Translations under genes and position numbers: made by a program | Part shown: positions 1-44,044 of the stretch, one piece after another | How positions within the stretch are numbered: the first letter of the stretch is position 1 | Layout: every line of letters begins with the position of its first letter | IMG/VR virus record: IMGVR_UViG_2718218453_000006 | Direction: 5' to 3' (one strand) | Source of the DNA: a virus | Lineage: Duplodnaviria; Heunggongvirae; Uroviricota; Caudoviricetes | DNA length: 44,044 nucleotides | The notes under the pieces: generated by a model | What the model was told of the DNA's origin: nothing | What the model saw: only the letters and a program-made list of their open reading frames with translations | Database searches by the model: none

Positions 1-157
1 TCAATAGGAAGATAGGAAATATTTCACAAAATCATTTTGGTTAACGATAGCAGACTTAATAAAGGTCAGATATATATCTGACCTTTTGCTTAAGATATCA
101 ATATTATTCATATAAAATCTCTAAACGCTATACAATCTATTTTGATATGTTTTATTT

Positions 158-433
158 TCACATATAACAAATCATAATGGCCTCTGTATGCATACACATT
201 ATATTTATTCTAACCTCTTCAAAATCTATGTATCTATGCTGACTTTGATCAATACTCTTCTTCGTTTTTTCAATAATATCATCGTAAACGGTTTCCATAT
301 AATATTTATCAGTAAATAGATCGAATACTTCATTAGCAGGCTTCGCAAGCACTTTCTTGGTAAAGCGAGAGTATTCTAACAATGCTGTAAGTTCTGCTGA
401 GTTCTGACTATTACATTTATTTTCTTTTTTCAT
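158..433 (-). CDS. hypothetical protein (91 aa) in the P4-type-integrase island
   Basis: ORF in AT-rich DNA downstream of the AlpA-like gene; no recognisable motif. Confidence 0.3.
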   Translation of the reverse strand: MKKENKCNSQNSAELTALLEYSRFTKKVLAKPANEVFDLFTDKYYMETVYDDIIEKTKKSIDQSQHRYIDFEEVRINIMCMHTEAIMICYM

Positions 434-555
434 TTTTGGTTCCTTATTTAATCGTTAAGTAAATATCCCCCTACACTTTCATGTATTATTTAAAAGGGGT
501 TGTTGTATTTTATAAATATATGTTTATATTGCTTTCACATACTACCCATATATTA

Positions 556-858
556 TTATGCAGCTGTATTACGTGATGAATAGATCAGTTGTTCAATCCA
601 TTCATCAATCTCACTTTCAACAAAGGCACTGGCTCTTATTCCAATCTTAATCGGCTTAGGGAAATCCCCCTTACTAATAAGTCTATAGATCCATGCTTTG
701 CTAAATCCTGTTTTATTGATCACTTCCGGCATGCGAATAAGTTTTTTTGTTGTCATATATTTCTCCGTTGTTGTTTTGATGAATGTAGTATCTTCAGATC
801 GCTTATGACGTTCAACCCTCGGAAAATCAGAATTGAACTCGAATTGAGTGTTTTTCAT
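556..858 (-). CDS. AlpA-family (MerR-like HTH) regulator / excisionase-like protein; true start probably an internal Met (MTTKKLIRMPEV...)
   Basis: Motif ...LIRMPEV...GFSKAWIYRLISKGDFPKPIKIG... typical of AlpA/prophage CP4-57-type regulators; sits next to a P4-type integrase. Confidence 0.7.
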   Translation of the reverse strand: MKNTQFEFNSDFPRVERHKRSEDTTFIKTTTEKYMTTKKLIRMPEVINKTGFSKAWIYRLISKGDFPKPIKIGIRASAFVESEIDEWIEQLIYSSRNTAA

Positions 859-1082
859 ACAAAAACAGATGAAATGGCGGGAGAGCTGTCACTGGGCGGG
901 GTGTAGAGCGATTTAGCAATAAGTGCTATTTATTTTCCTGTTTCAAGGTATTTTATAATTTTCATATTAATCAATTAGTTAATAAACATCAGTTTAAATT
1001 CTGACTTAATTCTTATCTGCATTAGCCAAGAAAAAGGGCTATGGCCGTTAAGACATAACCCTTCTTTCATCAGCAGTTATCC

Positions 1083-2297
1083 TTACCCACGCCGATTAAA
1101 CGTTCCCTGTACGACATTACCGCCTTTCTCAAGGCTTACCATGTAGTCGGCATACCATTGCAGCATCTCGCGTCTGCCATCGAGATATTGCGCATGGTTG
1201 TAGGTGCCACGGATAGCATTCTTATCAACATGGGCTAGTTGAGTTTCAATCCATGCGGTGTTGTAGCCCTGTTCATGAAGAACGGTGCTCATGGTATGAC
1301 GGAAGCCGTGACCCGTAACCCGTCCTGTATAGCCGATTCGCTTAAATACCTGATTGATACTGGCTTCGCTCATGGTCTTACTTGGATCATTGCGGCCCGG
1401 AAACAGCAAAGGGAATTGTCCCGTCATTGCTCTGATCTTTTCGATAATGGCTAACGCTTGGGTAGATAGCGGGATGATATGAGGACGACGCATTTTCATG
1501 CGTTCAGCAGAAATTTCCCATAGCGCTTTCTCGGAATCGATTTCCGACCATAAGGCACCACGCAATTCACCCGTTCTTAGGCCAGTAAGGATCAATAATC
1601 TTGCTGCCAACACCATCAATTCACTACCAGAGTAGCCAGCAAGGGCTTTAAAAAAGGCAGGAAGCTCTTCGGTGGTCAGGAACGGGTAATGTGTAGATTC
1701 ATGCCCCTGCATGGCACTGGTGAGATCAGGAGCGGGATTATACTCGGCTCTGCCTGTCACGATGGCATAGCGAAACACTTCACCACATCGTTGGCGCACT
1801 TTCTTTGCTTTCTCTGTTGCACCTCTGGCTTCGATTTTTTTAAGCACATTAAGAAGCTCTAATGGCTTAATGTCCGCAACAGGCCGTTGACCAAGAAAAG
1901 GAAAAATATCTTTATTGAAAGCTTCGAGAATGTCAGAGGCATACCCAACTGACCATTTTTTCACTTTCATGCTGTGCCATTCGAGCGCAATTTGCTGAAA
2001 GGTGTTTTTGACCTGCGCTTCACGCTCAGCTTTATGTTCTTTCTTAAGCTCTAAAGGATCGATACCACCAGCGATACCTTTTCGAGCTTCATCACGCTTT
2101 GCTCTGGCATCAGCCAAAGACACATCGGGATATACCCCCAGCGCCAATAACTTTTCCTTTCCATCGATACGATACTTTAAACGCCAGTAGCGTGACCCGT
2201 TAGTTTTAACCAATAAGTAGAGGCCACCACCATCAGCCATCTTGTAGGGTTTATCTTTGGGCTTGGCAGTCTCGACCTGTCTGGCATTGAGCTTCAT
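1083..2297 (-). CDS. P4-type tyrosine integrase (404 aa)
   Basis: N-terminal arm-binding signature (KPYKMADGGGLYLLVKTNGSRYWRLKYR), C-terminal catalytic region (HGFRHT...LAH...Y); 5' end about 175 bp from the 47-bp thrW-derived repeat. Confidence 0.9.
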   Translation of the reverse strand: MKLNARQVETAKPKDKPYKMADGGGLYLLVKTNGSRYWRLKYRIDGKEKLLALGVYPDVSLADARAKRDEARKGIAGGIDPLELKKEHKAEREAQVKNTFQQIALEWHSMKVKKWSVGYASDILEAFNKDIFPFLGQRPVADIKPLELLNVLKKIEARGATEKAKKVRQRCGEVFRYAIVTGRAEYNPAPDLTSAMQGHESTHYPFLTTEELPAFFKALAGYSGSELMVLAARLLILTGLRTGELRGALWSEIDSEKALWEISAERMKMRRPHIIPLSTQALAIIEKIRAMTGQFPLLFPGRNDPSKTMSEASINQVFKRIGYTGRVTGHGFRHTMSTVLHEQGYNTAWIETQLAHVDKNAIRGTYNHAQYLDGRREMLQWYADYMVSLEKGGNVVQGTFNRRG

Positions 2298-2471
2298 CTG
2301 GGGGTATCTCCTTTAGACCGAACAGCGAATACCCCCATTGATACCCCCAACTCACCGTAGATTTCTGTGAACGTGAGTAGACGAGCAGAGACAACAAGGG
2401 CCGTGAAACCGCGTATTATAAGGGTTTAAAGGGTATTTGAGTAGACTTAAGGAGACGTTAAAATAGGTAGG

Positions 2472-2518
2472 ATGGTGCCGATAATAGGAGTCGAACCTAC
2501 GACCTTCGCATTACGAAT
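2472..2518. repeat. 47-bp direct repeat identical to thrW 3' end (prophage att repeat; also junction with the adjacent integrase island)
   Basis: Exact 47/47 match to 42600-42646 (atggtgccgataataggagtcgaacctacgaccttcgcattacgaat). Confidence 0.9.
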
Positions 2519-2853
2519 TATAAGAATCCACTTCTAATTCAAAGCATTACCCCATCAACACTGCGCTCACACGTCCCACCACATCAAAACATGTAAAGCC
2601 TTGCAAGCCATTGCGAGGCCTTATGTGTCTCAGTTTTGTCCCACCTTGTATTACGACTTGCATAGCCAATGAAGATAAACGTGACGACAAACGGCGCAGC
2701 AGTCTTCTTTTCCTTCATACTTTCCCCACCCAGCATGCATACCTTCTACCATAACTGTAGTGAATGTCTGTTATGAGCGAAAATCGGAAGTTAGTGTCCT
2801 CATAATTTTGATAGAATGTTCGAACTTTTCCTTTCTAAGAAACTTGAGAAGTT

Positions 2854-3285
2854 ATGAAAAAATCACTCGTGCTAGTTATGTTTCTTTTCTCAGCTTGTGT
2901 TACTGCGAGTAATGACCTAGATCTATATGATAATCAAGGCAACGCCGTCGTTTATATTTCACTTGATGACGAGTTGACTTTATATAGTTGGGAGGGTGAA
3001 CCAAGCGCCTACCTTAAACATAACCAGAACAATGAGTTTGATGTTTATGGATTCAATGGGAATCATTTAGGCTGGTTTACTAATGGTATGTTGATTGATC
3101 ACGATGGCTATGTTGCCTGTGCAGTAAAAGACATGGTTACCACACCTAATTTGCCATCACTTAAATCACTTAAGAGCCTCAAGCCTCTAAAATCGCTAAC
3201 GGAACTTCCCCCTCTTTTCCCGCTGCTAAAAAATGCCTTTGGTCAGACAAATTGTTCTTTGTTAGTAGCTTCAGGTGTTGCATAA
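2854..3285 (+). CDS. putative secreted protein or lipoprotein with C-terminal SLK/PLK repeats (143 aa)
   Basis: N-terminal signal peptide with Cys (MKKSLVLVMFLFSAC), tandem peptide repeat PSLKSLKSLKPLKSL. Confidence 0.45.
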   Translation: MKKSLVLVMFLFSACVTASNDLDLYDNQGNAVVYISLDDELTLYSWEGEPSAYLKHNQNNEFDVYGFNGNHLGWFTNGMLIDHDGYVACAVKDMVTTPNLPSLKSLKSLKPLKSLTELPPLFPLLKNAFGQTNCSLLVASGVA

Positions 3286-3661
3286 ATCCACAACGGATGC
3301 ATTTCTTGAAAGGGATGCCCCTCCAGAGGATAAAATGCTTACGGTATCCGCTCCTGACACGGAGCGGACCAATCAGGTGGTTGTAAGGTCCGCTATGAGC
3401 AAGAAGCGGAAGTTGGCAGTTTTGTGGACTGTCCCCACAAAAGTGACTACAGAAATAGTTGCAATTCATAATTGATCATGGGTTGTCAGTTAAACTCGTG
3501 GCGATTTAAATAGACTAATTGGGAGTGCGTCCATTACTTATATCTTGTAATGTTAACTATCAGAAATGATACAAAGATAATATGTCTTTAAAGAAAAGAC
3601 TGATGGCGAAAAGTGGCCCGATGAGGGCCACTGATCCTACCCACGTAATATGGACACAGGC

Positions 3662-4528
3662 CTAAGCGAGGTTCTTGTTTTCAAATTGTTCCGGACTGAG
3701 GCCGCCACACCAACTGTGCCGCCGCCACCGATTGTAATCACATTCGATATAATTAAACACCGTTGCCCGCATTATTTCCCGGCTGATAAAGTGTTCTCCA
3801 TGGATACATTCCACTTTCAGCGAATGAAAGAAGCTTTCCACGCAGGCATTATCGTAGCAGCAACCTTTTGCGCTCATACTTCCACGCAGATTATGCCGCT
3901 TCAGTTGCGCCTGATAATCTGCTGAACAGTACTGGCCTCCACGGTCCGTGTGAACGATAACGTTCCGGGGCCTCGTACGCCGCCATAGCGCCATCTGCAG
4001 GGCATCGCAGGCCAGTTGCGCCGTCATGCGTGGCGACATTGACCAGCCAATAACGGCACGTGACCACAGGTCAATGACCACTGCCAGATACAGCCAGCCT
4101 TCATCTGTACGTAAGTACGTGATGTCTCCTGCCCACTTCTGGTTCGGGCCACTGGCGTAAAAATCCTGCTCCAACAGATTTTCTGACACAGGCAGGCCGT
4201 GTGCGCGGTAGCTGACCGGGCTGAACTTCCGGGAGGCCTTTGCCCTCAGTCCCTGACGGCGCAGGCTTGCCGCCACGGTTTTTACGTTAAAGGGGTAACC
4301 CTGAGCACGCAGTTCATCCGTCAGGCGTGGGGCACCGTAACGCTGTTTTGACCGGGTAAAAGCCGCGAGGACAACGCTGTCGCAGTGTTGGCGGAACTGC
4401 TGACGCGTGCTTATCCTTGTCCGCCGCTGACACCACGTATACCAGCCGCTGCGGGCCACCCGGAGCACGCGGCACATTGCTTTGATGCTGAACTCAGCCT
4501 GATGTTTTTCAATAAAGACATACTTCAT
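3662..4528 (-). CDS. insF: IS3 transposase OrfB (DDE integrase domain)
   Basis: 288-aa ORF matching IS3 OrfB as recalled from memory, with DDE catalytic region (HTDRGGQY...). Confidence 0.9.
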
Positions 4529-4833
4529 TTCAGGCGCTTCGCGAAGTATGTCGCGGCCTTTTGGAGGATAGCCAGCTCTTCATCCCGTTCTGCCAGCTGG
4601 CGTTTGAGACGTGCAATCTCGGTAGACATCTCCAGTTCACGTTCAGAAGACGTCTGCTGATTTTGCTGTTTACTGCGCCAGTTGTAGAGCTGTGATTCAT
4701 ACAGGCTGAGTTCACGGGCTGCGGCAGTAACACCGATGCGTTCAGCAAGCTTCAGGGCTTCACTGCGAAATTCAGGCGAATGCTGTTTACGGGGTTTTTT
4801 ACTGGTTGATACTGTTTTTGTCATGTGAGTCAC
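4525..4833 (-). CDS. insE: IS3 transposase OrfA (HTH)
   Basis: 102-aa ORF matching IS3 OrfA as recalled from memory; overlaps OrfB in the frameshift configuration. Confidence 0.9.
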
Positions 4834-4906
4834 CTCTGACTGAGAGTTTACTCACTTAGCCGCGTGTCCACTATTGCTGGGTAAGATCACACAATACGGC
4901 TGTCAC

Positions 4907-5239
4907 TTAGACGTAAATATCAATGGTGCCAGCGGTATTTGTATCGTCTTTTTTCTCTTCTTTTTTATCAGGATGAACTGTCGCGTCTTCATTCTTTTTC
5001 TCTGCCTGCTGCCTTAACAACTGCTCCAGTTGAGCCCTGAGGCTTTCAATTTGCTTCTGTACCAATGCAGCCATTTCTTTTTTCTGCTGTGTCGTCATCC
5101 CCTCTTCCGATGAGATTTTCCCAAGCTTTTCAGTCAGCACCTGAATTTGTCTTGTGATTTTGGCTATTTCTGATGTTCCTTCCGGGGCGGAGTTGTTTGA
5201 AATAACGGTTGAGGTATTTCCCTGAATTGTGACAGACAT
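4907..5239 (-). CDS. flxA: FlxA-like protein (110 aa, coiled-coil)
   Basis: Sequence MSVTIQGNTSTVISNNSAPEGTSEIAKITRQ... recalled as E. coli FlxA; strong RBS (AGGAGA); preceded by a sigma-28-type promoter. Confidence 0.6.
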   Translation of the reverse strand: MSVTIQGNTSTVISNNSAPEGTSEIAKITRQIQVLTEKLGKISSEEGMTTQQKKEMAALVQKQIESLRAQLEQLLRQQAEKKNEDATVHPDKKEEKKDDTNTAGTIDIYV

Positions 5240-5262
5240 AGATTTCTCCTTTTAAAAAAGCA

Positions 5263-5289
5263 CTATCGGCATGCACAAAAAAATCTTTA
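5263..5289 (-). promoter_or_regulatory. sigma-28 (FliA) class promoter upstream of the flxA-like gene
   Basis: On the minus strand TAAAGATT-N11-GCCGATAG against consensus TAAAGTTT-N11-GCCGATAA, about 25 bp upstream of the start codon. Confidence 0.55.
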
Positions 5290-6034
5290 ATCGTATTTCT
5301 TGTGTCATTAATTGTTTGATGTTCAGATTGTTTTCCTCGCGGGCTGGCGCGCCTCAGAAAGTAAAGCTTGTTGACAGGGGTAAACGTTCGGCAATAATTT
5401 TCTGCCGCATGCGGGTGTTGCATAAAACGTGCTACGTTCCTTTATCGACAGGTCAGGTCACCGCTCACCCGCCGACGAGAAAGCAACACTGACATGCTAA
5501 AGCAAAAAATAGATGAATAAGTTGAGTTGTGCATATGTAGCCTGACCGTCACAAAGTATATGGTGTCTGTACCAGTAAGATGGTGGCCGGACTCTTTAAA
5601 AACGAGCTGACCTGCACAATACAGGATGGACTTAGCAATGGCTGCTCCTGGCACATAGCAGCCCTAGAGACAGTGGCGTAAAGTCATGGAGGGTCGGTGG
5701 CAGGAGATGCAAATCCTCTCATACAAAAATACGTAAAATCAATAACGGCTAGAAATCATTCAATACTCGCACTATCTAACATTTACCAGCCAACCGCAGC
5801 ACGTCTTGCATACGACCTGTCTGCGGTTTCAATCACCTCTCACCACCAGTCCCATCAATAATAATTAAACAGCGCCTAAACAAAATAAATAACAACAAGT
5901 CAACAACCTCGACAGGATGCCGATGGGATGATGAAGAGATAAGAAAGAATAACTAGTAAAGCCCTAAAACGTCAGCGTTCAGACGCGTTTTTTACTTAAC
6001 CGGTAACAAATACGTTGTATCATAGCAACATAAA

Positions 6035-7984
6035 ATGATTGTTCTAAATCAGATTAACTCCTCACTTTTGTACAATGTCGCTTACAGGTATACCATGAAA
6101 TCCGAGACGCTAACTGTCCAACAACTTTTTCAAGACCGCCGACAATACTGCGTTCCATTCTATCAACGTGCCTATGTATGGACTCAGCGAAACCAATGGT
6201 CAGCTCTACTGGAGGATATCCTAGAGAAAGCACAATCCCGGCTCTCGGGTACAAAACCAACTCCCCATTTCCTTGGTGCAGTGGTACTGGAACCTCAACC
6301 AAAAAAAGGATTATTAGGTGTAGATTCCATACATATTATTGATGGTCAGCAACGATTGACCACTCTTCAATATGTTCTGGCATCCATCCGATTAGCATTA
6401 CGTGCGACAGATCTTTCCAACTTAGGGCCTCTCATTTCGTCTTGCCTGAAAAACTCAAACGAAGACACAATGCGAAATAAAGAAGTAGAGCGCTTCAAAC
6501 TGTGGCCAACTTTTCGGGATCAAACTCATTTTATTCAAAGTTTTAATGTTGAAAATATTGACGATATCCGGAATGTATTCTCTGATAGTTTCACGCAGCA
6601 TGGTACGTTGCGTAAGCATTTTAATCACCCGCCATCACTAGAAGCATTATGTTTTTTTACTGAAGCCTTTATAAAGTGGATTAAAATAGAAAATCACTCA
6701 CCACGAGAAAATGCTGTAGCATTAATTGAGGCTGTCTTGACGGATCTGAAACTAGTAAGCATATTTCTCGAGGCTGAAGATGACGCTCAAATAATTTTTG
6801 AAACATTAAATGGCAGAGGTGCGGAACTTCATGCCACAGATCTTATTCGCAATTATATTTTTATGTGCGCTGAACATGAAAATATTAATGCTGTTGAATT
6901 ATATGAGAATGAGTGGAAGATCTTTGAAGATACGTACTGGTCAGAAAGACAACGTCGTGGTCGTATTAATAAACCACGCATGGAGTGGCTAGTGCATGCG
7001 ACATTGCAATCAGAAAGGCAACGTGAAATCGATCTGTCTCGTCTTTACAATGAGTATCGTGATTATGTAAGTAAGGACTTGCCTTCACAACGAGCAGATC
7101 TGCAAGTAAAGCGCCTCAAACAATATGCATCACAATATAAAGAATTGGTTGGTGGTTTTGGCACAACCCCCATCTCACACTTTGGACATCGCATCGCAGC
7201 CTATGATGTGACGACACTTTATCCGCTTGCTTTGTTCATTTCGATAGCTAACATCGCCGATGATGAGAAAGCAGCCATGTATAATGATCTTGTCTCCTAC
7301 GTAGTACGAAGAGCCGTATGTGGCCTGACGCCAAAGAATTACAACAATGTATTTATGAATGTATTGCGGCACTTGTCTAAAACGGAAATTTCCAGTGTTG
7401 AGTTACGTAATATCCTCAATAGCTTAAATGGCGAAGCCTCACGTTGGCCTGGGGACTCAGAATTTCTCAACGCTTGCATCAATGCTCCACTTTATCCTGG
7501 CAGGCTCGACGCACCGAAAATGCGCTCAATGTTAACGGAACTTGAAAGAGAACTTTGTCGCCAAGTGAAGACAGAGAAGCCTGATGTTCCAAATCTTTCT
7601 AACCTCGATATCGATCATCTTATGCCTCAAAGTTGGTATTCCTGTTGGCCTCTCGAAAATGGTCATATGGTGACAAATTCAGATGCTACGGTATTGAACC
7701 AAATTGTTCTGTCTGGAACCGATCTTACCCCTGAACAGCTACTGGTAAGGAAACGGCAACAAGCGATAGCTACGTTGGGAAATCTAACTTTGCTTAACCT
7801 TAGCGTAAACCGTTCTGTTCAGAATGCTGTATTTCTGAAAAAACGTGATGCTCTCATCGTCCACACCAATCTACGACTGAACATTCCACTTATAGTTAAG
7901 GATAAATGGGATGAGGATGAAATCCTGGAGCGGGGTAAAAAGTTGGGGGAAATTGCATTGAAAGTATGGCCAAAACACGATTAA
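6035..7984 (+). CDS. DUF262/DUF1524 fusion protein (GmrSD-like; candidate modification-dependent type IV restriction or defence nuclease); start may be the Met at 6095
   Basis: N-terminal ParB-like DUF262 motif (IIDGQQRLTTL); C-terminal His-Me/HNH-like DUF1524 motif (DIDHLMPQSW); 649 aa. Confidence 0.8.
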   Translation: MIVLNQINSSLLYNVAYRYTMKSETLTVQQLFQDRRQYCVPFYQRAYVWTQRNQWSALLEDILEKAQSRLSGTKPTPHFLGAVVLEPQPKKGLLGVDSIHIIDGQQRLTTLQYVLASIRLALRATDLSNLGPLISSCLKNSNEDTMRNKEVERFKLWPTFRDQTHFIQSFNVENIDDIRNVFSDSFTQHGTLRKHFNHPPSLEALCFFTEAFIKWIKIENHSPRENAVALIEAVLTDLKLVSIFLEAEDDAQIIFETLNGRGAELHATDLIRNYIFMCAEHENINAVELYENEWKIFEDTYWSERQRRGRINKPRMEWLVHATLQSERQREIDLSRLYNEYRDYVSKDLPSQRADLQVKRLKQYASQYKELVGGFGTTPISHFGHRIAAYDVTTLYPLALFISIANIADDEKAAMYNDLVSYVVRRAVCGLTPKNYNNVFMNVLRHLSKTEISSVELRNILNSLNGEASRWPGDSEFLNACINAPLYPGRLDAPKMRSMLTELERELCRQVKTEKPDVPNLSNLDIDHLMPQSWYSCWPLENGHMVTNSDATVLNQIVLSGTDLTPEQLLVRKRQQAIATLGNLTLLNLSVNRSVQNAVFLKKRDALIVHTNLRLNIPLIVKDKWDEDEILERGKKLGEIALKVWPKHD

Positions 7985-8079
7985 TGCAATTAATAAAATG
8001 ATTATAGCGGCTTTACATTAGTAAGGCCGCTACTCACTATTAAATCCTTTAATTTGCAACAAGAACAGCAGTGTCAGCC

Positions 8080-8208
8080 CTAGGTTTCGGACTTTGTACC
8101 GCTTATCTTGTCTTCAAAAATCAGCTCGCATCCTGCACAGCTCAACGCATTACGTTGTAGATCGGTGTTCTGGTCATTTGTTGATACGCGTACATAGCCA
8201 ATAAGCAT
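8080..8208 (-). pseudogene. 5' remnant of a Pin/Gin/Hin-family serine DNA invertase (42 codons then stop)
   Basis: Minus-strand translation MLIGYVRVSTNDQNTDLQRNALSCAGCELIFEDKISGTKSE then TAG; matches the invertase N-terminus including the catalytic Ser region; RBS GGGGGAG present; rest of the gene absent. Confidence 0.8.
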
Positions 8209-8263
8209 GGTAGCTCCCCCTGACAAAAGCAGGAATGATGCCATTTGCTCGTTATTTCTGCAT

Positions 8264-8289
8264 CTTCATAAACGTTGGTTTGGGAGAAG
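8264..8289. repeat. gix/hix-like recombination site (one arm of the inverted repeat flanking the invertible tail-fibre segment)
   Basis: cttcataaacgttggtttgggagaag is near-identical to the reverse complement of 10058-10083; resembles hix/gix core AAACC..GGTTT. Confidence 0.6.
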
Positions 8290-8609
8290 CGGCAAAACGG
8301 AATGTGGGAACTGGGGAAAATCAGATACCTGATATGTCATCATATGCATCAGGTTCAGGCTGGCGAAAAATGCCAGATGGTTCAATTGAACAGTGGGGAC
8401 GAATTAGTTTTCCTAGTGAACACGGGCCTGTATCCGCCAATGTTTCATTCCCGATTCCATTTACACAGACACCGGGCATTGTAATTGTGTGCGATGGTGG
8501 TTTCGGGGGTGGGAATATGTGGGGGGCGACCAACTGGAGCACTACCGGCTTCATAGCTCACTGCAATTATGGTCTTGAAGGTGGTGCGTTTTTCGCTAAG
8601 GGCTGGTAA
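8264..8609 (+). CDS. alternative tail-fibre C-terminal cassette (Sv'), currently not joined to the constant N-terminus
   Basis: Plus-strand ORF begins at the gix-like site with NVGLGE, mirroring NLGLGD in the expressed fibre; followed by its own tfa. Confidence 0.5.
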
Positions 8610-9052
8610 TGATGAAATATCTGTACGTAAACAACCTGGCATATCCTTACGAACTTAAGTCTCTTTATGTTGAAAAAGGTGAGTGGCCTGAAGAAAAAGG
8701 TGTTGATATAGACGAAGTAATTTTCAGGGAATATTTCTATGATACACCACCAGAAGGAAAATACAGATGTGTCGGAGAAGATGGACTGCCTGCATGGGTA
8801 GATATTCCTCCACCAACACGTGAAGAACAAATTGCATCAGCCGAAACTAAAAAGCAGCAATTGATTAATCAGGCCAACGAATACATCAACAGTAAACAAT
8901 GGCCAGGTAAAGCATCAATTGGTCGTCTGAAAGGTGAGGAACTGGTGCAATATAATTTGTGGCTGGATTATCTGGACGCACTGGAACTGGTTGATACCTC
9001 CAGTGCTCCAGATATTGAATGGCCTACGCCTCCGGCAGTTCAGGCCAGATGA
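8609..9052 (+). CDS. tail fibre assembly protein (alternative, Tfa')
   Basis: 147-aa ORF with the conserved Tfa C-terminus ([27 protein letters not shown]). Confidence 0.7.
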   Translation: MMKYLYVNNLAYPYELKSLYVEKGEWPEEKGVDIDEVIFREYFYDTPPEGKYRCVGEDGLPAWVDIPPPTREEQIASAETKKQQLINQANEYINSKQWPGKASIGRLKGEELVQYNLWLDYLDALELVDTSSAPDIEWPTPPAVQAR

Positions 9053-9458
9053 CATCCGGCGCAGTGCTGGTATCTGTTGCCGTCACCGCGTCAATGTAAT
9101 CCAGCACGGCGTTAAGTCGGGTGGTTTCTGCCTGCGTCAGCTTCCGCCCGGCCTGCAGCTTTAACTGAATCACGCTGATATTGACCATTGCTGCGTCTAT
9201 CAACGACTGTTTTTTCTGTTCAGCGTCAGCTACCAGTTCATCATGAGAACGTTCCGGAGGGAGCGGCGCAGTAAATACCCCGTCTGAATACGCCCAGCCG
9301 ATTCCGGGCTGCTCACTGATATCAGAAATATTAATGAGCTGCAGATTATCCGGCACAGTGAATTCATCCTCGCCATCCCAGACAATGACATTCACAACCA
9401 TCCCATTTTCAATAACTGCATATGACGCATTCATTATGCAAACTCCTCGATAATACAA
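9024..9458 (-). CDS. tail fibre assembly protein (Tfa)
   Basis: 144-aa ORF, C-terminal [28 protein letters not shown]; directly downstream of the tail-fibre gene. Confidence 0.8.
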
Positions 9459-10360
9459 ACCCCATCAGCACCTTTCCCGCCCGTCATACTGGTTCCGCTA
9501 TAACCTGCATCGTATGCACCACCTCCGCCTGAACCAAATGCCCTGCCTCTAACGCCACCGCCAGCGCCTGCACGTCCACCGCCTCCCCAGTACGATGCAC
9601 CGCCTTCACCGCTGACGCTGATATTCCCGGACTGACCGTCGCCTCCATCTCCACCAGTGATGCGGATATCGCCAATATTCGGTACGCCTCCGTTACCGCC
9701 GTTTGTGTTTGTGACTCCTACTTTTCCGCCGCCTTCACCACCAGGGGCTATTACCGATCCGAACGAGCTATCACCGCCCTTGAGGCCGTTCGTCGCACCA
9801 ACGCCGCCGGCCCCACCTGCGCCGATAGTGACAGGATAACTATTCTGTGTCGGGGTCAGTATGGTGATTACTGTCCCTCCGGCCCCACCGCCAGCACCGA
9901 AAAACGTTTCGTTACTGGATATAGCCTGGCAGCCACCCCCTCCGCCACCGCCGCCCGTTATTGTGACCCTGATCCGTTTTGTTTCTGGTGATGGGGTATA
10001 CGTACCTGATGACGCGAAAGCCCGGGTACTCAGCCGGCGTCCCACGTATCCGCTTGTATCTCCCAAACCAAGGTTTTGAAGAGCCGTTTTCACCGTGCCG
10101 TCCGATTTGATATCGCCAAACGGATTTTTGCGACTTAACAGCAGCGCACGAAGCGCGGTAAGCAGCTGGTCATGCCGCCCCTTCTCCAGGCTGGCACCGG
10201 ATGCCTCCACCACGCTGCAGAGCTCCTCCTGCAACATGTCAAAGTAGTCATCATCCAGATCGGTGGCAGGCGTGCCGGTCTGGGGGTTACCACGGGTAAA
10301 ACCGTTCTTACCCGCGCCGAACTTATCCTTCTGCGCGGTTTTCGTGTCTATACGATGCAT
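9434..10360 (-). CDS. tail fibre protein (glycine-rich, Mu S-like), currently expressed orientation
   Basis: 308-aa ORF with poly-Gly tracts; constant N-terminus (10085-10360) joined to a variable part inside the invertible segment. Confidence 0.8.
10058..10083. repeat. gix/hix-like recombination site inside the tail-fibre gene (second arm of the inverted repeat)
   Basis: Minus-strand ctcttcaaaaccttggtttgggagat; matches hix/gix-type TTC..AAAACC..GGTTT core. Confidence 0.6.
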
Positions 10361-10363
10361 GGA

Positions 10364-10948
10364 TTACTCCGGATATTTAAAAATTACGTAGGTATGCGAC
10401 GGGCAGAGTTTGTTAAGCACGCACTCGATAACGGTGTCCCCCCAGATACGCAGTGCGGAATCGCAGGGATCGCCACATGTCATCCAGGTGGTGTTGGTGG
10501 CAGCTGGCATATTGACCTGCCAGTAATACCGCCATTCCGGCGCATTCACCGCGTCAGTACAGGCCGATGAGCAGGTGAACGTGCTTTTGTCGTATCGCGT
10601 GATGGTGGCATCTGGTCTGCCCAGGGCAGCAAGCTGCGCAAGGTAAAAATCCTCATTGATGCCACCCGCCAGGTTAACCTTCGCATCCAGCCGTTGCTGA
10701 CGCTGGCGAAGGGTCTGCGTCCCTGCCGGAATACATTCATCCGGCAGGCCGCACAGACGCTCCCAGCGGTTTATCAGTTCGGTGGTGGTGCGCGGATCCA
10801 GCTCCCGCATCAGGGCATCCGCACGCTGATGAGCACGGGTTAATGACGGTGCCGCACCGGCAATCGCCGGATCGCTGGCTGACCACGCCGGACCGGGGGG
10901 CAACAGTGCCGACAACAGACGGATGTAATCATCGTTTGTCACGTCCAT
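10364..10948 (-). CDS. Mu gp48-like tail/baseplate protein (DUF2313/YmfQ-like)
   Basis: 194-aa ORF in the conserved position between baseplate J and the tail fibre. Confidence 0.65.
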
Positions 10949-11997
10949 GAAATCGTCCCCAGTACCGCCAGTTCATTTTTTGCAATGGAGATATTGTCTG
11001 CCGGTGCAAGCAACTGATGGCTGTATTCCCCGTTCGCACCGGAAATCGCCTCACTGATACGCGATACCTTCAGTTCTCCCTGCGGATAACCATCACGCAG
11101 AAGAAACGAACGCAACTCCGCGGTGATGGCGGCTCGTATTTCTGGTGTGTCCGGCGTCACGCGGATATGAAAATCCACTTTGTGCGCCACCGGCCTGAAT
11201 ACATACAAATCAGAGCCTGCCACCGGGGCCAGTGGCACGATATGTTGTCTTGCTGCCGTTTCCGTTGATTCTTCCGGAATGGGATTAATCAGGTCACTGC
11301 TGGCAATCATCACACCGACAGTTCCCGTTCCCATCCAGTGACGGTATGTCCATGCGCGGGTAATGCCGGGCACTTCTTTAGCCCAGACGACATAGTCCCC
11401 GTCAGCCCCGCCCTGAGGCGTCCAGTAATACCGCTCAATGACGCGGGCGCGCCACGTTTCCAGCTCTTCAGTATCAAATCCGCCTGTAAGGGTGTCAGCC
11501 ACACCGGAAGACGGCAGACCATTCACCGGCGTGACCAGGATTAATGCCGTACCGTCGTCAGCGTTACCGACCGCACCTGCACTTGAGCAGGCGATCGGCA
11601 CGCGCAGGACACCACCGGAGCTGGTTGCATCGGCAGTTGCCGTGTACTGAACCAGGTCATCGCGCTGAATAACACTCCCGGCGGTCACCTTCAGGCCATC
11701 GCTGACACCTTCCCAGCGCATATACCCGCTGGCAGCCGTGGCCCCCTTGCGCGGACACCGTTTCATCGCAGCATGTCGCGCCAGCCAGGACTCATCGCAC
11801 AGGTCAGGCAGCATGTTCATTGCCAGATAATCGATGTAACCGTAAACCGTATGCAGCGCCGCCGCATACACCTTTGCCCGCACGTCTTCATCCATGCGCC
11901 GGAGCGTGTCGCTGACGTCCAGCCTGGTGAATAAATCGTTACGGAGCATACTGATATTTTCTGCCAGCGTCGGGCGCTGAAATTCACTGTCCGCCAT
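10939..11997 (-). CDS. baseplate J-like protein (Mu gp47 family)
   Basis: 352-aa ORF, position and size in a Mu-type baseplate cluster. Confidence 0.75.
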
Positions 11998-12412
11998 GCG
12001 TTATCGCACTCCACAGATCATCAAAAGAAATCATTACCGGTCCGTCACGACGCCAGAGAGTGATACTGTTACCCAGTTCATTAATCCCGGTGCGGCGGAT
12101 ATCCAGATCAATACGGGACACCACGCCGTCATCAATCATCCATTGCAGGCATTCGCGGATATACCCCCTTACCGTCTGCACCAGCTGATTGGTCAGTTTG
12201 CTGCGCTGAAGCAGCCACAGTCGGGAGCCGTAACGGTCATTCTGTACCGCAGGCCAGGTATCCCCCCACCATCCCATCGGGACGTCGGCGTTGTCATCAG
12301 GCTCCGCCCGCCGCCAGGTAAACAGGGAAATCACCACGGCGCGGGTCAGCGGATCCAGTTCTGCGCTGGCGCAGGTGCGTTTACCGTTCACCGTCAGCCA
12401 CAGTTCCATCAT
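11984..12412 (-). CDS. Mu gp46-like baseplate protein
   Basis: 142-aa ORF between the spike and baseplate J genes. Confidence 0.65.
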   Translation of the reverse strand: MMELWLTVNGKRTCASAELDPLTRAVVISLFTWRRAEPDDNADVPMGWWGDTWPAVQNDRYGSRLWLLQRSKLTNQLVQTVRGYIRECLQWMIDDGVVSRIDLDIRRTGINELGNSITLWRRDGPVMISFDDLWSAITHGGQ

Positions 12413-12957
12413 GCCTCCATCGCTTTATCAGGTTTGTCGGTGTTACTGCCCTGACCGTTCTCTCTGTGACGATGCCCGTTATAGGCAAGCCGCATCGCTG
12501 ACATGGTGGTACCGCCGGAGTCGCACAGGTCTTTCACCTGTCCGGTCACTTCCAGGTCCATTTCAAAACGTGCTCTGGGCGCATTGCGAAACGTGATCGT
12601 TTTACCTGCACCGTCCACCACGATCCCCTCCCGGGTCAGCGTCACAGACTGCCCCTGATCGTCATAGACAGCCACCTCACCCGTCTGCAGCCCTTTCAGG
12701 CGGTAGCGCCGGTCCGACACCGTAACAACCACCGCATGAGAACGGTCGCCATCCGGAAACAACACCACCGCTTCCGCACCGCTGTTTGCCCTTGCGGTAA
12801 AACCGTAGGGTTCAAGATGTTCAACCCCGGCTTTGGGTTCACCGGCAATCAGGGACACATCCACGGTCTGACATTTCGTGGCGGCACTGATGCTTTTCAC
12901 CACTGCCCGCCCAATCAGGCCGAGAAGTTGTCGCTGCATGGCTTCAATCGTCCTCAT
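12409..12957 (-). CDS. baseplate assembly protein V / spike (Mu gp45-like)
   Basis: 182-aa ORF; gene order. Confidence 0.7.
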   Translation of the reverse strand: MRTIEAMQRQLLGLIGRAVVKSISAATKCQTVDVSLIAGEPKAGVEHLEPYGFTARANSGAEAVVLFPDGDRSHAVVVTVSDRRYRLKGLQTGEVAVYDDQGQSVTLTREGIVVDGAGKTITFRNAPRARFEMDLEVTGQVKDLCDSGGTTMSAMRLAYNGHRHRENGQGSNTDKPDKAMEA

Positions 12958-14036
12958 CAGAACGGGTCCTCCTGTACTCTGGCTTTTTTCTTTTTCCGCG
13001 CACCGGGATCTTCGGGTTCAGGCAGATAAGCATCAGGTGGGCCGACACGGATTTCCGTCAGGGTGCCGTTCTGGTCCTGAGTAAACGTGACTTCCGAAAC
13101 AAGCAGTTCGGTATTGTCGAAACCACAGACCGGATCAAAGACAATCACCCGCTGGTTGGGCTGCCACAGCGTACCGTTACCCTGTCGCCAGCCCTGCACC
13201 ACATAGGTGGTTTCATCCGTCCGCGCCGCCCGTTGTCGGGCTTCAAAGTCCGCACGGGCAATACAGCCTGCCCCCGTAGCCTGCCCTGTCTGCCTGATAT
13301 ACATCGGACGGTAACGGGCAATAAATGCGTCCTCTGTGCGGGCCCGCAGCGCGGTGGTGGTGGCCTCACCGAAATCATCGTCGTTTCCGGCACGCTGCCC
13401 CGCCACCTGGTAAACAGAAAATCGCTCCCGGATACTCTTCTCCGTATCGCAGGAAAGGATGTTTTCCCCGAGTACCAGCGCAGTATGTGCCCGCGTTGAG
13501 CCAATACCGCCAATCACCAGCCTGCCGTGCGGGTCGTCGTAAGCCAGTGCCTGCTGCTGACCGAGTATTTTGTTGATTACCTCAATCACCGTTTCACCGT
13601 GATCAGGCTGAACATCAGGAATAACACCCGACGGCGCACCGCTGTTCACCACCTCAATGCCGAAAGGCGCAGCAAGCGCCTGCGCAATCTGCACCAGCGA
13701 GCGTCCGTTAAACTGTGTCGGTTCGGCTGCACAGTCAATCAGGTCAGCCGTCAGACTACGTCCGGCAATACCGGTGCTGACCGAACGGGCATCGTAACGA
13801 ACGGGAGTCGCCTCCACCCAGCCGGTGATCACCAGCTCATCACCAATCAGCACTTCCACTTTTGAACCGTTTTTAATGCGCGGCTGAAGCGTGGTGATAC
13901 CCTCATCTCCCGGCCACTGGCGAGTGATCTCCACACTGAAATCCCGCGCCAGCCGTTCAATACCGGCACCGATGCGCACCGATGTCCAGCCATTCCACTC
14001 CCGGCCATTTACCCGTAGCGTGACATTGTCGTTCAT
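12957..14036 (-). CDS. baseplate hub / late control D-like tail protein (Mu gp44-like)
   Basis: 359-aa ORF after the DNA-circulation gene; gene order. Confidence 0.7.
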   Translation of the reverse strand: MNDNVTLRVNGREWNGWTSVRIGAGIERLARDFSVEITRQWPGDEGITTLQPRIKNGSKVEVLIGDELVITGWVEATPVRYDARSVSTGIAGRSLTADLIDCAAEPTQFNGRSLVQIAQALAAPFGIEVVNSGAPSGVIPDVQPDHGETVIEVINKILGQQQALAYDDPHGRLVIGGIGSTRAHTALVLGENILSCDTEKSIRERFSVYQVAGQRAGNDDDFGEATTTALRARTEDAFIARYRPMYIRQTGQATGAGCIARADFEARQRAARTDETTYVVQGWRQGNGTLWQPNQRVIVFDPVCGFDNTELLVSEVTFTQDQNGTLTEIRVGPPDAYLPEPEDPGARKKKKARVQEDPF

Positions 14037-15403
14037 TGCACTGGCACCTTCAGAGGGATCACCGGCACAAAGCCGGGATGCGTAATGGCATTACGCCGGA
14101 TAATGTCCGCGTCACGCGCCGCGTTATCAAACCAGGTCGCCGCCAGCACCAGCGCGGGTAAAACCTCATCCGGCGTGCGCTGAATGATCCGTGCAGACTG
14201 TTCAAGGCGCGTGTTGATATCCGCATTCAGATCTGCTTTCACCCGGCGCAGCGCCAGAAACAGCGCATCACTGGTTGTACGGGACAACTCCTTATCAATT
14301 GCCGTATTCAGTGTGTCGCGAATGTCGGTCAGTTCTTCCCACGTTGGCAGGTCAACCGTGTTTTTCACCGCCGGTGCATTGTTCAGTGCCGGATGCGTGA
14401 CAGAAGGCCAGCCGGTGCTCTGCGCGGGTGTTGTTGACTGCCCCACTGTGGCATTCTGCATCACCGCGGAAGTTGTGGGCGCAGGCAATCGTGTGACGGC
14501 ATACGCCGCTTCGCTGATTGCGGTCGTACGAAGGGTGCTGGCAACCACGTTACGCTGCTGCGTCGCCGTGGCGGTGGTTTTACTGTCCGTTTTCCAGACG
14601 CCGCGCGGTTGCAGATCGCTGCCGAGGCTGACACCGGAAAGCGTTTTGATCATGGTGACCAGGTCGCTGGCGTTACCATAAAGGCGTTTCCCGGTACGCC
14701 ACATTTTCTGCACCTGCTCAACGAAATTTTTTCCTGACGATGGCGGCGGCAGAAGTACCGAGATATCCCCCTGCAACAGCCTGGCGGCATCCGATACGGC
14801 AGAATCCACCACTTTCATCGCATCAGAAATATACCCAAGCATTGTGCTGGCATTACCGACGACGTCGTTCTGCACAAAATCTGCCACGCCATCGATACTG
14901 AAACCACTGAAGCTGTCACTGATGCAGTCATCCAGTGCAGAACAGGATGACATCAGCGTCTGCGCCGTCGCCGCACCTGAAGTGGGGTAAGAGAGTTCTC
15001 CCGCTTCGACAAACTTCAGGTCAAAGCGGACAATACGCCCTTCACTCTTCGATGTGCTGACCCGAACTTCCCCGTCAACACAGACTTTCAGCTCACCGTA
15101 AGTCGGATGGACAAGCGTGCCGGGACCGGGTTTATTCAGCGCGTCAATCAGGCGATCGCGCTGGTCAAAGCAGTCATCTCCCACCACATAAGCTGTGATG
15201 GACGGGCGGAAAGTGATTTTCCCCAGGTCTTCGGTATAGGGTTTGTCGCGGTTCGGGTATTCGTGCGTTTCCACACGACGACCGGTTCCCGCACTTTCTT
15301 CTTCAACCTTAAATGGCACACCGCGAAATGACGCGTCCTGAAGTCTGTCTTTCCACGTCATATAAACTCCGTACATAAAAAATCCCACCGGAGTGGGACT
15401 CAT
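14033..15403 (-). CDS. Mu gp43-like DNA circulation protein
   Basis: 456-aa ORF immediately after the tape-measure gene. Confidence 0.7.
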   Translation of the reverse strand: MSPTPVGFFMYGVYMTWKDRLQDASFRGVPFKVEEESAGTGRRVETHEYPNRDKPYTEDLGKITFRPSITAYVVGDDCFDQRDRLIDALNKPGPGTLVHPTYGELKVCVDGEVRVSTSKSEGRIVRFDLKFVEAGELSYPTSGAATAQTLMSSCSALDDCISDSFSGFSIDGVADFVQNDVVGNASTMLGYISDAMKVVDSAVSDAARLLQGDISVLLPPPSSGKNFVEQVQKMWRTGKRLYGNASDLVTMIKTLSGVSLGSDLQPRGVWKTDSKTTATATQQRNVVASTLRTTAISEAAYAVTRLPAPTTSAVMQNATVGQSTTPAQSTGWPSVTHPALNNAPAVKNTVDLPTWEELTDIRDTLNTAIDKELSRTTSDALFLALRRVKADLNADINTRLEQSARIIQRTPDEVLPALVLAATWFDNAARDADIIRRNAITHPGFVPVIPLKVPVQ

Positions 15404-15421
15404 TAACAGATTAATTTTTCA

Positions 15422-17257
15422 TTACCTGCCAAAGCGCGTATAGCCAACATCATGGCTGACATCAAAACCGCTGGATCGCGTTTCCATAACCCGCATACCC
15501 GGAGGCGAATTCACAAAAGAGACCTTGATCTCACCATCAACTTTTGGCGCAGAAGCTTTGTTAATCATGAAGGGATTCGGGCCTGTGGCATCGGAGGCGT
15601 TGTTTGACTGAGCCGGATCCACCGCCTGATAAGGTGTGTATCCCCGTGCCGGTATTCCCGTCCCATAAGCATCATAAGCACCCGCGCCCCACTGCGCAGA
15701 GTTAATGGCATCGACCGTGTCACCGGAACTGTCGGTAAACCACTCAATAATTGGCTTCAGCTTGTCCCACATATCCTGAAACCACTTAACAACCGGTCCC
15801 CAGTTATTGATTACCATCCCCAGCGGCGACCAGGCAAAAACCTTCTTCAGAAGTTCCCAGCCAGCCTCAAAATAAGGACCAATGGTTTCCCAGAGCTTCT
15901 TGAAATAAGGTCCGACAACATCCCAGTTAGTGATAATTAATCCCGCAGCCAGGGCTATCGCCGTCGCAATCATGCCAATCGGCGTCATCGACATGATCCT
16001 GCTGACAATACTGATGGCACCGCCAACGCCCATCAATCCCAGTTTCAGAATCGCAAGACCGGCAGCAAGCCCGACGACGCCGCGAATAACCCGGGGATTT
16101 TCATCCGCAAACTTCGTGAATTTTTCCCCTAACTCCCCCAGCCATTGCGTGATATTTTGGGCGTCACCAGAAAATGCGCCGCCAATAGCTGCAAGACCGT
16201 TAGTTGCGGTCCCCGTCATTGCCTCCCACAGGTTGGACAGCGTACCAAGCTGTGCCTGAACACGTTTATTCAGGCTGGCCTGTTTATTCATCTTCTGCTG
16301 GATCTGATCGTAACCATCCTTTCCTTTATCGATCAGAGCATTGACCACCTGAAGGGTTTCGGCATCATCACCAAATATTGCCTTAAGTACACCTGTTCGC
16401 TTAACGTCGGTCAGTTTTCGCAGCTTTGCCAGTTGCTTAAACATGTTATCAAGACCGCCAAAACTCCCTTTGCCATCAGTAAAATCGAGCTGCACTCCGA
16501 GTTTCTGGCGGGCCATGACTTTATTGACGTCCCTGATTTTCTTAACGCTTAATCCGGACTGGATAACTTTTCGCAGGGCATTACCTGCCGACTCCCCGTT
16601 CATCCCCATCTGATCCATCATGACGCTGATAGGGGCAAGGCTCTGTGCAGCCTGAAGTCCGTCCTTATTCACCATCTTCAGAACAGAACTGGTTTTAGTG
16701 AAGAAGGACAACATGTTGGTATCGTCAACGCCCAGATAAAACGCCTTCTGGATAGTGTCGAACAGCCCCATCATGTCTTCTGACGCCGTTCCGGTAGCAT
16801 CCTGCATCTTTGCAGCAAACTCAGCAGCCGCTTCCGGTGTTTTTTTCAGTTGTACCGCAAGATAAGCTGTCGCTTTACCCACACCACCAAGAATGTTTTC
16901 TGCCGGGATCCCCTGACGCACCAGCATCTGCATCATGTTCTGGAAATCAGCCGTTGTACCGGGTAGCTGGTTACCCAGGCCAATAGCCAGTTTATTGATG
17001 TCCTGAAAGCTCTTTCCAACCTCGCCGTTCGCATCCATCATGGCGACTTTCAGCCCGGTGGCGGCGTTTTCCTGATCGGCATAAGATTTCAGGGAAAGCG
17101 TCAGACCCGCTGCCAGTCCGCCACCAAGCGCCAGCCCACCCTGTGACGCTTCTTCCGCCTGGCGTTTAAATCCCCGGATTTTCTTTTGCATTTTCGACAG
17201 CGCGGGAGAAAGCCTGTCGACACCGGTGATCAACGCCTTAAGCTCAAATTCAGCCAT
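15422..17257 (-). CDS. tail tape measure protein
   Basis: 611-aa protein, Ala/Gly-rich helical with a hydrophobic central segment; follows the chaperone genes. Confidence 0.85.
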   Translation of the reverse strand: MAEFELKALITGVDRLSPALSKMQKKIRGFKRQAEEASQGGLALGGGLAAGLTLSLKSYADQENAATGLKVAMMDANGEVGKSFQDINKLAIGLGNQLPGTTADFQNMMQMLVRQGIPAENILGGVGKATAYLAVQLKKTPEAAAEFAAKMQDATGTASEDMMGLFDTIQKAFYLGVDDTNMLSFFTKTSSVLKMVNKDGLQAAQSLAPISVMMDQMGMNGESAGNALRKVIQSGLSVKKIRDVNKVMARQKLGVQLDFTDGKGSFGGLDNMFKQLAKLRKLTDVKRTGVLKAIFGDDAETLQVVNALIDKGKDGYDQIQQKMNKQASLNKRVQAQLGTLSNLWEAMTGTATNGLAAIGGAFSGDAQNITQWLGELGEKFTKFADENPRVIRGVVGLAAGLAILKLGLMGVGGAISIVSRIMSMTPIGMIATAIALAAGLIITNWDVVGPYFKKLWETIGPYFEAGWELLKKVFAWSPLGMVINNWGPVVKWFQDMWDKLKPIIEWFTDSSGDTVDAINSAQWGAGAYDAYGTGIPARGYTPYQAVDPAQSNNASDATGPNPFMINKASAPKVDGEIKVSFVNSPPGMRVMETRSSGFDVSHDVGYTRFGR

Positions 17258-17398
17258 GTGTGCGTTTCTCCTGCTCTATCCTGTTTGCCTGACTGACCAG
17301 CAAGGGAATTTCACTGATCGGCATATTCAGCAATTCGAAGGGATTAATGCGCCAGTAACTGGCGCAGTCAAAGAAGCGATCAGTGAGGTATTCAGCCG

Positions 17399-17668
17399 TC
17401 AGGCCTGGAGGAAAAAACCGGCCACAAGCCACGCCGCTGCATTCAGGTCTGCCGGAGACATCTGGTCGACAGAGCTTTGCGGCACTTTCGCCAGCCGCAC
17501 GATGTATTTCGATACCACATGCGCCAGAAGTCTGACGGACTCATCCTGATTCATCTGGTAGGGATATCCCAGCTCGCGGACATCTTTCCCGGTGGGCTCA
17601 TCAAACTCCAGTACGGAGAGTGTCTCGCCATGAGCGGTAATCGGTTTCTTTAACTCAAGCTCTTTCAT
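17399..17668 (-). CDS. tail assembly chaperone (G-like); probable -1 frameshift extension to 17250
   Basis: 89-aa ORF between tail tube and tape measure; overlapping -1 frame ORF 17250-17432; slippery T TTT TTC at 17411-17417. Confidence 0.65.
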   Translation of the reverse strand: MKELELKKPITAHGETLSVLEFDEPTGKDVRELGYPYQMNQDESVRLLAHVVSKYIVRLAKVPQSSVDQMSPADLNAAAWLVAGFFLQA

Positions 17669-18024
17669 TACTGGTAATCCCCTTCTTCACCGTGGAACTC
17701 AAGATCGACCGTGCCTTCTTCGGCATTATGGTTCGCTTCGCCGTGCAGCCAGGCAGACGACAGTACATAGACCTGACCGTTTGCCAGCTCGGCAGTGATG
17801 GTCATCTCATCAGACGAGGTGATTTTGCTCACCGGAAAATTCTTCGGCACCTTGAAGGTCCCTTTGACATAAGGCGCACGGTGAGTTTCCTTGCGGTCCA
17901 CTGAACCGTCCAGGCCGATGATGTCATCATTGACCGTCCTGTTCATGGGCACCTCAATGCCGCCGGTCAGCGATAGCTGCTGACCGTCAATTTTGAAATA
18001 ACAGGTTCCCCCGATACGGGCCAT
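17668..18024 (-). CDS. tail tube protein
   Basis: 118-aa ORF immediately downstream of the sheath gene. Confidence 0.75.
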   Translation of the reverse strand: MARIGGTCYFKIDGQQLSLTGGIEVPMNRTVNDDIIGLDGSVDRKETHRAPYVKGTFKVPKNFPVSKITSSDEMTITAELANGQVYVLSSAWLHGEANHNAEEGTVDLEFHGEEGDYQ

Positions 18025-19520
18025 TATGCAGACTCCTCTGAATACTGAAGACGGAACTGGTTAACCACGGCAAAGACACGCAACTGGTTAACATAGTCAG
18101 GCGGGAACAGCGTGTTCAGGCGGTTCGGATCGCTGGCATCACGCTCCACAACCAGGTACTGCTTAAACAGTTCGTAGTTTTCCACGATCCCCGCACGCTC
18201 AAGCTGACGGTAGGTTGCCAGCAGTTCCCCTTTGATCACCGCCGGGGTGACAATCGCCTGACCGGGACCAAAGCGGGTACCGTCACTGGCAAGCTTGTGA
18301 CGCCCGTACTTACTGGTAATGACGGATTTCAGTTTGCGCAGTACATACGCGCTGGTATGCAGTGTCTCACTGTCGAGGTAGCTGTTATCCGCAACCCCGT
18401 AAGCGTTTTTCCTGTACGTGGTGACATCACGCTGAATGCGCAGTACCCCGCTTTCGACATACGCCGTTGCCACGCCATGAGACAGCAGGGTCTGTTGTTC
18501 GGTCATCGTGAACCGTTTCCCCTTCGGCGCAGGCAGCATACCCACCAGCTCACCGGTCTGCGTGGGACGTGCCGGATCGTTGCGGATAAACACCGCTGCG
18601 CGGGCGGTACGGCTTGCCGCCAGCTCGTCGGCAGGCGTCTGGGTCTCTTTTTCGTATCCCGCCAGGGTAATGTGCTGCTGGTTAAACTGGTCACCTGCGG
18701 TCACCAGTTCTGACAGCGTGCCGATCTTTGCCGTATACACATGACCATACAGCTGACGCGCATAGCTCCAGCGACCGCTGGTATCGTTCATCTCGGTCAC
18801 CAGCGTGTTAACGGAGGCTGTGTCGTTGAACGGCAGGCCGATATAATCAAACGGCTCATCCGCCATTGCAGCCACCGCGCCGGTGAGAACAGGAGCGCCC
18901 GTTCCGGCGGTACCCGTCGCCACGGCAATCTGTACGCCCGCTGGCAGCACTTCGCCCCCACCAAAGCCGTAGTAATTGAGGCTGACAGGAATTTCATTCC
19001 CGCAAAGCCCCTTATGACGCGCGGTCAGTGTGACCACGCCTGCCGAAGATGAGGCAGTAAACGGCAGGGTCGGAACGGCATTGATGGCATCTTTGATACT
19101 GCTGGCAATCGTCGCGACGTTATCGCCGTTGGTCACCGGTGCCTGCACGCGGGTACGTCCCACATAAACATTCACCGTGCCGGTTTCGGTTGCCGCGCCG
19201 GTCACCGTCAGCGTAACTGTTGCCGCCGCGCCCGTGGATTCAGGAACGGCAATCACATACAGTTCACCAAACGGGTCGGTCTGGCGATAAGCCTCGACCA
19301 TACGCGCCAGCTGACTTCCCGCACCACAAATCTGGCGTGCATAGTCTGCCGATGGCATCAGCACCAGACTGTTGGCAACAATCTCTGCACCGTTATTGGC
19401 ATGACCAATCAGCAGCGATGCTCCGCTGTCCTGTGCAGTATTCGCCGCCGAGTTATCCATTTCCGCATAAAAAATCGGAACCAGCGTATTCGACGGAATG
19501 GTGTTAAAGCTTATCGTCAT
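18024..19520 (-). CDS. contractile tail sheath protein
   Basis: 498-aa ORF, sheath-like size and composition, first gene of the tail module. Confidence 0.85.
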   Translation of the reverse strand: MTISFNTIPSNTLVPIFYAEMDNSAANTAQDSGASLLIGHANNGAEIVANSLVLMPSADYARQICGAGSQLARMVEAYRQTDPFGELYVIAVPESTGAAATVTLTVTGAATETGTVNVYVGRTRVQAPVTNGDNVATIASSIKDAINAVPTLPFTASSSAGVVTLTARHKGLCGNEIPVSLNYYGFGGGEVLPAGVQIAVATGTAGTGAPVLTGAVAAMADEPFDYIGLPFNDTASVNTLVTEMNDTSGRWSYARQLYGHVYTAKIGTLSELVTAGDQFNQQHITLAGYEKETQTPADELAASRTARAAVFIRNDPARPTQTGELVGMLPAPKGKRFTMTEQQTLLSHGVATAYVESGVLRIQRDVTTYRKNAYGVADNSYLDSETLHTSAYVLRKLKSVITSKYGRHKLASDGTRFGPGQAIVTPAVIKGELLATYRQLERAGIVENYELFKQYLVVERDASDPNRLNTLFPPDYVNQLRVFAVVNQFRLQYSEESA

Positions 19521-19682
19521 CGGTATTCACCTTTTTATTCACGCGCCGGATATCACCCGCTGCTTCACGGCGCAGCCAGTAGTTGTTCTCATCAACATTT
19601 CGCCCCTCGGCGGGCAAAAGGTCGCCGCGGGCAGGGTCAGGAACTGACCGCCCTTTAACAGGTTTCACAAACATGAAGATTC

Positions 19683-20243
19683 TCAGGAAGGAAGGGTTAT
19701 TTCGGTGTGATGTTCGATATCGCCGTCAGGCCCGTTACCGGGATCGAGATAATCAACATCAATCGCCAGCGTTCGCAGTTCATCCAGACTGTTCAGGTCA
19801 TCCTGCTGGCGGGTATCGTCTTCGGTCAGCTCGCTGATGACCGAAAAATCGAACTGATAAATCAGCTCATGACGATTCAGATCCAGCAGCGTGCCGCCGT
19901 CATAAGTAATCGGGTTACCGCACGCTTCCGGGTTCCAGCCCAGAATGGCCTTAAAGAGCATCTGCCGGACATCGTCCACCACATCATACGAGGCAAACTG
20001 ACCGCGCTCATCACGCCCGTTACTCAGTATGACAACCACGGAGAAACCCTCTTTCAGCTCCTGCCAGTAGTCGGTCTGGCTTTTGTTTTCTCCCGGAGAG
20101 TCATCACCCGGTACCACATACGCCGCCGGGAGTCTCAGCTTTCCGACCTCCGGCAGATTTTTGAACTGTGCCGCGCCTGCCACCCGGTTTTCAAAATACG
20201 GGCAGCGGGCACGCAGCGCAGCAATAACAGGCGTCAGTTTCAT
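19683..20243 (-). CDS. phage tail completion / tail terminator-like protein
   Basis: 186-aa ORF between head-completion genes and the sheath. Confidence 0.45.
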   Translation of the reverse strand: MKLTPVIAALRARCPYFENRVAGAAQFKNLPEVGKLRLPAAYVVPGDDSPGENKSQTDYWQELKEGFSVVVILSNGRDERGQFASYDVVDDVRQMLFKAILGWNPEACGNPITYDGGTLLDLNRHELIYQFDFSVISELTEDDTRQQDDLNSLDELRTLAIDVDYLDPGNGPDGDIEHHTEITLPS

Positions 20244-20758
20244 CTGCGTCGTCGCTCCGGCTTCAGTGATTTACGTAATTCCCGCGCCAGAAAATAGCGT
20301 GTCCAGCTGCGGTTCTTTTCAAGCGTTTCCACCATGAAGTTATTACGTGGAGCCAGTCGCCAGCCGCTGCCACCGGATGCACCACGATGATGGCTGCGAC
20401 GACGCTTTGCCCCTCGCCTCACGCCATAGAACAAAAAAGCCGGATAAAAATCACCGGTGATACGGCGGTTTCCCTCTCCATTACGCTGGTTAGGGGCTAT
20501 ACGTGCCATAAAACCAGGGCGATGTTTACTGGCTCTGGGTACCATATACCCAATCGAACGTGCCAGGCGTCCGGTCTGATAACCGGGGTTTTCACCCGGT
20601 GCCGACCGCGCACGGCGCATCACCAGCCGACGGGCATCACGCATATGACGCTGACCAATCGTGACAAACGCCCGCCGGACACGGGCGCGGTTAAAGCGCA
20701 TCTCCGCGGGCTGCTGAAAATCAACGTGCAAAAAGGAAGTCGTCATTGTTGCCTCCAT
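20240..20758 (-). CDS. virion morphogenesis / head-tail joining protein (Arg-rich)
   Basis: 172-aa ORF; gene order. Confidence 0.45.
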   Translation of the reverse strand: MEATMTTSFLHVDFQQPAEMRFNRARVRRAFVTIGQRHMRDARRLVMRRARSAPGENPGYQTGRLARSIGYMVPRASKHRPGFMARIAPNQRNGEGNRRITGDFYPAFLFYGVRRGAKRRRSHHRGASGGSGWRLAPRNNFMVETLEKNRSWTRYFLARELRKSLKPERRRR

Positions 20759-21131
20759 GACTCTGCCTATATTCGCCCAGCTCCGTACACTCCAGCAGCA
20801 GAAAGCGCCGCGCCCCGTTCAGATCGCGCTGACGTTTCACCCGGTACACACTGTCATCACAGACCACCTCATAATCAGCAGTGATCCCCCGGCGGTAGCG
20901 AATGGTGATGTAATGGGTGATGGCGTCCCCGGTCTGCGCGGTTTCCTGCCAGGTGGTGGCACTGGTCTGGATAACCTTCGCCCATGTCCGGAACGTAACC
21001 GGGTATTGAGACTCCACACCAAAGTTATCCGCGGGCATATCCACCCGCTGGCGGATCAGGACGCGTTTATTCAGTTCACCGGGGTCCGGCAGAATGTAGG
21101 TTGCGCTGGTCTGCGCCTGACGAATTTTCAT
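20721..21131 (-). CDS. head-tail adaptor / head closure protein
   Basis: 136-aa ORF downstream of the connector-like gene. Confidence 0.5.
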   Translation of the reverse strand: MKIRQAQTSATYILPDPGELNKRVLIRQRVDMPADNFGVESQYPVTFRTWAKVIQTSATTWQETAQTGDAITHYITIRYRRGITADYEVVCDDSVYRVKRQRDLNGARRFLLLECTELGEYRQSHGGNNDDFLFAR

Positions 21132-21451
21132 TGCGGAAAGTACCTGTACGGGCCGACAAGCCAGCCAAAACTCTGCGGCATGTCGAGTTTCTCCACTTCC
21201 GTAACCGACGAGCGGTTTTCGTAAAAATGGCTGATAAGCATCAGCATCCCCAGGCGAATATCATCCGGCAGGTGCAGCCCGTCTGGATCGCTGTCCGGAA
21301 TGGTTTCATCCGGTGCATAGAGCTTCCGGTTCAGATACGTTTCCGTCCGCTTTTGCGCCGCACAGGCCAGCAGTTGCAGATGGCGGTCATCAGCATCGAA
21401 ATCCTCATCCAGCCGGAGTTGGGCTTTAATCTCTTCCATTGTCAGAAGCAT
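21128..21451 (-). CDS. gp6-like head-tail connector protein
   Basis: 107-aa ORF after the capsid gene. Confidence 0.55.
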   Translation of the reverse strand: MLLTMEEIKAQLRLDEDFDADDRHLQLLACAAQKRTETYLNRKLYAPDETIPDSDPDGLHLPDDIRLGMLMLISHFYENRSSVTEVEKLDMPQSFGWLVGPYRYFPQ

Positions 21452-21453
21452 AC

Positions 21454-21654
21454 TCAGCCCTCTTTACTGGTCGTGGCTTTTTTCTCTTTTGCCGCTTTAC
21501 TGCTTTTTGCACTGATTCCGCGCTCTGCTAACCCGGCCTGAAGTGCAATCTCCTGCACCCGGGCAGGAAGCGCCCCGTCGTCATACTCACCGGCCCGAAT
21601 GACCTCAACACGCATACCGTCCGGTGACCATTTCAGATCTTGTTTCAGGATCAT
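21454..21654 (-). CDS. small hypothetical head-module protein (66 aa)
   Basis: ORF between the capsid and connector genes. Confidence 0.35.
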   Translation of the reverse strand: MILKQDLKWSPDGMRVEVIRAGEYDDGALPARVQEIALQAGLAERGISAKSSKAAKEKKATTSKEG

Positions 21655-21703
21655 GATTCTTCACCCGTCAGAACAGGGGGCGCGGTTCCGCGCCCCTGAG
21701 TGA

Positions 21704-22909
21704 TTACGCCGCTGCAATCTTCAGCAGTTTGATGGCCTGCGAATCGACCAGCATCCCGCCGGTGCGCTTGGTGGTATAAAAACCGACAAACGGTTTATTG
21801 GTGTACGGGTCACGCAGAATGCGGGTGCCGATACGGTCAACGATGGTGTAACCCCGTTTGAAGTTACCAAATGCAATGGCTTTCGCATCAGCGGCGATAT
21901 CCGGCATCTGTTCGTTTTCAGCGATACCGTAACCCGCCAGAGAGGACGGCTGCCCCAGCTCCAGCCCCGGACGCCACAGATAGTTACCCTCGCTGTCTTT
22001 CAGCAGACGGATGGCAAACAGGCTATTGTTGTTCATCATGAACTTCGCGCCGGTGCGGTGTGCCTTACGCAGCGTGTAAATCAGTTTGATAATGGCGTCT
22101 GCGGTCACCGCCGTCGCGTCGCCGGATACAATATGCTGAAGTTTGCCGAACGCCCGGACCTTATCGGTTTCATCCGTGGATTCATACGCCAGGAACCCTT
22201 TCGGCTTCTTGGTACCATCGCCGGTGGTAAAGGCAATTTCTTCCTGTTCAGCAAATTCGGTCGCCAGCTCGCTGTTGATCCAGGCCTCCACGTTGAAGAA
22301 GGCATCATCCAGCATTTTCTGAGTGGCCTGCGGGTTACCGTAGATTTCCCCCATGAAAGGTTCAATCAGGCCCAGTTTTGAGGTGGCAGTCTGGGAGCGC
22401 GCGTCAGTCTCGCCAACCCATCCGGAAGCCGTGCCGCCCAGATTCACCAGTTTTTTGTAGTCGGAACCACCAACGGTGATCACCGTGGCTTCCTGACGCA
22501 TCACCACTTCATCTTTCAGCAAGGTCAGAATGTTGCGATCCAGCGCTTCCGGCACGGCATAGCCACCGTCTTCATCGGTGCCCACCTGTAATGCCTTGCG
22601 CTCCAGATCGCGCAGACCATCTTCACGGCCTTTACGCAGGAAGCCCACAAACGCTTCTTTATGCTCGGTGGCCAGTTTATTTTGCGCACCACCTGCCGGA
22701 CGTTTCAGCTCAAGCAGCTCTTTTTCAAGGTCGCTTTTGAGGTTTTCCAGCTCGCTGAGTTTTCCGTTCAGGGTTTCCACCTGCCCGGCAAGTTTGCCTT
22801 TTTCCTGCTCAATCGCCTCAACGCGCTTGTCGTTCTTTGCTTTGAAGTCGTCAAACTTCTGCTGCAGCTCCTGCGCGACCTGTTCGACATCTTTAATATC
22901 AACTGCCAT
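21704..22909 (-). CDS. major capsid protein, HK97 family
   Basis: 401-aa ORF with N-terminal coiled-coil delta domain then HK97-fold capsid region; follows the prohead protease. Confidence 0.9.
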   Translation of the reverse strand: MAVDIKDVEQVAQELQQKFDDFKAKNDKRVEAIEQEKGKLAGQVETLNGKLSELENLKSDLEKELLELKRPAGGAQNKLATEHKEAFVGFLRKGREDGLRDLERKALQVGTDEDGGYAVPEALDRNILTLLKDEVVMRQEATVITVGGSDYKKLVNLGGTASGWVGETDARSQTATSKLGLIEPFMGEIYGNPQATQKMLDDAFFNVEAWINSELATEFAEQEEIAFTTGDGTKKPKGFLAYESTDETDKVRAFGKLQHIVSGDATAVTADAIIKLIYTLRKAHRTGAKFMMNNNSLFAIRLLKDSEGNYLWRPGLELGQPSSLAGYGIAENEQMPDIAADAKAIAFGNFKRGYTIVDRIGTRILRDPYTNKPFVGFYTTKRTGGMLVDSQAIKLLKIAAA

Positions 22910-22923
22910 CGTATTTCTCCTGA

Positions 22924-23610
22924 TTAGAAGTTCAGATTTTTCAGTGCATTCAGTGCAGAGCCCACATCCTCAGCGTCGCGCAGGGACAGTGCGCCATAGC
23001 CCCCGGCCATGAATGCTTTGGCCTGGGTACGGGAGAGTCCGACATCACGCAGGACTCTTTCGATTTTTTTCTGTTCGGGGATTTCCCCGCGGGCCAGTGC
23101 GTTCTTGACGTCGCTGATCCGCGCCTCGTCGTTAGACGGGAATGTCACCAGACTGACTTCCCAGAGGTCGATTTCTTTCAGCAGAAAGGCTTCTTTCGTC
23201 CGGTCGTATTCCCAGTCCTTCAGGACGTACCCAATAGAAAGGCCGGTTAACGAACCGGCCTTCATGTGTGCATGTGCGCGTTTTGCCAGGGGATCATCAT
23301 CAATGAGCAACCGCCCCCTGACGTAAAGCCCGACATCGTCTTCCTTCATTTCGGTGTAAACACCGATGGGCTCATCCATGCGGTGCTGCCAGAGCAGCGC
23401 AGGTAACGCTTTTCTGTCACTCCACACCCGCAGGGAAGCAGCAAATGCCCCGGACATCACCACATCATCGTGGCTGTCCTTTACACCAAAGACGGAGCCA
23501 TACCCTTCAAACTCACCGGAGTCACTGACAGATTTCAGACTCAGCGGTACATCAAGACGTTGTTTCGTCTGCATTGGCGTTATCCTTCTGCTTACCGGCT
23601 TTACTGCCAT
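22924..23610 (-). CDS. prohead maturation protease (HK97 family)
   Basis: 228-aa ORF between portal and capsid genes. Confidence 0.85.
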   Translation of the reverse strand: MAVKPVSRRITPMQTKQRLDVPLSLKSVSDSGEFEGYGSVFGVKDSHDDVVMSGAFAASLRVWSDRKALPALLWQHRMDEPIGVYTEMKEDDVGLYVRGRLLIDDDPLAKRAHAHMKAGSLTGLSIGYVLKDWEYDRTKEAFLLKEIDLWEVSLVTFPSNDEARISDVKNALARGEIPEQKKIERVLRDVGLSRTQAKAFMAGGYGALSLRDAEDVGSALNALKNLNF

Positions 23611-24793
23611 CGGAGGGTTTCGTGGTCATGTTCATCGGTGTGAGATAGACATCACCACCGGGACGTGGATTCATATCTTCCAGGTCGCGGCAGTCATTGG
23701 GAGAGTAAATTCCCCAGTTGATCCCGGTGGCGTAGGCTTCAAAACGGGACTTCATATCCCCGCGCAGTAACGCCCCGGCGTTAAATTTGGCGTAATAAAC
23801 GCCCTGCTTACTTTTTCGTACCAGTCCGGTGTTGATCCGCTGTTCGATGCGGGTCAGATACGGCACCAGTGAATAGTTGATAAATCCCAGCCCCAGCTCT
23901 TCGATATTGTTGAAGGTGGCGCGATCGGTGTTCTGCACCATGTGCAACGGCACACGGAACAGACGACAAATTTCTTCAAGCTGAAACTTGCGGGTTTCCA
24001 GGAACTGGCTGTCCTCTGCGTTCAACGCCATCGACTTCCAGTCCAGCCCCATCTCAAGGATCATCGGGCGGTGAGCATTGCCAAGCCCGGTGTGACGCTC
24101 CTCAAAATCTTTCTTCAGGCGCTCATAAGCCTGATCCGACAGCGTCTGCTCTGTACGCAACACACCCGACGTCACCGCGCCATTGCTGAACAGTCTGGCC
24201 CCGTGCTCTTCGGTCGCTGCCGCCAGCGATATTGCCTCGCGGGCATAGGCGATGGGATTCAGCCCCACCAGTCCGTCCAGCGTCAGCGTACGCACATGCC
24301 AGATATCCTCCTGGCTCAGTACATCCGTGGAGCCATCCGGGAATGTGACCTGATAGACCGGTTCCCAGCTACTGTTAAGCTTCGGTACCACACAGCCGGG
24401 ATCGACGGGCAGCAGTTCAGCCACTTCGCCAAATGCTTTCACTTTGTAGGCGTAAAAGTTTCCCCGCAGGCACAGACAGGTGACCACCAGCTCCCAGAAC
24501 TCCTGCGGCGTCATATAGCCATTGGGATGCGTGGAGATCAGCTTATGCAGACGTTCGTCAGTGGCTCTCTGCTTCAGGCTGCCGTTCAGGTGATACAGGT
24601 TGCAGGGCAACATCCCGACCGACTCCGCCAGCACCCTGACACAGGAAAAAACCGCCGTCAGTCGCATGGCCCGCTGGCTGCTGATCTGCTTTCCGGTATA
24701 GGTGTCGTAGGACAACCCGATAGCATCCGCCAGCTCTGCTGGCGTGGTCACCGGTGCGTCACTTTTTCGTTGAAATAATCCCGAAAAGAACAC
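23552..24793 (-). CDS. portal protein (HK97 family)
   Basis: 413-aa ORF downstream of the terminase large subunit. Confidence 0.85.
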   Translation of the reverse strand: MFFSGLFQRKSDAPVTTPAELADAIGLSYDTYTGKQISSQRAMRLTAVFSCVRVLAESVGMLPCNLYHLNGSLKQRATDERLHKLISTHPNGYMTPQEFWELVVTCLCLRGNFYAYKVKAFGEVAELLPVDPGCVVPKLNSSWEPVYQVTFPDGSTDVLSQEDIWHVRTLTLDGLVGLNPIAYAREAISLAAATEEHGARLFSNGAVTSGVLRTEQTLSDQAYERLKKDFEERHTGLGNAHRPMILEMGLDWKSMALNAEDSQFLETRKFQLEEICRLFRVPLHMVQNTDRATFNNIEELGLGFINYSLVPYLTRIEQRINTGLVRKSKQGVYYAKFNAGALLRGDMKSRFEAYATGINWGIYSPNDCRDLEDMNPRPGGDVYLTPMNMTTKPSDGSKAGKQKDNANADETTS

Positions 24794-24975
24794 TATTTAC
24801 CTCCGCCGACAGACGACTGTGTACGGTCGAGATATCGCGCCACCAGCCACGACCAGAACAGACACAACGCCCCGGCAACAACAAACCCCGCCGGGGGATA
24901 AATCAGCCAGGCACCATACGCCAGCAAAAGCGCCCCCAGCACGCCCACCAGAGGCGCGAGAATCAGCATGATCAT
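24793..24975 (-). CDS. small hydrophobic protein (60 aa) between TerL and portal
   Basis: Two predicted transmembrane stretches; translationally coupled position. Confidence 0.4.
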
Positions 24976-24986
24976 AATTACCTCAG

Positions 24987-26720
24987 TTAAAGCGAGCGGA
25001 TCCCATAGGACTCAATGTGGTCAGACAGCGTGTCTTCTTTCTCGTACAGCATGGCTCTGCCAACCGCCATAATCAGCGCAACTGCACCATCGATTTTGTT
25101 TTCCGCCTGCTCTTTGACGGGCTTCACTAAATCATCGTTACCTGGCATGTTTTTGCCGACCACATTGCCGATACACCAGGTCATGATGGGATTGCCGTCA
25201 TGATGAAAGCGTCCCGATTCAATCGCTGCCTCCAGCTCTTTCATCGGGTCGGACATATTGGCGAAGTTCTGGACGATAGTAACGGGATTCAGGTCTTCAT
25301 CAGCAAGGTCATGTGACAGCCCGGTCGCTCCGAAAGGGTCGATGGGTGACTCGCTGACCGGGCTGATTTTGTTCGCCGCTTTGGCCTCTTCGAGGATGTA
25401 GCGATAATCCACCTCTGCACCATCGGTAACGGTCAGAACGCCCATTTCCACCCATTTCTGAAAGCGTTCGGCTGTCCGGCGATCTTCATTTTTCTCGACG
25501 CTATACACCGTGTCATACGGTACCCAGAAACGCGGGGCCACACTGTAGTAATGCGTTTTACCGTCAATCTCGCGGGTATAAAGTCGCGCCATGCTGTTCA
25601 TATCCAGCTTACGCGCCAGGTCAAAGGCCAGAATGCACGGCTGCCCCTCGAACTGCTCAAGAGTCAGTGATTTATCCTCGCAGCTCTGCCAGCTCACCAG
25701 GTTGAAATACGCCGAACGCGCCGACACCCAGATATTGAGGTGTTTTGTTTTAAAGACGTTTGCCAGACGGGCGTTATTTTTCGCACGCTGCTGCTGACTT
25801 AACAAAAATTCGCGATAAACCGACACGCCAATATTCGGATTGGCTTTTTCCAGCACCTGCGGGTCGGTCCAGTCGTCACCTTCATCAACGGTATAGATGA
25901 TCCCGAACAGTTCATCGTTAGGCACCGAGCCGTTGAGCATCTCGATGACTTCCCGCCGCTTGTCGTAGCACGGCCCCTCAATGTTGTACCCGGCGGTGGT
26001 GATGGCCCACATCAGTGGCTGACGTCGCGCCCCCATCCCGGTAAGCATTGTGGTATAAAGCGCATCGGTGGCATGCTCGTGATATTCATCAACCACGGCA
26101 CAGTGGGGTGATGAACCATCACCTGGGTTGCCGATCAGCGGTTCAAACCGCGCGCCATCCTCCGGACGGTTCATGTTTGAGGCGTTAACCTCAATCCCGA
26201 ACGCTTCCGTCAGCATGGGTGTGCGTTTACACATCAGTCGCGCCGGGCGAAAGACTTCCCACGCCTGTTTCTCTGTCGTGGCACCGGAATACACTTCCGC
26301 GCCAAACTCGTTATCACAGGCAAAACAATACAGGGCAACACCGGCAGAGATTGCCGATTTGCCGTTCTTACGGGGGATTTCGGTATACACCTCCCGGAAG
26401 CGGCGCAGCCGGGAGCCTTTATTGACCCAGCCAAACGCGCAGCAGATCACAAAGAGCTGCCACGGCTCCAGCGTGATGGGCATCCGTTTAAATGCCCACT
26501 CACCCTTGGTGTGCGGCAACAGCTGAATAAATTTGGCGGCCCGTTCAGCCAGATCCTTGTCGAAGCGGTAACGAAACGACTTACTTTTTTCCGCCATCAG
26601 GTCATCAAGATGGCGCTGGCAGGCCTGAATCACAAACTGGCAGGCCACAATCTTTCCGCGCACGACATCCCGGGCATACTGATTGGCAGCATTTACGTTG
26701 GGGTAAGATTTCCGGCTCAT
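24987..26720 (-). CDS. terminase large subunit
   Basis: 577-aa ORF with ATPase region (EIPRKNGKS) and a C-terminal nuclease region. Confidence 0.9.
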
Positions 26721-27220
26721 GACTCGATAATTTTCAGAAACGGGTTAGTGGCTTTCTTCTTCCCCGCCAGGCCAATCAGACGCTGGCGGCTGCTGGGGTC
26801 GAGTCCGAGCATTGCCCCCGTACTGCTCATCTCGGACTCCTGTTCTTTTTTGGCGGTCAGCTCCGGATTTTTGACCATGCCGCCCATTGCACCGGTGATG
26901 GTGTTGCCCTGTCTGGCAATATTTTTCACGGCACGTCGCCAGAACTCATAGGCCACGCACCACCGCTCAAGCACCGCGAGGTCAGTCACGCACAGCAGAC
27001 CCTGACCGCAGAGTTCTTTAGTTGTCAGTTGCCACATGATCGTAGCGAGAGGGAGATCTTCTTCAGCGAACCACTCCGGTGGCTCAACACCTTTGATGGG
27101 CGTAAAAACAGGTTCATCTTTGTTCAGGGCTCGCTTGCCGGGGTTTCCGGCCAGCGCCTTGCGCGCCGTTGGCTTAGGGCGACGCCCGGAACGCCCCGCC
27201 GTTCCAGCCATATGCGGCAC
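26717..27220 (-). CDS. terminase small subunit (P27 family)
   Basis: 167-aa ORF immediately upstream of TerL and downstream of the HNH gene. Confidence 0.8.
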
Positions 27221-27336
27221 TCCTGGTTAAATTTCATTTTTCGCGGGTATAAAAAAACGATGGGGCGGGCAGTCCGGAAGACGTCAGGCCGCAGGGATTT
27301 GACCCGCCCCTCCCCTCAGGAAGTTGAGAATCATTA

Positions 27337-27687
27337 TCACTTCAACCGTTCACGGGCCGTCTTCGCCTTATGACACGGCCAGCACAGACTCTGCAGATTA
27401 CAGTCGGCATCAGTGCCGCCATGCGCTTTAGGGATGATGTGGTCAACGGTTTTCGCTTCACGCACCACACCGGCACGCAGACATAACTGACATAAACCTT
27501 TGTCACGTTTCAGTACACGTTCACGGATAGCATCCCATTTCGAACCGTAGCCGCGCTGATGACGGGATTGTCCTGGCTTGTATTGCTTCCAGCCTTCGCT
27601 TTTGTGGCTTTCGCAGTAGCCTGACGGGTCAGTAGTGGTATGGCGGCAGCCGCGAACGCGGCAGGATTTTGGGATTCGTGGTGGCAT
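27337..27687 (-). CDS. HNH endonuclease (packaging-associated)
   Basis: Cys-rich zinc-finger and HNH motif (DHIIPKAHGGTDADCNLQSLCWPCH). Confidence 0.85.
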   Translation of the reverse strand: MPPRIPKSCRVRGCRHTTTDPSGYCESHKSEGWKQYKPGQSRHQRGYGSKWDAIRERVLKRDKGLCQLCLRAGVVREAKTVDHIIPKAHGGTDADCNLQSLCWPCHKAKTARERLK

Positions 27688-27704
27688 TGAAGAAAACCCT
27701 TTGT

Positions 27705-27740
27705 AATAAGCATAAAAACCCCATATTGAATGGGGCTTGA
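27705..27740 (-). terminator. candidate rho-independent terminator after the AT-rich moron gene
   Basis: Minus-strand hairpin CCCCAT-n-ATGGGG followed by a T-run (tttttatgc). Confidence 0.5.
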
Positions 27741-27744
27741 TGAA

Positions 27745-28251
27745 TTACTGTCCTAAAGCACTTTTTGCCAATATTGAAGCAATTGAAGCAAACGTCGGAT
27801 TTTCCAATAGCTTTTGCCAAAGGCTTTTAACCTCTGGATCATTGCAATGCTCTATAGCATCATGTAGTTGTTGAATGGTTATATTCTTTGTGATCGAATT
27901 ATCATTACCGGCTTGAAAATCACCACCAGCATTAATAGCACCGTTAAACGTCAAATGGGTCGTAATCTGCTTCGGCTTCTCTTTTACATCCAATGCCTTC
28001 ACTATCAATACCGCCAAATGTGAGTAGCCAGGGCAACCAACCTCGAGACTAATTTGCACCTCGTAATCAAGCACTTCAAATAGTCTTTCCCTGTCGACCA
28101 TTTTTTGCACAATGATATCGCCGATATTAAATGGGCATAAGTCACTTTCAATAGGAATATACAATCGGCCTTTAGATGAGTCACGTTGACCATAATAGGT
28201 GGATGAATTAAAGGTAAAAGTATCTGGATAGAAAAATTGATCTGGTCTCAT
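27745..28251 (-). CDS. hypothetical protein (168 aa), AT-rich moron between lysis and packaging genes
   Basis: ORF in strongly AT-rich DNA, with about 200 bp AT-rich upstream spacer and its own downstream hairpin. Confidence 0.5.
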   Translation of the reverse strand: MRPDQFFYPDTFTFNSSTYYGQRDSSKGRLYIPIESDLCPFNIGDIIVQKMVDRERLFEVLDYEVQISLEVGCPGYSHLAVLIVKALDVKEKPKQITTHLTFNGAINAGGDFQAGNDNSITKNITIQQLHDAIEHCNDPEVKSLWQKLLENPTFASIASILAKSALGQ

Positions 28252-28455
28252 AATAGTCCCTTTTGTGTTTTGTGGATATCTCCATTAATTAGACTATTAC
28301 TTTATCTCTTTTCCCAAATACATACATTCAAAATTAAGAGCATTATCACAGATAATTTCGAAGCGATATTGCAATGCCTACCCATGACCTGTATTCAACG
28401 AATACGTATCAGAGGAATACCTTGTTCGTTATCTACATGACGATAAAAATATACA

Positions 28456-28704
28456 TCAATTTTGATTATCAATGATTCTGATATCTGACTTATCCCTATT
28501 ACATTGAGCCAACGCGGATAACAAACTTACATTCAAATCAAGACTTGCACCATACGTCAGTGGGTTGGGTATAAACGGTACAGGTGTATCAGAAGTCAAG
28601 CTGACTGGTAGTGGAGTCTTCGGAATGCTCACGTAAACTGTTCGCGTACTTCCGCAACCGGTCAGCAGCGGCAGCAGGCACAGGGCGTACAGCACAATCA
28701 TCAT
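28456..28704 (-). CDS. Rz1-like outer-membrane spanin lipoprotein (overlapping the 3' end of Rz)
   Basis: Internal start MMIVLYALCLLPLLTGC has a lipobox; proline-rich mature part; different frame overlapping Rz. Confidence 0.6.
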   Translation of the reverse strand: MMIVLYALCLLPLLTGCGSTRTVYVSIPKTPLPVSLTSDTPVPFIPNPLTYGASLDLNVSLLSALAQCNRDKSDIRIIDNQN

Positions 28705-28981
28705 CCGCAACAGCCACTTTGATATCAGCCTGGGTTCTCTGTGACTCCAGTGCGATCTGCTGTTTTGCATGCTGGTTAGCCTCCAGAACTGTATTGACGA
28801 TTTGCAGTGATTGCAGGACGTTATTGGTAATAGCGGTTGCCGATTCGGCATTTTGTACAGCCTCATCAGCACGTTTCTTTTCGCGCTGGTATTTGCTGTG
28901 GTAGTGGTTAGCTGACCAGACGAGAGAACCGAATAAAGTCAGGAGGAAAGCAGAAATAACCAGCTTATAGCGAAGTTTCAT
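28589..28981 (-). CDS. Rz-like inner-membrane spanin
   Basis: N-terminal TM (LVISAFLLTLFGSLVW) then coiled-coil; immediately after the endolysin gene. Confidence 0.65.
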   Translation of the reverse strand: MKLRYKLVISAFLLTLFGSLVWSANHYHSKYQREKKRADEAVQNAESATAITNNVLQSLQIVNTVLEANQHAKQQIALESQRTQADIKVAVADDDCAVRPVPAAAADRLRKYANSLREHSEDSTTSQLDF

Positions 28982-29441
28982 TAACCACCCCGCCAGCTTC
29001 TTTGAATTTGGCAATCAGACTATCGATCTTGTGTTCATACTGACCGTAGCCAGCACCGGGCAATGAAGCCCAAATATTGCTGCAACGGTCGATTGCCTGA
29101 CGAATATTGCCACGGTCAATCATCGGTAAAGCGCCACGCTCTTTAATCTGCTGCAGAGCTACAGCGTCCTGGCTTTCTGGAGAAAAATCTTTCAGGCCAA
29201 GCTGTTTACGGTAAGCATCCCACCAGCGTGAAAGAAGCTGGTAACGTCCGGCGGCTGTTGACTTGAGTTTCGGGTTTAGCGTGACAAGTTTGCGAGGGTG
29301 ATCGGAGTAATCAGTGAAGAGTTCACCACCGACAATAACGTCATAACCGTGGTTACGTGTCGGTTGTCGTCCGTTATCCGTTCCTTCTGACCAAGCCACC
29401 ATATCAAGGAAAGCTTTACGCTGGGAATTTAGTACCTGCAT
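28965..29441 (-). CDS. endolysin (lambda R-like lytic transglycosylase)
   Basis: 158-aa ORF closely matching lambda R as recalled from memory (QRKAFLDM.AWSEGTDNGRQ.TRNHGYDVIVGGELFTDYSDHPRK). Confidence 0.9.
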   Translation of the reverse strand: MQVLNSQRKAFLDMVAWSEGTDNGRQPTRNHGYDVIVGGELFTDYSDHPRKLVTLNPKLKSTAAGRYQLLSRWWDAYRKQLGLKDFSPESQDAVALQQIKERGALPMIDRGNIRQAIDRCSNIWASLPGAGYGQYEHKIDSLIAKFKEAGGVVNETSL

Positions 29442-29444
29442 AAA

Positions 29445-29876
29445 TTACTCCTTAGAGCCACCAAATTTGTTACCGATTACTCGCATTGCAGCCCCACGAA
29501 TAGCATCGACACCGATCAGCCCCACGCCACCACCAATGGCAACAGAAAGCGATTTAGGCCATCCGACATACTCAAGAGCGGATGCAAAGGTCAGCGTCAG
29601 AGCGCCACAGAGCAAAATCTCGAGCGTTTTTCGCTTCCAGCCACCACCACCGCCAAAATAGGCGATGCGCAAACCAGCCATAACGATCGACATAATCACT
29701 GCCCCCAGCGGTGTGTCTCCACGCCACCAGCTCTGAAACAACTCCAGCCAGTCCGGCCAGGTATTTGGGTTATGAGGCATTTCGTCATCTCTCACCTCGC
29801 GATATTTGCGGGTGCTGTGTTGGAAATAAAAAGGCCACGCAACGTGGCCACCAGAATTATTTCCCCACCAGTTCAC
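29445..29876 (-). CDS. putative holin (three predicted TM segments); real start may be an internal Met near 29780
   Basis: Hydrophobic segments and position immediately upstream of the endolysin. Confidence 0.55.
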   Translation of the reverse strand: MNWWGNNSGGHVAWPFYFQHSTRKYREVRDDEMPHNPNTWPDWLELFQSWWRGDTPLGAVIMSIVMAGLRIAYFGGGGGWKRKTLEILLCGALTLTFASALEYVGWPKSLSVAIGGGVGLIGVDAIRGAAMRVIGNKFGGSKE

Positions 29877-29916
29877 TTACCTCTTTCACCGTCTGATTAA
29901 ACCGCTCTGACTCAAG

Positions 29917-30231
29917 TTAAACACCTAACGCCCGACGCCCCAGCGCCATTGCTGCTTTTATTGTGGAACCGAATCCCATAAAGAAATCAGCAACCAGATC
30001 ACCAGGTCGACTACTGGCATTGATTATTTGCCTGAGCATATCCGCCGGTTTCTCGCACGGATGTTTACCCGGGTAGAACTGAACGGGCTTATGCGTCCTG
30101 ACATCGGTATAAGGCACGGAGACTGATACGGAGAAATAGCGCCGGTGAGATTTAAACTCATCCAGCAATTCAGACGATTTGCAATTCAGTGAATCATGAG
30201 ATACCACCAACTGGTGGTAGGATTGTCTCAA
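29917..30231 (-). pseudogene. fragment of a beta-class N4/N6 DNA methyltransferase (C-terminal motif I region only)
   Basis: HPCEKP...GDLVADFFMGFGSTIKAAMALGRRALG matches the AdoMet-binding DPFxGSGTT region; no DPPY catalytic motif and only 104 aa. Confidence 0.6.
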
Positions 30232-30401
30232 CTAGTGAGCTTTATACATTTAAGTGCGATGCACAGATAATAACCACGCCAATGGAATATCACACACAAA
30301 ATTGATAGAACACTAACAATAAGCCACAAAATAATTCACAATTTATTTTTACAGTGGATAAGTAGCAAAGTAGTGAATGTGAATAACGGCTAACTAAGAT
30401 G

Positions 30402-30430
30402 AAACAAAAAGCCCCACAATATGTGGGGCT
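30402..30430 (-). terminator. rho-independent terminator after the Q-proximal moron pair
   Basis: Minus-strand hairpin GCCCCAC-atatt-GTGGGGC followed by TTTTTGTTT. Confidence 0.6.
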
Positions 30431-30488
30431 CCTTCGCGATTTATAGTAAAATAATCGATTCTCTAGCTGAAAAAATCTTTAAAAATTA

Positions 30489-30722
30489 TCAGCAATACGC
30501 AAGTTTTTTACCGTCATCCGGTACTAGTTTGATCACTACACCAGGATTCTTACGCTCTAACATCTGAGTTTGACTCCATGTAATACCAAAGGTTTCCATT
30601 GGAGATGCATTGCCAGCAAAGAGTTCGGCGACGACTTTAGCTGCCTCAATCTCTATCTGCTCATGATGTTTCATAAAAATCCCCTTGTTCAGCACTAAGC
30701 TGTAGTTGCTTCTTTGAAGCAT
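30489..30722 (-). CDS. small hypothetical protein (61-77 aa)
   Basis: ORF between the 180-aa moron gene and a terminator. Confidence 0.4.
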   Translation of the reverse strand: MLQRSNYSLVLNKGIFMKHHEQIEIEAAKVVAELFAGNASPMETFGITWSQTQMLERKNPGVVIKLVPDDGKKLAYC

Positions 30723-30865
30723 AAAGGCAACAAAGTTTGTTACCTGAAGATGTATAAAGTAAAGCGTAGTACATTTTGTGTGTGCTTTGTGTGGATCCAG
30801 ATTGCATCAACTAAAAGAGGTTTTCAATACTTTTGTAATGATTCTGGAGAAATTAAGAATCTAAC

Positions 30866-31408
30866 TCACACTGATTGGTTAGGTAAAACGCTCCTAAGCA
30901 CCATTGCGCAACCACCTCGTTCGTAATCAGCAATGTACTCAAAACCACTTTCAGTATAGTATCTTATTGCCCCATCAACTGGACTAACTAAAGCTATCGA
31001 ATCAATAGATTCACCCTGAAGGTTCAGAAATCGTGCATATGCAGAGAAGCAATCCAAAACGATACCAAGCATCTGATGGTCTAGGTCTTCATGTGCATCA
31101 TTACGTTTTTCCATCCAGCAAATATGCACCGCATTTTTCGGCTTACAGTAACACCCAAATGCAAATCCAATAGGCTCCCCACGATAATAAACAACTAGTT
31201 TTATCGGGTGTTCTTCCATCATATCCATAAACACTCGCGACTTTAGTCCGGGATCCCACCGCAGTTTATTGTTAGCCTTGAGGAACTCCATATCTTTTAG
31301 TACCAGCTCGTCGGCATATACGAGCCCTAACGACTTATGAGGGAAGCGCCCTTTTAAATACTCTGCAACATTTTTAAATACTGCTGTTTGGAAGGCTTGA
31401 AACATCAT
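30866..31408 (-). CDS. hypothetical protein (180 aa), weak acetyltransferase-like C-terminal signature
   Basis: AT-rich ORF immediately downstream of the late terminator; C-terminal ...AIRYYTESGFEYI resembles a GNAT-type tail (low confidence). Confidence 0.45.
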   Translation of the reverse strand: MMFQAFQTAVFKNVAEYLKGRFPHKSLGLVYADELVLKDMEFLKANNKLRWDPGLKSRVFMDMMEEHPIKLVVYYRGEPIGFAFGCYCKPKNAVHICWMEKRNDAHEDLDHQMLGIVLDCFSAYARFLNLQGESIDSIALVSPVDGAIRYYTESGFEYIADYERGGCAMVLRSVLPNQSV

Positions 31409-31484
31409 GTCGATCCAGACGAGACGAAAGTTTAAATTCTACCTACTCGCCGAATACCATTTCAATGCCACACATCTAAAATTC

Positions 31485-31512
31485 CGAAAAAAAACCCGCA
31501 CATCAGCGGGTT
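31485..31512 (-). terminator. late-operon terminator (tR'-like) downstream of the late promoter
   Basis: Minus-strand hairpin CCCGCTGATGTGCGGG followed by T8. Confidence 0.65.
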
Positions 31513-31557
31513 TTCTACTTTTTATTAAAGCCGGACACACAATGCCTATCATTGAGA

Positions 31558-31590
31558 AAATATTATCCATTTTTTTTGAAAAATGCAAGC
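31558..31590 (-). promoter_or_regulatory. late promoter (pR'-like) immediately downstream of Q
   Basis: Minus-strand TTGCAT-17 bp-TAATAT about 50 nt upstream of the terminator hairpin. Confidence 0.55.
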
Positions 31591-31619
31591 ATCATGTCGC
31601 CATTTTCGTCGAAAATCAT

Positions 31620-32372
31620 TCATCTCGTCACTTTCCTCAATTGTGTCTCAGCATACGCTTCTTCCTGCCAGCACTTTGTAACCAGTTTATCAATGACATC
31701 TGCATATCCTTTGTACCACTGATAATCCGTCAGGTCTGGTACCAGCTTCTGGACATGAAGCCGCGCCAGTGTGGTTGGTAAACGGCTAAACCGGTTTCCA
31801 TTGCAACGCCCACAAACCTTATAAACAGGCGTGCCATGAAGCCTGGTTCTTTTTTCATCCAGGACAATACCTTTACCCTTACACCCTCTGCACGCTGTGC
31901 TGACTTCTCCCTTACCATGACAATGCTGACACAGTTCCTTCACCCACTCTTCCTTGATAACAGATTCCCCGCTTCTGGAGTGTTTCACCACCTCGCGCAA
32001 TACATCATGAAATCCAGTACCAGCACAATGCTCACAGCGAGCCTTACTTGCCGCAGACCTGGAATAATCAGCAAAGGCAAAATTCACAAGGTAAGGAATG
32101 ATCTGTAGCCGGGTTTCTTCACTCAATTTGTTCAATGTCGGGTTATCCAGTGCCATCGCGTAATTGAGCAGACCTTCAATCGCAAACTGAGGATCCTGAA
32201 CACCAACTTTTGCCAGGAATAAGGCAAACCCAAGCGGTGCTTTCGACTGCACCATCCCCTGCGCAGCCATTACATCTGTAATTGTTAAACCACCAGAGCC
32301 TGTCGCCGGTGCGTCATCGCTCAATTTTGGAGATTTTGGGGAGTAATATTTCGGTAAGGCTTCAAGGTTCAT
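31620..32372 (-). CDS. Q-like late antitermination protein (250 aa)
   Basis: Cys-rich zinc-binding motifs (CEHCAGTG, CQHCHGKG, CRGCKGKG, CGRCNG); position before the late promoter/terminator and lysis genes. Confidence 0.75.
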   Translation of the reverse strand: MNLEALPKYYSPKSPKLSDDAPATGSGGLTITDVMAAQGMVQSKAPLGFALFLAKVGVQDPQFAIEGLLNYAMALDNPTLNKLSEETRLQIIPYLVNFAFADYSRSAASKARCEHCAGTGFHDVLREVVKHSRSGESVIKEEWVKELCQHCHGKGEVSTACRGCKGKGIVLDEKRTRLHGTPVYKVCGRCNGNRFSRLPTTLARLHVQKLVPDLTDYQWYKGYADVIDKLVTKCWQEEAYAETQLRKVTR

Positions 32373-32385
32373 GCTCGTTCTCCAC

Positions 32386-33381
32386 TTACGCCAGTACGCC
32401 TATTGCCAGCGCACGATCGATAAAACGAAATATCAGCTCCAACTGGGAGCCATACTTCTCTTCAAATGCCACGGTATCCGCATGCAGCTCGTCGTGATGC
32501 TTTCTGCACAAAGGCAACACAAAGAGGTCATGCGCTTTTGTACCCATTCCTCCCTGACCGTGACCTATCAGGTGGTGGGGATCATCAGCAGGCTTTCCAC
32601 AACATGCACACGGCTGTGTCTTAACCCAGCGCGTGTACTTTTCATTAACCCAGCGGCGACGTTTTGGGCGTAACATAAAAGACTCCGGCGACTCAGGATC
32701 CACTTTCAGCGCCAGCACCTTTTTCGCTTTATCCTGGATGATGCTGGTGGCAGGAACCGAAGGCACAAGGTCACTTTCCCGGGTAACAGACGGCACAACA
32801 GGCTTCGGTAATCTAAGTGCCTTACGGGCTGCACTTTCCGGTAAGGCATCCGCCAGGTCATTACGAATCAGCCACCAGCACAGTTCCGGCATTGTCACAA
32901 CGTGACTGTCATCAAAACCGAGATCCCGACGCACAACAGACAACACCCAGCGGGCACAGTTATCCGTTGCCATTGATTCCAGCCGTTCCGTGAACTGATC
33001 GCGCAGCTGGTTATCGCAGTGCCAGCACAGACGGATTGCGCCCGGAGCGTGTCGCATTGTGGTCATGTTCTCGCTGTGCCAGTCGGAATGAGGCCACTGG
33101 CAGCCTTTTTCACGAAGTAACCAGCTTTCAAGACATTCCACGCCACCAGCACGACGGATCACTGCCTCATTGCGGAACACGGCCCGAACGGCAGGATCAT
33201 CCGCCAGCGGTTGTGATGCCGCCGGAACGGCACCACTGGCGAAAGATGAATAACGTTCCGGCTCAGGCTCCAGCAGGACACGCCCCTGCATAAACAGGGG
33301 CATCAGCTCTGAACCTGGCCTGAACAATACGATCCCCATACGCGGGGCAATTTCAGGAGTCAGTAGTGCTCTCACGGTCAC
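32386..33381 (-). CDS. DUF968-family protein (nin-region, putative nuclease)
   Basis: 331-aa ORF with C-terminal CxxC/HH motifs (QPCACCGKPADDPHHLIGHGQGG...CRKHHDELH); typical neighbour of Q. Confidence 0.65.
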   Translation of the reverse strand: MTVRALLTPEIAPRMGIVLFRPGSELMPLFMQGRVLLEPEPERYSSFASGAVPAASQPLADDPAVRAVFRNEAVIRRAGGVECLESWLLREKGCQWPHSDWHSENMTTMRHAPGAIRLCWHCDNQLRDQFTERLESMATDNCARWVLSVVRRDLGFDDSHVVTMPELCWWLIRNDLADALPESAARKALRLPKPVVPSVTRESDLVPSVPATSIIQDKAKKVLALKVDPESPESFMLRPKRRRWVNEKYTRWVKTQPCACCGKPADDPHHLIGHGQGGMGTKAHDLFVLPLCRKHHDELHADTVAFEEKYGSQLELIFRFIDRALAIGVLA

Positions 33382-33382
33382 C

Positions 33383-34213
33383 TCAATGAACGGTATCGAG
33401 CAGCTTTAACAGCTCAGGGAATCGGGATTCGAAGAAATGCGGCTGCGTCTCGCGCGGATTTGCGGGACTGGTGATGTTCTTGCCGAACATGCAGCCTTTC
33501 GCTGTCAGCGACCAGAATTTTTTGATGTTGTTAATCGCGGTACGGCTGTATCGTTCGCGTTGTTCAACGATCCCCAGCTTCGCCATCTGGTGATATGCCT
33601 GATTAGCCGTCAGGCGGATACCATACTGCTTCAGCAGTGCACTCAGCGACAGCGTCGGGCGGCTTGAGCCATCAGGCGCGTCAGCAGGTGCATCAATGGC
33701 ATAGCGCGGTGCCAGATTCGGTAAGCCAACAGCCTCCTGGAGTTTCTGACAGGCACCAAGCACTGAAGAGTTAGACAGATTTAATTCCCGGCGCATAAAG
33801 TCCAGCAGAATCACACCAGCCTGCATCTTGTCAGCAGCCTGTCCGGATAATTTTTCCGGTGCGCTGGTTACCATGTCGAAAGTACGGATCACCTTAAGAT
33901 GGAATGACGGGCTTATCCACATTGCATAGGCATACACCAGTTCTTTGCAGACATACGTCCCCTGGTTATTTCCGCCACGAATAACGTTAACTGGCTCTAT
34001 ATTGACCGAGTTGCAAATCTGCAACTCGCTTATTAAACGTTCAGTTTGCTCATTGCGGAGCCAGAATGCAGGCTTATGCTTATCCAGAGAACCGGCAGCC
34101 CTGTGAAGATCGTTCAGGCTGTAACGACCATAAGCATCACGACGAACTTCAATACCATCAATGACCATCAGATTATTCATACTTCGTTTCTCCTCTTGAT
34201 CAGGCGGCTGCAC
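33383..34213 (-). CDS. KilA-N domain protein (antirepressor-like)
   Basis: N-terminal KilA-N signature (GIEVRRDAYGRYSLNDLHRAAG...VNVIRGGNNQGTYVCKELVYAYAMWISPSFHLKV). Confidence 0.8.
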   Translation of the reverse strand: MQPPDQEEKRSMNNLMVIDGIEVRRDAYGRYSLNDLHRAAGSLDKHKPAFWLRNEQTERLISELQICNSVNIEPVNVIRGGNNQGTYVCKELVYAYAMWISPSFHLKVIRTFDMVTSAPEKLSGQAADKMQAGVILLDFMRRELNLSNSSVLGACQKLQEAVGLPNLAPRYAIDAPADAPDGSSRPTLSLSALLKQYGIRLTANQAYHQMAKLGIVEQRERYSRTAINNIKKFWSLTAKGCMFGKNITSPANPRETQPHFFESRFPELLKLLDTVH

Positions 34214-34589
34214 CCGCCGTTTTCTCGTACTTACTGATAGTGATCTCGACCTTCCCTTCCGGGATAACCGGTCCCCACTCCACCAGCATTCTTTTCACCT
34301 GACTGTCGTCTTCCCACACCCCCGCGTGGGTCAGGGCGTCAAACAGCGCCTTGTTATAGTTGTCCAGATCGCGGATCCGGTTATCCGGTGGAAACAACAC
34401 GATCTCCACTGCAGCAGGTGCCGACGTTGGTTTCGGCAGACGACGTAACTGCTCAACTATTGCTGCGCACGCCGCGCTCTGGAATTTTCGCCCCGCCGCG
34501 CTTATCAGGCTCTTACCAGCAAACGCCCCTTTGTTGGGGTGTCGCCAGTACGTGTTCACGCTGGGCGGAAAAGGCAGAATCAGCTTCAT
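34200..34589 (-). CDS. rusA: RusA-family Holliday junction resolvase
   Basis: 129-aa ORF with RusA signature (MKLILPFPPSVNTYWRH...RDLDNYNKALFDALTHAGVWEDDSQV). Confidence 0.85.
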   Translation of the reverse strand: MKLILPFPPSVNTYWRHPNKGAFAGKSLISAAGRKFQSAACAAIVEQLRRLPKPTSAPAAVEIVLFPPDNRIRDLDNYNKALFDALTHAGVWEDDSQVKRMLVEWGPVIPEGKVEITISKYEKTAGAAA

Positions 34590-34912
34590 ACTTTCAGGCC
34601 CCTCTCATGTAACCAGTGGGCTGCACGCAGCCTGGCGTTTTCCTCACCGGCAAGCAGTGAGCGGATAATCCCGACCGCCTCGCTGTCGTCGTCCTTCACC
34701 GCGGTATGAAGCGTTATCCCCCGGGCCACGCCACGCTTTATCGTGATGACGCCTTTTTTCTCCAGCACACGAAGATGCTCCACCGCTGCATTCACCGAAC
34801 GGTATCCCAGCATGGTTGCCACCTCCTGATTGGTTGGCGGGAAACCACGTTCTTTCTGATAAGAAATCAGCATATCCAGCACCTGCTGCTGGCATTGAGT
34901 TAACGTCGTCAT
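34586..34912 (-). CDS. LexA-like N-terminal winged-helix DNA-binding protein (no peptidase domain)
   Basis: LTQCQQQVLDMLISYQKERGFPPTNQEVATMLGYRSVNAAVEHLRVLEKKGVI resembles the LexA DNA-binding domain; 108 aa. Confidence 0.55.
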   Translation of the reverse strand: MTTLTQCQQQVLDMLISYQKERGFPPTNQEVATMLGYRSVNAAVEHLRVLEKKGVITIKRGVARGITLHTAVKDDDSEAVGIIRSLLAGEENARLRAAHWLHERGLKV

Positions 34913-35595
34913 GCCGCCATCTCCCTGACCAGTTTTTCCGCCTGCTGACGAACCTGCTCCAGAAACGCCTCACCACATGCCTCAAGTTCATCGCGCCCGA
35001 TGTAGCTGATTGCCGGTCCCTTCCAGGTCTTGTCGAAAACAGCAATAGCACCAGCGAAGAAAGCGCCTGTCGGCACCTGCTTCTCATCCTTCGGGATAAA
35101 CCAGGCAGGCAGTTCAAAACCAATACGCCCGCGAATAAAAGCAATATGATCTGCATCTTCCGGCCACCACACTTCGCTGGTGGCAGCTTTGATCAGGAAA
35201 ACATAGCGCCCGCCCTTATCACGCATGGCACTGGCATGTTTCATGATGTAACGCATGCCGGTGATGTATTGCCCCTCATGCTGACTGGCGCGGCTGTATG
35301 GGGGATTACCAAAGGCAGCACCTTTAAGCTCCGCAAGACGTTCTGACCAGTCATGCGCCAGCGCGTTGTCTTCCGCCGTGTAATACGCGGCACATTTGGC
35401 GTTATCACCGTCAGTAAAAAGATCCAGAACAAACGGGCCAAACAGAGTGTTAATTCCCCAGAAAATGTTATCCGGCGTGCGCCACTGATCGCCCACTTCC
35501 TTCAGTTCATGGGCTGGTTTGTTCCGTAGTTCCACCAGCGCCTGGCAATATTTATTACTCATTAAGCCCCCACGTAATTCCCTGACAGATACCAC
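34909..35595 (-). CDS. phage-type N6-adenine DNA methyltransferase (orphan, Dam-like)
   Basis: Catalytic NPPY motif (FGNPPYS) and upstream WRTP...LD motif; no adjacent restriction endonuclease. Confidence 0.8.
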   Translation of the reverse strand: MVSVRELRGGLMSNKYCQALVELRNKPAHELKEVGDQWRTPDNIFWGINTLFGPFVLDLFTDGDNAKCAAYYTAEDNALAHDWSERLAELKGAAFGNPPYSRASQHEGQYITGMRYIMKHASAMRDKGGRYVFLIKAATSEVWWPEDADHIAFIRGRIGFELPAWFIPKDEKQVPTGAFFAGAIAVFDKTWKGPAISYIGRDELEACGEAFLEQVRQQAEKLVREMAA

Positions 35596-36056
35596 TCATC
35601 ACTCGATACAGCGCGCTTGCTGCTTTTCCGTAAACACTGCTCACGACGCGCCAGAAAATTGTTTCGTTCTGGCTGGGAGTGGCTTTCACGGAATGCCGCC
35701 ATCCACACCGTTGCAGCACGACGGTATAAGCCCCTGGACTCCAGTTCTTCCGCCTGGCGGGTCAGGCACAAAATCACCCGGGGATCGTTAGTGCCGACAT
35801 AGAAATTGCGCACAGGTCTGGTTTCACGAACTGGTTGTGGTTCCGGCTCCTGCGCTCTCTCAGTCAGGCGCGGGAAATGTCTGCGTGTATCTCCTTCACA
35901 ACGGTGAGCCACACGCCCACTCTGACGTAACTTGCTTGCAGACTGCAGAACGCGCTGCCGTGAGTAACCTGCAAAAGCATCCGCAATGTCTCCGGAAGTA
36001 CACCCCGGATGGGCTTCAATGAATTTCTGAACGTCATTTAACAGACTCATGATCAC
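35562..36056 (-). CDS. hypothetical protein, possible PerC-like regulator C-terminus
   Basis: C-terminal GLYRRAATVWMAAF...RREQCL resembles the PerC family motif (low confidence). Confidence 0.4.
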   Translation of the reverse strand: MIMSLLNDVQKFIEAHPGCTSGDIADAFAGYSRQRVLQSASKLRQSGRVAHRCEGDTRRHFPRLTERAQEPEPQPVRETRPVRNFYVGTNDPRVILCLTRQAEELESRGLYRRAATVWMAAFRESHSQPERNNFLARREQCLRKSSKRAVSSDEWYLSGNYVGA

Positions 36057-36994
36057 CCCCTGAATCCTGCCGGGATCTGGCTGTAGTCCACGTTGTCGTA
36101 ACTGGATTTGAAGTACGGGTCTTCGCGTTTTTCGGTGTACGTGCTGACGGACGGTGATAAGCGCAGGGAAAGCTCATCCCATTTTTCCCGCAACTTCGAC
36201 GGGCTGAGCACGTTACGGCACCAGAACGGATCGCGGCTGACGCGGCTGTACATCTCGCAGATTTGTTTGTGAGTACGACCATCCTGCACACACATCAGGC
36301 GAATTTCGTTTGCCCAGGCTGTCCAGTTCGGTTCTTTGGGACGAACCACCTCGCCGTCACATTCGGCGGCTTGCTCGTACAGGGCGATGATTTTTTTCCA
36401 GAGCCACTGTGCGCAGGTCAAATCATCCTGCGTTCCCCACTGGCGCTTTTTAGGGCTGAATACAACCGCATCAGGATGGCGAGTTAAAAAATCCTGTTCA
36501 TCCGTCTGCGTGTCCGGTTGCGAAGCGTCCGGACGAGAAGGTTTTTTATCTGACGGATCATGTTTTGATTTTACTGACGGATCCCCGCCAGATTCTGACG
36601 GGTGAAAACCCGCTTTTTTGCCAGATTTCGACGCATCAAATTTTGACGGGTCAGATTTTGATGCGTCAGATTTTGACGGGTCAGAATCTGACAGTTGAGA
36701 AAATGCCGCTGCCTGAAGCTTCGCAACGTTAAGCTGATAAACATTCGACGCATTGCGGTTACCCTGGCGACGCGCCTTACGCGTTAACCAGCCTTCTGCT
36801 TCCAGCCGTGCGATAGCCGTCCTGACGGTACTCATCCCCGCGCCAATCTGACGGGCAATAGTTTCAATTGATGGCCAGCACACACCTTCGTCATTACTGA
36901 AATCAGCCAGGCGGGCCATAATTGCCACGCTGGATAATTTCATGCCTGATGCAGCGCAACCATCCCATACATAGCCGGTTAATTTAGTGCTCAT
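36053..36994 (-). CDS. O-like replication initiator (N-terminal wHTH, repetitive linker, C-terminal domain)
   Basis: N-terminal HTH (SIETIARQIGAGMSTVRTAIARLEAEGWL); central SDPSK-type peptide repeats encoded by DNA iterons. Confidence 0.65.
   Translation of the reverse strand: MSTKLTGYVWDGCAASGMKLSSVAIMARLADFSNDEGVCWPSIETIARQIGAGMSTVRTAIARLEAEGWLTRKARRQGNRNASNVYQLNVAKLQAAAFSQLSDSDPSKSDASKSDPSKFDASKSGKKAGFHPSESGGDPSVKSKHDPSDKKPSRPDASQPDTQTDEQDFLTRHPDAVVFSPKKRQWGTQDDLTCAQWLWKKIIALYEQAAECDGEVVRPKEPNWTAWANEIRLMCVQDGRTHKQICEMYSRVSRDPFWCRNVLSPSKLREKWDELSLRLSPSVSTYTEKREDPYFKSSYDNVDYSQIPAGFRG
36548..36694. repeat. iteron array (about 8 copies of a 15-bp motif TYTGACGGRTCA) inside the initiator gene; candidate replication origin
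   Basis: Tandem repeats attttgacgggtcag / attttgatgcgtcag / atctgacggatca at roughly 15-bp spacing. Confidence 0.55.
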
Positions 36995-37003
36995 GACCGA
37001 CCT

Positions 37004-37342
37004 CTATTTCCCTGAATTTACGACGAAACTGTTCGAGCGGGCTGAAGCACTCATGCTCATAGCCTTCGCGGAGGTAGATAACTCGTTGTGTTTCCGGCTC
37101 CCAACGAATGACTCTGACGGGCACTCCGTAGTGATCTTTGAACCAGCGGTTAACTTGTCGCAAAGGACTGTCTCCTTCTGCCGGTTGAAATCACCCACAG
37201 CCCACTCAGCAAAGCTGTGGGTTACAATTTCCCTGTCACCTGGTACATTAACTGCATAGCAATACTCCACCTTCGCTTTTCCACCCGGTACAGGAAGCGC
37301 AATCAGTTGCGAGCGACGGTAGTGTGTTGTTAAACTGTTCAT
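37004..37342 (-). CDS. hypothetical protein (112 aa) between the cro-side genes and the initiator
   Basis: ORF only; no motif recognised. Confidence 0.35.
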
Positions 37343-37935
37343 GCGTTAGTTTCTCCACAGTCACGACACGCCACGGCGCCCGGAGCTGCACACTCGCGGG
37401 CGTCATTACTTTCTGAAATGCAAAAGATTTTGTAGACCAGTGCTGCATGCTCCTGCAGCTTCGAAATTGAGAGATACAGCTCGTCGTTAATTGCTGTCTT
37501 CTCATGCGGTTCCACCACACCGTCTTCGATTGCCGAACGAATCTGTCTGGAATAACTGCCAATCTGTTCAATGACTTCCAGCAGGCGCTGGTTAATATCG
37601 GCGTTGTCCACATCCTCGACGTCAGGAAGAGACACAAAGACGCCATTTGCAGACTGCGCCACAGCGTCAGCAATGAAGTGAGTTCCACCAGCACGTTGCA
37701 AAATCATTGCCCATCCCAGCGGGAAAATCTGATCGCCATCGGCACGAAGGCGGTTAAATAATGCGTTTTCTGTTACATCCAGCCAGTCAGCTGCTTCAGC
37801 GTAACCACCCGGCAACGCTGCGATAGTTTTTCTGACAGCTTTCACGTACCACTCAGGCTGTTTTTCTACTTTCCAGTGATGCTTACCCACGGTTAGCCTC
37901 ATCGTTCTGTGGTTTCTGTTAATCGATTTATCCAT
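37339..37935 (-). CDS. YdaT-like / CII-position early regulatory protein (start uncertain)
   Basis: ORF immediately downstream of the Cro-like gene, as in ydaS-ydaT pairs of lambdoid prophages. Confidence 0.4.
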
Positions 37936-38128
37936 TAGATTTTTCATAAAGCTCAGGTTTAAATGGCAACCGTCCGCAAGTTCTATATGCAGCTTCTGCT
38001 GCACGTCCTTTTGGAATTAACTGGCCCGGACGGTTTCGCCACTGATAAACGGCTTCAGTTGTTATGCCGAAAAAAGCAGCAACTTTCTCAATACTGCCGA
38101 AGTAGCTTTCGATATCGTCAGTTGTCAT
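37928..38128 (-). CDS. Cro-like / YdaS-family HTH regulator
   Basis: 66-aa HTH protein (VAAFFGITTEAVYQWRNR) transcribed divergently from the cI-like repressor. Confidence 0.7.
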   Translation of the reverse strand: MTTDDIESYFGSIEKVAAFFGITTEAVYQWRNRPGQLIPKGRAAEAAYRTCGRLPFKPELYEKSNG

Positions 38129-38225
38129 ACGCCCTCCAAACTAAGTTTTATTAGATGCTAATTACAAATCTATCTTTGGTCAATAAAAACTAAGATTACT
38201 TAGCAATTCAAGAAATGGTGCTCCT
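38129..38225. promoter_or_regulatory. immunity-region operator/promoter (OR-like) between cro-like and cI-like genes
   Basis: Inverted-repeat sites CTAAGTTTTATTAG (38141-38154) and CTAAGATTACTTAG (38190-38203) in a 97-bp divergent intergenic region. Confidence 0.5.
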
Positions 38226-38852
38226 ATGGAAACGGTTGGTCAGCGTATAAAAGCTCTGAGAAGAGTTACCGGAACGTCCCAGAAAGAATTGGGTAAATTT
38301 TGTGGAGTAAGCGACGTTGCTGTGGGGTACTGGGAGAAAGACATCAATACCCCTGGTGGGGAGGCACTTTCGAAATTAGCGAAGTTCTTCAATACGTCAA
38401 TAGATTACATTCTTTATGGTGCTGAGTTTGAAGGCAAACTCGTCACAAACATGCGCAGAGTTCCTGTAATATCGTGGGTTCAGGCTGGGCAGTTTACTGA
38501 GTGCAGGGCAGCAGAAGTGTTTAGTGAAGTGGACAAGTGGGTAGATACATCATTAAAGATTGGTGATAACTCATTTGCATTAGAGGTTAAAGGTGACTCC
38601 ATGACTAACCCTAATGGCCTCCCAACAATACCAGAAGGCGCAACAGTGATTGTAGATCCAGATGCAGAACCTCGTCATGGAAAAATAGTCATCGCTCGAC
38701 TTGATGGAACAAACGAAGCTACAGTAAAAAAATTAGTCATCGATGGCCCTCAAAAGTTTTTAGTGCCATTAAATCCTCGGTATCCCAACATCCCTATCAA
38801 TGGTAATTGCCTTATCATTGGTGTAGTCAAAGGAGTTCAATACGAACTCTAA
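38226..38852 (+). CDS. CI-like repressor (XRE HTH + S24 LexA-like peptidase domain)
   Basis: N-terminal HTH (QKELGKFCGVSDVAVGYWEKD); C-terminal S24 domain with the Ser (GDSM) and Lys (KKLV) catalytic dyad. Confidence 0.9.
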   Translation: METVGQRIKALRRVTGTSQKELGKFCGVSDVAVGYWEKDINTPGGEALSKLAKFFNTSIDYILYGAEFEGKLVTNMRRVPVISWVQAGQFTECRAAEVFSEVDKWVDTSLKIGDNSFALEVKGDSMTNPNGLPTIPEGATVIVDPDAEPRHGKIVIARLDGTNEATVKKLVIDGPQKFLVPLNPRYPNIPINGNCLIIGVVKGVQYEL

Positions 38853-39016
38853 GACCTCTCTTCTCTAACTAAGGCACCGAACTAAGAAAAGTTTGGTGTT
38901 TTCTCTTGCCATAATAACTAAGTTAAGTTAGATTTTATATCAAAGATAACGAACAGGCAGGACGCCCACGAAGTAGCCGCCTGGGGCATATGAAGTCCAG
39001 GATGATTCGTTGAGTC

Positions 39017-39334
39017 ATGTTGTGCCACCAGGCACTCATGTTAAAGCAGGTGTATGAAATGAAAGTCCAGATTTTAAACAATAACTGTGAAGTCGTTTGG
39101 TCATACGACATAGCCGCCCCTGTAGATCAGAGCGGCGATAGCTGGACCAATGGGAAACATCAGATTATGGCTGGAGTTGTGTTCTCTTTACGCCGTGCTT
39201 TGGAACAGGCTGAAGTATTTCCATCAGACCCTGAATGGAAATGGCCTTTTTCTATTTGTCCAAATTCGGAGAGCACATTTCAGAAAATTGGTCAGAAAGT
39301 CGCACTCGAAGAGCATCAGCCAACTGTTTCCTGA
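39017..39334 (+). CDS. hypothetical protein downstream of cI (rex/N position); uncertain, overlaps a convergent ORF
   Basis: ORF only; weak RBS; preceded by operator-like CTAAG repeats and a possible pL-like promoter (TTGCCA-17-TAGATT near 38906-38934). Confidence 0.3.
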   Translation: MLCHQALMLKQVYEMKVQILNNNCEVVWSYDIAAPVDQSGDSWTNGKHQIMAGVVFSLRRALEQAEVFPSDPEWKWPFSICPNSESTFQKIGQKVALEEHQPTVS

Positions 39335-39497
39335 TTTTTTCAGGTAACTCGTCGGCATCGCAGAAACAACAACGCTCGATCATGTTGAAAGCCGATTCGT
39401 AGAACTGTTTCTGCTGAGTGTCGCTGAGACAGGAAAAGAGCGACGTTACGATGATTTTATTAATTGCATTATCAAGTTCTTTTTCATCAAAAGTCAT
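39252..39497 (-). CDS. hypothetical protein (81 aa)
   Basis: Good RBS (AAGGA 8 nt upstream of ATG); no motif recognised. Confidence 0.4.
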   Translation of the reverse strand: MTFDEKELDNAINKIIVTSLFSCLSDTQQKQFYESAFNMIERCCFCDADELPEKIRKQLADALRVRLSDQFSEMCSPNLDK

Positions 39498-39752
39498 TTG
39501 ATTTTCCTTTTATGTATACGCGCTTAAAAGGATACCACCGAGCCTGAAGTGGTGAAAAGACAGGCACATAACAGCTAAGTATTTTCAACCAGAGAGAATC
39601 CTTAGCGTTGTGGTGAATGCGGCTCAGCGCACGCGGGTTAAGGTTGAGGCTGACAGTCGACCTTCTGTGGATACCCACCCGCCTGGTGTGCAACCTTCGC
39701 CAGGCACCGGGAGGCTCCCGGCACCACAACTTTATGCTGTGTGTAGTCTTGG

Positions 39753-39797
39753 CGGTACCAGCTTGTACCCTTGCTTCCGGCTGGTACCGTCCTTTTT
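39753..39797 (+). terminator. strong intrinsic terminator within a GC-rich structured non-coding stretch
   Basis: Perfect 10-bp stem CGGTACCAGC/GCTGGTACCG with 17-nt loop followed by TCCTTTTTAC. Confidence 0.5.
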
Positions 39798-39983
39798 ACA
39801 AAACAGAGAAGAGCATCACCGGACGACGGGCTCATAACCCAATCCATCCGGGCGGCTGCCACCGCAGGTGTTCTTCTCTGTTTTGTGGAGAAACTAACCG
39901 CCCCTACGGGGGCATTTATGGAAATGTAATTGACTCAATAATCGCCGGACGGTGAGGGCTTCCTTTTACCCGAATTCAGCGCG

Positions 39984-40547
39984 GTGCAGCGCATATACGT
40001 GGAGAACAAAATGTCATTTATTAAAACTTTTTCCGGGAAGCATTTTTATTATGACAGGATAAATAAAGACGACATCGATATTAACGATATCGCGGTTTCC
40101 CTTTCAAATATCTGTCGCTTTGCCGGTCATCTTTCGCACTTCTACAGCGTCGCCCAACATGCGGTTCTTTGCAGCCAGCTGGTGCCGCAGGAATTTGCTT
40201 TTGAAGCGTTAATGCATGATGCAACAGAAGCGTATTGCCAGGACATTCCCGCACCACTGAAACGCCTTCTTCCTGACTATAAACAAATGGAAGAAAAAAT
40301 AGACTCCGTAATCCGTGAGAAATACGGATTACCCCCAGTTATGAGTACGCCCGTGAAATATGCCGTTCTCATCATGCTGGCAACCGAACGCCGCGATCTC
40401 GGGCTTGATGATGGCTCTTTCTGGCCTGTACTGGAAGGTATCCCGGCAACAGAGATGTTCAACGTGATTCCACTGGCACCGGGCCATGCCTACGGGATGT
40501 TTATGGAACGCTTTAACGAGTTATCGGAGTTACGCAAATGCGCATGA
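39984..40547 (+). CDS. HD-domain phosphohydrolase (YfdR-like 5'-deoxynucleotidase)
   Basis: HD motif (H...LMHDATEAY) and similarity to prophage YfdR-type proteins as recalled. Confidence 0.7.
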   Translation: MQRIYVENKMSFIKTFSGKHFYYDRINKDDIDINDIAVSLSNICRFAGHLSHFYSVAQHAVLCSQLVPQEFAFEALMHDATEAYCQDIPAPLKRLLPDYKQMEEKIDSVIREKYGLPPVMSTPVKYAVLIMLATERRDLGLDDGSFWPVLEGIPATEMFNVIPLAPGHAYGMFMERFNELSELRKCA

Positions 40548-40900
40548 ATGTTTTCGAAATGGAAGGGTTTCTTCGTGGGAGATGTGTACCGCGAGATCTG
40601 AAAGTAAATGAAACAGATGCTGAATACCTGGTGCGTAAATTCGATGCGCTTGAAGCTAAATGTGCAGCACAGGAAAACAAAGTAATACCAGTGTCAACTG
40701 AACTGCCACCAGCAAATGAAAGTGTTTTGTTATTCGATGCTAACGGAGAAGGCTGGCTAATTGGCTGGCGTTCTCTCTGGTACACCTGGGGACAAAAAGA
40801 AACCGGAGAATGGCAGTGGACATTTCAGGTCGGGGACCTTGAAAACGTCAATATCACTCACTGGGCAGTAATGCCAAAAGCACCGGAGGCTGGAGCATAA
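40538..40900 (+). CDS. hypothetical early-left protein (DUF551/YfdS-like)
   Basis: 120-aa ORF translationally coupled to the HD-domain gene. Confidence 0.45.
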   Translation: MRMNVFEMEGFLRGRCVPRDLKVNETDAEYLVRKFDALEAKCAAQENKVIPVSTELPPANESVLLFDANGEGWLIGWRSLWYTWGQKETGEWQWTFQVGDLENVNITHWAVMPKAPEAGA

Positions 40901-41196
40901 TGACCACTTTTACCGACAAAGAACTGATTAAAGAGCGTATCAGCAGCCTTGACGTGCGAGACGATATTGAGCGCCGTGCTTATGAAATCGCACTCCTATC
41001 TCTGGAAGTAGAACCAGATGAACGCGAAGCTTATGAATTATTCATGGAAAAGCGTTTCGGTGACTTAGTAGATCGTCGGAGAGCAAAAAACGGCGATAAC
41101 GAATACATGGCATGGGATATGACTCTCGGTTGGATCGTCTGGCAGCAACGAGCTGGTATCCATTTTTCAACAATGTCACAGCAAGAGGTGAAATAA
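40900..41196 (+). CDS. hypothetical early-left protein (98 aa)
   Basis: ORF translationally coupled to flanking genes. Confidence 0.45.
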   Translation: MTTFTDKELIKERISSLDVRDDIERRAYEIALLSLEVEPDEREAYELFMEKRFGDLVDRRRAKNGDNEYMAWDMTLGWIVWQQRAGIHFSTMSQQEVK

Positions 41197-41546
41197 TGGA
41201 GCCATACAGCCTCACACTCGATGAGGCCTGTCATTTTCTCAAGATATCCAGACCGACTGCCATTAACTGGATACGCACAGGGCGTCTTCAGGCAACACGC
41301 AAAGATCCCACTAAGAATAAATCTCCTTACCTCACAACACGACAAGCCTGCATTGCGGCTCTTCAGTCTCCGCTGCATACTGTCCAGGTGAGCGCGGGTG
41401 ATGGCATAACAGAGGAAAGAAAATGTCACTCTTCCGCAGAGGTGAAATATGGTACGCCAGTTTCACATTGCCGAACGGTAAAAGATTTAAACAGTCTCTT
41501 GGAACAAAGGACAAAAGGCAGGCGACAGAACTCCATGACAAGCTAA
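41196..41546 (+). CDS. xis: excisionase (P22/Sf-type Xis)
   Basis: 116-aa HTH protein ([30 protein letters not shown]) immediately upstream of and overlapping int. Confidence 0.75.
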
Positions 41547-42586
41547 AGGCTGAAGCATGGCGGGTCAGCAAACTTGGTGAAATACCTGATATAACGTTCG
41601 AGGAAGCGTGTGTCAGGTGGCTTGAAGAGAAAGCACATAAAAAATCACTGGACGATGACAAAAGCCGGATCGGATTCTGGCTTCAACATTTCGCAGGAAT
41701 GCAACTAAGAGACATTACTGAATCAAAAATTTATTCAGCAATGCAGAAAATGACGAACCGGCGTCATGAGGAAAACTGGAGACTCAGGGCAGAAGCATGC
41801 AGAAAAAAAGGGAAACCTGTTCCAGAATACACGCCAAAACCAGCGTCCGTTGCAACGAAGGCTACGCATCTTTCATTTATAAAGGCCCTACTAAGAGCCG
41901 CAGAGCGTGAATGGAAAATGCTGGATAAGGCACCAATTATTAAAGTGCCTCAACCAAAGAATAAACGGATCCGCTGGCTGGAGCCCCATGAAGCACAAAG
42001 GCTGATTGATGAATGTCCGGAGCCATTAAAGTCTGTTGTTGAATTTGCACTGGCAACAGGCTTAAGACGCTCGAACATCATCAACCTTGAATGGCAACAA
42101 ATAGACATGCAGCGCCGGGTGGCATGGATAAACCCGGAAGAGAGTAAATCAAACCGCGCAATTGGCGTTGCGCTGAATGATACTGCATGTCGCGTTTTGA
42201 AAAAACAAATCGGGAATCATCACCGTTGGGTATTTGTGTACAAGGAAAGCTGTACCAAACCAGACGGAACGAAAGCGCCAACAGTAAGGAAGATGCGGTA
42301 TGACGCAAACACAGCCTGGAAAGCGGCGCTGAGACGGGCTGGTATTGATGATTTCAGATTTCACGACTTGAGACACACCTGGGCAAGTTGGCTGGTTCAA
42401 GCCGGAGTCCCGTTGTCAGTGTTACAGGAAATGGGAGGCTGGGAGTCTATCGAAATGGTTCGTCGATATGCTCACCTTGCACCTAATCACCTTACCGAAC
42501 ACGCACGGCAAATAGACTCGATCCTGAACCCATCGGTCCCAAATTTGTCCCAGTCAAAAAATAAGGAAGGTACTAATGATGTGTAA
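41423..42586 (+). CDS. int: tyrosine integrase, P22/Sf-phage type (thrW-specific)
   Basis: 387-aa ORF near-identical to the P22 Int sequence as recalled; catalytic RHTWAS...Y region; ends 14 bp from the thrW 3' end. Confidence 0.95.
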
Positions 42587-42600
42587 CTTATTGATTTAAA

Positions 42601-42676
42601 TGGTGCCGATAATAGGAGTCGAACCTACGACCTTCGCATTACGAATGCGCTGCTCTACCAACTGAGCTATATCGGC
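42601..42676 (-). tRNA. thrW: tRNA-Thr (anticodon CGU)
   Basis: 76-nt cloverleaf GCCGATATAGCTCAGTTGGTAGAGCAGCGCATTCGTAATGCG...GGTTCGACTCC...CCA on the minus strand. Confidence 0.95.
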
Positions 42677-42790
42677 CCTGAAAGGACATGTTCACGAACG
42701 TGAATCACGGTGGACAAGGTTAAAACTAACCGGGCGATGCGTCAATGGCCTTGTGAATCAAATGGCTACTTTTGCATCACCCGGTTTTAT

Positions 42791-44044
42791 TTACGCACGA
42801 ATGGTGTAATCACCAATACCGATCCACTTGTAAGTGGTCAGTGCTTCCAGCCCCATTGGGCCACGCGCGTGGAGTTTTTGTGTGCTTACCGCCACTTCCG
42901 CACCTAGTCCAAACTGGCCGCCGTCGGTAAAACGCGTAGAGGCGTTAACGTAAACAGCGGACGAATCCACTTCGTTAACAAAACGCTGGGCGTTGCGCAT
43001 ATCGCGGGTCAGGATCGCATCGGAGTGTTGTGTGCCGTGTTCACGAATATGGGCGATGGCATCGTCAAGATCACTGACGATTTTGACGTTCAAATCTAAT
43101 GACAGAAACTCATCGTCATACTCTTCCGCTTTAACAGCCACCACCTTCGCGGGGCCTGTCTGCAACTGCGCCAGCGCAGCTGCATCTGCGTGTAATGCCA
43201 CGCCGCTTTCCTCCATTTGTTTGCTTAATGCGGGCAGGAAGCTATCGGCGATGTTTTTATTCACCAGCAACGTTTCTACCGTATTACATGTGCTCGGACG
43301 CTGAGTTTTCGCGTTGACGATCACTTTTAATGCTTCAGCAATCTCTACACTTTCATCAACATAAATATGGCATACGCCTATACCACCTGTGATCACCGGG
43401 ATCGTCGACTGTTCGCGGCACAGTTTATGCAAACCAGCGCCACCACGCGGGATCAGCATGTCGATGTATTTATCCATACGCAGCATTTCACTGACCAGCG
43501 CACGGTCAGGATTATCAATCGCCTGCACGGCACCCACCGGTAAGCCACAGGATTTCAGGGCGTCCTGAATCACCGCCACCGTTGCCGCGTTAGTGCGACA
43601 GGTTTCTTTACCGCCACGCAGAATCACTGCGTTACCGGTTTTCAGGCACAGCGAAGCGACATCAACCGTCACGTTCGGGCGCGCTTCATAAATCACGCCA
43701 ATAACCCCCAGCGGTACGCGACGACGCTCAAGACGCAGGCCGCTGTCCAGTACGCTGCCATCGATTACCTGCCCCACCGGATCGGCGAGGTTACACACCT
43801 GGCGCACATCATCGGCAATGCCTTTCAGCCGTGCGGGCGTCAGTGCCAGACGGTCAAGCATCGCTTCGCCAAGGCCATTGGCACGCGCGTCAGCAACATC
43901 CTGGGCGTTAGCGTTGAGGATGATTTCGCTTTGTGCTTCCAGTTCATCGGCGATTTTTTCCAGCACGCGATTTTTTTCGCGGCTGGAGAGTTGCGCTAAT
44001 TTATACGAGGCTTGCTTCGCGGCAATGCCCATTTGTTCCAGCAT
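42791..44044 (-). CDS. proA: gamma-glutamyl phosphate reductase
   Basis: 417-aa ORF recognised as the E. coli ProA sequence; start codon at the window edge. Confidence 0.95.

Follow-up and report, generated by a model that had tools for sequence, protein, structure and literature searches.

Replacement of the interior of a tail-fibre invertase gene by a probable GmrSD Type IV restriction enzyme allele in a thrW prophage

The prototypes of the GmrSD family, Eco94GmrSD (ECSTEC94C_1402) and the single-chain EcoCT596GmrSD, have been characterised biochemically: their cleavage of DNA depends on 5-hydroxymethylcytosine (hmC) or glucosyl-hmC and is stimulated by NTPs, and restriction of T-even phages has been shown experimentally. 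In Eco94GmrSD, mutagenesis proved the equivalents of D507, H508 and N522 essential, and an E278A/K280A double mutant was inactive or weak. Sensitivity to the T4 inhibitor IPI* is reported to differ between the CT and UT types of the enzyme, CT being sensitive and UT insensitive; the latter type is represented by the protein of strain UTI89 (UTI89_C2960, the "UT enzyme", WP_000834402.1). Once purified, the UTI89 enzyme showed no activity in vitro in any of the conditions tried; the paper credits the restriction of certain other T-even phages to the strain, not to the cloned gene, and the prophage carrying the gene could not be induced (He et al. 2015, PMC4437046). A mechanistic model is available in BrxU from pEFER, the BREX-associated protein that yielded the first structure of the family. 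It has the same DUF262 and DUF1524 architecture with DGQQR and DHxxP motifs and cycles between dimer and monomer in an NTP-driven manner, but it is plasmid-borne within a BREX locus and, according to the BrxU paper, only about 13% identical to Eco94GmrSD. The enzyme, its prophage site downstream of tail-fibre genes (the position of both prototypes) and the neighbouring invertase have been described (He et al. 2015, PMC4437046; Machnicka et al. 2015, PMC4619093), and Machnicka et al. cite Bair & Black 2007 on the location of gmrSD. The gene and its usual position are already known, the location having been reported since 2007-2015. An earlier note on the present locus, made from the sequence, overrated its interest on this account.

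The window analysed here, a stretch of 44,044 nucleotides of viral DNA, carries the following features in and around the gene of interest:

6095..7984, plus strand: gmrSD coding sequence, 629 aa plus stop, as judged by Pfam, PADLOC, RefSeq and alignment to the characterised enzymes
5996..6023, plus strand: sigma-70 promoter-like site upstream of gmrSD (TTAACC, 16 nt, TATCAT), a consensus match only
8005..8032, plus strand: hairpin with a 12-bp stem and no U-tract, fold z = -2.8

Taking all the evidence together, the best explanation is that 6095-7984 is an intact allele of GmrSD, a single-chain Type IV enzyme, which stands in place of the interior of a pin-type invertase gene. We put the probability of this reading at roughly 0.93.

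The listing of open reading frames contains a 649-aa frame (6035-7984, plus strand) with the DGQQR and DIDHLMPQS motifs, as the earlier note had pointed out. The ATG at 6095 is most likely the real start of gmrSD, giving a 629-aa product, because four lines of evidence agree: the RefSeq annotation begins there, the characterised homologues are 629 aa long, the PADLOC mREase_IV model covers residues 21-649 of the longer reading (1-629/629, 1438 bits), and a 10-nt indel between the two ATGs in the Eco94-type allele puts the upstream one out of frame. The 649-aa reading was dropped on these grounds. Both Pfam domains on which the proposed family assignment depended were matched, GmrSD_N/DUF262 (PF03235) with E 5e-34 at aa 28-276 over the full profile (1-199) and GmrSD_C/DUF1524 (PF07510) with E 5e-20 at aa 471-639, and the defence-annotation hit is the end-to-end PADLOC match just mentioned. 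In the 629-aa numbering, DGQQR occupies residues 83-87, within the N-terminal DUF262/GmrS NTPase-like, ParB/Srx-like domain, and DIDHLMPQS residues 505-513, in the C-terminal DUF1524/GmrD His-Me (HNH-type) nuclease domain. The (D/E/H)HxxP pattern with its downstream Asn is present as D507-H508-L-M-P and N522, at the same positions as in Eco94GmrSD. The two domains are fused in a single chain through a connector of about 84 aa, colinear with the prototype.

Other searches were less informative. No NCBIfam model matched the protein, and a search of PDB chains, even at E up to 10, returned a single match, the DUF262 protein 9jfl_B (E 1e-7); BrxU and SspE, too distant, went undetected by phmmer among these chains. 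An AlphaFold2 model of the 629-aa protein from single-sequence input was unusable (mean pLDDT 34.5, pTM 0.19). The -10 hexamer of the putative promoter is kept in all three allele classes. The hairpin follows directly on the stop codon of gmrSD, where this gene and the truncated invertase gene converge; a scan for intrinsic terminators did not call it, as it has no T-run, and the sole called site is inside the invertase remnant. In RefSeq the gmrSD product is still named "DUF262 domain-containing protein".

Alignment to the reference sequences printed in Fig. S1 of He et al. 2015 (PMC4437046) places the window protein well within the characterised enzymes. It is 96.3% identical to UTI89 GmrSD (23/629 differences), its closest characterised relative, and 94.1% identical to Eco94GmrSD and EcoCT596GmrSD (37/629 differences); all are 629 aa long and colinear, without indels. 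At 94-96% colinear identity to the prototype enzymes the protein is GmrSD itself; the label "GmrSD-like" given to it previously had the family right and undercalled the identity. D507, H508, N522, E271, E273 and E278 are all conserved. The differences are unevenly spread. Those from the UTI89 allele fall mainly in codons 136-300 (dS 0.30, against about 0.04-0.08 elsewhere) and include K280T and a distinct patch at 109-116, whereas the 37 substitutions relative to Eco94/CT596 are concentrated in the N-terminal 135 residues (dS 0.89 there). Residues 69, 109-116, 280 and 285 are allele-variable. Such a pattern points to exchange of the N-terminal domain between alleles and is consistent with an arms race against inhibitors, T4 IPI* for example. 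The mosaic allele of the window may represent a third class of GmrSD specificity or inhibitor sensitivity.

The borders of the inserted DNA were placed by comparison with sibling prophages that have an intact pinE gene (555 bp):

5644..5831, minus strand: remnant of the pinE downstream flank, including the pinE stop codon (5829-5831) and a terminator-like hairpin
5832..8084, plus strand: gmrSD cassette of 2253 bp, made up of a 263-bp upstream region, the gene and a 100-bp downstream region
8086..8208, minus strand: pin', what is left of a Pin/Gin-type serine invertase gene, namely its first 41 codons (MLIGYVRVSTNDQ...), with a stop at 8080-8082

Homology to the siblings ends at 5831 and restarts at 8085, so that the breakpoints lie at 5831/5832 and 8084/8085, the second in agreement with the position of about 8085 suggested for it. 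On the left, strain B2 matches 5644-5831 at 87% identity and CH423 matches 5792-5831 at 90%. The gene had been proposed to sit in the invertase locus, and pin sequence is indeed found on both sides of it: the 5' codons lie to its right and the stop codon and flank to its left, which means that the pin interior has been replaced, the cassette standing in for codons 42-183 (428 bp). What had been described as 42 remaining invertase codons at 8080-8208 resolves into 41 homologous codons and one foreign codon, followed by the stop. RefSeq annotates 8086-8208 as a recombinase pseudogene lacking its C-terminus, and the ORF at 8080..8244 (minus strand) matches positions 2-47 of the 145 in Pfam Resolvase. 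The complete serine-invertase architecture, a resolvase catalytic domain followed by a C-terminal HTH (about 184 aa), is absent from pin'.

How the cassette came to lie within pin can be read in two ways. UTI89 has the same cassette, with the same left and right pin junctions, in the same SfII/e14-like kind of prophage, although that prophage is at ssrA and the one in the window at thrW. The right junction is identical in UTI89, in CFSAN061769 (icd), whose Eco94-type protein differs from Eco94GmrSD at 3 positions, and in the window, one prophage having been examined at each of the three sites; the UTI89 protein shows 0 differences from the published enzyme. As the junction is shared by these thrW, ssrA and icd prophages, the arrival of the cassette in pin looks like one old event. 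The other reading, to which we attach a small but real chance, is that gmrSD began as ordinary cargo on the distal side of pin, as mcrA is in e14, and that pin lost its 3' part through a later deletion. The icd copy agrees with this: it has no pin 3' flank upstream of the gene, everything from icd' to pin codon 41 having been replaced. The borders of the cassette are compatible with it as well, since they show no target-site duplication, terminal inverted repeats or other transposon-like ends, and short repeats occur at chance level only. However, in both the window and UTI89 the pin stop codon and downstream flank are retained on the far side of the cassette; a simple deletion is therefore insufficient, and replacement of the pin interior is needed. 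Because the right junction is common to all three types of site examined, the icd form is more simply viewed as a secondary loss of the left flank.

The prophage that carries the replaced pin gene is delimited as follows:

2472..2518: att copy of 47 bp, duplicating the 3' part of tRNA-Thr (thrW), at the cargo-side end of the prophage
2519..5643: rest of the cargo region, from att to the pin flank, defined from ORF, Pfam and RefSeq evidence
2854-3285, plus strand: gene for a 4-fold beta flower protein
3662-4833, minus strand: IS3 transposase
4907-5239, minus strand: flxA
5442-5657, minus strand: ydfV pseudogene
41423-42586: integrase, adjoining the second att copy
42600..42646: att copy within the intact tRNA-Thr(CGU) gene (42601-42676, minus strand)

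The 47-bp repeat is also found in sibling prophages, and its two copies place gmrSD inside a complete 40-kb thrW prophage with a full set of structural, lysis, regulatory and integrase genes. That flxA and ydfV' might belong to a separate Qin-like prophage outside this element was considered and ruled out, as the repeat at 2472-2518 encloses them. The gmrSD gene lies at the cargo end, with the tail-fibre switch on one side and att on the other. Common to the sibling thrW prophages are the ~310 bp next to att, the flank of pin and the tail-fibre switch; their cargo differs, PD-T4-3 lying between att and pin in CH423 and a PDC-S15 FRG protein in B2. Other cargo also occurs there among siblings. 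UTI89 carries PD-T4-3, an Aga-like REase and gmrSD, and K-12 e14 carries McrA. With conserved flanks and such differing anti-phage cargo (PD-T4-3, PDC-S15, McrA), sequence comparison confirms the invertase-att interval of e14/SfII-like prophages as a defence hotspot with exchangeable cargo, as had been suspected. The parallel drawn with e14 proved exact: in the icd-integrated sibling, gmrSD-pin' stands where K-12 e14 has mcrA-pinE, mcrA and most of pinE having been replaced. Like GmrSD, McrA is a Type IV modification-dependent nuclease, and its gene occupies the invertase-att interval at the corresponding end of a prophage of this family. It is nevertheless an unrelated protein (HNH, 5mC/5hmC-specific), and mcrA lies beyond an intact pinE, whereas gmrSD lies within pin and destroys it.

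From the published near-identical proteins (94-96% identity) we infer the substrate, the NTP stimulation and the phage restriction of this allele. By homology to Eco94GmrSD, EcoCT596GmrSD and the UTI89 enzyme, GmrSD would be expressed from the resident prophage, with the 2.25-kb cassette swapped in for codons 42-183 of a Pin-type tail-fibre invertase. It would then cleave incoming DNA that contains 5-hydroxymethylcytosine or glucosyl-hmC, such as that of T-even phages; the cut would be made by the C-terminal DUF1524 His-Me nuclease (D507/H508/N522), and the N-terminal DUF262 ParB/Srx-like domain (DGQQR) would make the enzyme open to stimulation by NTPs.

One could argue instead that gmrSD is a non-functional relic in decay, a mere passenger of a defective prophage. 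K280T affects a residue altered in the weak or inactive double mutant, the UTI89 enzyme failed in vitro and comes from a prophage that could not be induced, IS elements have inserted into gmrSD in a few genomes, and the collection of sequenced phage isolates holds no record with the cassette, its matches being limited to the pin and tail-fibre parts. Against this, the 629-codon frame is intact with every catalytic and motif residue conserved, and the surrounding prophage has its full gene set. The window protein recurs unchanged on hundreds of contigs; the cassette is present in 322/5426 complete E. coli genomes, always on the chromosome, and at >= 99% identity in 85 complete genomes. Finally, dN/dS between the allele classes is 0.12-0.17, from which it follows that gmrSD has been maintained by purifying selection. 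A relic is accordingly improbable. Still less credible is that the protein serves in a multi-gene system (SspE-type phosphorothioate sensing, BREX-associated BrxU-type or Dnd-associated), as the weaker PADLOC matches to the SspE, Orf5 and HEC-06 models might suggest, for these reach 30-260 bits whereas the Type IV model reaches 1438, the neighbourhood has no ssp, dnd or BREX genes, and near-identical cloned enzymes act alone.

There remains the effect of the replacement on the adjoining tail-fibre switch:

8270..10076: invertible tail-fibre segment with an 18-nt inverted crossover site at either end (8270-8287 and 10059-10076), containing alternative tail-fibre C-termini and tail-fibre assembly genes

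In strain ET474 this segment is flipped while its flanks are 99.9% identical; evidently it is still inverting although its own invertase is dead. Systems of the Gin/Hin/Cin type depend on a Fis-bound recombinational enhancer located within, or close to, the 5' end of the invertase gene; that of Hin is 65 bp long and about 100 bp away from a hix site. Every GmrSD-carrying prophage examined has kept the first 41 codons of pin. Given the usual place of the enhancer, pin' could preserve cis elements for inversion in trans. A degenerate Fis-motif scan of pin' gave one palindromic match (8124-8138), too weak to count as evidence. It is with considerable doubt that we put forward a combined reading in which pin' is kept for such elements, the switch is flipped by the invertase of a co-resident prophage, and the mosaic allele forms a third class.

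GmrSD being a textbook Type IV restriction enzyme, the discovery value of the locus is small. Its usefulness lies in a corrected annotation and in breakpoints defined to the base pair, with the pin interior replaced and the junction the same at three sites (one prophage each). Specialists in phage defence may find minor leads in the N-terminal domain exchange between alleles and in an inversion that persists despite a dead invertase. Should the combined reading hold, the host-range switch of these prophages would depend on co-resident prophages, their own invertase gene having been given over to defence.

The gene that the earlier note called GmrSD-like can be identified from its sequence as an allele of the family's founding member, GmrSD proper; the family assignment was right and the identity under-stated. 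The DUF262/DUF1524 reading frame of 649 aa and the two motifs described there are confirmed.

6035..7984, + strand: long ORF, 649 aa from the upstream ATG
8080..8244, - strand: short ORF with the typical serine-invertase N-terminus MLIGYVRVSTNDQ at its start
5996-6023: promoter-like site in the inserted cassette, its -10 hexamer kept across alleles
8005-8032: hairpin with a 12-bp stem in the cassette, directly 3' of the gmrSD stop codon
8270-10076: invertible tail-fibre segment, crossover sites 8270-8287 and 10059-10076

The protein of the long ORF matches the Pfam families GmrSD_N/DUF262 (E 5e-34) and GmrSD_C/DUF1524 (E 5e-20), with DGQQR at residues 83-87 and DIDHLMPQS at residues 505-513 in the 629-aa numbering of the window's GmrSD. 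An enzyme catalogued before was indicated by the PADLOC "mREase_IV" model, which matched the window protein over its full length at 1438 bits. We compared it with EcoCT596GmrSD, Eco94GmrSD and UTI89 GmrSD as printed in supplementary Figure S1 of He et al. 2015 (PMC4437046). The identification rests on alignment without a single indel to all three, on 94.1% identity to Eco94 and to CT596 (37 differences each) and 96.3% to UTI89 (23 differences), and on conservation of key residues. Eco94GmrSD has 629 aa and the catalytic residues D507, H508 and N522 (He et al. 2015, PMC4437046); these, as well as C517, N528, N535, E271, E273 and E278, are all kept. Ten residues are unique to the window allele (69, 109, 111, 112, 116, 158, 204, 267, 280 and 285). 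At codon 280 (6932-6934) it has Thr in place of the Lys280 of all three references, and a published E278A/K280A double mutant of Eco94GmrSD is weak or inactive.

Translation almost certainly starts at ATG 6095, yielding 629 aa, because four lines of evidence concur: the RefSeq annotation (WP_032193087.1) begins there; the PADLOC Type IV model, 1-629/629, spans residues 21-649 of the 649-aa reading; characterised GmrSD homologues are 629 aa long; and the upstream ATG is out of frame in the Eco94-type allele, which has a 10-nt indel between the two candidate start codons.

The gene sits inside the Pin-type invertase gene. As the earlier note had it, the invertase is cut down to an N-terminal piece with a breakpoint at about 8085: of the 145 positions in the Pfam Resolvase domain, the short ORF matches 2-47, and genomes with an intact pinE are homologous to the window from 8085 rightwards only. 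In the sibling thrW prophages of strains CH423 and B2, which carry a 555-bp pinE, alignment identity starts at window 8085, 123 nt into pinE. To the left of gmrSD, window 5644-5831 shares homology with the sequence that directly follows pinE, and it takes in the pinE stop codon (5829-5831). Since pinE homology ends at 5831 and resumes at 8085, codons 42-183 of pinE (428 bp) have given way to a 2253-bp cassette (5832-8084). Neither a target duplication nor terminal repeats were found at the cassette ends (5832, 8084).

The host element is a complete prophage of 40 kb, e14/SfII-like and Mu-type in its tail, placed at thrW, adjoining proA, by the strain 127 annotation and a 47-bp repeat. The window is 100% identical to sequence of E. 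coli strain 127. Terminase, portal, capsid, sheath, tube, baseplate, lysis, regulatory and integrase genes are present; the cargo end holds gmrSD, with att on one side of it and the tail-fibre switch on the other.

2472-2518 and 42600-42646: 47-bp direct repeat, 3' part of tRNA-Thr(CGU), bounding the prophage
2854-3285: secreted "4-fold beta flower" protein gene, cargo end, beside gmrSD
3662-4833: transposase of an IS3 copy, cargo end
4907-5239: flxA, Qin-type, cargo end
5442-5657: ydfV pseudogene, Qin-type, cargo end
27337-27687: HNH endonuclease adjoining the terminase small subunit (strain 127 annotation)
29917-30231 and 34909-35595: N6-adenine methyltransferase and truncated DNA methyltransferase pseudogene (strain 127 annotation)

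PADLOC matched none of the cargo genes in 2854-5657. In the ET474 prophage, flxA is replaced by IS1 at window position ~5224. K-12 has CP4-6 at the thrW-proA site. Further island remnants, AT-rich (GC 0.29-0.33 at 1-1000), are found left of the repeat and suggest that several elements are arrayed in tandem at thrW.

Between att and pin, cargo differs among sibling prophages and the flanks are conserved in all (CH423, UTI89, B2 and K-12).

CH423 and UTI89: PD-T4-3, GIY-YIG protein
B2: PDC-S15 FRG-domain protein and two unassigned ORFs
UTI89: Aga-like REase-domain protein
K-12 e14: McrA
Known or candidate defence cargo in the sibling loci: L003 (CH423) 7739-8512; L005 (UTI89) 2059-2847 and 3439-4212; L004 (B2) 4475-5845

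Variable cargo between conserved flanks supports the proposed defence hotspot with a swapped cargo gene. That proposal calls for one refinement: gmrSD is inside pin, not beyond it. In UTI89, PD-T4-3 and GmrSD, two anti-T-even genes, are stacked side by side.

Of 5426 complete E. coli genomes, 322 carry the cassette, in every case on the chromosome (identity >=99% in 85, 95-99% in 154, 90-95% in 83), and it is absent from all phage isolates in a 50,697-record collection. UTI89 carries it in a prophage at ssrA, encoding a protein identical to the published UT (UTI89-class) enzyme; CFSAN061769 has it at icd, the e14 site, with a protein 3 residues off Eco94GmrSD. Both share the window's junction between gmrSD and the invertase remnant pin'. 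The left pin flank is kept in UTI89 and absent from the icd form, in which the whole stretch from the icd' fragment to pin codon 41 is replaced; in K-12 e14, mcrA and most of pinE occupy that slot. The simplest reading is one old replacement event followed by spread through inter-prophage recombination.

Loss of its own invertase has not stopped the tail-fibre switch from flipping. In ET474 (L007, the sibling locus, 7026-8839) the segment is in opposite orientation, in a prophage 99.9% identical outside it and with the same truncated pin'. A flipped segment beside a dead pin' implies inversion in trans, presumably by another prophage's Pin-type invertase; PinQ has been shown experimentally to invert the e14 P segment (PMC12529663).

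A dN/dS of 0.12-0.17 among allele classes, and the identical window protein on hundreds of contigs, show that selection maintains gmrSD. Synonymous divergence is highly uneven across codons 1-135, 136-300 and 301-629 (window 6095-7981): comparing the CT type with the window/UT type gives a dS of 0.88 for codons 1-135 and of about 0.05 for the C-terminal half, the window against the Eco94 type gives 0.89 for codons 1-135 and about 0.05 for codons 301-629, and between the window and UTI89 a dS of 0.30 is confined to codons 136-300. This pattern identifies the alleles as recombinant mosaics, most divergent in the N-terminal DUF262 domain.

That gmrSD lies downstream of tail fibres on a prophage was reported by He et al. 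2015 (PMC4437046); between them, that paper and Machnicka et al. 2015 (PMC4619093, citing Bair & Black 2007) cover the enzyme, this location and the invertase next to it. Our literature search found no paper on the truncated invertase or on breakpoint mapping at gmrSD. The truncation and breakpoints are a detail of an arrangement known before, and the earlier interpretation is supported overall. From published work on 94-96% identical enzymes, prophage-expressed GmrSD would recognise DNA containing 5hmC or glucosyl-5hmC and cleave it through the DUF1524 His-Me nuclease, with NTP stimulation via DUF262; the BrxU structure suggests an NTP-binding-driven dimer-monomer cycle. The activity of the window allele carries two caveats, its K280T substitution and the finding that the UT enzyme is inactive in vitro. 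Cleavage of modified DNA would lead to exclusion of T-even phages. T4 injects the inhibitor IPI* against the CT-type enzyme, and the UT type is insensitive; mosaicism in the N-terminal domain fits an arms race against such inhibitors.

Follow-up and report, generated by a model that had tools for sequence, protein, structure and literature searches.

The prophage and its tail-fibre segment

The window (the whole stretch of DNA that was analysed, 44,044 nucleotides) holds an E. coli prophage of about 40 kb, of the SfV/e14-like temperate type, inserted at thrW. From its RefSeq annotation the prophage appears complete and inducible. Gene order, together with an ORF of 417 aa at the end of the window, had suggested an e14-type insertion at icd; this was ruled out by the 47-bp att repeat and by the annotation in RefSeq, which place the element at thrW/proA. 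The features are as follows.

2472..2518 (no strand assigned): attL, the left end of the prophage; a 47-bp repeat formed by the 3' part of tRNA-Thr, exact copy of 42600-42646
6095..7984 (+ strand): GmrSD-family type IV (modification-dependent) restriction enzyme gene, from Pfam and PADLOC
8083..8208 (- strand): pinE-type invertase stub of 42 codons (MLIGYVRVSTNDQNTDLQRNALSCAGCELIFEDKISGTKSET), read from 8208 to 8083, stop codon at 8082-8080
8101..8187 (no strand assigned): putative Fis-dependent recombinational enhancer inside the stub, with three G-N13-C Fis-like motifs
8263..8288 (no strand assigned): left crossover site (pix-like), 26 bp, TCTTCATAAACG TT GGTTTGGGAGAA, core TT at 8275-8276
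8289..8609 (+ strand): Sv', silent alternative tail-fibre C-terminus, Pfam Gp53-like_C
8609..9052 (+ strand): tfa', tail-fibre assembly chaperone for Sv', 147 aa, Pfam Caudo_TAP (E = 2e-33), PHROG 188
9024..9434 (- strand): tfa, tail-fibre assembly chaperone for Sv, 136 aa, Pfam Caudo_TAP (E = 2e-21), PHROG 188
9434..10057 (- strand): Sv, variable glycine-rich C-terminus in the currently expressed position, Pfam Gly_rich_2
10058..10083 (no strand assigned): right crossover site, 26 bp, inside the tail-fibre gene, ATCTCCCAAACC AA GGTTTTGAAGAG, core AA at 10070-10071
10084..10360 (- strand): Sc, constant N-terminal part of the tail-fibre gene (StfP-like), RefSeq label 'stfP'
42600..42646 (no strand assigned): attR, a 47-bp repeat within tRNA-Thr (thrW), adjoining the integrase (41469-42587) and proA

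The segment between the crossover sites is 1.8 kb long and contains two alternative tail-fibre tips with their chaperones. Sc, which has identical or almost identical counterparts in the JB2 and UTI89 prophages, forms one continuous 308-aa ORF with Sv (9434-10360), and the ATG of tfa overlaps the stop codon of the tail-fibre gene (TAATG). When the segment was inverted in silico, an in-frame Sc-Sv' fusion of 207 aa was obtained, and the same fusion is carried as a complete annotated gene in strain T2. As called, the Sv' ORF begins at 8235, upstream of the left site, as does stfE of e14. The PHROG 188 matches of the two chaperones both start at residue 1 and cover an equal span of the profile, and both proteins match Caudo_TAP; the RefSeq label 'partial' on tfa therefore seems over-cautious. 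A constant 5' part thus lies outside the segment and two 3' parts with their own chaperones lie inside it, in frame both ways, as in host-range cassettes of the Mu G, P1 C and e14 P type. The G-segment-like order Sv, tfa, tfa', Sv' proposed in the first-pass annotation is borne out by the 308-aa ORF, the 207-aa inverted ORF and the two Caudo_TAP chaperones.

An 18-nt inverted repeat with one mismatch (8270-8287 and 10059-10076) lies within the two sites. The pattern AAACSTTGGTTTGGGAGA has exactly two matches in the 44-kb window, on opposite strands, where 0.01 would be expected by chance. When compared with the sites beside the intact pinE of strain JB2, 25 of 26 positions are identical on the left and 23 of 26 on the right, and the AAACC-NN-GGTTT architecture is common to the window sites and Mu gix. 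Once the two sites are aligned their core dinucleotides are the same (AA in both), so the pair has the form of Din-family sites: two inverted 26-bp sites, both of them imperfect dyads centred on a 2-bp core that they have in common. The same annotation had described hix/gix-like repeats here, and the alignments with gix and the JB2 sites agree with that description; its right-hand coordinates (10058-10083) were exact and its left-hand ones (8264-8289) off by one base.

The invertase stub, its putative enhancer and the restriction gene

Homology to pinE spans 8086-8208 only, with the breakpoint at 8085/8086; therefore 41 codons come from pin, and the last codon and the stop come from inserted DNA. 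With PinE residues 1-44 the stub shares 93 % identity; it matches the N-terminal end of the Pfam Resolvase profile (positions 2-48 of 145) and is called a pseudogene without a C-terminus by RefSeq. The earlier statement that the adjacent invertase is cut to a 42-codon stub was thus correct, with 41 of these codons being of pin origin. A complete serine invertase gene, with a resolvase-type catalytic domain and a C-terminal helix-turn-helix, is absent beside the switch, where codons 1-41 alone are found, and a tblastn search of the 44-kb window (E<=10) gave no second Pin homologue. Judged by its sites the locus is a Din-type switch, but it does not form a self-contained system. We also considered the junction sequence (CCGAAACC TA GGGCT) as a crossover half-site, but the idea was dropped as its 8/12 and 4/12 matches are indistinguishable from chance.

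The 5' part of pin that is kept contains G-N13-C motifs at +22, +71 and +94 of the coding sequence (8173-8187, 8124-8138 and 8101-8115). All three recur unchanged in intact pinE, and in Mu gin such motifs stand at the same positions. The first two span 64 bp and begin about 88 bp from the site centre. These positions fit the published ones, since three Fis sites lie within the gin coding sequence (PMC3378877) and the 65-bp hin enhancer lies about 100 bp from hix (PMC3798978). The stub retains the 5' pin region where gin and hin hold their Fis-dependent enhancer, and its function as an enhancer is putative. In K-12, complete deletion of pinE left the P segment locked though pinQ and pinR were present (PMC12529663). 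Such a lock is what one would expect if a cis enhancer had been lost, but the missing PinE would account for it too.

The gene next to the stub codes for a protein with Pfam domains GmrSD_N (PF03235, E = 5e-34) and GmrSD_C (PF07510, E = 5e-20), and it matches PADLOC mREase_IV over its full length (1438 bits). An N-terminal DUF262/GmrS (ParB-like) domain is fused to a C-terminal DUF1524/GmrD (HNH) domain, and by this domain order the product of 6095..7984 can be assigned to the GmrSD type IV restriction enzymes. The gene takes the position that mcrA has beside the intact pinE in strain JB2. As read from the sequence, GmrSD is cargo put in place of the 3' three quarters of pin and of whatever was downstream.

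Orientation of the segment and candidate invertases

The same GmrSD/stub junction was found in 302 of 5426 complete E. coli genomes (about 5.6 %; 296 by a longer probe), and it represents one shared event. E. coli strain T2 carries the same prophage, stub and GmrSD, and its sequence equals the in-silico-inverted window with 0 mismatches over 5907-11928 (about 6 kb). When T2 and the window are compared, the crossover is confined to 8275-8287, which includes the core dinucleotide. Among the genomes with the window-type segment, eight have it as in the window and three have it inverted. A second stub-bearing prophage lineage with the same junction is located at ssrA in ST95 strains. Between UTI89 and IHE3034 the flanks of 6590 nt and 4099 nt are 100 % identical and the segment is inverted between the sites; 78 genomes have the ST95-type prophage in the UTI89 state and 24 in the IHE3034 state. 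The minority orientation therefore amounts to 24-27 % in both lineages, which resembles the 33 % reported for e14 with intact pinE (PMC12529663).

Both orientations, with exchange at the sites as in the Din family, are thus seen by comparison between genome assemblies. The proposal that this is a fossil switch, probably locked, was not borne out: prophages with the identical junction occur in both orientations (8 and 3; 78 and 24), with flanks that are otherwise 100 % identical and with breakpoints that map within the 26-bp sites. Since near-identical prophages with the stub show both orientations, the switch is probably driven by invertases of other prophages and is no dead fossil.

The search for such enzymes was complicated by the divergence of the Pin family. 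PinQ and PinE are 39 % identical as proteins, so that pinQ and pinR are invisible to pinE probes and a pinQ probe is required. Apart from the stub, neither N- nor C-terminal pinE-type DNA is present on the T2 chromosome (one place by probe), and the pinQ of this strain is intact, coding for 196 aa of which 194 are identical to K-12 PinQ. One or more pinQ-type places are present in all window-type genomes but ET474, where a place of the pinE type is found instead; these extra places are probe-match counts, the sequence itself having been inspected in strain T2 alone. A chimeric probe (GmrSD anchor plus the C-terminal 426 nt of pinE) gave two places in T2 and in strain 127 and so suggested a second pin gene. 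This candidate was rejected when a search with full pinE identified a 147-nt internal pinE remnant (nt 124-270) that is common in E. coli. A probe avoiding the remnant gave one place, and hence there is no pinE-type gene in the T2 or 127 chromosomes. The pinQ of T2 was also expected at the K-12-syntenic position; a Qin-like prophage was present there instead, its tail end abutting bioA, and pinQ was found at the other junction. This arrangement would indicate a large inversion between two lambdoid prophages.

In the case of ST95, about half of the genomes listed, including PMV-1 (minority orientation), have no other Pin-type DNA on the chromosome; in UTI89 and IHE3034 an extra Pin-type place was counted by probe. 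It follows from the former that some flips must be historical, due to plasmid- or phage-borne enzymes, or the work of a more divergent enzyme.

PinQ, PinR and PinE each invert the e14 P segment (PMC12529663), and the repeats of that segment, TTGGTTTGGGAGAAGG (PMC12529663), are identical to the left site of the window at 15 of 16 positions. Precedents cited in the literature are Fin of Fels-2, which acts on hix of the Salmonella H segment (PMC12529663 and PMC4272514, citing Kutsukake et al. 2006), and PinE, which has both Mu G and the Salmonella H segment as substrates (cited in PMC12529663). The first-pass annotation had allowed that a trans-acting invertase elsewhere in the genome might act on these sites, and this provision is now favoured by the two orientations found with the stub and by the intact pinQ in the flipped strain T2.

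Proposed mechanism, alternatives and related systems

Taken together, the observations make it likely that this is a Din-family tail-fibre switch which was orphaned by the GmrSD swap yet is not dead, and which is flipped in trans by a Pin-family invertase with the Fis-enhancer. The GmrSD cassette would have replaced the rest of pin, cutting the prophage's own invertase gene after codon 41, and would have spared both 26-bp sites together with the 5' part of pin that matches the Fis-bound enhancer. A Pin-family serine invertase from elsewhere in the cell would then bind both sites, synapse with the Fis-enhancer complex and exchange strands at the central dinucleotide. This would swap the tail-fibre C-terminus (glycine-rich Sv for gp53-like Sv') along with the matching chaperone. 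Candidate enzymes are PinQ and PinR as carried by Qin/Rac-type prophages, enzymes of the PinE type from e14-like or P2-like prophages, or the enzyme of a superinfecting phage; their involvement, like flipping that is still ongoing and not just occasional, is what we infer.

The junction itself has moved between prophages by homologous recombination, as window 5752-8338 is shared at 96 % by the two lineages, and a pre-flipped segment may have been imported in this way. On this basis the switch could have been locked since the truncation, with the GmrSD-stub module recombining into prophages that already differed in orientation while pin was intact. The lineages have different attachment sites and different cassettes, so the module does move, and about 180 bp of pin and spacer homology is at hand for a crossover. 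We nevertheless hold this to be very improbable. For it to hold, the segment and its two flanks would have to match at 100 % between donor and recipient over 6-10 kb, and this in two separate lineages and also within the clonal ST95 group (78 versus 24), whereas in-situ inversion accounts for the data in one step. Inversion by RecA-dependent homologous recombination or by replication template switching between the short repeats, with no invertase, has the lowest probability of all. Inverted repeats can give rare recombinase-independent inversions, and some flipped genomes have no detectable chromosomal Pin-type gene. However, the identical stretch between the repeat arms is only 13-16 nt, far below what RecA needs to recombine DNA efficiently; the repeats themselves are genuine Din crossover sites, with the core dinucleotide inside the breakpoint interval, and the minority fraction is like that of invertase-proficient e14.

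A co-option for host defence starts from the ORF start at 8235, placed exactly as in stfE. Here a phage-induced PinQ/PinR flip would produce a chimeric fibre fragment on the stub side (the 8235 start joined to the other cassette, cf. StfE2 of e14) that blocks T-even adsorption, alongside the adjacent GmrSD restricting glucosyl-hmC DNA of these same phages. PinQ-driven inversion in e14 yields StfE2, which blocks T2 adsorption (PMC12529663), T-even phage DNA is a GmrSD target (PMC4619093), and GmrSD and stub are still linked in 302 genomes. This seems improbable to us, because ordinary host-range variation is enough for a prophage that appears complete and inducible, the cassettes are unlike those of e14, and a promoter/terminator scan of 7900-8400 gave no signal above chance. 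More speculatively, and still on the unlikely side, the truncation may have persisted and become widespread (302 genomes and no fewer than two prophage lineages) because the cis enhancer was kept, giving 'recombinase-parasitic' switches run by co-resident prophage invertases such as phage-infection-induced PinQ; a link with the anti-T-even GmrSD as a defence and host-range module would be conceivable.

If the preferred reading, an orphaned switch flipped in trans, is right, a pseudogenised recombinase beside inverted repeats is no proof of a dead switch, as the sites and enhancer can serve via the enzymes of other mobile elements. A defence-gene swap at a prophage cargo hotspot (GmrSD for McrA) can clip the adjoining gene yet spare the function located there. 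The stub, which keeps the putative enhancer and flips, and the full pinE deletion, which is reported as locked, together offer a natural test of the need for a cis enhancer. Carriers of the junction include the model uropathogens UTI89, S88, NU14 and IHE3034, and in host-range prediction and annotation both tail-fibre forms should be treated as expressible.

Shigella phages SfV, SfI, SfII and SfIV integrate at thrW/proA, as does the window prophage. They share with it 95.7-96.2 % DNA identity over ymfQ and Sc (window 10059-10948) and a Mu-like tail module. None of the four matches the segment or the stub, and megablast similarity ends exactly at the right crossover site (window 10059). GmrS/GmrD of E. 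coli CT596 and the single-chain GmrSD of UTI89-type strains are enzymes of the same family that also lie beside tail-fibre assembly genes and an 'invertase'. The CT596 neighbourhood was already noted (PMC4619093, citing Bair and Black 2007), and the GmrS/GmrD literature, as far as found, contains nothing on truncation of the neighbouring invertase or on switch function.

The e14 P segment with PinE (K-12 and JB2-type intact prophages) has the same order: a J-like baseplate gene, ymfQ, Sc / Sv tfa tfa' Sv' / pin and a type IV restriction gene. Its JB2 sites (25/26 and 23/26), the 93 % match of the stub to PinE 1-44 and the equal spacer between site and ATG are further likenesses. Unlike in e14, the window pin is cut after codon 41, GmrSD stands in the place of mcrA, Sv is glycine-rich, and a full-length prophage is inserted at thrW and not at icd. 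The Mu G segment with Gin, and the P1 C segment with Cin, share the Sc/Sv/U/U'/Sv' layout and the 26-bp AAACC-NN-GGTTT sites. In Mu, too, the invertase gene adjoins the segment on the S strand and has the three Fis-type motifs at identical coding positions. The gin gene of Mu is complete, whereas the stub lacks the catalytic and DNA-binding domains, so that the enzyme must come from elsewhere. PinQ and PinR acting on the e14 P segment (Kirigo et al. 2025, PMC12529663) and Fin acting on the H segment are likewise invertases of one prophage that flip the segment of another element. Those targets keep their own invertase gene, whereas here the foreign enzyme is obligatory, a state fixed in about 5.6 % of sequenced E. 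coli. The orphan switch is a modest variation on the well-known Gin/Cin/Hin/Pin system.

Organization of the switch and its prophage

The window is E. coli chromosome, and seven complete genomes (e.g. strain 127) match its positions 7900-10400 at 100 % identity. The tail-fibre switch and the prophage carrying it comprise the following features.

Features of the window
2472-42646, prophage of about 40 kb with an exact 47-bp direct repeat at its two ends
2472-2518 and 42600-42646, copies of the 47-bp repeat, the second inside tRNA-Thr and adjoining proA
6095-7984, GmrSD type IV restriction gene (Pfam GmrSD_N and GmrSD_C; PADLOC mREase_IV, 1438 bits)
8208->8083, invertase stub of 42 codons, of which only the first 41 are pin
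8173-8187 (+22), 8124-8138 (+71) and 8101-8115 (+94), G-N13-C motifs
8263-8288, left 26-bp site, TCTTCATAAACG-TT-GGTTTGGGAGAA
10058-10083, right 26-bp site, ATCTCCCAAACC-AA-GGTTTTGAAGAG
Between the sites, glycine-rich variable fibre end, two Caudo_TAP chaperones (136 and 147 aa), gp53-like variable end

At the core of the two sites is an inverted repeat of 18 nt (8270-8287 and 10059-10076) whose arms differ at one position. The pattern of the sites occurs twice in the 44-kb window against 0.01 expected by chance. They are identical at 25/26 and 23/26 positions to the sites flanking the segment beside the intact pinE of JB2, an E. coli strain with an e14-like prophage, and, like Mu gix, are laid out as AAACC-NN-GGTTT. 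The repeats thus align with known crossover sites and, together with the cassettes and the stub, confirm the anatomy proposed in the first-pass annotation (an invertible switch with its sites and an invertase cut to 42 codons).

The four elements between the sites alternate in strand. The fibre has 308 aa in the present orientation and, when the segment was inverted in silico, an in-frame 207 aa. RefSeq divides the continuous 308-aa ORF (9434-10360) into an 'stfP' pseudogene (10058-10360) and a 'glycine-rich domain-containing protein' (9434-10045) and labels the 136-aa chaperone 'partial'; both look like annotation artefacts that stem from the mosaic join in the crossover site. The similarity of ymfQ and the constant tail-fibre part to Shigella phages SfV, SfI, SfII and SfIV (95.7-96.2 % identity) ends precisely at 10059, the right crossover site, so that a boundary between modules of the phage tail-fibre mosaic falls on the 26-bp site.

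The tail and baseplate genes of the prophage are Mu/SfV/e14-like. RefSeq annotates a full set of head, tail, lysis, regulatory and integrase genes, and the prophage may still be inducible. Besides the stub and ydfV', only two damaged prophage genes were flagged, a DNA methyltransferase gene lacking its 5' end and a hypothetical gene with a frameshift (29917-30231 and 39611-39930). Directly left of the attL repeat (2472-2518), a second integrase gene, of P4 type (1083-2297; Arm-DNA-bind_3, Phage_int_M and Phage_integrase domains) suggests another island in tandem occupation of thrW, an arrangement like that of CP4-6 in K-12. Between attL and GmrSD, the cargo (2854-5657) comprises a 4-fold beta-flower protein gene, an IS3 element (3662-4824), a gene resembling flxA and a ydfV truncated at its 5' end; in K-12, flxA and ydfV belong to the Qin prophage. 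Strain T2 (NZ_CP114792.1) has IS1 in place of the flxA/IS3 part.

Truncation of pin and the part retained

In JB2 the gene order is segment, pinE, mcrA and icd'. In the window, pinE homology breaks off at 8085/8086, the DNA beyond codon 41 is unrelated and holds the GmrSD gene, and no further Pin homologues were found in the 44 kb. As GmrSD DNA stands in place of the rest of pin and mcrA, a cargo swap at the prophage end therefore clipped pin. The GmrSD gene (6095-7984) sits where mcrA (1630-2463 of the compared locus L003) follows pinE in e14-like prophages. Both mcrA and GmrSD are type IV enzymes, and modification-dependent restriction genes appear to be interchangeable at this position downstream of pin. 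GmrS/GmrD near tail-fibre assembly genes and an invertase had already been noted in strain CT596 (PMC4619093). When 5426 complete E. coli genomes were searched, the GmrSD/stub junction was found in 302, and every occurrence of the 3' flank of this GmrSD gene was accompanied by the stub. ST95 strains also carry the module (5752-8338), at 96 % identity, in another prophage, which lies at ssrA and has other cassettes. All carriers share one and the same truncation event.

Din invertases require a Fis-bound enhancer in cis. The hin enhancer, 65 bp long with Fis sites at both ends, is located roughly 100 bp away from hix (PMC3798978), and gin has three Fis sites within its coding region (PMC3378877). 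In an alignment of the 5' portions of gin from Mu, pinE from JB2, a P2-like invertase gene and the two stubs, three G-N13-C motifs (+22, +71 and +94) were conserved. The first two cover 64 bp, beginning some 88 bp from the left-site centre, and all three fall in the 123 nt of pin that remain and match intact pinE exactly. The truncated locus thus keeps both sites and the region expected to hold the enhancer, and we infer that the stub preserves a putative enhancer region. This reading fits the report that complete deletion of pinE locks the e14 segment despite the presence of pinQ and pinR (PMC12529663), although the absence of PinE itself would also account for that locking.

Orientation among stub carriers and candidate enzymes

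Since the truncation happened once and is common to its carriers, orientation differences among its carriers post-date it, unless recombination brought in a pre-flipped segment. T2, with the same stub and GmrSD protein as the window, was collinear with the in-silico-inverted window over 5224-14082, with zero mismatches over 5907-11928, which confines the exchange to 8275-8287, core dinucleotide included. Likewise, UTI89 and IHE3034 of the ST95 lineage are 100 % identical over flanks of 6590 and 4099 nt and have the segment inverted. The window-type segment was found in the window's orientation in eight genomes and in the opposite one in three; the ST95-lineage segment was divided 78 to 24. At 27 % and 24 %, these minority orientations are similar in frequency to that of e14 with intact pinE, for which 33 % was reported (PMC12529663). 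RecA-mediated inversion is argued against because the repeat arms are perfectly identical over only 13-16 nt. From these comparisons we conclude that the switch has apparently flipped after the loss of its own enzyme, in at least two lineages. The earlier description of a fossil, probably locked switch is therefore not supported.

Strain EC1722-1 (2358-3608 of its locus) carries the same glycine-rich cassette, decayed differently: it has lost the left site, Sv' and most of tfa', contains an inserted ClpP-like gene, and retains only a C-terminal pin fragment with an internal stop. In contrast to the window version, this cassette is probably locked.

Invertase-probe matches besides the stub were counted per genome, with a GmrSD anchor that placed the relevant genomes at the top of the match list. 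T2, 127, LAU-OXA, KMi012, PEC131/165, CH459 and MINF_8D gave no pinE-type N- or C-terminal matches besides the stub and at least one pinQ-type match each; ET474 had no pinQ-type and one pinE-type match. In T2, pinQ is intact (196 aa; 3069044-3069634, beside ydfK and tfaQ), and its product is identical to K-12 PinQ at 194/196 positions. PinQ, PinR and PinE alike inverted the e14 P segment experimentally, and Fin on hix and PinE on Mu G were cited as further cross-reactions (Kirigo et al., PMC12529663). The e14 repeats TTGGTTTGGGAGAAGG (PMC12529663) match the left site at 15/16 positions. A trans-acting invertase, which the first-pass annotation had allowed for, is thus the favoured explanation. 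Pin-type genes are common in E. coli: DNA spanning at least 80 % of pinE was present in 2189/5426 genomes, and the pinQ search matched 3126, including about 300 via the GmrSD anchor alone. About half of the ST95 carriers listed had no other Pin-type DNA on the chromosome, so some flips must be old, or made by plasmid- or phage-borne or more divergent enzymes.

Many E. coli chromosomes carry, near 1.1-1.3 Mb, an isolated internal fragment of a pinE-like gene (147 nt, nt 124-270, about 82 % identical). This remnant is very common and, when DNA is searched, can be mistaken for a second pin gene. T2 also has two similar lambdoid prophages with swapped ends (2.23-2.28 and 3.05-3.10 Mb): rspB-side Qin genes lead into bioA, and ydfJ-ydfK-pinQ leads into another prophage, which indicates a ~0.8-Mb inversion through inter-prophage recombination.

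Comparison with known systems

By its sites, cassettes and behaviour, the locus is a Din-type invertible tail-fibre switch, and the e14 P segment is the closest known system. A self-contained Din system has its own enzyme, whereas the window switch has none and so lacks one defining feature. Din invertases have long been known to act in trans, so the mechanism is a known one. Three aspects appear not to have been reported before: a natural, widespread and obligately trans-dependent Din switch, a breakpoint that spares the enhancer region, and the linkage of such a switch to a GmrSD-for-McrA cargo swap.

Follow-up and report, generated by a model that had tools for sequence, protein, structure and literature searches.

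The insert at the lysis/packaging junction

The stretch of DNA analysed here (44,044 nucleotides, hereafter the window) holds an SfV-like prophage whose integration site is tRNA-Thr/proA. In this prophage the exact interval between the stop codon of Rz1 and the start codon of the HNH endonuclease gene is occupied by a 768-bp insert, which we read from the sequence as a single unit of an AT-rich spacer, an ORF of 168 aa and a hairpin terminator. Upstream of the insert are the genes of the holin, the endolysin, Rz and the embedded Rz1. All elements of the insert are on the minus strand, in the positions where the first-pass annotation had placed them (Table 1).

Table 1. Features of the insert and its borders in window coordinates.
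Feature	Coordinates	Strand	Comment
Rz1 (o-spanin) stop codon	28456..28458	-	upstream boundary of the insert, by sequence reading; PGAP ends lysC/Rz1 at the same codon in an identical E. coli prophage
AT-rich non-coding spacer	28252..28455	-	204 bp, GC 0.324; travels with the ORF
Candidate extended -10 TGTGATAAT	28350..28342	-	spotted by eye; without statistical support
SD-like AAGGGA	28262..28257	-	5 nt ahead of the ATG
168-aa ORF, ATG start	27745..28251	-	full-length member of phrog_5789 (function unknown); NCBI 'hypothetical protein' WP_021519683.1
Six-stranded beta-barrel, residues 1-88 (N-terminal)	27988..28251	-	
Unstructured RHIM-like segment LTFNGAINAGGDFQAGNDNSITK, residues 100-122	27886..27954	-	low-confidence coil; conserved Q, G, N
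Motif core FQAGNDN	27918..27898	-	within residues 100-122
Three helices, 126-134, 139-150 and 152-167 (residues 126-167)	27751..27876	-	pLDDT 92-96
Intrinsic-terminator-like hairpin AAGCCCCATTCAATATGGGGTTT then TTATGCTTAT	27716..27738	-	9-bp stem, 5-nt loop, T-run
HNH endonuclease start codon	27685..27687	-	downstream boundary of the insert; homology of SfV, SfIV, SKA5 and 720R4 starts exactly here
HNH gene	27337..27687	-	downstream of the insert, followed by TerS and TerL

The homology to all relatives breaks exactly at the ATG of the HNH gene (27687/27688) and returns inside the 3' end of Rz1, at approximately 28470-28497. In SfV and phage 720R4 the site is empty, the distance between Rz1 and the HNH gene being about 26 bp; the ORF indeed interrupts the lysis-to-packaging transition, as had been claimed from the first reading. 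The GC content of the ORF is 0.389 compared to the mean of 0.551 (sd 0.029) for 19 genes of the late operon (z = -5.7), and the GC3 values are 0.349 and 0.591 (sd 0.061), respectively (z = -4.0). Hence the ORF lies in markedly AT-rich DNA and differs in composition from its neighbours, and the length and composition of the spacer agree with the AT-rich stretch of about 200 bp noticed ahead of it.

The cassette is present in 28 of 5426 complete E. coli genomes, whereas the adjacent HNH gene is found in 1053; the ORF is missing from about 97% of the E. coli genomes with this HNH gene, as well as from SfV, SfIV, SfI and 720R4, and is not a core gene of the related phages. The same slot contains unrelated cargo in SKA5 (phrog_2483, with its own hairpin and T-run) and in Salmonella phage 118970_sal3 (phrog_6169), and 291 bp without a gene in SfIV.

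Thus, the exact breakpoints, the empty sites, the foreign composition, the rarity in E. coli and the real terminator (see below) show that the insert is a mobile cargo cassette at a recurrent lysis/packaging hotspot. The protein encoded by it is real and under selection (see below). That it is an accessory element of the moron type, horizontally acquired as the first-pass annotation had suggested, is very probable. The concept of phage morons comes from the work of Juhala, Hendrix and colleagues on HK97 and HK022. Similarly to morons, the cassette adds a gene between two that adjoin each other in related phages, has foreign composition and its own terminator, and occupies a late-region slot of a temperate phage in which the relatives have differing cargo; however, the own promoter, a defining feature of morons, is only a candidate here. 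As a moron the cassette is nothing out of the ordinary; what is unusual is its cargo.

Expression signals and genomic contexts

The hairpin starts 6 nt past the stop codon of the ORF, has the folding energy of -15.8 kcal/mol (z = -4.8; none of 200 shuffles folded equally well), and is missing at the empty SfV junction. In phage records, the spacer occurs only together with the ORF. The promoter scan revealed no sigma-70 consensus promoter on the coding strand of the spacer; in the PWM scan of the spacer the best site was equalled or beaten by 97% of shuffles, and among 12 diverse upstream regions no common promoter site rose above the shuffle background. The Rfam search of the spacer for a riboswitch or an sRNA yielded no match, and its coding strand has no small ORF of at least 60 aa. 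Independent expression of the gene, postulated initially, is therefore supported by these data in one half: the terminator is genuine, whereas no site in the spacer can be singled out as a sigma-70 promoter.

The gene in the window is co-oriented with the late operon, hence late read-through could also express it. Homologues situated on the strand opposite to their neighbours must have a promoter of their own, which bears on the window copy only indirectly. In the lysogen, the terminator would keep transcription initiated in the cassette out of the HNH and terminase genes, and Q-antiterminated late transcription would be expected to pass through it.

Both orientations occur among the relatives. 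In seven phage lineages (the window, L006, L027, L028, L064, L066, L067) the gene comes after the lysis cassette, in the same orientation, and the L067 hotspot also holds an Acb2/Tad1-like gene. Lone copies on the opposite strand were observed in the interval between the terminase and portal genes (L069), between two large minus-strand genes that we take to be the terminase and the portal (L030), in Serratia, between the tail genes and the primase (L004), and, in capsid-encoding elements of about 16 kb (L033, L042, L061), between the genes of the major capsid protein and the primase. One copy adjoins a BstA-type gene (KilA-N + BstA_C) at the end of a prophage. Compared with its neighbours, the family gene is AT-rich in nearly every locus. 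Of 59 loci, 58 have a single module gene, the sole exception being L028 with two; both of these carry the full module and do not form a sensor/effector pair. The window itself contains another AT-rich cargo gene, encoding a GmrSD type IV restriction enzyme.

The protein, its modules and the RHIM-like motif

Full-length homologues of the protein have 49-73% identity to it. The proportion of synonymous differences from the homologues (pS 0.77-0.92) exceeds that of non-synonymous ones (pN 0.23-0.38), which shows purifying selection; as the synonymous sites are saturated, no dN/dS ratio is given. Near-identical copies differ by eight synonymous and four non-synonymous changes. Sequence searches with the window protein in Pfam, NCBIfam, PADLOC and PDB yielded nothing significant; in PADLOC-DB v2.0.0 it had no match at E<=10, and 10 diverse relatives had none at E<=1.

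The AlphaFold2 model of the window protein has pLDDT of 88. Its only low-confidence coil (residues 100-122, pLDDT 60-71) lies between two confidently folded parts, the N-terminal barrel and the C-terminal helices. The last helix is an Ala/Ser/Gly-rich tail, PTFASIASILAKSALG, with mean hydropathy of 1.10, compared to 1.72 in canonical relatives, for example, TVGSLIGAGASALLGLL. The barrel superposes on phage neck proteins (PDB 8vhx_F, 2kz4_A, 9lbn_J) with 2.2-2.6 A over 69-78 residues. The likeness to head-closure, stopper and head-tail adaptor proteins is that of the N-terminal barrel fold; the combination of this fold with a head-tail position and conservation among relatives, characteristic of phage head-closure/stopper proteins, was not observed. 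Recent duplication of the prophage's own head-closure gene was considered and rejected, as the two proteins show no sequence similarity (E 0.095 in a single comparison). A PilZ c-di-GMP receptor was also rejected, since there was no HMM match and the binding motifs of PilZ, RxxxR and (D/N)xSxxG, are missing.

The broader family comprises about 80 representative clusters. Their C-terminal module is constant, whereas the N-termini attached to it fall into at least 13 similarity groups, Zn-ribbon and helical ones among them. In the module, a flexible phi-Q-phi-G-N-x-N segment is followed by three C-terminal helices, of which the last is rich in small residues and hydrophobic or amphipathic. The initial statement that no function is recognisable holds in so far as curated families are concerned; it has to be revised in view of this modular architecture with its RHIM-like motif.

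The phi-Q-phi-G pattern is present in 63 of 70 diverse relatives, followed by N within one or two residues in 61. Conservation in the family is highest at these Q, G and N (Q113, G115 and N118 of the window protein, each at least 90% conserved across the 70 relatives). The strict five-residue signature G-phi-Q-phi-G was observed in two of the 70 members, and the window copy, with G-D-F-Q-A-G, does not have it. RHIM (PF12721) is the most frequent Pfam match of the family (12 of 70 members at E<=1). One member, P0098, scores 24.9 bits and is the only one above the curated cutoff of 20; seven further members have 10-17 bits at the aligned position, and most members fall below the curated threshold. 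The window protein, whose motif (FQAGNDN) is degenerate, does not match the Pfam RHIM model at E<=10. When the motif-only profile (A5) was run against 177,635 PDB sequences, the best two matches were the RIPK1 RHIM fibril peptides 8ib0 (E 0.0064) and 9m6m (E 0.0069); the whole-module profile (A3) gave no RIPK match in PDB. Thus, reciprocal similarity to authentic RHIM cores is observed at the level of the family only. In addition, two members had sub-threshold matches to the HET-S motif model.

Amyloid formation is known for the RHIM-like BASS3 motifs, whose central signature is G-phi-Q-phi-G (Dyrka et al. 10.1101/2020.01.06.895854). The family shares with RHIM, fungal PP and BASS3 motifs the Q-x-G core, the flanking Asn and the hydrophobic phi positions; matches run in both directions between members of the family and RHIM models or RIPK1 fibril cores, and the segment is unstructured and adjoins a helical domain whose terminal helix is hydrophobic. 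There are also differences: the upstream Gly is displaced (G-x-Q-phi-Q-phi-G in the family), the window copy fails the RHIM model, and the motif is internal (residues ~100-122) rather than a terminal one shared with an adjacent NLR-type gene. In the six-frame translation of the whole window the motif occurs only once, and there is no partner gene sharing it. The hosts are unicellular Gammaproteobacteria with their phages and satellites, whereas BASS3 motifs come from filamentous Actinobacteria or Cyanobacteria.

Possible function of the cargo

As the best reading of these observations, to which we assign a probability of about 0.4, we infer that the gene encodes a lysogen-expressed, self-assembling membrane effector in phage conflict. 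Its parts differ in strength: some role in phage-host or phage-phage conflict is slightly favoured, while an assembly switch driven by the RHIM-like motif is a tentative suggestion. The protein would work as a single-chain effector expressed by the prophage or the satellite, with abortive infection or superinfection exclusion as its most likely role. The variable N-terminal domain, here the barrel with the fold resembling that of phage neck proteins, may serve as a sensor binding the trigger; the RHIM-like segment would act as a switch for cooperative, amyloid-type self-assembly; and the C-terminal helices with the tail would target the inner membrane, so that the infected cell is killed or arrested. 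We count as support for a conflict effector the status of the insert as a cassette, the mobility between hotspots, the precedent of GmrSD in the same prophage, the modularity, the motif, the structure, and the precedents of BASS3 and of Bab/Agp.

Bab/Agp of E. coli ECOR25 is an abortive-infection system from a prophage hotspot, in which amyloid signalling (BASS11) is directed onto a membrane-targeting helical domain (10.1101/2024.11.07.622273). The cassette resembles it in being cargo of an E. coli prophage hotspot and in encoding a small protein with a short putative amyloid motif and a small helical domain with a hydrophobic terminal helix. However, Bab/Agp consists of two genes, a sensor and an effector sharing the motif, whereas here there is one gene, with no motif partner in the window. 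In Bab/Agp the motif is C-terminal and the hydrophobic helix N-terminal (the Bell domain); here, the helices come after the motif, and it is the C-terminal one that is hydrophobic. The motif classes differ as well (BASS11 and RHIM-like, respectively). With the order reversed and the partner absent, the protein does not belong to the Bell domain + BASS type.

Extended to the whole family, the proposal becomes more doubtful: temperate phages and capsid-encoding satellites of unicellular Gammaproteobacteria might carry an undescribed family of single-chain cell-death or exclusion effectors with swappable N-terminal sensors, an internal RHIM-like amyloid switch and a constant membrane-active C-terminal module. 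If so, the family would be an all-in-one counterpart, in reversed order, of the two-gene NLR/Bell and Bab/Agp amyloid signalling; RHIM-type signalling would extend to enterobacterial mobile elements, which would bear on the question of an ancient or a convergent origin of RHIM-type immune signalling; and phrog_5789 would acquire a function. In the literature that we searched, RHIM-like bacterial motifs had been found only in gene pairs of filamentous Actinobacteria and Cyanobacteria, and the only bacterial amyloid-signalling defence shown experimentally was the two-gene E. coli system with a different motif. A family working as proposed would provide a compact single-gene model (~168 aa) of an amyloid-type assembly switch in E. 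coli, in which the naturally swapped sensor domains would help to map the triggers; the lysis/packaging junction and the capsid-primase junction of satellites would then be places to seek new conflict genes.

There are several other possible variants. The gene may be accessory cargo unrelated to amyloid, that is, a membrane-associated lysogenic-conversion or fitness factor, or a toxin acting by another route; in this case the motif would simply be a loop or strand that is conserved, resembling RHIM by convergence. We consider this rather unlikely. It would agree with the failure of the window copy to match the RHIM model, the rarity of the strict signature, the scores of most members under the curated threshold, the absence of a RIPK match for the whole-module profile and the low-complexity composition of the motif, but not with RHIM being the most frequent Pfam match, nor with the RIPK1 RHIM cores being the top two PDB matches of the motif profile. 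Besides, the most conserved Q, G and N fall in the only unstructured part of the model, which would be unusual for a passive linker.

Another variant, which we find unlikely, is counter-defence or another late phage function, with synthesis of the protein either from the late, Q-dependent transcript or, early, under its own promoter. An example would be a RHIM-like decoy that co-assembles with, and blocks, an amyloid-type immune switch of the host. Herpesvirus RHIM proteins do block necroptosis as decoys (PMC13506858), and amyloid-based abortive infection is documented in E. coli (10.1101/2024.11.07.622273). The position directly downstream of the lysis genes on the same strand in seven lineages, the lack of a detectable own promoter in the spacer and the Acb2/Tad1-like gene in one of the hotspots all conform to such a function. 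On the other hand, a gene expressed solely as part of the late operon would have no use for a strong terminator immediately behind it, and this terminator is missing at the empty site; numerous copies stand alone, on the opposite strand, within structural or replication modules, and some reside in satellite-like elements with no need for such counter-defence. The known E. coli motif, BASS11, belongs to a different class; nor would a decoy need a C-terminal helical module that is conserved and has a hydrophobic tail, or N-terminal domains that can be exchanged.

A further variant is a gene belonging functionally to the flanking modules, namely, one that regulates lysis timing or assists virion morphogenesis as a paralogue of a neck or head-closure gene. 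This is quite improbable given the foreign composition of the ORF, its absence from SfV, SfIV, SfI, 720R4 and most HNH-carrying E. coli genomes, and the lack of similarity to the prophage's head-closure protein; moreover, family genes occur next to BstA at the end of a prophage, among other non-structural settings, and the same C-terminal module is found on the Zn-ribbon and helical N-termini. Finally, a spurious ORF in AT-rich junk DNA, which the absence of curated family matches might suggest, is effectively refuted by the full-length homologues with saturated synonymous and constrained non-synonymous sites, the many clusters of the broader family and the confident AlphaFold2 model.

Structure and origin of the cassette

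All genes in this region of the window lie on the minus strand, in the order holin, endolysin, Rz/Rz1, spacer, ORF, hairpin, HNH, TerS, TerL, and their assignments match the annotation of vB_EcoM-689R6 (a phage record, 99.9% identical) and of an identical E. coli prophage. The hairpin (-15.8 kcal/mol, z = -4.8) was matched in stability by 0 of 200 shuffles. GC content is 0.324 in the spacer and 0.389 in the ORF (GC3 0.349), compared with means of 0.551 (sd 0.029) and 0.591 (sd 0.061 for GC3) in 19 late-operon genes (z = -5.7 and -4.0, respectively). The 168-aa AT-rich ORF, the AT-rich spacer of about 200 bp and the separate hairpin described in the first-pass annotation are thus all present, and the comparison with flanking genes that it had proposed shows the cassette to be compositionally foreign.

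Features of the window and segments of the 168-aa protein
Feature	Position	Strand	Remark
Small ORF	158-433	minus	AT-rich
Small ORF	589-906	plus	AT-rich
Small ORF	2854-3285	plus	AT-rich
649-aa ORF	6035-7984	plus	AT-rich, GC 0.415; adjoins tail-fibre genes
HNH endonuclease	27687..27337	minus	TerS, TerL follow downstream
Hairpin and T-run	27738..27716	minus	starts 6 nt past ORF stop codon
168-aa ORF	28251..27745	minus	ATG start; SD-like AAGGGA 5 nt upstream
Extended -10-like candidate	28350..28342
Spacer	28455..28252	minus	non-coding, 204 bp
Rz1 stop codon	28458..28456	minus
Rz	29014..28589	minus	Rz1 embedded
Endolysin	29441..28965	minus	agrees with vB_EcoM-689R6 and identical prophage
Holin	29876..29445	minus	agrees with vB_EcoM-689R6 and identical prophage
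Methyltransferase remnant	29917-30231	minus	C-terminal part
AT-rich stretch	within 29917-31600	minus
77-aa ORF	30489-30722
180-aa ORF	30866-31408
Q-type antiterminator	31620..32372
Six-stranded barrel	residues ~1-88		pLDDT 95-98
Coil	residues ~90-122		pLDDT 60-71; sole low-confidence part
Three helices	residues 126-134, 139-150, 152-167		pLDDT 92-96

The window is an SfV-like prophage at the tRNA-Thr/proA site. In SfV and phage 720R4, the Rz1 stop is separated from the HNH start by approximately 26 bp. Similarity between the window and all relatives breaks off precisely at the first codon of HNH (27687) and returns within the 3' end of Rz1 at 28470-28497; the intervening 768 bp therefore constitute an insert, and the lysis-to-packaging transition is indeed interrupted, with an empty site and exact breakpoints. 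The same slot holds 291 bp without a gene in SfIV and a 184-aa protein (phrog_6169) in Salmonella phage 118970_sal3; in SKA5 it is filled by phrog_2483, a protein of 106 aa whose gene is accompanied by a separate GC-rich hairpin and T-run. The HNH gene, counted as present when at least 80% of its length was covered, occurs in 1053 of 5426 complete E. coli genomes and the cassette in 28, at the identical position in all 28. Phage records yielded no spacer without the ORF, and the cassette region gave no Rfam match. Ordinary composition and core-gene status, which the first-pass annotation had named as arguments against a moron, are both rejected by the foreign composition and the non-core distribution. 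Morons are a familiar class of feature, and the cassette is very probably mobile cargo of this type.

The ORF belongs over its full length to phrog_5789 (E = 1e-79; annotated function unknown), and E. coli, Serratia and metagenomes contain full-length homologues that are 49-73% identical to it. Comparison with six homologues shows saturation at synonymous sites (pS 0.77-0.92) and a pN of only 0.23-0.38; near-identical cassettes differ by eight synonymous versus four non-synonymous changes. Judged by these substitutions, the ORF is a real, selected protein gene, and a spurious reading frame is hardly conceivable.

The moron reading is weakest on expression. A consensus scan of the spacer's coding strand found no sigma-70-type site; in a PWM scan, 97% of shuffled spacers equalled or exceeded the best real site, and the upstream regions of most of 11 diverse homologues were likewise no better than shuffles. 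An extended -10-like TGTGATAAT, spotted by eye, is a candidate only, without statistical support. The strong terminator between the lysis and packaging genes arrived with the cassette, being missing at the empty site. In lambdoid phages, late transcription under Q antitermination would pass through a terminator of this kind, and the window encodes a Q-type antiterminator; hence the terminator makes sense mainly for transcripts initiated in the cassette. Many homologues are lone genes opposite to all neighbours and so must have their own promoter. These two indirect arguments favour independent expression, although late read-through expression of the window copy is possible. Of the independent expression claimed earlier, the terminator is confirmed, whereas no promoter rises above the shuffle background.

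Protein modules and the RHIM-like motif

For the window protein, Pfam, NCBIfam, PADLOC and the PDB (sequence search) gave nothing significant. The AlphaFold2 model from a 70-sequence alignment (mean pLDDT 88) has three parts. When 1.84 billion representative proteins were searched exhaustively with a profile, 80 clusters emerged, many of which match profile positions ~90-167 only. The conserved module is (F/I)NIGS(I/V)(S/T)G.QVQ(V/I)GN.N.Q - NIT(I/L)QELVEKVAKS.DPEAKSLLKKLLEN - TVASI(V/I)GAGASALLGLL. The N-termini of 88 module-bearing proteins (those with an N-terminal region of at least 60 aa) form 13 similarity groups. Most (63/88) are barrels of the window type; a Zn-ribbon and several helical or winged-helix-like domains are found among the remaining groups. 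A constant C-terminal unit with interchangeable N-termini is, we infer, the layout expected of a sensor-plus-effector protein.

Genome matches to the module come from Pluralibacter, Kluyvera, Photorhabdus, Pseudomonas and other Gammaproteobacteria, plus one Fibrobacter MAG. There is one module gene per locus in 58 of 59 loci. The exception, viral contig L028, encodes two complete module proteins with unlike N-termini, at 3623-4114 (minus) and 6001-6504 (plus), flanking the lysis cassette; the motif of the second, NFNFNGGPANVQVGNHNKIEI, is very close to the RIPK1 core, and the pair could serve as a natural test of co-assembly. In Photorhabdus temperata and a viral contig the module is apparently encoded alone, as 58-74 aa from the VQVG core (L034/L060, 6031-6207, plus; proteins P0081, P0082, P0074); truncation, a mis-called start or a free-standing module could each explain these genes. 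Two giant proteins, P0025 (4708 aa) and P0096 (1793 aa), contain 13 and 5 repeated matches to barrel profile positions ~4-62, which suggests that the barrel, whole or in part, is also a tandem repeat unit in very large proteins.

The protein's only flexible segment contains, at the family level, a motif resembling RHIM, the amyloid motif of animal cell-death signalling. Conservation of Q113, G115 and N118 (numbered as in the window protein) is at least 90% across 70 diverse members; phi-Q-phi-G is present in 63 of them, followed by N within 1-2 residues in 61. When members were scanned one by one against Pfam, RHIM (PF12721) was the commonest match by a wide margin (12/70 at E <= 1): protein P0098 scored 24.9 bits, over the curated cutoff of 20, and seven others 10-17 bits at the aligned position. 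Two members gave sub-threshold matches to the HET-S motif model. Against 177,635 distinct PDB sequences, the best two matches of a 28-column motif-only profile were RIPK1 RHIM fibril-core peptides, 8ib0 (E = 0.0064) and 9m6m (0.0069), aligned over ...GIQIGNHNYM...; the whole-module profile found no RIPK chains. Owing to displacement of the upstream Gly, just 2 of the 70 carry the five-residue signature in its strict form. The window copy (G-D-F-Q-A-G-N-D-N) has no RHIM match even at E <= 10, and its tail PTFASIASILAKSALG has a mean hydropathy of 1.10 versus 1.72 for canonical tails. It is a degenerate family member, and its putative motif is supported via homology with canonical relatives rather than directly. 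Thus, the earlier statement that no function is recognisable holds for curated libraries, but the remote-homology and structure searches suggested with it did reveal a modular architecture in its family, with a RHIM-like motif whose profile has RIPK1 peptides as top PDB matches.

Putative role in phage conflict

All functional statements on the protein are computational. It would be a single-chain phage-conflict effector, most likely for abortive infection or exclusion; we put a role in conflict at roughly 55%. On sensing a trigger through its N-terminal domain, the protein would self-assemble cooperatively by way of the motif and affect the membrane through its C-terminal helices and tail; this assembly switch is proposed tentatively. 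A cargo function with no relation to amyloid assembly, the motif then being convergent, is a somewhat unlikely alternative; the blank RHIM scan of the window copy speaks for it and the conservation across 70 members against it. A counter-defence or other late role, for example that of a RHIM-like decoy, is unlikely.

The RHIM/PP/BASS3 class is defined by a central G-phi-Q-phi-G; BASS3 motifs form amyloids and prions, and occur at protein termini in Bell/NLR gene pairs of filamentous Actinobacteria and Cyanobacteria (Dyrka et al., 10.1101/2020.01.06.895854). In an E. coli prophage hotspot, the Bab/Agp pair with motif BASS11 is an Abi system, acting by amyloid templating onto a membrane-targeting helical domain (Ibarlosa et al., 10.1101/2024.11.07.622273). 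The family of the window protein would work like the RHIM/BASS3 gene-pair systems, yet is not a member, because the Gly is displaced, the motif is internal, nearly every locus has a single module gene, and there is no partner: the 44-kb window has no second motif-bearing protein. Neither the protein nor its PHROG is mentioned in the searchable literature, which likewise describes no RHIM-like motif in a protein from a phage or prophage, and a 2026 review still confines bacterial RHIM-like motifs to filamentous bacteria (PMC13506858).

Genomic settings and further cargo

In seven independent phage lineages (the window, L006, L027, L028, L064, L066 and L067) the gene comes after the holin, endolysin and spanin genes in the same orientation, often with an HNH gene and terminase downstream. 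Elsewhere it stands alone, in the opposite orientation to its neighbours. L069 has it between terminase and portal, and L030 between two large minus-strand genes (508 and 553 aa) that are presumed, from their likeness to L069, to be terminase and portal. In Serratia (L004) it lies between tail/SLT genes and a primase, and in about 25 viral contigs of 14-19 kb and a Kluyvera chromosome (L033, L038-L062) between major-capsid and DNA-primase genes. An accessory function in morphogenesis or lysis is very unlikely. Members at the capsid-primase junction (e.g. L033, L042, L061, from contigs of ~16 kb and the Kluyvera chromosome) are more distant from the window copy and canonical for the family. Their small elements encode portal, protease and capsid (in L042, portal, head protease, major head protein and primase were confirmed by PHROGs) and presumably resemble capsid-forming PICI-type satellites, in which this junction may serve as a hotspot for accessory genes. 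In L007, a family copy adjoins a KilA-N + BstA_C gene at the end of a prophage. The gene is AT-rich in nearly every locus (GC 0.32-0.44 versus 0.50-0.58 in the surroundings), and it behaves as mobile cargo, shifting between hotspots of phages and satellites.

The post-lysis region of L067 also contains an Acb2/Tad1-hairpin gene (anti-CBASS/Thoeris sponge-like; 4882-5163, plus) and a GnsAB-toxin-like gene; the lysis-packaging junction therefore collects both defence and counter-defence genes.

The window prophage has a second, recognisably defensive cargo gene, the 649-aa ORF, with GmrSD_N (E = 5e-34) and GmrSD_C (5e-20) domains of the type IV restriction enzyme family. Upstream of the holin, only a C-terminal remnant of a DNA methyltransferase is left (a pseudogene with a missing N-terminus according to PGAP), the full gene being present at the same place in SfV. 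The AT-rich stretch between this remnant and the Q gene, whose 180-aa and 77-aa ORFs have no Pfam match, resembles a second insertion, one that cut the methylase short. Of the three small ORFs at the left end (GC 0.31-0.39), the first two have no Pfam match and the third encodes a '4-fold beta flower' (Bflower, PF21784) protein.

Follow-up and report, generated by a model that had tools for sequence, protein, structure and literature searches.

In lambdoid prophages, Shiga toxin and other genes that alter the abilities of the lysogen are carried in the slot between the antiterminator gene Q and the lysis genes. In one E. coli prophage (IMG/VR record IMGVR_UViG_2718218453_000006; the window is the whole stretch of 44,044 nt that was analysed) this slot holds two ORFs, of 180 and 61 codons, whose products are annotated as hypothetical throughout. 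What do these ORFs encode, do they belong together, and what might they do for the prophage?

A two-gene cassette in the Q-to-lysis slot

The preliminary description had placed an AT-rich two-gene unit between the late terminator and the lysis genes, and all elements of this arrangement were confirmed on the minus strand, on which every feature given below lies. The order is Q, the terminator tR', a promoter-like site, the 180-aa gene, a 191-nt spacer, the 61-aa gene, a second terminator, a truncated methylase gene and the holin gene. The Q gene (31620–32372; PF03589, E = 8e-53; phrog_127; antitermination protein in RefSeq) lies outside the cassette and forms the upstream boundary of the slot. 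The late promoter pR' we only infer by reading it off the sequence (TTGCAT-17-TAATAT, 31560–31588); this putative site scores 3/6 + 5/6, under the threshold of the promoter scan, and falls within query positions 1239–1371, which share 81–87% identity with the Q-tR' junction in Stx2c phages, SfV and others. It is followed by a tR'-type intrinsic terminator at 31483–31514 (stem 31514–31491 plus T8; -15.9 kcal/mol, z -4.05), and a 'terminator' is annotated under the homologous stretch of SfV and Ayreon. An Rfam scan of 29800–32000 returned sub-threshold matches around tR' only and none in the spacer. The downstream boundary, also outside the cassette, is the remnant of an N6/N4 DNA methylase gene truncated at its 5' end (29917–30231; a RefSeq pseudogene, 'missing N-terminus'). 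As had been proposed, it is a methylase fragment: it matches positions 156–209 of the 221 in PF01555, and it also matches the 3' end of an intact 348-aa methylase that trails the cassette in a homologous locus (L015). The site is of the stx type, since the syntenic phage phiSTEC1575-Stx2k, which has the PerC-Dam-LexA-RusA-KilA-DUF968-Q backbone in common with this prophage, fills the interval from Q to the holin gene with tRNAs and stx2k.

The GC content is 0.34–0.44 over 30150–31650 versus about 0.46–0.60 in the flanking windows, in agreement with the AT-richness noted earlier. Homology to related phages ends exactly at tR' (position 31488 of the window), and the nucleotide homology of a cassette copy from Cronobacter runs from 31468 to 30505, beginning 3 nt ahead of the -35 element of the promoter-like site P1. 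Only one of 50,697 phage records contains the cassette, and relatives share the Q-tR' junction without it. P1 itself (TTGAAA-18-TAGAAT, 31436–31465; 10/12 consensus matches) lies 28–57 nt upstream of the 180-aa ORF. The possible promoter suggested for the pair is thus present and its position is conserved (of 12 homologous loci, 6 have a promoter-like site at -57 to -63 relative to the start codon), but the match by itself is not significant, because the 2.2-kb region held 2 such sites where 5.1 were expected from shuffles. The pair's own terminator, t2 (30397–30434), was recovered as a 13-bp stem (30434–30406; six GC pairs, -20.2 kcal/mol, z -4.4) followed by a T-run, and 11 of 12 homologous loci have a terminator 12–57 nt past the small gene.

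The cassette is an extra block between conserved phage genes, absent in close relatives and deviant in base composition, and its predicted promoter and factor-independent terminator appear to travel with the genes. Together with the sharp homology edges and the other positions occupied elsewhere, these features bear out the earlier proposal of a moron. At the level of sequence, the cassette is best read as a self-contained, horizontally mobile lysogenic-conversion moron that would have been inserted just downstream of tR'. Like classical lambdoid morons and stx cargo, it combines the slot and backbone of the Stx2k phage with deviant GC, its own signals and a patchy presence in relatives. Unlike them, it appears to encode an intracellular enzyme with a mini-protein and not a secreted toxin or outer-membrane protein, and the same cassette is also found at several other prophage sites.

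A divergent GNAT-fold protein and its small partner

Both ORFs are real genes, as synonymous differences greatly outnumbered non-synonymous ones in all pairs compared, with synonymous sites saturated; the 180-aa ORF downstream of the late terminator is accordingly a gene under purifying selection. Confident structure models were obtained for both proteins. The 180-aa product (30866–31408; WP_021519681.1, phrog_11949) was modelled as a mixed alpha/beta protein with the order b1-a1-a2-b2-b3-b4-a3-b5-a4-b6-b7, a GNAT fold. The preliminary description had noted a weak GNAT-like C-terminus; the likeness is real but is not confined to the C-terminus, as the whole protein has this fold. Glu100, at the end of strand beta-4, is nearly invariant in 41 sequences down to 18% identity. 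Motif B was recognised weakly (P-value 0.005) with a hand-written GNAT consensus as the probe: SPVDGAIRYYTESGF aligns with ..aairlYeklGF, which places Tyr151 on the canonical Tyr, a residue that is lost in the most distant clade. Between b4 and a3, the motif-A loop has six residues, which is the canonical length, with Arg102 first, and reads R102-N-D-A-H-E; it is acidic and not conserved in distant members. The canonical Q/R-x-x-G-x-G/A motif A was not recovered by hhalign against a generic GNAT consensus. The use of acyl-CoA is only putative, since the pyrophosphate loop of motif A is not recognisable. Q112-x-x-G115 was discarded as an alternative motif A, being non-conserved and inside helix a3 of the model. 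The HExxxH-like H106-E-D-L-D-H111 was discarded as a metal site, as it is not conserved in distant members.

In keeping with the earlier label of unknown function, profile searches gave no Pfam or NCBIfam match for either protein. With none at E<=1, the 180-aa protein falls outside the curated GNAT families, and six distant members likewise gave no GNAT-family Pfam match at E<=1; two of these six had weak, unrelated Pfam matches (DUF4087/DUF7355 and Pfk_N, E 0.08–0.16). No match was found on searching PDB sequences with the family profile. In the UniRef cluster, one member has been named 'GNAT family N-acetyltransferase' automatically. The pI of the enzyme is mostly in the acidic to neutral range (5–6.7), and its fold is as close to N-terminal/protein acetyltransferases and small-molecule GNATs as to GNAT toxins. 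Judged from the model, the 180-aa protein is a very divergent GNAT-fold protein for which catalysis is plausible.

The small gene (30489–30674; WP_000680348.1, phrog_11292) had been given as an ORF of 61–77 codons. The 61-aa reading stands and the 77-aa reading from 30722 does not: the start in RefSeq and in all homologues is the MKH/MTH methionine, with the Shine-Dalgarno sequence AAGGGGA ahead of it. The product is acidic and was predicted by AF2 (pLDDT 77) to have a helical core (helices 2–18, 25–28 and 33–42) and a disordered, Cys-bearing tail (residues 43–61, low confidence). Neither its sequence nor its fold was matched in the PDB, the best PDB profile match covering only a coiled-coil-like N-terminal helix (E 0.16). 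A tail Cys is present in every small protein linked to a GNAT gene, often in an Ala-Cys context, and is either C-terminal or 2–17 residues from the end. Not every tail contains a lysine, and the tails of the Photorhabdus copies have none. A truncated XRE-type helix-turn-helix (FG..W.Q...LER..P) was also considered for this protein and rejected, given its acidity and the lack of a Pfam or Foldseek match.

Conservation of the pair and of its spacer

The family is tiny, with 36 representatives among 1.8 billion proteins, and occurs in 97 of 5426 E. coli genomes and in 5 of 185,579 species genomes; carriers of the cassette make up ~2% of complete E. coli genomes and are mostly cattle-associated O157:H7. 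Scans of viral contigs with four family proteins (P0061, P0069, P0071 and P0054) gave no match. In 18 firm loci and one probable locus from Enterobacterales and metagenomes, the small gene lies downstream of the GNAT gene in the same orientation, and the pair is conserved down to 31% identity in the firm loci and 21% in the probable one. The spacer is 110–237 nt long in the 16 loci measured, a range that leaves out L026 (not measured), and is nearer 300 nt in L027. No orphan GNAT gene occurs among the 18 firm and one probable GNAT loci, and orphan small genes were found in three Xenorhabdus contexts, where the core either comes with another tail and has unrelated genes beside it or survives alone in degraded form. 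Between Pragia and Limnobaculum the small genes are nearly identical (dS 0.28) and the GNAT genes have strongly diverged, which argues against tight allele-specific co-evolution.

Elsewhere the cassette lies after lysis genes, within tail-gene clusters, in a P2-like hotspot or beside a restriction-modification system. In the P2-like prophage (Ogr/Delta, portal, gpP-type terminase) a 31%-identical pair stands immediately upstream of the portal gene and adjoins a putAbiC/AbiP-like gene; other neighbours include a type I restriction-modification system and a pyocin S-like gene, and higBA and parE modules occupy the same slot. PADLOC-DB 2.0 profiles gave no match to either protein or to distant homologues, and a literature search (accessions, PHROG ids, GNAT with prophage defence) found no study of the pair.

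Within the spacer, a promoter-like box, P2 (TTGAAA-17-CAATCT, 30799–30827), is the only conserved island in an alignment of seven loci, with TTG...GCA..CTG invariant. At least one match to TTGnnn-N16-18-nAnnnT was present in 13 of 14 scanned spacers, this being a loose pattern that several spacers match more than once; the first match lies 6–56 nt after the GNAT stop codon in 11 spacers. Distant loci carry near-consensus versions (TTGACT-16-TAAGAT and TTGACC-17-TAGAAT). Neither a sigma-E reading of the box, whose AAC element is not conserved, nor a reading on the opposite strand, which is poor, was retained. Between P2 and the small ORF there is a weak hairpin followed by a T-rich tract (30725–30745; -9.2 kcal/mol, z -3.2), which may be a leader or a leaky terminator, and most homologous loci have a hairpin of differing sequence with a T-run at the same relative place.

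Proposed function and competing explanations

The reading we lean towards, at somewhat less than an even chance, is a toxin/antidote-like enzyme-inhibitor module that serves the prophage. The enzyme would transfer an acyl group from acyl-CoA to a cellular or phage target, and the small protein would be its cognate inhibitor, made from its own promoter and binding the enzyme so that the Cys-bearing tail reaches into the active-site or cofactor groove. The prophage might benefit through exclusion or abortion of superinfecting phages, or through addiction. P1 and P2 would drive transcription in the lysogen. Once the prophage is induced, RNA polymerase modified by Q would run on past tR', through the cassette and beyond its terminators to reach the lysis genes. 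We lean this way because the enzyme is always paired and small genes occur as orphans without an orphan enzyme, and because the small gene has its own promoter-like box and the pair has defence and toxin-antitoxin neighbours. The small protein resembles an antidote in this dedicated box, in its folded core with a disordered tail, in the tail Cys and in its survival as an orphan. The same toxin/antidote reading is weakened by the missing PADLOC, Pfam and NCBIfam matches, the unrecognisable motif A and the acidic-to-neutral enzyme; by the enzyme-first order, long spacer and terminator-like hairpin, which are atypical of type II toxin-antitoxin operons; and by a small protein that lacks an RHH or DUF1778 domain and whose gene is nearly the same in Pragia and Limnobaculum although the GNAT genes have diverged.

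In the GNAT/RHH type II toxin-antitoxin systems (TacAT, AtaRT, KacAT, ItaRT) the antitoxin lies upstream in a tight operon, whereas here the partner lies downstream, beyond a spacer of 110–237 nt (where measured) with its own promoter-like box and hairpin. The partner is moreover acidic, without either antitoxin domain or a PDB match. The enzyme gave no Pfam GNAT match, is not basic and is no closer to the toxins of these systems than to RimI or NatD; tRNA-binding GNAT toxins are expected to be more basic than this protein. The cos-proximal P2 gpA-gpQ hotspot described by Rousset et al. 2022 (PMC9122126) carries old, tin and newer anti-phage systems, and the 31%-identical pair found there is predicted cargo. 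Unlike those anti-phage systems our pair has no PADLOC match, and no GNAT or acetyltransferase system is mentioned in that study (PMC9122126).

That the two ORFs are unrelated or decaying and merely side by side would fit the absence of curated family matches. This explanation is effectively refuted by the purifying selection on both genes at saturated synonymous sites and by an order, strand and rough spacing kept in at least 18 loci across genera and insertion sites; the confident models also speak against it. A different relation between the two proteins, which we consider unlikely, is that of enzyme and substrate: the enzyme would acylate the tail Cys, a tail Lys or the N-terminus of the small protein, and the modified mini-protein would be the effector, as a signal, exclusion factor or activated-acyl carrier. 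Obligate pairing suits this idea, as do the cysteine, the sole tail feature kept in every GNAT-linked copy, and a tail with the kind of predicted flexibility that is usual in substrates of protein acetyltransferases. It has to contend with the shifting position of that Cys, the lysines missing in Photorhabdus and orphan small genes that persist without an enzyme, and it is hard to see why a mere substrate should need a promoter of its own.

The remaining two explanations look to targets outside the pair. Host- or metabolite-directed lysogenic conversion appears quite unlikely to us. Here the enzyme would acetylate a host protein or a small molecule (an antibiotic, polyamine or toxic metabolite) and raise the fitness of the lysogen, with the small protein as a subunit for specificity or regulation and not as an inhibitor; small auxiliary subunits are used by some eukaryotic Nat enzymes. 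A fold equally near N-terminal/protein acetyltransferases, small-molecule GNATs and toxins agrees with such a role, as do the acidic enzyme and the classical fitness-gene slot, but extreme rarity and confinement to prophage cargo sites would be unusual for a generally useful detoxifying enzyme, and the neighbours are defence and toxin-antitoxin genes, not metabolic ones. Phage counter-defence, in which the enzyme would acetylate and inactivate a host immune protein and be expressed mainly by Q read-through in lytic growth, we hold to be improbable. Phage-borne GNAT anti-defence proteins exist, such as the anti-CRISPR AcrVA5, which inactivates by acetylation and, like the 180-aa protein, is a small GNAT-fold enzyme on a mobile element, and the cassette does lie inside the Q-dependent late transcription unit. 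AcrVA5 acts alone, however, whereas the cassette has a conserved partner, the need for which counter-defence leaves unexplained, and a seemingly lysogen-suited layout; its own promoter-like site and terminators point to expression in the lysogen, and it also occurs outside late operons, beside the type I restriction-modification system and near the P2-like portal gene with its Abi-like neighbour.

A more novel reading is possible, if rather doubtful: the cassette may represent a new class of prophage module with two components, for immunity or addiction, in which a sequence-orphan GNAT-fold enzyme would be checked by, or act through, a mini-protein whose disordered, Cys-bearing tail lies in the cofactor/substrate tunnel, with the small gene under an internal promoter and leader terminator. 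If true, the repertoire of GNAT toxins would gain an effector/antidote pairing of a new sort, and the stx slot and P2 hotspot would gain a new type of cargo. With a plausible GNAT enzyme, a constant partner, mobility among cargo and defence hot spots of lambdoid and P2-like prophages and a small gene that is the only one of the two to persist by itself, the anonymous ORF pair becomes a defined, cloneable candidate for a new toxin/antidote or phage-exclusion system, in which Glu100, Tyr151 and the tail Cys are the residues of interest. As a separate observation, the tail often ends in Ala-Cys, which is reminiscent of the beta-alanyl-cysteamine end of pantetheine.

Position of the cassette between Q and the lysis genes

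Every gene in this region of the window lies on the minus strand. RusA, KilA-N and DUF968 genes, at higher coordinates, precede the gene for the Q antiterminator (31620-32372; PF03589, E 8e-53), which is followed by an inferred pR' promoter (TTGCAT-17-TAATAT, 31588-31560), read by eye and below the threshold of the promoter scan, and by a tR'-type terminator with a T8 run (31514-31491; -15.9 kcal/mol, z -4.05). Then come a promoter-like site found by the scan (P1, TTGAAA-18-TAGAAT, 31465-31436), a 180-aa ORF (30866-31408), a 191-nt spacer, a 61-aa ORF (30489-30674) and a strong terminator (30434-30406; -20.2 kcal/mol, z -4.4). A 5'-truncated N6/N4 methylase gene (29917-30231; PF01555 positions 156-209 of 221), a pseudogene in RefSeq, separates this cassette from the holin, lysozyme and Rz genes at lower coordinates. 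GC content dips to 0.34-0.44 across 30150-31650, against about 0.46-0.60 in flanking windows. The preliminary description had allowed a 77-aa version of the small ORF, which is wrong: RefSeq and all homologues begin at Met 30674, which is preceded by an AAGGGGA Shine-Dalgarno sequence.

The Q protein (31620-32372) also gave a sub-threshold match to the DnaJ CXXCXGXG zinc finger (E 2.8e-7; 31.1 bits, below the 32.7-bit cutoff), attributable to its two CxxC..G pairs; the same match was obtained for the Q-like gene of a distant locus, L018. Between Rz and the HNH/terminase genes lies a second AT-rich ORF (27745-28251, minus strand; GC 0.31-0.42) of 168 aa, with no Pfam or PADLOC match. An O157:H7 comparison genome (L001) carries an iss/bor lipoprotein gene in this region, on the opposite strand, and the region is probably another moron slot.

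Of 5426 complete E. coli genomes, 97 carry a 1371-bp stretch containing the cassette at 99-100% identity, each as a single chromosomal copy. Carriers are mainly cattle-associated O157:H7, but also ST167 and others, and vB_EcoM-689R6 is the only phage record with the stretch. Stx2c phages, SfV, mEp460 and Ayreon match only query positions 1239-1371 (window 31488-31620), which cover the end of Q and pR'-tR', so that homology to other phages breaks exactly at the terminator. The backbone of phiSTEC1575-Stx2k is the same as that of the window (PerC-Dam-LexA-RusA-KilA-DUF968-Q), and its Q-to-holin interval holds small ORFs, three tRNAs and stx2k. The break at tR' and the presence of stx2k in the same interval support the earlier proposal of a moron at the stx-type site.

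A metagenomic prophage (L015) has the order Q, cassette, intact 348-aa methylase, holin, and the methylase fragment of the window matches the 3' end of that gene. Nucleotide homology to the Cronobacter copy (L013) runs from 31468 to 30505, beginning 3 bases upstream of the -35 element of P1. Upstream of the Cronobacter cassette, 66 nt (L013 535-600) resemble the 3' part of the window Q gene (31659-31724; 77% identity), and this cassette may also lie downstream of a Q gene or Q remnant.

The cassette directly follows Q in the window, Proteus, L015, Xenorhabdus khoisanae and Morganella. Other copies lie elsewhere. That of Pragia comes after the lysis genes and adjoins a pyocin S-like gene, those of L014 and L002 are embedded among the tail genes ahead of the tape-measure gene, and that of L016 neighbours a type I restriction-modification system. 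In L017, a P2-like prophage with Ogr/Delta, portal and gpP-type terminase genes, the cassette is directly upstream of the portal gene, and in L018 it is beside umuDC, near an opposite-strand Q-like gene with a cysteine-rich DnaJ-type match only. The L017 cassette is adjoined in the portal-proximal region by a gene for a 322-aa putAbiC (PF16872)/AbiP-like membrane protein (3418-4386, minus strand). This cos-proximal stretch adjoining the portal gene is the P2 defence hotspot of Rousset et al. 2022 (PMC9122126), a study that does not mention a GNAT system. In the Pragia prophage (L007 7444-9037), a 433-aa pyocin S-domain protein and a 100-aa ORF, which may encode its immunity protein, lie between the cassette and the terminase genes.

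A GNAT-fold protein and its Cys-tailed partner

The 180-aa protein (WP_021519681.1) had no match in Pfam, NCBIfam or PADLOC and belongs to phrog_11949, a PHROGs group of unknown function. Its family is small. Searches of 5.8 billion and 1.84 billion proteins found 28 clusters (90% identity) and 36 representatives (50% identity), respectively, the latter measuring 173-197 aa apart from a few fragments, and the family has members in 5 of 185,579 species-representative genomes. Sequences diverged to as little as 18% identity still almost always keep Glu100, which lies at the end of strand beta-4. A weak hhalign alignment to an approximate generic GNAT consensus (P 0.005) placed SPVDGAIRYYTESGF on motif B and Tyr151 on the canonical Tyr. 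The motif-A loop, beginning at Arg102, has the canonical length; its sequence, R-N-D-A-H-E, is acidic and unconserved in distant members, and acyl-CoA use is therefore plausible but unproven. The enzyme is mostly acidic to neutral (pI 5-6.7), and the structural matches include GNAT toxins.

The 61-aa protein (WP_000680348.1) belongs to phrog_11292, also a group of unknown function, and had no other family match in Pfam or NCBIfam, nor a sequence or fold match in the PDB. A profile search recovered 45 clusters, all from Enterobacterales, with the conserved core VAELFA..SPME.FG..W.Q...LER..P. In the AlphaFold2 model (pLDDT 77), residues 2-18, 25-28 and 33-42 form helices and the tail (43-61) is of low confidence. 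This tail contains a Cys in every GNAT-linked copy, in sequences such as ..LAYC, ..ACG, ..ALCC, ..AACGGIR, ..CLQHAR, ..VPCLTQH.., ..LTCRTTH.., ..AKCKTA, ..ECA and ..KTAC.

Pairing and the internal control region

A homologue of the small gene lies 3' of the GNAT gene on the same strand in every locus with downstream sequence: the window, L002, Proteus (L004), Pragia (L007), Photorhabdus (L009, L010), Limnobaculum (L011), Erwinia (L012), Cronobacter (L013), L014, L015, L016, L017 (31% identity, in the P2-like prophage), the deep-clade metagenomic loci L026, L027 and L028, X. khoisanae (L030) and Morganella (L031). The spacer is 110-237 nt in 16 measured loci and about 300 nt in L027, with L026 outside the measured set. 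L018 (21% identity) is probably a pair of the same kind; its small ORF gave a weak profile match (P 0.003) but agrees with the others in size, strand and position, with ..KTAC at its C-terminus. Purifying selection on both genes is strong, with a non-synonymous proportion of 0.04-0.24 against 0.16-0.92 at synonymous sites, which are often saturated. Pragia and Limnobaculum differ very little in the small gene (dS 0.28, pN 0.07), whereas the GNAT genes beside it have reached synonymous saturation (pN 0.23), a contrast that indicates recombination with its breakpoint inside the spacer.

Three contexts in Xenorhabdus prophages, just after Q (L021/L022, 4613-5237; L023/L024, 4395-5150; L029, 2348-3918), have the small gene but no GNAT gene. 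In the first two, the helical core shares 79-83% of its residues with the Photorhabdus protein, the tail differs (..LDSRNEAQL..) and the upstream gene, encoding a phrog_17248 or DUF7823 protein, is unrelated. In L029, a higBA module takes the place of the GNAT gene, followed by the small gene, altered at otherwise invariant residues (PME to PMK, LER to LEC), and a parE/HTH pair. These loci show that the Q-to-holin slot collects toxin-antitoxin cargo. No GNAT gene without its partner was found among the loci examined, a small sample in which some loci had been chosen for truncated-looking small proteins. This pattern of loss is that expected if the enzyme cannot be kept without its partner.

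The promoter scan found 2 sites against 5.1 expected from shuffles, and the P1 match alone is not significant. P1 gains weight from its conserved position, 6 of 12 homologous loci having a promoter-like site 57 to 63 nt upstream of the start codon, and from the start of the Cronobacter homology at 31468. Within the spacer, the only conserved island is a second promoter-like box (P2, TTGAAA-17-CAATCT, 30827-30799), with invariant TTG...GCA..CTG in 7 loci. The pattern TTGnnn-N16-18-nAnnnT, a loose one with multiple matches in several spacers, occurs at least once in 13 of 14 spacers scanned (none in Photorhabdus L009), its first match lying 6-56 nt past the GNAT stop in 11 of the 14. The most distant loci are near consensus (TTGACT-16-TAAGAT in L017, TTGACC-17-TAGAAT in L018).

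Most loci have a hairpin and T-run between the P2 box and the small ORF, differing in sequence but not in relative position; that of the window is weak (30745-30725, -9.2 kcal/mol). Since the conserved box is followed by a hairpin and T-run, the small gene seems to be served by a promoter of its own and by a leader or leaky terminator. The spacer (30718-30827, minus strand) might instead specify a short RNA, some 75 nt long, that shares the terminator of the GNAT gene. The minimum-free-energy fold pairs the Shine-Dalgarno sequence of the small gene with a UCUUC that precedes the spacer hairpin (z -2.3). Of 12 loci, 11 have a terminator downstream of the small gene.

Possible roles of the cassette

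It is established that the cassette is a mobile moron and that it encodes an enzyme that is an orphan in sequence but has a clear GNAT fold and plausible catalytic residues, together with a cognate mini-protein bearing a disordered, Cys-containing tail. The GNAT fold and the moron concept are already known; what is new is this GNAT family itself, the Cys-tailed protein as its obligate partner, and a conserved control region inside the cassette. No description of them was found in Pfam, NCBIfam or PADLOC, by sequence in the PDB, or in the literature searched.

Our confidence is much higher for this anatomy than for its mechanism. Tentatively, as a possibility somewhat short of probable, the small protein would be a cognate inhibitor of the enzyme, expressed from its own promoter, and the pair a toxin/antidote-type accessory module benefiting the prophage through phage exclusion, abortive infection or addiction. 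This reading is favoured by the obligate pairing, the asymmetric loss and the promoter-like box dedicated to the small gene, by the modular core-plus-tail design in which the core is reused beside other genes, and by the defence and toxin-antitoxin neighbours and structural matches to GNAT toxins. Against it, no known defence or toxin-antitoxin model was matched, and gene order and spacing are atypical of type II operons. It is further weakened by the terminator-like hairpin upstream of the putative antidote gene, by an acidic enzyme with an unrecognisable motif A, and by the mosaic in which Pragia and Limnobaculum combine almost the same small gene with divergent enzymes. Rival explanations are that the enzyme acylates the tail of the small protein as its substrate, that it is a conversion enzyme directed at the host or at a metabolite, with the small protein as an auxiliary subunit, or that it is a counter-defence enzyme. 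We regard the cassette as a well-defined, rare and experimentally tractable candidate rather than a demonstrated surprising mechanism.

In lambda, Q-modified polymerase reads through tR' and downstream terminators. By analogy, it should read through tR' and the cassette terminators here, so that the cassette would be transcribed in the lysogen and also late in lytic growth. A GC-rich hairpin followed by a T-run (29833-29849, minus strand; GGCCACGTTGCGTGGCC TTTTTATTTC), past the methylase remnant and ahead of the RefSeq holin start, is another terminator in the path of late transcription that would need read-through.

Follow-up and report, generated by a model that had tools for sequence, protein, structure and literature searches.

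The window, by which we mean the whole stretch of DNA analysed (44,044 nucleotides), is a lambdoid prophage with a tRNA-Thr(CGU) gene (42604-42676) as its attachment site. It encodes an integrase (int, 41423-42586), an excisionase (xis, 41112-41546), a LexA-family repressor (38226-38852, plus strand), Cro (37928-38128, minus strand), a CII-family protein (37339-38004) and a Q antiterminator (PF03589; 31620-32372, minus strand). CTAAG-N4-CTTAG palindromes, such as CTAAGATTACTTAG at OR, serve as operators in this immunity type and are also found at OL; the operator stretches of the window are 38134-38205 and 38866-38935. Directly 3' of the repressor gene, a promoter scan and inspection of the operators in the sequence revealed a pL-like sigma-70 promoter (TTGCCA-17-TAGATT, 38906-38934, plus strand) within a cluster of CTAAG operators. 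This promoter is presumed to be the source of a leader transcript; the scan predicted no further plus-strand promoter between 38934 and 40200. The RNA region described below lies about 600 nt further downstream, beyond a small ORF (39017-39334, phrog_3195), and is followed by yfdR (ATG at 40011), two small genes, xis, and int. An earlier annotation made from the letters alone (the sequence-only reading) had stressed this position, and it holds with respect to both the repressor gene and the pL-like promoter.

The small plus-strand ORF overlaps by 83 nt an ORF on the opposite strand (39252-39497), and each has its own PHROG family (phrog_3195 and phrog_3311). Judged by position, and without an alignment, the two appear to be the counterparts of ymfJ and ymfI in e14; PGAP annotates the plus-strand ORF only. 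A terminator-like hairpin (39553-39534, minus strand) lies just upstream of the minus-strand ORF. Further on, CTAAG and CTTAG occur at 39575-39579 and 39601-39605. These had been called operator-like half-sites, and the pentamer is indeed that of the real operators; however, the two are separated by 21 nt and not by 4, which makes an operator unlikely. In the plus-strand RNA, the same bases are predicted to form a hairpin (GCUAAG 39574-39579 / CUUAGC 39601-39606) on the 5' flank of the first RNA module.

The region 39607-39886 is non-coding and is a chain of conserved RNA structures. Both properties had been proposed from the sequence, in which ORFs overlap in several frames; the ORF list confirms overlaps in three plus-strand frames and in minus-strand frames. 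Substitutions show no codon periodicity: mismatches by codon phase are 25/22/21 against phage ST64B and 22/19/19 against 118970_sal3. The internal indels measure 1, 20, 1, 5, 8, and 11 nt, none a multiple of three. In tblastn searches, three plus-strand frames and one minus-strand frame were similarly "conserved", and no Pfam family was matched by any ORF of the region. A protein, either YmfH-like on the plus strand or the phrog_3651 ORF on the minus strand, and frameshifted here, is what current annotation would imply: in an identical E. coli genome, PGAP has a "frameshifted hypothetical protein" at 39610-39929, ymfH is annotated in K-12 across homologous DNA, and PHROG families match the minus-strand ORF (phrog_3651; E = 3e-49) and a plus-strand ORF (E = 5e-16). 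However, in related phages the annotators chose differing strands or frames, or annotated nothing. Given the lack of codon-phase bias, the non-triplet indels, the equal "conservation" of four overlapping frames, the missing Pfam domain, and the inconsistent annotation, we concluded that the ORF families at this locus are artefacts of conserved non-coding DNA. A single conserved frame with codon-phase bias and in-frame indels was found neither for YmfH nor for phrog_3651 or phrog_33599, and base pairing explains the conserved columns; we regard an encoded protein as extremely improbable.

The first element of the chain, at 39607-39730 on the plus strand, is a pseudoknotted RNA module of about 120 nt. 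Its closing helix P1 pairs GUUGUGGUG (39607-39615) with CACCACAAC (39722-39730). The 5' strand of P1 is followed by the joining segment J1/2, which reads AAU, and by P2 (39619-39634), a hairpin of 5 bp with a bulged A and a UNNGC pentaloop (UCAGC in the window). P3 has 3 bp (39635-39637 / 39678-39680) and encloses a variable insert. The loop of the Pb hairpin (39681-39688 / 39698-39705) contains a' (39691-39697), which forms a pseudoknot with a (39640-39646), located just 3' of the 5' strand of P3. The last hairpin, P6 (39707-39711 / 39717-39721), has the loop AGGCU and belongs to a GGAGGCN loop region. Immediately upstream of P1, at 39597-39606 (AAUCCUUAGC), is a slot in which many relatives carry a boxA-like motif, UGCUCUY (e.g., UGCUCUCAGCGUU and UGCUCUUUCCGUU); in the window this motif is degenerate and reads AAUCCUU (AAUCCUUAGCGUU).

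At Rfam gathering thresholds, the tRNA-Thr gene is the sole match in the window. In E-value mode, however, the Rfam search, which the sequence-only reading had named as a check, aligned 39577-39800 to the full length of STnc100 (RF02076; model positions 1-206 of 206) with 41.2 bits and E = 3.6e-7, a score that remains below the gathering score of 47. Folding gave -84.8 kcal/mol for 39606-39800 (z = -3.0). We scanned viral contigs with the conserved motifs and recovered more than 200 loci; with identity capped at 90%, these reduce to 49-50 representatives. Conserved secondary structure among homologues, the other check that had been named, was evident. In an alignment of 30 diverse members, 98.8% of the cells in the nested helices are paired, against 40-47% when the partners are slid, 15 of the 25 pairs show compensatory changes on both sides, and none of 500 shuffles equalled any of the observed measures. 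P2 is wholly compensated between the canonical type (CCCCC...GG-A-GGG) and the type found in the window (GCGGC...GC-A-CGC). Of 49 representatives, 86% can form the pseudoknot with 6 bp or more, as compared to 12-14% with mismatched partners or shuffled loops, and the pseudoknot is built from 35 distinct duplex sequences. The junction and loop nucleotides AAU, UNNGC, and GGAGGCA are near-invariant. P6 and part of P1 served to retrieve and delimit the sequences, and the invariance of these two parts is in part due to ascertainment. The module at 39607-39730 is a divergent type-B member of the STnc100/PasD superfamily.

Our own covariance model of the module (R1), whose seed included the window sequence, scores the window copy at 84.2 bits and finds it once; the next-best match (14.7 bits) lies inside a coding region. 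A second, nutR-like copy in the pR operon was considered and dropped on this result. The R1 search also found no STnc100-type module in the Q and late region of the window. Downstream of Q on the minus strand, the late region has two long gaps free of ORFs (30231-30866, 635 nt; 31408-31620, 212 nt), and 31486-31586 (minus strand) has weak, sub-threshold Rfam matches to leader- or isrK-like families. These gaps possibly hold a different late leader and tR'. A scan of genome contigs with the 14-mer GTGGTGAATGCGGC returned only chance matches in unrelated phyla.

The module is followed on the plus strand by a single-stranded linker with a putative seed (UUUAUGCUGUGUGUAGUCUU, 39731-39750; seed core GCUGUGUGUAGUCUU), recognized through its conservation, and by a predicted intrinsic terminator (39751-39797). 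The latter folds into a 13-bp stem (39751-39763 / 39779-39791) with a 15-nt loop and U5 at 39793-39797. A simple terminator scan missed it because the loop exceeds the loop limit of the scan. The 10-bp perfect hairpin with T-run that had been noticed earlier is its uninterrupted Watson-Crick part (39753-39762 / 39780-39789) together with the T5. In sequence the terminator is a DicF-type 3' hairpin (GGCGGUAcCAG...CCGUCC-UUUUU). UUUAUGCUGUGUGUAGUCUU is kept in ST64B, 118970_sal3, and phiES15 while the terminator stems there have other sequences; in ST64B and phiES15 the stem sequence is wholly changed, with the hairpin and U-run retained. Because the linker is conserved while the stem is replaced by an unrelated hairpin and U-run, this comparison provides good evidence that both the seed and the terminator are functional.

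The Rfam DicF model (RF00039) matches 39738-39792 with 19.4 bits, short of its gathering score of 48; K-12 DicF scores 76.7 bits. The seed and 5' arm of the window's RNA occur at the dicF position of Qin-like prophages (e.g., UUGCUGUGUGUAGUCUUUGGCGGUACCAG in L339), and the RNA with UGUGUAGUCUU in the Qin-like contig L254 reaches 61.1 bits, above the Rfam threshold. The ftsZ-directed seed UUUCUGGUGACG by which DicF is recognized was not found in the window, where the seed is GCUGUGUGUAGUCUU; in RNAduplex comparisons with the ftsZ translation start, even the 5' region of DicF itself was no better than shuffled sequences. Elsewhere in the window, the complement of the seed has one site with three mismatches, which is no more than expected by chance. 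DicF exists in a 190-nt form, which owes its 5' end to RNase III, and a 53-nt form made by RNase E, and has no internal promoter (10.1101/2023.04.14.536235). Because counting 190 nt back from the 3' end of K-12 DicF leads to a point just 5' of the structured module upstream of dicF, the long form would consist of module, linker, and DicF. The corresponding unit of the window (39606-39798) is 193 nt long and has its parts in the same order. It occupies a repressor-controlled early operon position, and the succession of module, linker, and hairpin is as at K-12 dicF. Judged from sequence and arrangement, 39731-39797 is a predicted DicF-family sRNA part fused to the module through a single-stranded stretch of about 20 nt, which bears out the small regulatory RNA that had been one of the earlier suggestions.

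Module 2 (39798-39886, plus strand) is predicted to fold as a three-way junction. Its closing stem of 20 bp (39798-39817 / 39867-39886) is the long-range pairing noticed before, and is longer than had been claimed. The fold has a minimum free energy of -58.2 kcal/mol (z = -7.4), and none of 200 shuffles was as good. Across relatives, 94.6% of the cells are paired versus 43-50% in slid controls, and four pairs show compensatory changes; in 36 variants the length of the junction is constant at about 98 nt. Module 2 is an independent module, since it also follows other kinds of modules in mEp460, cdtI, and Stx2c phages. The invariant GUGGAGAAAC (39885-39894, plus strand) overlaps its end, and a small C(UACG)G hairpin (39900-39913, plus strand), present as described in the sequence-only reading, precedes the leader of yfdR. 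This hairpin differs in sequence among relatives (CGACCUUGCAGGGUCG, GGCGGUGGCAACCCGCC), with the hairpin itself kept. A duplex of 20 bp is of the kind cut by RNase III, and module 2 is a candidate RNase III or processing element. The earlier description of one structured non-coding region was correct as far as it went; it missed the three separate conserved modules and the kinship to STnc100/PasD and DicF.

In Klebsiella phages and Fels-1, canonical (type-A) copies of the pseudoknotted module are located between the Q antiterminator gene and the holin or lysis genes and share their strand. These copies often begin 6-8 nt after a TTGACx-N17-TAAATT promoter and have a terminator behind them. This location fits the published synteny of PasD and STnc100, which are related to each other (10.64898/2026.05.13.724894). 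Relatives of the PasD kind are Hfq-dependent sRNAs that are visible on northern blots, a stable, Hfq-dependent transcript being known only for PasD of EPEC (PMC8550237). In Fels-1, three tandem STnc100-type modules lie between Q and the holin genes (L130 2605-2722, 3000-3099, and 4142-4267), and several viral contigs contain two copies about 480 nt apart.

Type-B copies are located downstream of the repressor gene and point in the pL direction in SfV, SfII, SfIV, ST64B, 118970_sal3, and Cronobacter phage phiES15. A promoter near the module was recognizable in none of seven SfV-like representatives. The sequence directly upstream is unrelated between relatives, with the exception of the boxA-like motif; relatives that have no terminator or promoter before the module carry UGCUCUY(N2-3)CGUU, in which CGUU extends P1 and UGCUCU is boxA-like. 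The linker 3' of the module varies in length and sequence among relatives. At some loci, the module forms the 5' UTR of a TerB-like gene and no terminator is present.

In Stx2c phages, a related variant without P6 also fills the slot of the window's module; in mEp460, the slot is taken by a further variant (25.6 bits). The structured modules in this slot of mEp460/cdtI (L127 2359-2487) and Stx2c phages (L126 about 2400-2545) are of other kinds, but have the same boundaries (boxA-like UGCUCUCAGCGUU, GUGGU...ACCAC, AAC) and the same terminator and module 2 behind them. RNA modules appear to be interchangeable at this slot.

Qin-like prophages have a type-B copy that follows the DicF terminator and precedes dicB or a kil-like gene. 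In Qin of K-12 MG1655, this copy (75.8 bits, 1649457-1649578) sits between dicF and dicB, and a related variant without P6, with the same P1 boundaries and a pseudoknot from a loop to upstream sequence, sits upstream of dicF. Two structured modules thus flank dicF (L445 2250-2580; NC_000913.3 about 1649249-1649579). Several Qin-like viral contigs (L254 5046-5234, L309 2972-3160, and L299 4732-4920) have matches above the Rfam thresholds to C4 antisense RNA and isrK, a few hundred nucleotides downstream of the type-B module and kil-like gene, and RalA was seen in the viral contigs L271 and L296.

Module 1 occurs in about 1,880 of 5,426 complete E. coli genomes, or about a third, and these include the e14 element of K-12. 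The e14 copy (92% identity, 72.2 bits) lies under ymfH (L447 5070-5381; NC_000913.3 1201069-1201380, minus strand), and the annotated GTG start of ymfH is the first base of helix P1. This copy, too, is located downstream of the repressor gene, and the gene order of e14, ymfK-ymfJ-(ymfI)-ymfH-xisE-intE, mirrors that of the window. Overexpression of ymfH is listed as a trigger of the RcaT toxin of retron-Sen2 in a published screen (10.1101/2020.06.22.160242). The RNA, and not a protein, might be what triggers the toxin.

We consider it reasonably probable that the whole region is an untranslated leader of the pL operon, composed of three RNA modules, that is terminated into a processed Hfq-type sRNA and read through into yfdR, xis, and int. 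When the repressor is lost, transcription from pL would cross the small ORF at 39017-39334 and enter the RNA unit. Most polymerases would stop at the U5 (39793-39797) and release an RNA of about 190 nt, the presumptive counterpart of the 190-nt long DicF. Cleavage by RNase E in the AU-rich linker (about 39731-39736) could then yield an Hfq-type sRNA of about 60 nt, whose seed GCUGUGUGUAGUCUU may pair with host or phage mRNAs. Transcripts that pass the terminator would carry yfdR, xis, and int; expression of xis and int from pL would indeed need read-through of the 13-bp/U5 terminator. The 20-bp stem of module 2 is the likely RNase III site at which sRNA and mRNA are separated, and the pseudoknotted module could act as a conserved 5' domain with candidate roles in precursor stability, control of processing, or partner binding. 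We regard the identity of the parts as well supported, and infer how they are expressed and processed, what they target, and what the pseudoknotted module does.

This model of an sRNA precursor leaves two observations unexplained: across the superfamily, the junction and loops of the module are far better conserved than the seed, and in Qin-like prophages the module comes after the DicF terminator, directly before dicB- or kil-type genes. The latter placement, together with the modules that are plain 5' UTRs elsewhere, points to a role in cis, and such a role, whether the module controls read-through, protects against Rho, or binds a partner, is the main rival to the precursor model. In its antitermination or anti-Rho form, comparable to nut or put in function, the nascent RNA with its upstream boxA-like motif and a Nus or phage factor would modify RNA polymerase, which would then pass the DicF-type terminator and stop signals further downstream so that yfdR, xis, and int are expressed; the sRNA would be no more than a terminated by-product. 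The module directly precedes a strong terminator and stands at the head of an operon in which xis and int, the distal genes, depend on read-through; the early-left ORFs scanned include no N-like gene. In many relatives, UGCUCUY stands 7 nt before P1 and matches the first six bases of the E. coli boxA, UGCUCUUUAACAA. The canonical members are found in another leader controlled by antitermination, from Q to the lysis genes, and the conservation of the module core extends beyond any seed. However, the boxA-like motif is degenerate in the window (AAUCCUU), similarity to HK022 put is lacking, the module is present once and neither in the pR operon nor in the Q/late region, and in Qin-like prophages it lies downstream of the DicF terminator. 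Furthermore, the RNA alone does not abolish termination, because PasD relatives accumulate as terminated sRNAs. We judge antitermination to be unlikely. A broader proposal is that STnc100, PasD, both modules flanking dicF, and "ymfH" form a previously unrecognised class of cis-acting phage leader RNAs, which bind polymerase, Nus, or another partner and decide between an sRNA and continuation into the lysis, kil, or xis-int genes. This proposal is unlikely; if true, the class would be an RNA-based switch that couples sRNA production to operon read-through.

The remaining alternatives differ from the precursor model in the source of the transcript or in the signal that governs it. An autonomous sRNA gene, expressed in the lysogen from its own promoter and independently of pL, would resemble canonical STnc100 and PasD, both of which were detected in uninduced cultures, and type-A members often have a TTGACx-N17-TAAATT promoter 6-8 nt before P1 in addition to the terminator. 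We find this improbable for the window, in which no such promoter was predicted: none of the seven type-B representatives has a recognizable one, the upstream sequences are unrelated except for the boxA-like motif, and an internal promoter is absent from the homologous DicF unit (10.1101/2023.04.14.536235). A complex, strongly covarying five-helix junction with a pseudoknot, near-invariant AAU, UNNGC, and GGAGGCA, and a location as 5' UTR directly before genes would also suit an aptamer-like riboregulator that senses a ligand or protein and adjusts what share of transcripts terminates or reads through, or else controls the translation of the next gene. By eye, however, we noticed no alternative pairing of the module with the terminator or a Shine-Dalgarno sequence, the linker varies in length and sequence, and no riboswitch family in Rfam was matched; a sensor of this type appears very unlikely.

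The comparisons made here unite STnc100/PasD, the long form of DicF, and K-12 ymfH as a single superfamily whose common element is the pseudoknotted module. Of these, STnc100/PasD and DicF are kinds of RNA already known. No paper in the literature searched links STnc100/PasD, the long form of DicF, and K-12 ymfH, and within that literature the variant and its location, the pseudoknot, the link of STnc100/PasD to long DicF and to the flanks of dicF, and ymfH as an RNA appear to be new. The results suggest that structured RNA has been annotated as protein in the case of ymfH and of several PHROG "protein" families. They also provide a concrete architecture for the production of early sRNAs from the pL operon in many lambdoid prophages, and a strongly conserved module that can be addressed directly in K-12, in e14 and Qin.

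Among known systems, the nutL/N-leader region of lambda (boxA, boxB, RNase III hairpin) and put of HK022 are likewise structured RNAs near pL and upstream of terminators. The leader of lambda shares with the window and its relatives a long RNase III-type stem ahead of the first downstream gene and, in the relatives, the boxA-like motif. In contrast to lambda, the window has no boxB hairpin and no N gene, and its boxA-like motif is degenerate: a boxA (CGCUCUUA or UGCUCUUUAACA) with boxB and an N-family protein was not found, the slot reading AAUCCUUAGCGUU, no boxB-type hairpin was detected, and none of the early-left ORFs scanned belongs to an N-like family. HK022 put was rejected as a relative; R1 has no match at putL or putR (best score 9.2 bits, elsewhere), sequence and structure show no visible similarity, and the window has a single copy. 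The nut- or put-like element that the sequence-only reading had offered was thus not borne out. Lambda 6S RNA and StxS are terminated leader transcripts from pR' to tR', and StxS acts as an Hfq sRNA. Like the RNA of the window, they are short terminated leaders of an operon controlled by antitermination and possible trans-acting sRNAs; unlike it, they start at a late promoter and lack a conserved pseudoknotted domain of this kind.

The window shares with STnc100/PasD the closing helix GUGGUG...CACCAC, the AAU of J1/2, the shape of the P2 hairpin, the P6 hairpin CCGGGAGGCNCCCGG, and the topology of the pseudoknot, as well as the order of module, variable single-stranded stretch, and intrinsic terminator and the total length of about 200 nt. 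It differs in that its score is under the Rfam gathering score, its P2 and P3 are fully compensated variants (GCGGC/GC-A-CGC vs. CCCCC/GG-A-GGG), and its 3' part is DicF-like. Furthermore, the copy in the window has no predicted promoter of its own and is repressor-proximal in the early-left operon, whereas the canonical copies are between Q and the lysis genes. In comparison to DicF (RF00039, the 190-nt form, and the dicBF operon of Qin), the window reaches only 19.4 bits in the Rfam model, and its type-B module is upstream of the sRNA part, whereas in K-12 the variant without P6 is upstream and type B downstream of dicF. The window's seed differs from that of DicF (UUUCUGGUGACGUUUGG), and targeting of ftsZ is therefore not implied. 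In other respects the two correspond: both are in an early operon close to the immunity genes, have no internal promoter, and lead from a module of about 120 nt through an "AAC..." linker and a seed to a GGCGG...CCGCC hairpin with a U-run. Their overall lengths are similar (193 nt in the window and 190 nt for the long form of DicF), and the seed of the window is itself found in the dicF slot of Qin-like prophages.
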